Assembly: GCF_001194135.2 (NCBI RefSeq) | Contig: NC_068987.1 | Span: 61,864,856 to 61,928,855 of the forward strand | Direction: 5' to 3' | Origin: Octopus bimaculoides | Lineage: Eukaryota | Length of the DNA stretch: 64,000 nt | Shown: positions 1 through 64,000 of the stretch, piece by piece | How positions within the stretch are numbered: the first letter of the stretch is position 1 | Layout of the letters: every line of letters starts with the position of its first letter | Made by a program: the position numbers and the translations under genes | The notes under the pieces: model-generated | The model's input: only the letters and a program-made list of their open reading frames with translations | What the model was told of the DNA's origin: nothing | Database searches by the model: none

Positions 1-24740: not shown

Positions 24741-27700
24741 AGGTAGGTAGTGTTGGCCCTGCCCCTACACAAACCCATTTTTACCTCTGGAAAGAAGTAG
24801 TCCATATTAATCTGGCCTCTATCCTTTGACCTGTCCAATATAGGAGACCCTATCAAAAGCTTGTGCTGAACCTTGAGATAGACATCAAATCATATAAAGG
24901 TTCAAATTTATGCTGCATTTCATTCAGGGAAATTAATTTATGCAATTAACCGAAAGTGATGCTATATGCATATTAACTGATCAATTTTATATAGATTTGA
25001 TGCTAAATGGTTTGTTGTTTAAAATTATGCAGTTAACCAAATCATGCAGTTATCTAGTTTGCAACTGAGCAGAAATGGCCATACTTCATAAAATCAAAGA
25101 TTTCAATGATAATTTACCAAAGTTTGGAGTCATCAGATTCATCATCACCATTGCCACTACTACTATTTCCAACTATTTAAAATTTTCCCTTTTAACTAAA
25201 GTAACTGATATAATTTTATTATTACAAACAATTTAATTCTAGTGTAAATGATTATTGACTTAAAATAGAATGGTAGTATTTATTTCTAGGTTCTGCAGAA
25301 TTGCCAATTATTGAAATAGCTTTTACTCACCTCTTGTTAACTCAAGTTTATATGAAAGAACATTAGTTTGAAAGAAGAAAAAAAAAGAAAAAGAATAAAG
25401 CTTACTTTTTCTATTTCATTTTAAGTCAAACTAATGTTAAATCATTAATATTTCAATGTAGACCTCGTACATTTAGTTCAATAGATTTTCTCAATTGATT
25501 TCCCTTAAACTTGATAAATAAACATTTGGTAAATGTAGAAAACAAATCAAAAGGATTCTAGCAGAGTATTGAATTTCTCATTCCTTACCCATAAGAACCG
25601 AAAAGATTACTAAGGAGCTATTTTATTGATTCTTTTTTAGTGGGCTGAGGATACTTAAGTAGTTTTATAGAACCTCTTGTCTTGTTAGTTATTGGACTTC
25701 TTAAGCTGGCAGAAAACACTGATATTTTTCCTATGGCTCAAGTTACTTCCTGTCAAAAGTAGTCAATAAGATCCCTGTTAAAGCCATAGATTTTGCAAAT
25801 AAGATTAAGACGTGTCAAGTTCAATACATTGAAGACCATATGGTGGCTTTCCCCCTTTTATGTGAAATCATGAAAACTTTCCATTTAACATGAAAACTAA
25901 TCTTCTTTCCACATTTGTATTGATAAATACTGATGCTTTCTTCATAAATTTGATGAAAACGAATGTCATATATCACTTAGTTTTTGAAGTGATATCAACA
26001 GTAATAATTACGTTTTCTTCATATATATGATTAAAACAAATGTTTTATATCACTGAACTTATTAAAATATATGATTTGTATGACTGTGCATATGTAATAA
26101 TATCAGGAATGAATATGCTTTCTTCATATATTCTGAATAAAACAAGTGTTGTACACAGATGTCTCAAAAGTGAGTGGCCACCATATTTTTATTTTATAGG
26201 GTTTATTAGTTTCAAACTTGGCAGAAGGCCAGCAGTTTTGGGGAAGAGCCAAATTGATCCCAGTGCTCAACTGGTTCTTATTTTGTTGACTCCGAAAGGA
26301 TGAAAGGCAAAGTCAACCTCGGTGGAATTTGAACCTAGAATATAAGGACAAATGAAATGCTGCTAAGCATCTCACCCGACATGCTAACAATTCAGCCAGT
26401 TCACCACCTAATTTAAAGATTTATATTGAGAAACAATAATGTCATTTGATGCATTTAAATACCTAATGTGGTATTTAGTAGACATATCTTGTGCAGTTTT
26501 CAATGGTATCATTTGGGCATTCTACTAATGAGTAGTGTCCAAAAAGGTAAAAACATTATAATGCAGGGTGTCTATTTACTTTTGAGGTGTCCGTATATCA
26601 CTGAGCTTATGAAATATGTATTAAAACATAGTTTACATCACTGAGCTTGTGAAATATCAACAACAATTATGTTTTCTTCATATATCTGCTTAGAACATGT
26701 TTTATATCACTGTGCATATATTAAATAATATCAGCAATAATTATTTGGATCAATAAAGGATCAGTATTATTTTTTTCAGTTTATAATTCCAAATTGATAA
26801 AAAAAGAAACTATTAAAACAAATGTTTTTATAAACCAAGGCTGAAATTAAAACTTATCTTAGAATTCAGTAAAGACTGATGTTCAAATGAATAGTTCTAG
26901 TTTTATTGGATTTTAGATTTCAGTTGTAATATTTATTTAATCTTTTCTTTCTGTTTTCAAACTTACCAATTTGAAATTTCCAAAGTAACTGATAAAAAAA
27001 GACTAAAATTTCTCACCCCGTGAAATTTAAATTTTCAAGAATGTTAAGACAATATTTAGACAAGAGAAGCTATTGCATAGTTTTTGCTGAAATAGTCTTA
27101 TTAGTAAAATAACATATCTATAACGATATAACTGAATAATAACAGTATTCTATCCAATGTACAAGGAATAATAAATGTTTTTCATTATGGAGTTGGGAGT
27201 AATTAACTTTTCAGAATAAGAATAGCAAGATAAAAGCTATAATTAAAGTATTGCAGTTTAATTATTATCATTGCAATTAGTATGCTCATAAAACATAATG
27301 TTTGTATATGGAAAATATTAATAGATTTATGAATAAGAAATATTGTAAAAAAGAAAAAAAATCTCAGCTTTCGAGTTCATTAATGCAATACTGAAGATAA
27401 TTGCACACAGAGGATAGTGAATCAATTCAGACTGAGGCAAAGCAAGCCTAAAATGAGCATAATTCAATGGAATAAAACTGAACATTACTTATGATATGGA
27501 GCCAATTATCTGTGGTGATGCTTATATTTTGGCAAATGGAATCAGAAACTCAGTTTTATTTGTCTGTTAGTATCTGCTTATTGCACTGATTCCCACTGGA
27601 ACAGCATTAATGTTACATTTTATAGTTTATAATAAAGCAACACAAAGCAATTGTATTTTCCCAAAAGTAAGTTTTCAAATTTGGTGCATGAAGTTAAAAG

Positions 27701-30700
27701 TTGTTTAGTGGAAAAAAGAAGAAATATAGAAATAAAATAGATAAATGATAATAAATAGTGAAGGCTTTACTATTTTACCAACATGAAACAGTGACTAATT
27801 CAATAGCAAAAGTTATCTTCTCTTGTAACTCTAAGACTTAATTTCTAATGTAGGGTCAATATTGGTTATACATTTGCACATGTATGTGTAGGCCTGTGTA
27901 AGATTTTTTTAGGAAGATTAGTAGTTGCCAATGCATGCAAGTCTCCCCTCTCCACATCACCCATGTTTATTCATAAGAAAGGCCACCAACTTGGACCAAT
28001 ACAGTTTGGCACCAGAGTTATTGCAGGTGTTGCAGCCAGAATGCAAAGAACTGGAACAGATACTGACAAGCATCTCATCTGACCCTTTAACAGTTCTGTC
28101 AATTTGCCACTGTAGATTGATAGTTTTATTTGTTTTATTGAGCCTGAAAAGATGAAAGGCGTAGTTGATCTTGACAAGATTTGAACTCAAGATGCAGTGA
28201 ATTAGAACAAGTGCCACACATGTTCTTCCAATACCATAAAACTCTGCCTGTTTGCTGCCTTCAATTTCTAATAAAGACAATGTTTGTTAATTACTTCATA
28301 ACCAGAAATTGTGCCAAGAACTGTAGAGAGAAGTAAACTCCTAGCAAATTAAGTCTGATTGAAATTTGATTCCCAGTGGTAACTATGTCACTCCATCTCA
28401 TTTATGTTAGTAATATCACTGAGAAAGGCATGACAGTCCCTTATTCTTCACAAATTTAAGACCTTTACCTGAATGTACATCTACCCATCCTCTCCATCCA
28501 ATATTCTTGGGAGGGTTATGAGAGTAGAGTTCTCAAGCTCTTCCTCCATAGGGTTCTATGAGAAGCAACCATCAATAGACTTTCTGGTTGAATTTTCAAG
28601 CATGACTAACTGAGACTGGTTATTATCCAACGTCTTGTTCTTAGTCTACTCCTAGGTCTCCTTCCAGTTGTGATTCTATCCCAAAGTTTCCATCATAAAA
28701 ATAAAATCCAATTGTCTCGTTAATAAATTAAGAATTGTTCAATGATTTAACATATAAAGCAAGAAATAAAAGTGCAAGTGAAAGGTTTAAGGAAAAATTC
28801 CACTATAAATGATCAGAAACTATTTAATGAATTACTGATCCATCTATAAATGTGTATACCTGCAGAAACTTGACTCCAGAATGTTGTATGTTATTAAAAG
28901 ATGACCAAATAAGTATATATATATTTTTTGTTTTTGTTTTACTTGTAGATTTCTGACAGAGAAGATATTGGAACAGTTAAATGGATGAATGATGTCCAGA
29001 ATATTTTGACCCAAAGGGCTGGCATTCTACAAAATCCAAACAATGTCCAGATGATTTATAATTCCATTTGTAATGGAAGTATGTTAACAAGAGTATTAAC
29101 TTTTCAAGATCCTTCAGCTGCAATTCAAGTTCAGAAAGAGTTATGTCAGAACCTTACTCAAAAGCAGGCATTAATGTTAGCTAAAGATTTTCAAGATAAT
29201 TTCAGCTGGATAGCTTTTATCGAAGAAGTAAGTAAATTAAAATTAAACCAGAAAAATTTCATTTTTTTTTATTCATGAGGGAGATGAAAGTCTGTCTTGA
29301 TGCATGAGATTATGAGGAAGATTCAGGTGATCTTAAAATAGAATTTATAAAATGTCTAAAAACCTATGCAGTAGTAATATTATGATTAGTGTGTGCAGAC
29401 TCTTGATTTCCTCTCCCTATTTTCACAGGACACGATACTGATGCAAGAGAATTCCTCTAACCCATTACTTGTCCTGAGTATCCCATGGGATATACAAGAC
29501 ATATTTCTCTGGTGTTCATGCATCATATATGATACACATTCCCCAAATTTTTTTTTAATAACCGGAGTAACTTGGGACTTTTGGAAGGAAAGCTTTATAT
29601 TACTCAGAATGTGCGAAACAAAGGCTAAGTAAAAATTGGAAAATTGCATAAACATTTAAGACAAACTTACAAAAATATTTTACACTGGGCAAATGATTAA
29701 GTCACTTTCTGATATTTGTCCAAAATTGCATGTGTGGAAGCTGAAGACACTACCAGTTACTACTGTTAGTATTTATTCTGTTTTTAGCACCACTTTGAAC
29801 AACAGTTTTGGGGACATTGTGTTCGTTAGTGTTTAACTTTTAGCATTCAGGTTACTTTGTCAAATACAATGCTTATTTATTCTCATTGTTTTGAATTTAT
29901 CATGCATTTTCTAGTAGCTTTGAAATTTTAATGATATGGTTTTGATTTTTAAAATTACACTATAGGGTGGGTGTGAGACGCTGGATCTGACCAGTTTGAA
30001 TATAAAACAAGTAGAATATATGAACCAGATATAGACAGTTTAAAAAATAATTAAGGATTTTAGGACATTAACATTCCCTTTTCTGTACCTTGTACATTGA
30101 ACTCTAAACTGTAATATAATGCATTGCTGGAACCAAAAGTTGGAACTGAAAAACTCAGAAGTGGATACCAGCAATGCTGGTGTGTGATTTATCTCCATTT
30201 TGTTCACACATAAGGAATATTTAAACCAATGACTAGAAATCTGGAGGGTATTTTATGATGACTAAACACTGTGATGTGCCTGACCAGAAAAAGTTTCACA
30301 CAAATGGTATTTAAATATCATATAAAAATGGCATATTATTTACACACTTGCATATATATTGACATGAGTATGACATAAAACTGCATTTTGTGGTAAGGCT
30401 CCAGTATGGGAGTTCTGGAGTTGTGCTGAGTGTTGAGTCACCACTTCATTACTAATCCTCCTAGGTTTGTTGTGACTTGGGATGGTTGTACCTGTTAAAC
30501 ACTTTTCTATAGGCTAAATAGATTTCCCTAGGGTAGAAGGAGCTCCTCTTATTTTTGACAAAGCTTTCTGAGAGAAAGATACTCTGACAAAACTTGCAGT
30601 CAAAATAGTTACCAGTCGTCTTGCAATGCTTGTCACTGGATCGTATTATGGTGACTGAGACACGGGCAAAAGTGTTGTACTAGTTTTCATCACTTAAATC

Positions 30701-30892
30701 CAATGACATAAAATTGTCTAACTATCATTTCATTTCTTGATCTGTTTTGTATTTTATGAAATTCTATGGTGTGAAAAGTTATATCCATGCACGTGAAAGT
30801 AAATCTGATCAAACAGGCTGAATGTGAGATGGATATCATCTGACAAGACGAGACAGTCATCATCATCGTGTGTGTGTGTTTATATATATAAA

Positions 30893-30968
<76 letters not shown>

Positions 30969-33900
30969 ATGTTACGTTACTTCAGTCATGTAACCACATG
31001 TGCTTTTCTTGGACTATTTTTTTCCTTCTCCGGGCCTTTCATCTCTCCTCTTTCTGACAAAAAGCCATTCTTGAAACATTATACACCTCCTCTTTTTCCC
31101 ATCTTATACTGAGTGTCAAGCTAATACATTCCATGTGTACATCCTTTTCACTTTTGTTGTTTTGTTATTTGTTATTTTGAATTTTCGATTTGTATATATG
31201 TATGTATATGTGTGTGTGTGTATGTGTGTGTAAGTGTGTATCTTTCTCTTCTGTGTTCTACCATCTTTAAAAATTACTATGTTGACAACAGCTTCTGTTT
31301 ATTTGCTTATGAACGTGATTATGTTGAATATGGTGCACAATTTTGTATTTCAGTTTGAGAAATATGCGAAGCAAAATACTCATCAGACCTTAGACTTGAA
31401 AGGTTTGGTGCGGAATTTGGTCCTAGTAGAAGATTTTGTAAGTTGAATTTATCACTATTCAGCATTTAAAAAAATTTTCTTTTTCTGAATTTATAAAGAA
31501 TTTATTTACATTTATATTAATTATCATTTTTTTTATAATATATATTTTACATTCTTAATTATTAAAATAAACTTCAGTATAACATCTTAATACAGTATCT
31601 GAGAAACCAGATTTTATTATTCATTCCATTCTCCCATGTACACAGCAAATAAATATTTAGAAAATTAGAAGAAAAAAGTACAAATTAAATTTCTGTTTTT
31701 ATTATCTTTAAACATCTGAATGTTGCTGTTGGCTAAGTTAATTTGACAATGAACAACCACCTGGAAGGCTTATATTTTGTAGATGTGCCAACCCCATAAC
31801 CAGAATATGTAACATATACCTGGTCTAGTTCTCTTCCTTGTAAATAGGTACAGTGATGGCTTAATGCTTGAAACTTTAAGCAGCAGAAGCATTGTAAATC
31901 TGATTATTGTTCTTTTTAATTTCCAGTAGTGAGTTCATAGTCTCTATTGGATGCTATTTGGAGAGCTGTGAGTTTTACTCTGCTGAATAGACAGTTTTCT
32001 TTTCTATAATCCAAAATGCTTGGGGAAACAGAAATGCATGCACATGCACGCACACACACGTGCGTGCACGCATGCGCTCGCCATCTTTATATGTTTATGA
32101 GTAAATAAAAGTATGATAATGGTATGAGTGGGTTTAAACTTACTGTTGTGTCCTTGTTATCTATTACTATTTTACATATTCTTAATTTTAAATTCTTTGA
32201 GATAAACCATTTCATTTCAGATGAAATAAAGTTTAATTGCATCATACCATTCTATTTTTCTTTCTCAGTGGAAGAGTATTCAGAAGATGGAATATTTGGG
32301 AAAAGTTTTTACCAACTGGAATGACATAAGTGATCAGATAAGGAATTTTAATCCACAGTCTTTTACAAATGGTTCTGTTAATTCTACTGCTATTCTTAAC
32401 AGCATTAGTAACATATTCTGTGGTCGAAATACCACTTTAGAGTTTTCTGGCTACCAGCAGTCAAAAATTGCCCAAAGGTTGCAGGATTACAGGAGCCGGC
32501 CATCTGTGGAAAAGAATTTAGATGATCTGGATGATACAGTATGTAAGTAAAGTAACATTACTGTGCTATGACATTCTTATTAGAGAAACATTTTTACTTC
32601 TATGTTTTTTTTTCATTAATTTTTTTTATAGAAATATTATGTTGATTAAATAGGAAAGGATTCATAGAAACAATAGAATAATTGGACATAATTGCTTCAC
32701 ATTATGTAGTCTTGTCCTCCTACATATATTCAATTTTGTTGAGCATATTTCATCATCATCATTATTATTTAGCAAGGGCATCCAGCTGTAGAAACTCTGC
32801 CAAATTAGATTGGAGCCTGGTGTTGCCATCCGGTTTCACCAGTCCTCAGTCAAATCGTCCAACCCATGCTAGCATGGAAGGCGGACGTTAAACGATGATG
32901 ATGATCCTTATTCCATTCTGATTTGGGTGGGGCCAATATTTAGATTTTTACATCAGTTCTGAAATCAAATCTTACCAAGGTTGTTTTTACTCTTGATCCA
33001 TTTTAATGCTATAAGATATGTACCAGTTGCAAAGTGGAATCTTTTCAGTCCATTGCCAATAAAGGTTTTCCTTTTCAGTTTGTTGAAAAAATCATTATTG
33101 ACTCAGAATCTTTTGCATTATTAAGGGTTTTAAGTATCTTACCTATAAAAATATGAAACATAATTATACTGGAGGAAAAGCAATATGTGCACACACACAC
33201 ACACACACACTTTTATGTATACATATTGATTTATTAAATCTAATCTGTTTTAAAACATGTAATAATTACTTGTGAAAATATTCTTGTATCGTTAAAAGAC
33301 TTTTTTCAAAATTGAACTAAACAAAAGAATTGATACACATTTTAATTTGCTGTTATAATTTACAGTTTTGTATTGTGCAAACTATAAGAAACATTTCTGT
33401 TATTGCAAAAGAGAAGTAAGTCATGAAGATAGTGAAAATAATATGATTATAGAATAGATGTTTTTATTGTATTTTGTTTGGTATTCAGACTAAATACTAT
33501 AAAGCATTTGGTCTACCATTTTATTTTTCACCATTTTGACCTCTTACATTTTCATAATTACAATTAATCATTCTGAAATTAAATCTGTGTAGAGAAGAAC
33601 TTTCTCTCCTTATGCCCAAGACTTGAGTCAAGTCTGTTGTGAATTAGTCATGGCCTGGCCAATAATGGCCAAAACCAATCTAAATTATCTAAGTTATACT
33701 CTCTCTCCTTTAAAACTTTGATTAATAATAATTTTATTTGACTGTACTTAGCAAAAGAAATAATTATTACAAACAAGAAGCTTTTATTGGATATAAGTAC
33801 AAATCTATAGAAGTTTCAAAATTTTCTCTAAAATTTGTCTTAATTAGTTGAAAATTTATTTGATTTGAAAATGTTCATCTCAATGTATAATTATATTTCA

Positions 33901-36103
33901 GCTGATTTCTATAAAGATGTTATGAAATCTCTTGAGAATAATCCCTTAACTCGCTTTTTATGGAAAAATGTGATAAAATCTGTCATGTTAGGGGTAATAC
34001 CCTATGCTCCTGATGCTCCCATTGTCAAGAAGATTATAAAGAAGGCAAGTATTATCTCTTGGGTTTCTAAATATGAAAGAGCTAATGAATTTTTCTTTTA
34101 ATTTTTTAAATAAATAGTTGTTTGTGAATTTATCACATTTATGATTTCCTGGAAATCAATCAAACAGTTCCAAAAGAATGACTTATAGTTTAAGGTCTAA
34201 ATGTCAATAAAGCAACAATTAACGTATTAACTAATAACAAAAACCACATCATAATGGAAGAGTCGTGCATGTAATGGTACCCAAAATATACTGTGAGACC
34301 TCTAGAAGATTAACAATGAATCTGGATTTGCAATGTACTAGATGTGACTATTCCATGTTGTTGGCACCATTATTGTTTTTATGTCATGCAATCTTTATTT
34401 GATTCTTTACAAAGGTTTCACTTTTTTCTACATGTTTCTTCAGATTCTTGATTTGAAATATTAGAATGTTGTGTGACATGTGTATTTTCAGTAAAAACAG
34501 AGATTGAAAATAAATCCAATTATTATTAAGTTACCGTAATCCTTTCCTTCAGAAGATTCTTCTTAACTGTTTTTGTACTATATTTCTGCTAAAATACAAT
34601 GTCTTTTTTTTTTTTTTTTTTTTGTTAATTTTGAAAATAATGAAGAATTTAATAAAATAACTTTATCATTTCTAAAATGGTGTTTGAAACTTAAATTAAC
34701 ATGAAATATCAATGAAAATTTTAATTTTGATCACTTTAAATAGTAAGTTTGTATCTTAAAACCAGGGATAGTTTCAGATGGATTGGTATCAAAATAAAAC
34801 AAATCAATATAATTGAAACTTTATGACTCTCATAACATTGTGAAAATTTATAAACATTTTGATTAATGCAAACAGGAAAGACACGTTATTTTTATCTTTG
34901 AATAGAATGTTTCTTTTCTTAATTTGGTCAAAAAGAAAAAATCTCTGAATATATATGAATAATTATGTGAGAAGTGGACTTTTGACATAAAGTGTAACAT
35001 ATAAATATTTTCTAAGGAATATATTTATGTGTTGATTTAAGAAACTTAGATAAGAAAATTGAAAAATGTTTATATAGATAAGCTTGTACATCTGATCAGT
35101 TTGTATGGTTGATTTTCTTTTACATTCATTAATAGTAAACTGAGCAAAAAATGAAACAGTGTGTTTTTTAGAGTATAGAAAGTTCAAGAAAAATAATGTT
35201 ACGTTTTTGTCTATACACGGTTATACTAGATGTCTGAGATGTTTTCAATGGGATTGAACCTAGAATCACATGATTGTGAAACAAACTTCTTTACCAAATG
35301 GCCATGATTTCAGCCATGTTACATACAAGTCATATGTAATGTATATTGAATATGTAAAGTGGTGAGCTGACAGAACTGTTAGCACACCAGGCAAAATGCT
35401 TAGCAGCATTTCGTCTACCTATATGTTCTGTGTTCAAAATCCACTGAGGTTAACTTTGCCTTCTATTCTTTCATGGTCAATAAAATAAGTACCAGTTGGG
35501 CACTGGGGTTATGTAACTGACTCACCTATTCCCTCAAAATTGTTAGCCTTGTGCCAAATTTTGGAACCAATATATGGAGAATGTCTGTCATCTTTACTGG
35601 AGATGTGGTTCATGTTCCACAAACAGCTTTTGACTTTTCTATCCTCCGAGGTTTCTTAACCCATTATTTACATTCTGTTATTTAGAGCTTTATCTGCTTC
35701 GAGTTTCACTGTTCCAAAAAGAATTATTTCACATCTCTCAAAATTTATAATTTCTTATGATGTAAACAATAAAAACCCTCTTCGGTCATGAATGACCATG
35801 AGATTGCACCTAGAAAGTTCTCCACCAAGGCACAAGTCTGGGCAAGGTTGTTTATGGAAGGCCAGCAGTCACCCATGCATACCAGTCTCTCTTTTCCATG
35901 CTACTGATGTTATCCAAGGGAAAGACAAAGGCCAATATAGTTTGGCACCAGTGATGTTGCAACTCATTTCTACAGCTGAGTGAACTAGAACAACGTGAAA
36001 TAAAGTATCTTGCTCAAGAACACAACTTACAGCCTGGTCCAGAAATTGAATTCACTACCTCATGATTGTGAGCCCAACACTCTAACCACTGTGCCATACA
36101 CCT

Positions 36104-36145
<42 letters not shown>

Positions 36146-37712
36146 ATAATTTGTCACATGGAATCAGTTGTCTGGCTAATGAGGAGAATGAGAGATAAAA
36201 GTGGGATATTCACTCTTTACTGTCCATATGCCTTTGATAAAAGAAGTTTTGCAAAGTAAACAGAACAGAGCTACAAATTAAATCTGAGTATTTGATTTTC
36301 TGAGAACTAATTCACTGACATGATTTAGAAATATATTGAAAGGTGTGGCTGTGTGGTAAGAAGTTTACTTCTCAACCACATGTTTCCAGATTCAGTCCCA
36401 CTGTGTGGTGCCTTGGGCAAGTGTCTTCTGCTATAGCCTCAGGCCAACCAAGGTCTTGTGAGTGGATTTGGTAGACGGAAACTGAAAGAAGCCCATCATA
36501 TATCTGTGTGTGTATCTTTGTGTCTATGTTTCTCTCCCACTGGTGTTGGTGTGTCTAAGTCCCCATAACCAAGCAGTTCAGCAAAAGATACCAATAGAAT
36601 AGGTACCAGTCTTAAAAAGAGATTAAGTACTGGGGTTGATTAGCTCAATTAAATTCTTCAAGGCGGTGCCCATCATGGCTGCAGTCTAATGACTGAAACT
36701 TGTAAAAGATAAAAGATCAAGATATTAGGTGGTTGGCTACAGTACAAGATATACATTGGTATAATCAAAAATCATTTTCAAAATATACATTTTGTTACAA
36801 TTATATCAATATTTTTAGTGCATGAAATTGTAAAATATTTTAAAAGAATAAATGATCTTTAAACTTTCAGGCAAGTGAAGGCTTTGAAAATATAAGAAAC
36901 ATTTTCAGCGAACTGGTTGAAATTGCAAATAATCCTGATAATATTATTAAGAATTTGCGGAACCTCAGTAAGATACTGGTAAGTGGATTTTACAATAAGC
37001 ATATATGTTTATGGTTTATTTTATACTGTCAACATATAAGGCAATACTAGCTGAATAAAAATGTATTCTAAGTTAATAGTGGAAAGTGCCCATTTTAGAA
37101 ATCATCATCATCATCATCGTTTAATGTCCACTTTCCATGCTGGCATAGGTTGGACGGTTTGACTGAGGACTGGTGGACCAGATGGCTGCACCAGGCTCCA
37201 ATCTGATCTGACAGAGTTTCTACAGCTGGATGCCCTTCCTAACGCCAACCACTCCGAGAGTGTAGTGGGTGCTTTTATGTGCCAGTCAGGTGGTACTGGC
37301 AACAGCCACACTCAAATGGTGTTTTTTATGTGCCACCTGCACAGGAGCCAGTACAGCAGCACTGGCAACGACCTCGCTCGAATGTTGTTTTTCACATGCC
37401 ACCGGCACAAGTGCCAGTAAGGCGACACTGGTAACGGTCACGCTCGAGTGGTGCTTTTTACATGCCACCGGCACAGGAAAACAAAAGAAAATAAAGAAGG
37501 ATATGAGGATGTGTAGCCTCAGAGATGAGATGATATACTTTGGAGATGAATGAAAATGTATTGTATTGCAGATGGTCTGGCCTAACTCATGTCTGCATAA
37601 TCAAAAGGACTGTTGAAACAATACTGAAGATGACAGATGCTTAGAGAATCATACTGAGTGATTATATCTATCTATGTACCTATCTATCTATCTATCTATC
37701 TGCCTATATATA

Positions 37713-37763
<51 letters not shown>

Positions 37764-38308
37764 GTATAAGTATATATATCTTTATATATGTATATATATT
37801 GGACACAGAATGTGTGTCATTAGTCAGCTGGAAGAGATGTCTTCCTGGGGCTATAAACGTCAGTAACACAGTCCGGTATAGGACACCACACTTGGTTGGC
37901 AATTATACATCTTNNNNNNNNNNNNNNNNNNNNNNNNNNNNNNNNNNNNNNNNNNNNNNNNNNNNNNNNNNNNNNNNNNNNNNNNNNNNNNNNNNNNNNN
38001 NNNNNNNNNNNNNNNNNNNNNNNNNNNNNNNNNNNNNNNNNNNNNNNNNNNNNNNNNNNNNNNNNNNNNNNNNNNNNNNNNNNNNNNNNNNNNNNNNNNN
38101 NNNNNNNNNNNNNNNNNNNNNNNNNNNNNNNNNNNNNNNNNNNNNNNNNNNNNNNNNNNNNNNNNNNNNNNNNNNNNNNNNNNNNNNNNNNNNNNNNNNN
38201 NNNNNNNNNNNNNNNNNNNNNNNNNNNNNNNNNNNNNNNNNNNNNNNNNNNNNNNNNNNNNNNNNNNNNNNNNNNNNNNNNNNNNNNNNNNNNNNNNNNN
38301 NNNNNNNN

Positions 38309-38374
<66 letters not shown>

Positions 38375-41300
38375 CGTATATATATATATTTGTATGTATG
38401 TATGTGTAACCTCCATCAAAAATCTTGTCATAACTTGCCTGACTTTTCTGAACATTCAGGTGAAACAGAATAACAAGCGACTGACTTAATTGTATTTGTG
38501 TATGTGTGTTGTGAGGAGACCATATATAACTAATAATGCTTTCCCTTTTGTAAAAAATTGGCAAGTTAATTAATGCATGAAGAAATACTTCAGTAAGAAA
38601 TAACTTCCAGAAGCCAGAAAATGTAGAGAAGAAGGATGGCATATGTAAAACCAGTGTTATTTCTAGAGTAATACAATATCTGTGGGGAGTGGTATTTGAG
38701 CACGATTTCTATAAAAACTCATGTTATTAAAAGAGAAAAGACTATTGTAATATTAACAATAATAAAAGCAACATAAATTATTATGCAAAATAAATCAAGC
38801 AAAAACAGTGCAGCACAAACAAAATACATTATAGTATATTGTTTTTGACCTTGATTCCAATTTTATCCAAGTTTGTCCTTTGCATTTTTGTACTTGATAG
38901 AAATAAGTATCAGTTATATATTAAAGGAGATTGATGGGATGTAGTCATTATTCCCACCAAATTCAATGATTTGCTTTGTGTCTAACTAACAAAAATCAAT
39001 AATTACTCAAAAGGAATCATTAATAAGAGAAAATACGGAAAAGTCAGGACATGATATTGAGGGCAATGTGTATATATCAACAAGAACAATATCCCTGTGA
39101 AGTAAAGGGCATCTTTTAGTATGTCAGCATGCTGTAACATATATGGAAATAGCATTTTTTATAGAGCTTTCATTGGAAGCTTGTTTATAGCTAGTTTTGG
39201 GGTATGACTTCAAACTGCATCCAGTAGTGGTGCCCTGGTTTGGAAGTTTCTGGGTTTTGTGGAGTGTGGAACCACCTCTTAGCCATGATTGTTTCTCTGA
39301 TCCAGAGAAGTAGCCTCTGTCTGGGTCCCAGCTTTAGGTTAATTAACATGTAGTAGCAAGTGGGTGGGTCAGAGGCCAGTTTCTTCAGCTCAGTACAGCA
39401 ACTTGCCTAAAGAAAAAATGTTGATGTAAGAACCTATGACCTGAGGACCTCACTGTCACAGTCCCAGCTCTCTAGGCCATGGCAATTGAACTCTGAATGT
39501 AAGAGATGGGACAGTACTGCACACTCTGCACTCCACAAAAATTTCCATTGCTCTGGCCTGAGAATATGTCCACGTCCATAACCTCCCTCCTCTCCTTCTC
39601 AAGTCCTGTTCCATAATTACTCAGGGTTAATATTTCAAATGGGGCTAAGGCAGTGAGCTGGCAGAATCATTACCACACCTGAAAAAATGCTTATTGGCAT
39701 TTCTTCTGACTTTATAGGGTCAGTTTTGCCTTTCATCCTTTCGGAATCAATACAATAAGTACCAGTTGCACACTGGGGTTGATGTAATCAACTTACCTCC
39801 TCCCCTGACATTGCTGGCTTTGTGCCAAAATTTGAAACCAATATTTCAACTGGAGCTGAAGAAGCATTTGAGTTATTGAAATGTAATTTTGATCATGTGA
39901 TAACCTATGCAGAAATATTATTGATGTGGGAAGTCTTTATGATATGCATAGGAATTTAAGTAACTTGAAGTGGAAGTTATGGAAAGTGCTGGATGCTATA
40001 ATTTTAATTGTTAAATGTCACCAGATTAAATCCATTGTCCACCAGTTATATGATATTAGACTTAGACATACATCTGTCACTAAACCTAGGACTTATAGAA
40101 TCAGAGCCTAACCTGGTTTCTGTGGCATATACGACACTGCATGGTTAACTTCCCAACTGTTGATGAAACTCATTACTATCTGAATGAACTAGAGCATTGT
40201 GAAATGAGTTGTTTTACTCAAGAATACAATGCACTATCCTGTCATCGTCATCATTTAACATCTGTTTTTGATGCTGGCATGGGCTTGACAGTTTGACAGG
40301 AGCTGGCCAGCTGAAGAGCTGCTCAGGCTCCATGTTTGTTTTGGCATGGTTTCTATGGCTAGATGCCCTTCTTAATACCAACCACTTTACAGAGTGTACT
40401 GAGAGCTTTTACGTAACACCAGCATGAGTGCTTTTATGTAACACTGGCACAGGTGCTGTTTATGTGGCACTAGCATCCTTGAACCCACAAGATTAGGATT
40501 GTTCAGCTGAAGAGAGAAATCAAAGCCATAATCTTACAATCATTAGTACAGTACCCTAACCAGTAGGCTACATATCTTTGTGATATGATTTGATGCAAAT
40601 TCTTGATGAGTTCCTAAATAGATGAAGTAGAGGACTGCATTGAATTTCATACATAAGTAGAACCCTAATATTAGGTAGGAAAAAAAATGAGATTGTGATC
40701 ATGATCATCATCATTTAATGTCTGTTGTCCATGATGGCATGGATTGGATGTTTTGACCAGAACTGGCTAGCTGGAGAGCTGCACCAGGTTCCAGTCCGAT
40801 TTGGCTTGGTTTCTATGGCTGGATGCACTCTTCCTAATGCCAACCACTTTACTGTGTGTGCTTGGTGCTTTTACATGGCACCACATGAGCACTTTGACAC
40901 GACACCAGCATGAGTGCTCTTTTTACATGGCACCAGCACAGGACTCTTGCAGGCCAATCCTCTTCACCATGGAGAATGGCTTTAACACTTCTGCTGTGGA
41001 GTACAGGTGTTCTTGAGTAAGCATGGGGTCTTCATTGAACTACAAACCTAAAAATTGTGAGTTCATTACTACTGCAAGTATGTCAATGCATTGTGTCTCT
41101 ACACTTTGATTATTTTATTTTTGTTTAATTAACTGTTTAGAATATATAAGAGATCCTCTGGAAATCTTATCTTTGACAGATGGCCATTGTACAAAATCCA
41201 CAACTAAATGTCAGTTTTATGAATTACATGTTTTATGAGAAGAAAATTGTTAGAAAAACATACTCAGAAAGACATAATGTAACGGAAAATTACACACTTA

Positions 41301-44300
41301 TTAAATATTTGTTGAACTCGAAGTGACATGACTAATAATATTAAAATATTTAATGAAACTTATAATGTTATCAATGAATATTAGAAGTAATTTCATGAGT
41401 TCATACTTAAATATATTATATTTTCCTTTCTATCTTCATTTCAGACTTTACTTTGCTCTTCTGACAATCAGCAAATAAATTCATCTCCATTCCTTCAAAG
41501 AGATTTCATTGATTCTCTTAGTTTGTGCCAAAGTAACGTAACCAAATTTTTTATGATGACAAAAGAAAATAAAGAAAATATTTCAAGGTATACTTGGGAA
41601 AAAGCTCTGAACAATACATTTTATCTTGTGAAGATTTTGGACCAGTATTCTAAGGTAGTTATCATCTTTATAATATTGTTTATTTGTTTGTGTAGTCCAT
41701 AAATTTTTTTCTAAAACAAAACAACAGAAAGGTTTTTATTATTGTAGTCTTAAAAACAAGCCCTTTTGTTTTACATTACCTCCTGTACATTTCTGGATCC
41801 TGGAACTCTCAAAACAAGAATTTTGATATGTTATCAGCAAAGAGAAGTAATTTCCCCTACAAAAAAGTGACTATAGGAAATTGTGCATGGGAATGTAAAA
41901 ATTTTGAGTGCTCAAAGTAGATGGAACCTGTGGAGAAAAACAAGGATCAAAGTGGTGAAGACTGGTCCCAAGATACTGAACCTCATAAAAGGAATGACTA
42001 GGAACAAAAATTATTGGCAATGTGCAGTGCTGCGGAAGACTTGTTCTCCTTTCCAAGTGTTGCACACAGAGCACTAAAATGTGGAGTAGTGATGGTGGCT
42101 CAGATGCCCTTGCTGAACTAATCCTCTATCCACATCACCTCTGCAACACCTTCCTGCCTTTCTTTCACTGACCCTCTCCCTCAGCTTTACCACTGTCTCA
42201 ATACCATCTCATCTTTCTCTCTTTCTTTCTCTCTCTTTCTGTCTTCCACACTACTTCTACAACACCGACAGCTCCCACGTCATTCTTTCTCTAACCTTCT
42301 GCCCTTAGTTTCTCTATCTCCTCAACACTCTCTCACCAGTCTCTATCCTACACCTCTTTTACCATCACTGCACCTGCTCACATTCATCTATATAACATAG
42401 AATAGCCCTGGACCTCTGCACTTCCCCTGCCTATCATCCTTAACACACATAATCCTTTATTTTGTTGGCAACACTGGGTACTTTTCCAGACGTAACTGAA
42501 TGTGATATTATCCCATGTCAACATAAAAGAAAGGCTATGAAATGATTATGGTGGTGGTGATAGTAGCAGTGGTAGTGGTTGTTATTATTGTTGCTGTTAC
42601 ATTATCTGGAAATAGCTGTTATTATTGTTGCTGTTACATTATCTGGAAGTGGTTGTTTCTTAAAATATTGAAAAATATAATTTCCTGTGATTCTTATTTC
42701 TTAAATAGAAAATTTTAAAAAACTAATTGCTTTTTTACTTTTTATATGATTTTTTTTTTTTTTTTTATCAATTTGGACATGCATCCCCTCTATAGTTTTT
42801 GTTGACAGGAATATAATATGCCATTTCAGAATTTTGAAAGTTAGATTCTGTATCATTTACTACACAATTTGAATCTGTCTGTAAAGCCTTCCACATCATT
42901 TAAACTATAATATTCTTAGAATTTCACAAATTTTGAAGTTGTTTAAGATCTCTTTCTTGTTCCGGTAGATTTATTTCTTGTACATTGCCAGTACACTGAC
43001 TTAGTTTCACTTCAGTATTAGATAATCACAGCTGGCAGAATCGTTAACATGCAAGGCAAAATGCTTAGCAGTGTTTCATCCACTGGTACATTCATCATCA
43101 TCATCATCATCATCATCATCGCTGTTTAACGTCCACTTTCTATGCTGGCATGGGTTGGACAGTTTGACTCAAGACTGGCAAGCCAGAAGGCTGCACCAGG
43201 CTCCAGTCTGATCTGGCAAGGTTTCTACAGCTGGATGCCCTTCCTAACACCAACCACTCTGAGAGTGTAGTGGATGCTTTTTGCATGCCACCGGCATGAA
43301 GGCCAGTCAGGTGTTACTGGTATTGACCACACTTGAATGGTACATTTTACATGCCACCGGCACAGGACCAGTCAAGCAACACTGGCATCGACCATACTCA
43401 AATAGTGCTTTTTTATGTGCTACCGACACAGGACCAGTCAGGCGGCACTGGCATCAACCACGCTCGAATGGTGCATTTTATGTGCCAGTCAGGCGATATT
43501 GGTATCAGCCACGACAGTGACTTCACTTGAGTCAACAGGTCTTCACAAGCACAGTTTATTGCCCTATGATTGAAGGATACTCTTAAATGGGCTGGTTATG
43601 CTGCACTGACGTAGGCCACGGTTATAGTCTTCCTTGGCTTCCTGAGTCTTCTCAAGCACAGCATATCTCCAGAGGTCTTGGTTACTAGTCATTTCCTTGG
43701 TGAAGCCTAATGTTCGAAGGTCATTCTTCACCACCTCATCTCATGTCTTCCTAGGTCTACTTCTTCCACAGGTTCCCTCTACTGCGAGAGTGTGACACTT
43801 TTACACACAGCTGTCCTCTTCCATGCACAACACATGACCATACCAGTGCTGTCATCTCTCATGCACACCACATCTGATGCTTCTTACGTCCAACTTCTCT
43901 CAGGGTGCTTACACTCTGTCATGTATGCTCACTGAGATTACAATTCCAGCAGAGCATACTAGCTTCATTTCTTTCAAGCTTATGCATGTTCTCAACTGTC
44001 ATGGCCCATATTTCACTACCGTGTAGTATGGCTGTTCGCACACATACATCATACAGTCTACTTTTCACTCTGAGTGAGAGGCCCTTTGTCACCAGCAGAG
44101 GTAGGAGCTCTCTGAACTTTGCCCAAGTTATTCTTATTCTAGCAGCTACACTCTCAGTGCATCCACCCTCACTACTGACCTGGTCACCCAGGAAACAGAA
44201 GCTATCAACTACTTCTAGTTTTTACCCATGGCATTTGACACAAGCTATTTTCTGCACATTTTCAGTGTCTATTGCCACTGAGCATTTGCCACACACAAAA

Positions 44301-46139
44301 ACTATCTTCCCAGTTAACCTTCCTTTGATATTGCTGCACCCCTTATGTCTCCATTCTGAGTTGAAATTCTGCTGAGGTTACTTTTTATCCTATCAGGGTT
44401 GATAAAATAAGTATCAGTTGAGCATTGGTGTTGATGTTATCCACTTATTCTTTACCCTAAAATTGCTGCCTTTGTGCCAAAATTTAAAACCAATGTTAGA
44501 TAATCATATGCACAACAACATCATGTACAATTAATTTATAGACATGGTGTAATGTAACTGACACCTGTGCCATGTTAAATGATTGGCACTTGTGTTGGTG
44601 GCATGTAAAAAACACTCACTACACTCTTGGAATGGTTGGCATTAGGAAGGGCATCCAACCATAGAAATCTAGCCAAATCAGACTGGTACCTAGTGCAACT
44701 CCCTGGATTACCAGTTCTCATTTAAACTGTCCAACCCATGCCAGCATGGTAAACGGACAGTAAATGATGATGATGTAATTCAAAATCACTTAATATATTT
44801 AATAAATACTATGTACTATGAATGTATGGTCTTTACACTAAATCTTTCTTGGAGCAGTTGAGAAAAAAGATGAGAAAAAAATCATGGTTGGAAAGGATTT
44901 ATTTTAATCAATGAAATTATAAAAATTAAAAGAAATACTTTTCTAGGAAGACTGAGGAATGTTCTACATATGAAGTCATTACAAATTGATTGTTAATATA
45001 ATTATTAATTAATTAATTGATTAGTTAGCAGAAACTGGCAGATGCCAGACTAAATGCCTTGTGGTACTTAAATTTATCCCTCTATACTCTGAGCTCAAAT
45101 CCTGCTGAAGTTTCTTCTTTGACTTTTATCCGTTTAGGGTTAATAAGTACTGATAATATGCAGGGCTTGATCGAATTTTTCTCCTGCTTTTCAACTACAT
45201 GGTCTCAGATTTGCTCCCACTGTGTGGCACCTTGGGCAAGCATATTAGCACCAAGCTAATCAAAGCCTTGTGAGTGGATTTGATTGATAGAAATTACAAG
45301 CAGCTGTTGTGTGTGTTTGTGTGTGTGCACGCACGTGCGTGCATGTGTTTGTATCCTTCTCTTGACATTGCATCAAACTAGCAGTGCTGTTTGTTTCTGG
45401 TATTTTGCCAAGAATATATCGCATCATGAGGAAATATTTATTACCTTACTTGGAAACAAGTGAGACTTGACAACTGGAAGGGTATTCAGCCATTGAAAAC
45501 TGCCTCAAACAAACTCCATCTGATCCAAGGAAGGATGGAAAAAGTGGATGTTAAATGATGATGATGATGCCCAGCTAAAAGAAATCAATATGATTACTTA
45601 CAAACAAATATCTAGCACGAAAAATGTTGCATATAGGAAAACAATAATGGAGTTTGTATGTAACATCACAACTCATATTTAACTTAGATACGGGACACTG
45701 AATATTTTTTATATGATCTATATTCTCTAACATTCTATATCTTAGGTTTAGTTGATAGCTTCTTTATAATGTTTTAACTTTAATTTCTAAAATGTGACTG
45801 ATATAAATAAAAAAAAATTATAGGTGCAGGCTTGGCTGTGTGGCAAGATGTTTTGTTATGTCTCAAGCTACTGCTATCTAGCACCTTCGGATAATCTCTA
45901 CTCAACTGCTACTCAACAGCTCTACCCAACAGTCACTCAATTCCTCTAACACGGCTAGACTACCTCTATTTATATGTCTTGCACGATCCTACTTCTTTGC
46001 TTGGGGGCGTCAACACAACATGTTTACAACTGAGTTCAGTCCCACTGCATGACACTGAGGGCAATTGTTTACTACTATAACCCTGGACTGACCAAAGCCT
46101 TGTGAGTGGATTTGGTAGATGGAAACTAAAAGAGGCCTG

Positions 46140-46201
<62 letters not shown>

Positions 46202-49120
46202 ATGGAAGAAGTGATGCACATAAACACAGTTAGGTTTGACATATATATGCATATATATGCATTGTATATACGAATATGTTTACATAGAGGATAAAAAATA
46301 TAGAATACTAAGAAGAGAATACATAATTTCTTAACTCAGCAACTGTTTCAGGAAGCTTGGAGTTATGCAATAATTTTAATGTTCATAATTTGCCAATGGA
46401 ATGTGCAAAAAGTAACATTCACATGAAGATTTTACAAGTCCAACCATTTGTTATGCTTTGTCTGCAGAGTGGTTGGTGTTAGGAAGAGAATCCAGCCATG
46501 AAATCCCTGCCAAAGCAGACACAGTAGCCTGGAATAGTTTTTCTGTCTGGTTGACTGCTGTCACCTGTCCTACCCATGCATGGAAGATGGATGTTAAATG
46601 GTGATGATGATGATGATATATAGACAAGCGTAGCTTTTTCTATGTGTGTGTGTGTGGGGGGGGGCACTGTGTAGCAAGAAGCTTGCTTCCCAACCACATG
46701 GTTCTGGGTTCAGTCCTACTGCATGACACCTTGGGCAAGTGTCTTCTACTTTAGCCTCAGCTGACTAAAATTTTATAGGCACAAGAGTGGTTGTGTGGTA
46801 AGTAGCTTGCTTACCAACCACATGGTTTCAGGTTCAGTCCCACTGAAGTGTCTTCTACTATAGCCACGGGCTAACCAAAGCCTTGTGAGTGGATTTGATG
46901 GACAGAAAGCTGAAAGAAGCCTGTCGAATATATATTTGTATATATATATGTATGTGTGTCTATATGTTTGTGTGTCTGTATTTGTCCCTCCCAACATCAC
47001 TTGACAACCGATGCTAGTGCCTTTATGTCCCCTTAACTTAGCAGTTCGGCAATAGAAACCAATAGAATAAGTACTAGGTTTACAAAGAATAAATCCTGAG
47101 GTCGATTTGCTCGACTAAAAGCAGTGCTCCAACATGGCCACAGTCAAGTGACTGAAACAGCTAAAAGAATATATATGTATGTATGTATGTATGCATTATC
47201 TGCATCACTACCTCCATATCAACTCATCCTAGATTTCTTTTATAGACACTCTTGATGCCATGAACCAAGTCCTGGATGGAGAATTCAGAGTTTAATCTAA
47301 ATTCATTTGAGCACAATACTCCATATTTTCTATACTGAGAATAGCTAACCCCCACCTATTGTCTGTATGTGTGTGTGTGTGTGTTTATATTTGTCTTCCA
47401 CCACAGGTTCACAGCTGGCATTTGTTTCTTTATGGTCCAATATCTTAGCAGTTCAGCAAAAGAGACTGATAGAATAAGTACCAGGCTTTAAAAAATAAAC
47501 GCTAGGGTTGATCCATTTGGCTAATCTTTTCAAGGCAGTGCTCCAGCATGGCAACAGTCCATGTAAAGCAAGTAAAGGCTAAAGATAGAATATTGCAATT
47601 GATCTAGTTTTGGTAAAGAAGAAAAGTATCTACAAGCAAAGGCAATTCTTTACCAAATTTTCTGGAATGCTGCTTGATAAAGAAAATGTATTTTATATTT
47701 TTACTGTTCCATAAAGCCTGAAAAATTAAGATATATTATTATCATTATCACCTTATCAGGTTTTTAGTAATAATTTATTTATCAAAAATAAGAAAATAAA
47801 TAATTTGAAATTAGAACAAAAAGGATATTTTAAACTGTTTTAGCAGTAATTTATTTATTTACGTATTTATTTGTTTGTTTATTAATTTATAATACAAAGC
47901 AAACATTTCAGAAATTGCTTGCCTTTATCATCTACAAATATAAAAAGAAAGTTGTTATTGGTTATTATTTTAAGTATGAAACCTCATGAATTATTGTTGC
48001 AATTATATAGGTGTTTAAGAAGCTAGATTATTGATCATATATTTTTAAACTTTGTAATCGCCATTCTTTCTTTGTATAGTTTGTCAAAACGTATTCTTTG
48101 TTTGCTTCTTTAATGTCTATTTTGTTATTTTAGCTTAGAAAGTAAAGAATTAGAATGAATACCATAAAGCATTTTGTCTGATGCTTTAATGATCCTGCCA
48201 GCTTGCTGCCTAAATAACAATAATAATGATAATAATAATAATAATAATAATAATAATAGGACATTGGGTGTGTCTAGCCAAGTCACTGTAACAAACATGC
48301 AGATTAAAAGTAAATAATAATAATAATAATAATAACCCTTTCTGTTGGAACCACAAGGCCTCAAATATGGGGGAAGGGATTAAGTTGATTACATCAATCT
48401 CAGTGTGTAACTGGTACTTATTTAACTGACTCCGAAAGGATGAAAAGCAAAGTCAACCTTGGTGGAATTTGAACTCAGAATGTGAAGATGGATGGCATAC
48501 CACAAAGCATTTTACCCGGTGTGCTAATGATTCTGCCAGCTTGCCACAACAACAACAATAATAATAAATAAATAAATAAATAGATGCCTTGATGCAGTAC
48601 CAGGCACTGGCTTTCATGGCTTCTGATCTTAACTGATTGAAAGTGTTATCATATACATGTTTTGTCTTGTTATAAAAAGATGAGCTACAGCAAATATTTT
48701 GCTCAATATCACAGATTTGTTTGTCCTTAACCAGTTGAGCATGTCCCTTAGTGGCTGACATCTCTGATCAATAGCAGAAGTAGTGGAGGAGCATCATAGC
48801 CATGTGTTGAGAGGAATTCTTTGGGGTTTGAATAATTCACCTCTGGAAACATGGATGTTTCATTCATCATTCTTAAACAAACTTTATTCAGAGACCTCTT
48901 GAGTGGGATGGGCCACTCAACCAGAAGAAAATTCTAACTGGACCCCTGCCTGCATGGTCATGCGCTGTTTATCTTGATATGAGATCACTATGTCTTGCAC
49001 ATATGGTTGTGATGCATGTGGCTTGTGTACCTTATCTGATGGGTAGTCATGATGGGTATATTGGACTTCATATATTTGTATCCCGGTGTCACTTTGATGG
49101 CATGCACTGGTCTCTCACTC

Positions 49121-49151
<31 letters not shown>

Positions 49152-50201
49152 GTTTCAAATTTTGGCACAAAGCCAGCAATTTCGGGAGAAGGGTTAAGTC
49201 AAATACATTGACTCCGGTGTTCAACTGGTACTTATTTTAATGACCCCAAAAGGATGAAAGCAAAGTCAACCTCAGCAGAATTTTAACTCAGGACATAAAG
49301 GTGGAAGAAATGCTTTTTTGCCCGGTGTGCTAACAATTCTGCTGGCTCACCACCTTAATAATATTAATAACTTCTTCTACTATGGGCACAAGGCCTGCAA
49401 TTTGTTGGGAGGGAGATAGTCGATTACATCAACTCCAGTCTTCAACTGGTACTTATTTTATCAACCCCAAAAGGATTAGAGGTAAAGTCAGCCTCAGCAG
49501 AATTTGAACTCAGAATGTAAAGATGGATGAAATGCCACTAAGCATTTCGCCTGGTGTGCTAACCATTCTGCCAGTTTGTCACCTTCTTAATAATAATAGT
49601 AATAATAATCCTTTCTACTTTGGGCACAAGGTCTGAAATTTTTGGGAAAGGGGCTGTGCGTAACTGGTACTTATTTCATTGACCCTGAAAGGATGAAAGG
49701 CAAAGTCGACCTCAGTAGAATTTGAACTCAGTTTCTATCTACCAAATCCACTCACAATGCTTTGGTTGGCCAGAGGCTATAGTAGAAGACATTTACCCAA
49801 GGTGTCATGCAGTGAGACTGAACCCAGAATCATGTGGTTGGGAAGCAAACTCCTTACCATACACCCTATTTACAATCATGAAACATTTAAATTATGCCTT
49901 TGAAATATCATAGCAGGGAAGTAAAAGGTGGTGTGACTGAAATTATCTATTCTGGCACAACCAATATTACAAGAATTTGAAATCATGGTATACTCTTTAC
50001 TCTTTACTCTTTTATTTGTTTTAGTCATTTGACTGTGGCCATGCTGGAGCACCGCCTTTAGTCGAGCAAATCGACCCCAGGACTTATTCTTTGTAAGCCT
50101 AGTACTTATTCTATCGGTCTCTTGCCGAACTGCTAAGTTACGGGGACGTAAACACACCAGCATCGGTTGTCAAGTGATGTTGGGGGGACAAACACACACA
50201 T

Positions 50202-50258
<57 letters not shown>

Positions 50259-51428
50259 CATACATATATATGACGGGCTTCTTTCAGTTTCCATCTACCA
50301 AATCCACTCACAAGGCTTTGGTCGGCCCGAGGCTATAGTAAAAGACACTTGCCCAAGGTGCCACGCAGTGGAACTGAACCCGGAACCATGTGGTTGGTGA
50401 GCAAGCTACTTACCCCACAGCCACTCCATTAAATGTTAAAATTCTGTCAGGTTATGGTTAATAAAGATTGGAAATATTTTACTTATAAAGAAATTAAAAA
50501 CCATCATTTCTAACAAATCAAAAGTAATCATTCAGATGTTAGTTAGTCCATACAATTAGGAAGTTTTGATATTTGTATAATTTGACTAAAACATTTCCTA
50601 ACTTTGTCTTATTAGATATCGTGAATACAATATGTTGTCTTTATTTTCATTAATTTTGATTGACTGAGTTTTGAAAATTGGTATTAAAAAAAACCAAAAA
50701 CAATAGAGGAAATATATATTCTTTATTGCGTTATTAATGTTACATTCTCTAATTTGTATATTTATTATTTTTTTTTTTAGATGTTTGCAATTATAATGAT
50801 AGACCAACTCATGCAATTTTTATTTGTCTTTTTCTTTTACAAATGCTAGTATTTCAATTTTGATAAATTCAAGCCTTATCCAAATGAATCTGCCTTAGTC
50901 AAAGACAGTCTGCAGTTTGTTGAGAATGATACATTGCTGGCTGGTAAATATTACTTCAGTTTTTCTATTTTCTTTATTAGAGTTCAGTCTTTAAAGTTTA
51001 TAACTAATAGTTAAGGTTGATGTCTCATATCCTATTATTGTAGCTCTGCAGTGTGTTTTGTAACAACGTATAGAGTAACTCTTGATGAGTCAGTTGACAT
51101 AACTGTATATAGGTTTCACAGAGAACTTAAGTACAACCAGTTACTGTAAACAATGAGGCAACCATAGATTTATCAAATGTTTTAATAGCTTGAATAATGA
51201 CCTAATATATCATGAAAGATGAACTAATATATCATGAAAGATGGCCAAATATATCGTAAAAGATGGCTTGATATATCATGAATCATTCTCCCCTTTGATA
51301 AACGTGATATCATTATTGTTTTAATGTTCACATTTCCATGGAAGATTGGAAACAAATGACACCATGTGTATGATAGTGATGCTTACTAACAACTGACACA
51401 TGATATCATCAGAAGGAGACACACACAC

Positions 51429-51505
<77 letters not shown>

Positions 51506-51565
51506 TACATATATACTTACACATACACTCACACATATATATATATATATACTTATATACATTTA

Positions 51566-51597
<32 letters not shown>

Positions 51598-60843: not shown

Positions 60844-63090
60844 AGAGACATGGCAGACTGGTAAGGAAATCTGTGAGGTTCCTCCTGCACTCCAGTCCAC
60901 TGGTTCCGCCCTCCCTCCTCCATGAAAAGCTGAGTGAAATGCTCCTGAAAGACCTTACACATCTCCTTGGGTTCATTTACCAAGTTCTCCTGTTGGTTCG
61001 TCAAAGACTGTATTGTGGCATCATTATCACATTGAGTCTATCACACAGGCCCAGCTGGTCACCTTGATTCCTTCCTGCCCCACTGCACGTTGCTTTGCCC
61101 TGACTATGCACCCCTTGTGTTTAGCTTCGAGGTGTTGTTTGAGAACCAGACTCACTGCCTAAACTTGGGATGCAGAGCCAGACCTCAGTGCCTCTTCTAA
61201 ATCCTTAGCTAAGTCCCTTTCTATTCTATTTTTCCTACCAATTAGCTCTTTACTATATCTAATGGACTTGAACTTTATGGTTCTGTTGAGGGCATACCAC
61301 CATTTGTTGTTTATTATGACATCAGTCAATGCCCTCATCACTAACAACCTAATCGAACTCTTCTACTCCTCATCAGCCAAAAGGGACTTGTTGAGTTTCC
61401 AGTAGCTAGGACCTTGCCTACGTAACTTATCTAAGTTAAACTTACAGGTTACAAGCTTGTGGTCATTGTAGTTGATGTAATGAAACTGTGGACCTCCTAA
61501 CTAAATCTTTATCTATATGTCTAACAAATGACCTGTCTATATAAGACCTAGAAGACCCGTTGCTATTCATCCATGTCCACAATGGAGCATCTGGATGTTC
61601 TAGTCTATACTGATCTGCCAGCTGAAAGTGCTTAAGCAGATTGAGGAGGCACAGGCTTCTCCTTCTATCCATACTCGAGCCAACACAATTTACGTGTGCA
61701 TTGCAGATTGTATTAAAGTCCCCTAATAACACTGAAGGATGTGGCATACCTAGAAATTTCTCTAGGCTTGAATGTCCAGCCCTCGGGGGAGCATAAATAG
61801 CCACCAGCCTGAAAGACTTACCACTGCTGTGTGTCACGTCAAGAATGACCAGCCTGCCCTCCAGATCTAAACCCAGATTTTTCCTGAACAGAACTGCTAC
61901 ACCCCTCCCCCCTCCAGGCTGGCTTGGAAAAATAAATTTCTCATAGCCGTTTAGGAGGGGAGAAAAGCCTTTCAGTCCATTCAGCCAGGTTTCTGTAACT
62001 ACTATCACATCCAATCTATACGACCTGAGGTCATTGAGGAAATGCCCTTGTTTCCAATTCAGCCCCAGACCATGAACATTTGAACACCCTATGTTGAGTG
62101 TAAACATGAAAAAAAATATAGATTTTACTTACCTTGGAATGAGATGGGCTAATGCCCATCTCATTCCATTTACTTTAGGGCTTGTGAGGTGTCTATGACA
62201 AGGCCCTCATAAATTTGAGGAGAAAAATCTTACCTCAGAGGGCCTACATCATATTTGAATTTTTTGTGGGGTGTGCATGAGATACTGGATGGCTGTGGGT
62301 ATATTTTAAAATATTTTGTAGCAGTATCATATTGTTGGCATTAATAGCCATTAAGTTTGTATCAGGGTTGGGACATGGGGTGGGGATTTGGTCTTTGATT
62401 TTTCTTTTTTGGTGTACTGGGGCTTGTGGGGATGGGATGGGGATTTTTTCTTTTCTCCCATTACAACAGTCCAATTAGTAACATCTTCAATTGTATCCTC
62501 CTCCGCCAGGGATATCCTTGGTGTTGGTGTTGTTTGTGATCTTAGTGTTAATGCCTCTGACGCCATTGATATTGCAGGTGTTTCCATTGTTGTTGGTATT
62601 CCTGGTGTTGTTGGTTTAGTTGCTTTTCCGACTGTTGCAGCCTTTTTGTTTCCCATTGCTTTCGCGGCAGTTGTGGGTATTGCTGCTTTCTCAGGGGGAG
62701 GAACATACTCGGCCGTGATGTGATCTTTTTGGCCACACTTGTAGCAACGTAGCTTCCTCCCCTCGACATTCACCTGCAGCTTACTTTCCTCCACCTGTAT
62801 GGTTTCCACAATTTCTTCTAGGTCGACAGAGGCTACTTGGACTATCATTTCTAGGCCTTGTCCCTGCCAATTCTGCTGTTCTAGTACAGTAGCTTGGAAG
62901 ATGGTGATTTTTTTCCTCCAAGCCTACCGTTATTGCTGCTACAAGCCAGGCAGCATCCCACCCTTATCCTGGAGGTATGCTTCCCAGAAAAGTGGGCAGA
63001 GGTACCACCTCAGATGTTTTAAGTGTCTCTGTGGAGTGCAGCCTGGTATTTTAGTACTGTGAATATTCCATTGTGCTATGTTTAATAGGT
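60844..63090 (-). mobile_element. L1/Tx1-clade LINE relic: ORF1 (zinc knuckle) plus APE endonuclease and linker; RT domain absent
   Basis: ORF1 CYKCGQKDHITAE; ORF2 NVHGL, ETWL, GVAVLF, AIYAP, LLGDFN, SYIDR, DHKLV, YWKLNKSLL; frameshifts present; 5' boundary approximate. Confidence 0.9.
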
Positions 63091-63527
63091 TAATATACTT
63101 GTCCCTTCATTCCATGTTTTCCATTCTTTCATTTGCATACGTAAGAATGAATTTTTATATAAACCTATATCCATCCCTCTGTTATAACTAGAAATTGTCG
63201 GAATGTGATTTTGTAATGAGAATTCCTTTCCTAATGAAGGGGACATTGTCAAATTCTGGAAATGGCCACAGAAAGTAATTTTACTCTGATTGTATTATAT
63301 ACTATTTATATTTTTTAAAAACTGATTGAATTTTATGGACTTATTACTTGGAATTTTTAGACACTCTTTACCGCTCTTAATTTTAGTACTGAAAAACATA
63401 TTTTACTAGTTCTCTTTCCTTCACATTTTTTTCCATATCACATTTTTTTACATATATTCTTATATGTATTTATATATATTTATATTTTTAAAATATTCAT
63501 ATATATTTTGTATGTCGATATGTATTA

Positions 63528-63559
<32 letters not shown>

Positions 63560-63711
63560 ATTTTAAACTGAATTTATAACTATGTATGTGTATATAAAAA
63601 ATGTTGATTGCTTAATTTGAGTTTTTATTAGAATTCTTATCTTTTGTCTCTGATTCGACCCACGCACTTTTTAAGCAGTCCTATATATTTCATAAGGAAG
63701 GATAATGATAT

Positions 63712-64000
63712 TCATCATCATCATCATCGTTTAACGTCCGCTTTCCATGCTAGCATGGGTTGGACGATTTGACTGAGGACTGGTGAAACCGGATGGCAAC
63801 ACCAGGCTTCAATCTAATTTGGCAGAGTTTCTACAGCTGGATGCCCTTCCTAACGCCAACCACTCAGAGAGTGTAGTGGGTGCTTTTACGTGTCACCCGC
63901 ACGAAGGCCAGTCAGGCGGTACTGGCAACGACCACGCTCGAAATGGTGTATTTTATGTGCCACCCGCACAGGAGCCAGTCTAGGGGCACTGGCAACGATC
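63712..64000 (-). mobile_element. Young RTE 3' tail, runs off the window
   Basis: (ATC)n tail plus conserved body and tandem units. Confidence 0.88.

What the first reader, a model, noticed from the sequence alone, without database searches (positions are those of the whole stretch)
33910..50852. Both cysteines of a conserved ABCA disulfide are encoded as TAT (Tyr): possible A-to-I editing-restorable disulfide
Seen: exon G reads S-D-F-Y(TAT 33910-33912)-K-D-V-M-K-S-L-E and exon J begins Y(TAT 50850-50852)-F-N-F-D-K. Gap-free local alignments place these Tyr on ABCA1 T-P-Y-C-N-D-L-M-K-N-L-E and C-V-N-L-N-K. Known (recalled): these are the partners of one ECD1 disulfide (ABCA1 C355-C504, ABCA4 C370-C519). 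Other ECD1 Cys are kept here (YVC/NNC, IFCG, PYPCY). A-to-I editing reads UAU as UGU (Cys), 5'-U is a favoured ADAR neighbour, and coleoids recode mRNA heavily. Inference: either editing at A33911 and A50851 restores the bond in a regulated way, or the pair was lost together. Caveat: TGT>TAT is a common single transition. It also removed the last Cys of the dead LINE zinc knuckle near 62707.
Basis: partly seen in the sequence, partly recalled or inferred. Interest (0 to 1): 0.82.

Follow-up and report, generated by a model that had tools for sequence, protein, structure and literature searches.

The report
Octopus ABCA transporter lost one disulfide
An ABCA1-like lipid transporter gene in this octopus-like genome has replaced both cysteines of one conserved extracellular disulfide with tyrosines, and the RNA available shows no sign that editing turns them back, so this looks like an ordinary lineage-specific loss of a disulfide.

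Summary
TAT 33910-33912 (exon G) and TAT 50850-50852 (first codon of exon J) align with ABCA1 C355/C504 and ABCA4 C370/C519, a disulfide resolved by cryo-EM. The N gap at 37914-38308 is intronic: RNA contigs join exons G-H-I-J with exactly the expected 461 nt. Cys is ancestral at both sites. At site 1, 33 of 34 informative homologues have Cys. A more distant relative (Logan contig from ERR3431203) has TGT at both sites, with the same exon structure. Three closer relatives share TAT. So both codons changed G>A in the octopus lineage.

The editing reading is not supported. Consensus RNA contigs show A at 33911 in 10 runs from 5 studies and at 50851 in 4 runs. Raw RNA reads were few (6 and 1) and none showed G. 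mRNA folding around both sites is no stronger than shuffled sequence. Low-level editing (below about 40-50%) remains untested. It could not restore much of the bond anyway, because both edits must fall on the same transcript.

Best reading: paired loss of a disulfide by two common transitions, in a gene that is expressed and correctly spliced. Interest is low.

The parts
10646..10787 (+). Upstream ECD1 exon encoding [28 protein letters not shown]. It keeps the equivalents of ABCA1 C75 and C81. The exon starts with GT of a split codon at the C54 position.
   Evidence: Edges are inferred from splice consensus and were not checked with RNA.
32260..32542 (+). Exon F. The 3' end is firm and the 5' edge was not determined. 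It holds IFCG, the ABCA1 C309 equivalent.
   Evidence: the loose-end sequence of the RNA contigs ends at 32542, followed by GTAAGT
33902..34044 (+). Exon G, 143 nt
   Evidence: RNA contigs of 10 runs
33910..33912 (+). TAT (Tyr) at the position of ABCA1 C355 / ABCA4 C370. The candidate editing site is A33911.
   Evidence: Relatives have TAT. The distant relative has TGT.
34045..36870 (+). Intron G-H with a GC donor (GCAAGT...cag)
   Evidence: The six bases GCAAGT also begin exon H, so the joint is placed by splice consensus.
36871..36978 (+). Exon H, 108 nt
   Evidence: and the contig arithmetic
37914..38308 (.). Assembly gap (N), inside intron H-I. It has no effect on the coding sequence.
41445..41654 (+). 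Exon I, 210 nt. It encodes two Cys (TLLCSS, SLSLCQS) that are absent from ABCA1 but present in the distant relative L003.
50850..50943 (+). Exon J, 94 nt
   Evidence: RNA contigs
50850..50852 (+). TAT (Tyr), first codon of exon J, at the position of ABCA1 C504 / ABCA4 C519. The candidate editing site is A50851.
   Evidence: Relatives have TAT. L003 has TGT and L004 has TGC.
52617..52725 (+). Exon K (HVEYKIRMD motif)
   Evidence: The 3' edge comes from splice consensus.
55470..55646 (+). Exon L (FPYPCY; this Cys is equivalent to the ABCA4 C641 that bridges to ECD2)
   Evidence: Edges come from splice consensus.

Best explanation
The window holds the 5' third of an expressed, correctly spliced ABCA1/4/7-type lipid transporter gene. 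In the lineage leading to this animal and its close relatives, both partners of the third ECD1 disulfide (ABCA1 C355-C504) changed from TGT to TAT by single G>A transitions. The bond is therefore absent from the protein as it is made. The likely path (inferred) is that one partner was lost first, which left a free thiol in a secreted-side domain. Loss of the second partner was then neutral or favoured. The two tyrosines, and possibly a lineage-specific extra Cys pair in exon I, now hold that part of ECD1 (inferred, not tested). RNA editing does not restore the cysteines at any substantial level.
For: Position homology: (E=6e-51). The disulfide is real in ABCA4 and ABCA1. Cys is ancestral. At site 1, 33 of 34 informative homologues have Cys, and the only Tyr is a close relative. 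L003 (ERR3431203) has TGT at both sites with the same intron positions. L004 has Cys at both sites. Tyr is fixed and shared. Genomic contigs of organisms D and J have TAT at both sites. L001/L002 (SRR11869390/1), which are 89% identical to the window across exon G and its flanking introns, have TAT at site 1. The gene is functional-looking. Transcript contigs of up to 7.3-7.5 kb (1.7-7.5 kb across runs) have word depths of 4-138 and exact exon joins. No majority editing is seen. Contigs show A at 33911 in X13, X14, X10, X5, X1, X3, X2, X4, X8 and X12, and A at 50851 in X13, X14, X5 and X3. Raw reads give 0 G of 6 at site 1 and 0 of 1 at site 2. mRNA folds around both sites have z-scores of -0.6 to +0.4 against shuffles. 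By my own arithmetic, G>A is one of only two non-synonymous transitions from TGT. Tyr at both partners would therefore be expected in roughly 1 in 10 double losses, and the window is AT-rich (GC 34.6%).
Against: Read-level depth was tiny, so editing below about 40% at site 1 is not excluded, and at site 2 any level short of a majority is not excluded. The tissues of the RNA runs are not known to me, so a neural-only or temperature-dependent signal could have been missed. A short imperfect hairpin spans the 3' splice site and the start of exon G in the pre-mRNA (z about -2.2 to -2.5) and could in principle be an ADAR substrate. The structural role proposed for Tyr-Tyr and for the exon I Cys pair is untested.
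Confidence: 0.85

Rival explanations
1. Regulated restorative editing: ADAR edits A33911 and A50851, so that in some tissue or condition a useful share of the protein regains the C355-C504-type disulfide.
For: Both sites are potential restorative sites, with ancestral G and derived A. Both have a 5' U. A modest pre-mRNA hairpin overlies site 1. Restorative editing is a documented class in coleoids (PMC6881472).
Against: The consensus is A in all 10 runs at site 1 and all 4 runs at site 2. Raw reads give 0/6 and 0/1 with G. No structure is predicted around site 2 or in the mature mRNA. The two sites are 453 nt apart in the mRNA, so the bond needs both edits on one transcript. Partial editing would mostly produce proteins with a single unpaired Cys. 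The median restorative editing level in coleoids is below 2.5%.
Confidence: 0.04
2. Incidental low-level editing at one or both sites, with no functional role. It would be a by-product of the heavy editing activity of coleoid neurons.
For: If this is a coleoid, a few percent of coding A's are edited at low level (general knowledge; PMC12048591 text, PMC6881472). The tests here cannot see levels below about 40%.
Against: No G was seen in any read or contig. There is no strong duplex around either site. No ABCA entry appears in the stored, truncated part of one published recoding table for O. bimaculoides, which is weak evidence.
Confidence: 0.12
3. The Tyr/Tyr gene is one of two lineage-specific paralogues, and a sister copy keeps the Cys pair. 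The loss would then reflect relaxed constraint after duplication.
For: This was not examined directly. ABCA genes do duplicate often (general knowledge).
Against: The exon G search returned only one octopus-like hit (Tyr) and one more distant cephalopod-like hit (Cys). Exon structure and flanking exons of L003 match this gene one-to-one. The organism's own proteins seem to be absent from the libraries, so this is weak evidence.
Confidence: 0.08
4. Assembly or sequencing error at one or both codons.
For: The assembly is gappy, with 12 N runs in 64 kb.
Against: The same letters appear in RNA contigs of 10 runs and in genomic contigs of two other species. All sampled 31-mers of 50700-51100 are present in 11 DNA runs of this organism.
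Confidence: 0.01

Closest known systems
Human ABCA1 and ABCA4 ECD1 disulfides (ABCA1 C355-C504; ABCA4 C370-C519)
   Same: The ECD1 fragment is clearly homologous (E=6e-51 and 2e-44). The other ECD1 cysteines are kept: the C75, C81 and C309 equivalents, and the PYPCY Cys.
   Different: Both partners of this one bond are Tyr here. Exon I adds two Cys that the vertebrate proteins lack.
Restorative (harm-permitting) A-to-I editing in coleoid cephalopods (Jiang & Zhang 2019, PMC6881472)
   Same: Both sites meet the sequence definition of potential restorative sites: the ancestor had G, the genome has A, and A>G would give back the ancestral residue.
   Different: No editing was observed. The known class is defined by observed RNA-DNA differences and mostly has very low editing levels. 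A disulfide needs two linked edits, which has not been described for this class as far as I know.
Disease-associated cysteine substitutions in ABCA4 (C54Y, C519R, C1490Y and others; PMC8501128, PMC7932691)
   Same: They are the same kind of change (Cys>Tyr by G>A) and involve the same bond (C519R).
   Different: In humans a single-partner loss is pathogenic. Here both partners are replaced, the change is fixed in several species, and the gene is expressed normally.

Membership tests
ABCA1/ABCA4/ABCA7-type ABC transporter | Large first extracellular domain (ECD1) homologous to ABCA1/4/7 | tested here: met
   phmmer against PDB chains: ABCA1 6e-51, ABCA4 2e-44, ABCA7 2e-34, over about 350 residues
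ABCA1/ABCA4/ABCA7-type ABC transporter | ECD1 cysteines of the C75-C309 bond, and C81 of the C54-C81 bond | tested here: met
   YVC..NNC at 10646-10787 and IFCG in exon F. The C54 codon is split across an intron, and only its last two bases (GT) are seen.
ABCA1/ABCA4/ABCA7-type ABC transporter | C355-C504 (ABCA4 C370-C519) disulfide | tested here: not met
   Tyr at both positions in the genome and in RNA consensus
ABCA1/ABCA4/ABCA7-type ABC transporter | Two transmembrane domains, two nucleotide-binding domains and ECD2 | not tested
   These lie downstream of the window. Transcript contigs of 7.3-7.5 kb are long enough for a full-length ABCA.
Restorative A-to-I recoding site | Genomic A where the ancestor had G, so that A>G restores the ancestral amino acid | tested here: met
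   TGT in L003 at both sites, TGC in L004 at site 2, and Cys in 33 of 34 homologues at site 1
Restorative A-to-I recoding site | High-level (majority) A>G in RNA relative to DNA | tested here: not met
   A in the consensus contigs of 10 runs at site 1 and 4 runs at site 2
Restorative A-to-I recoding site | Any reproducible A>G in RNA reads | tested here: inconclusive
   Only 6 raw reads cover site 1 and 1 covers site 2, none with G. The 95% upper bound is about 39% at site 1.
Restorative A-to-I recoding site | Double-stranded RNA around the site | tested here: inconclusive
   mRNA z-scores are -0.6 to +0.4. A pre-mRNA hairpin at site 1 has z about -2.2 to -2.5. Nothing is predicted at site 2.
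Restorative A-to-I recoding site | Host with extensive ADAR recoding (a coleoid) | not testable with these tools
   Organism names are coded. An octopus, probably O. bimaculoides, is my inference from the pattern of runs (2015 genome plus tissue RNA panel) and from the close relatives found.

The most novel reading that the evidence does not exclude
The two G>A substitutions became fixed because ADAR editing already covered, or still covers, both sites. On this reading a fraction of transcripts in some neural tissue or at some temperature is edited at both A33911 and A50851, giving a conditionally formed ECD1 disulfide in a lipid transporter.
Probability: 0.04. Interest if true: 0.7.

Novelty: new variant of a known kind. 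Interest (0 to 1): 0.2.

Why it matters
As it stands, this is a small point of comparative protein evolution. A disulfide that is conserved from vertebrates to molluscs, and whose single-partner loss causes Stargardt disease in ABCA4, can be dispensed with when both partners are replaced. That may interest people who study ABCA ECD stability. If the editing reading were true, it would be the first case of a disulfide switched on by two linked recoding events. The evidence here points away from that.

Tried and rejected
1. The search for homologous proteins with the 372-aa spliced fragment returned nothing at E<=1e-5.
Site 2 in other species had to come from fetched contigs.
That call was counted.
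4. The 2026 raw-read RNA runs (X55-57) are sampled at about 6%. They gave 6 reads at site 1 and 1 at site 2. The raw DNA run X51 gave none. The DNA contigs of X25 did not lay on exon J.
5. Published editing tables gave nothing usable. Birk 2023 and Liscovitch-Brauer 2017 are not held. The supplements of Albertin 2022 and Shoshan 2021 have no ABCA entries. The truncated recoding table of Zhang 2023 has no ABCA entry for O. bimaculoides. None of this is conclusive.
7. I considered that the exon I Cys pair was an octopus-specific compensation. I rejected this because the distant relative, which keeps the ancestral pair, has it too.
Full report
**What is there.** The plus strand of the window carries the 5' part of an ABCA1-like gene with long introns. 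I fixed the exons around the finding from the sequence and from transcript contigs of public RNA runs of the same organism.
- Exon G is 33902-34044.
- Exon H is 36871-36978.
- Exon I is 41445-41654.
- Exon J is 50850-50943.
- Exon K is 52617-52725 and exon L is 55470-55646.

TAT 33910-33912 is the fourth codon of exon G ([12 protein letters not shown]). TAT 50850-50852 is the first codon of exon J (Y-F-N-F-D-K).

**The assembly gap.** The N run 37914-38308 lies between exon H and exon I. In transcript contigs of three runs (X14, X3, X5) the first base of exon G and the first base of exon J are 461 nt apart. That equals 143+108+210, the lengths of exons G, H and I. Nothing coding is hidden in the gap and the frame is continuous.

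**Are the tyrosines at the cysteine positions?** Yes. A phmmer search of the spliced 372-aa ECD1 fragment against all PDB chains gives ABCA1 at E=6e-51, ABCA4 at 2e-44 and ABCA7 at 2e-34. The alignment puts the first Tyr on ABCA1 C355 and the second on C504. In ABCA4 these are C370 and C519. The ABCA4 C370-C519 bond is resolved in cryo-EM maps, and C519R is a disease allele (PMC8501128; PMC7932691). ABCA1 Cys355-Cys504 is listed among its four ECD disulfides in bioRxiv 10.1101/2021.05.23.445323. The other ECD1 cysteines are kept here.

**Which state is ancestral?** I searched exon G (47 aa) against 1.84 billion representative proteins and got 43 hits.
- Eight of these start after the position, and one is an unrelated long protein.
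- Of the other 34, 33 have Cys. The single Tyr is P0001, an exon-sized ORF that is 83% identical to the window.
- P0001's contigs (L001/L002, Logan SRR11869390/1) are 89% identical to the window through the flanking introns and carry TAT.
- P0003 lies on a 5.3-kb genomic contig (L003, Logan ERR3431203) that holds the homologues of exons F, G, H, I and J in order.
- L003 reads GAT TTT TGT AAA at site 1. Exon J begins cag|TGT TTT AAC TTT GAT AAG, so it has TGT at site 2, at the same intron position.
- An unnamed invertebrate contig (L004) has Cys at both sites, with TGC at site 2.
- Genomic contigs of two closer relatives (organisms D and J, about 95-98% identical) have TAT at both sites.

Both cysteines are therefore ancestral. 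Both were changed by a G>A transition, and the Tyr/Tyr state is fixed across several related species.

**Is the RNA edited?** Most public RNA runs of this organism are available only as assembled contigs. These report the majority letter and drop minor variants.
- At 33911 the contigs of ten runs from five studies all read A (X13, X14, X10, X5, X1, X3, X2, X4, X8, X12).
- At 50851 the contigs of four runs from four studies read A (X13, X14, X5, X3).
- No other mismatch to the genome occurs anywhere in exons G or J.
- Three RNA runs from 2026 are held as raw reads, but only about 6% of each is sampled and the gene is weakly covered. Six reads cross 33911 and one crosses 50851, none with a mismatch.

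Majority editing is thus excluded in every run examined. The read-level bound is weak: about 39% at site 1 and none at site 2. I do not know which tissues the runs come from.

**Substrate and logic.** Folding ±100 and ±200 nt of mature mRNA around each site gives energies no lower than dinucleotide shuffles (z -0.6 to +0.4). In the pre-mRNA, a short imperfect hairpin spans the 3' splice site and the first 40 nt of exon G (z about -2.2 to -2.5). Nothing comparable is found at site 2. The two sites are 453 nt apart in the mRNA. A disulfide needs both edits on the same molecule. With independent editing at levels p1 and p2, only p1·p2 of the protein would regain the bond, while p1(1-p2)+p2(1-p1) would carry a lone cysteine in a luminal/extracellular domain. 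Restorative editing is a known class in coleoids, but its median level is below 2.5% (PMC6881472). At such levels, restoring a bond would be negligible.

**Best reading.** This is a paired, lineage-specific loss of one conserved ECD1 disulfide in a gene that remains expressed. Word depths are 4-138, transcripts reach 7.5 kb, and splicing is exact. Cys>Tyr is one of the two non-synonymous transitions available to TGT, and the genome is AT-rich (34.6% GC). By my own arithmetic, Tyr at both partners is expected in roughly one in ten double losses. How ECD1 copes is inferred only: the two tyrosines may pack against each other. Exon I also encodes two Cys (TLLCSS, SLSLCQS) that vertebrate ABCA1 lacks. 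These are not an octopus-specific compensation, because L003 has them too (TLFCT, DLCKT) alongside the ancestral pair. An extra bond in that subdomain could still have made the old one dispensable.

**Comparison with what is known.** The gene is an ABCA1/4/7-type transporter by ECD1 homology. It fails one conserved feature, the C355-C504 bond, and the rest of the protein lies outside the window. The two sites meet the sequence definition of potential restorative editing sites. They do not meet the defining observation of RNA-DNA differences at any level I could detect.

**Verdict.** The attractive editing interpretation is unlikely. The remaining uncertainty is low-level or tissue-restricted editing, which needs deep reads mapped to the spliced transcript.

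Noticed in passing
window 34045-36870: The intron after exon G has a GC donor (AAG|GCAAGT) and a normal AG acceptor. The same six bases, GCAAGT, also begin exon H, so the joint is ambiguous by 6 nt in alignments. The distant relative L003 has a normal GT donor there (AAG|GTAAAA).
   Followed up: partly
window 41445-41654 (exon I); L003 2928-3137: Exon I encodes two cysteines, 24 residues apart, that have no counterpart in human ABCA1. They are conserved between the window and the distant relative L003. This may be a lineage-specific extra ECD1 disulfide.
   Followed up: partly
window 62746-62705, minus strand: A retroelement zinc knuckle reads CYKCGQKDHITAEY (CX2CX4HX4Y).
   Followed up: yes
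L004 10001-10522 (ENA metagenome contig ERZ26168041, unnamed invertebrate): The called ORF P0002 contains three tandem copies of the exon-G-like segment (..ILWTTLRPVVLGRIPYAPDTPAVREII..). This could be a tandem exon duplication or a set of mutually exclusive exons in that animal's ABCA gene.
   Followed up: no
window 10646-10647: The exon with the C75 and C81 equivalents begins with GT, which completes a split codon at the ABCA1 C54 position (NGT). The upstream exon that supplies the first base was not located, and several N gaps lie upstream.
   Followed up: no
window, whole: There are twelve N gaps totalling 4107 bases, and many (TG)n, (TA)n and (TC)n microsatellites. One microsatellite abuts the gap at 38309-38390.
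   Followed up: partly
L003 (ERR3431203), whole contig: This relative has exons F to J within 5.3 kb, against 18.7 kb in the window. Its contig is very AT-rich (25.8% GC), so its introns at this locus are much more compact.
   Followed up: no
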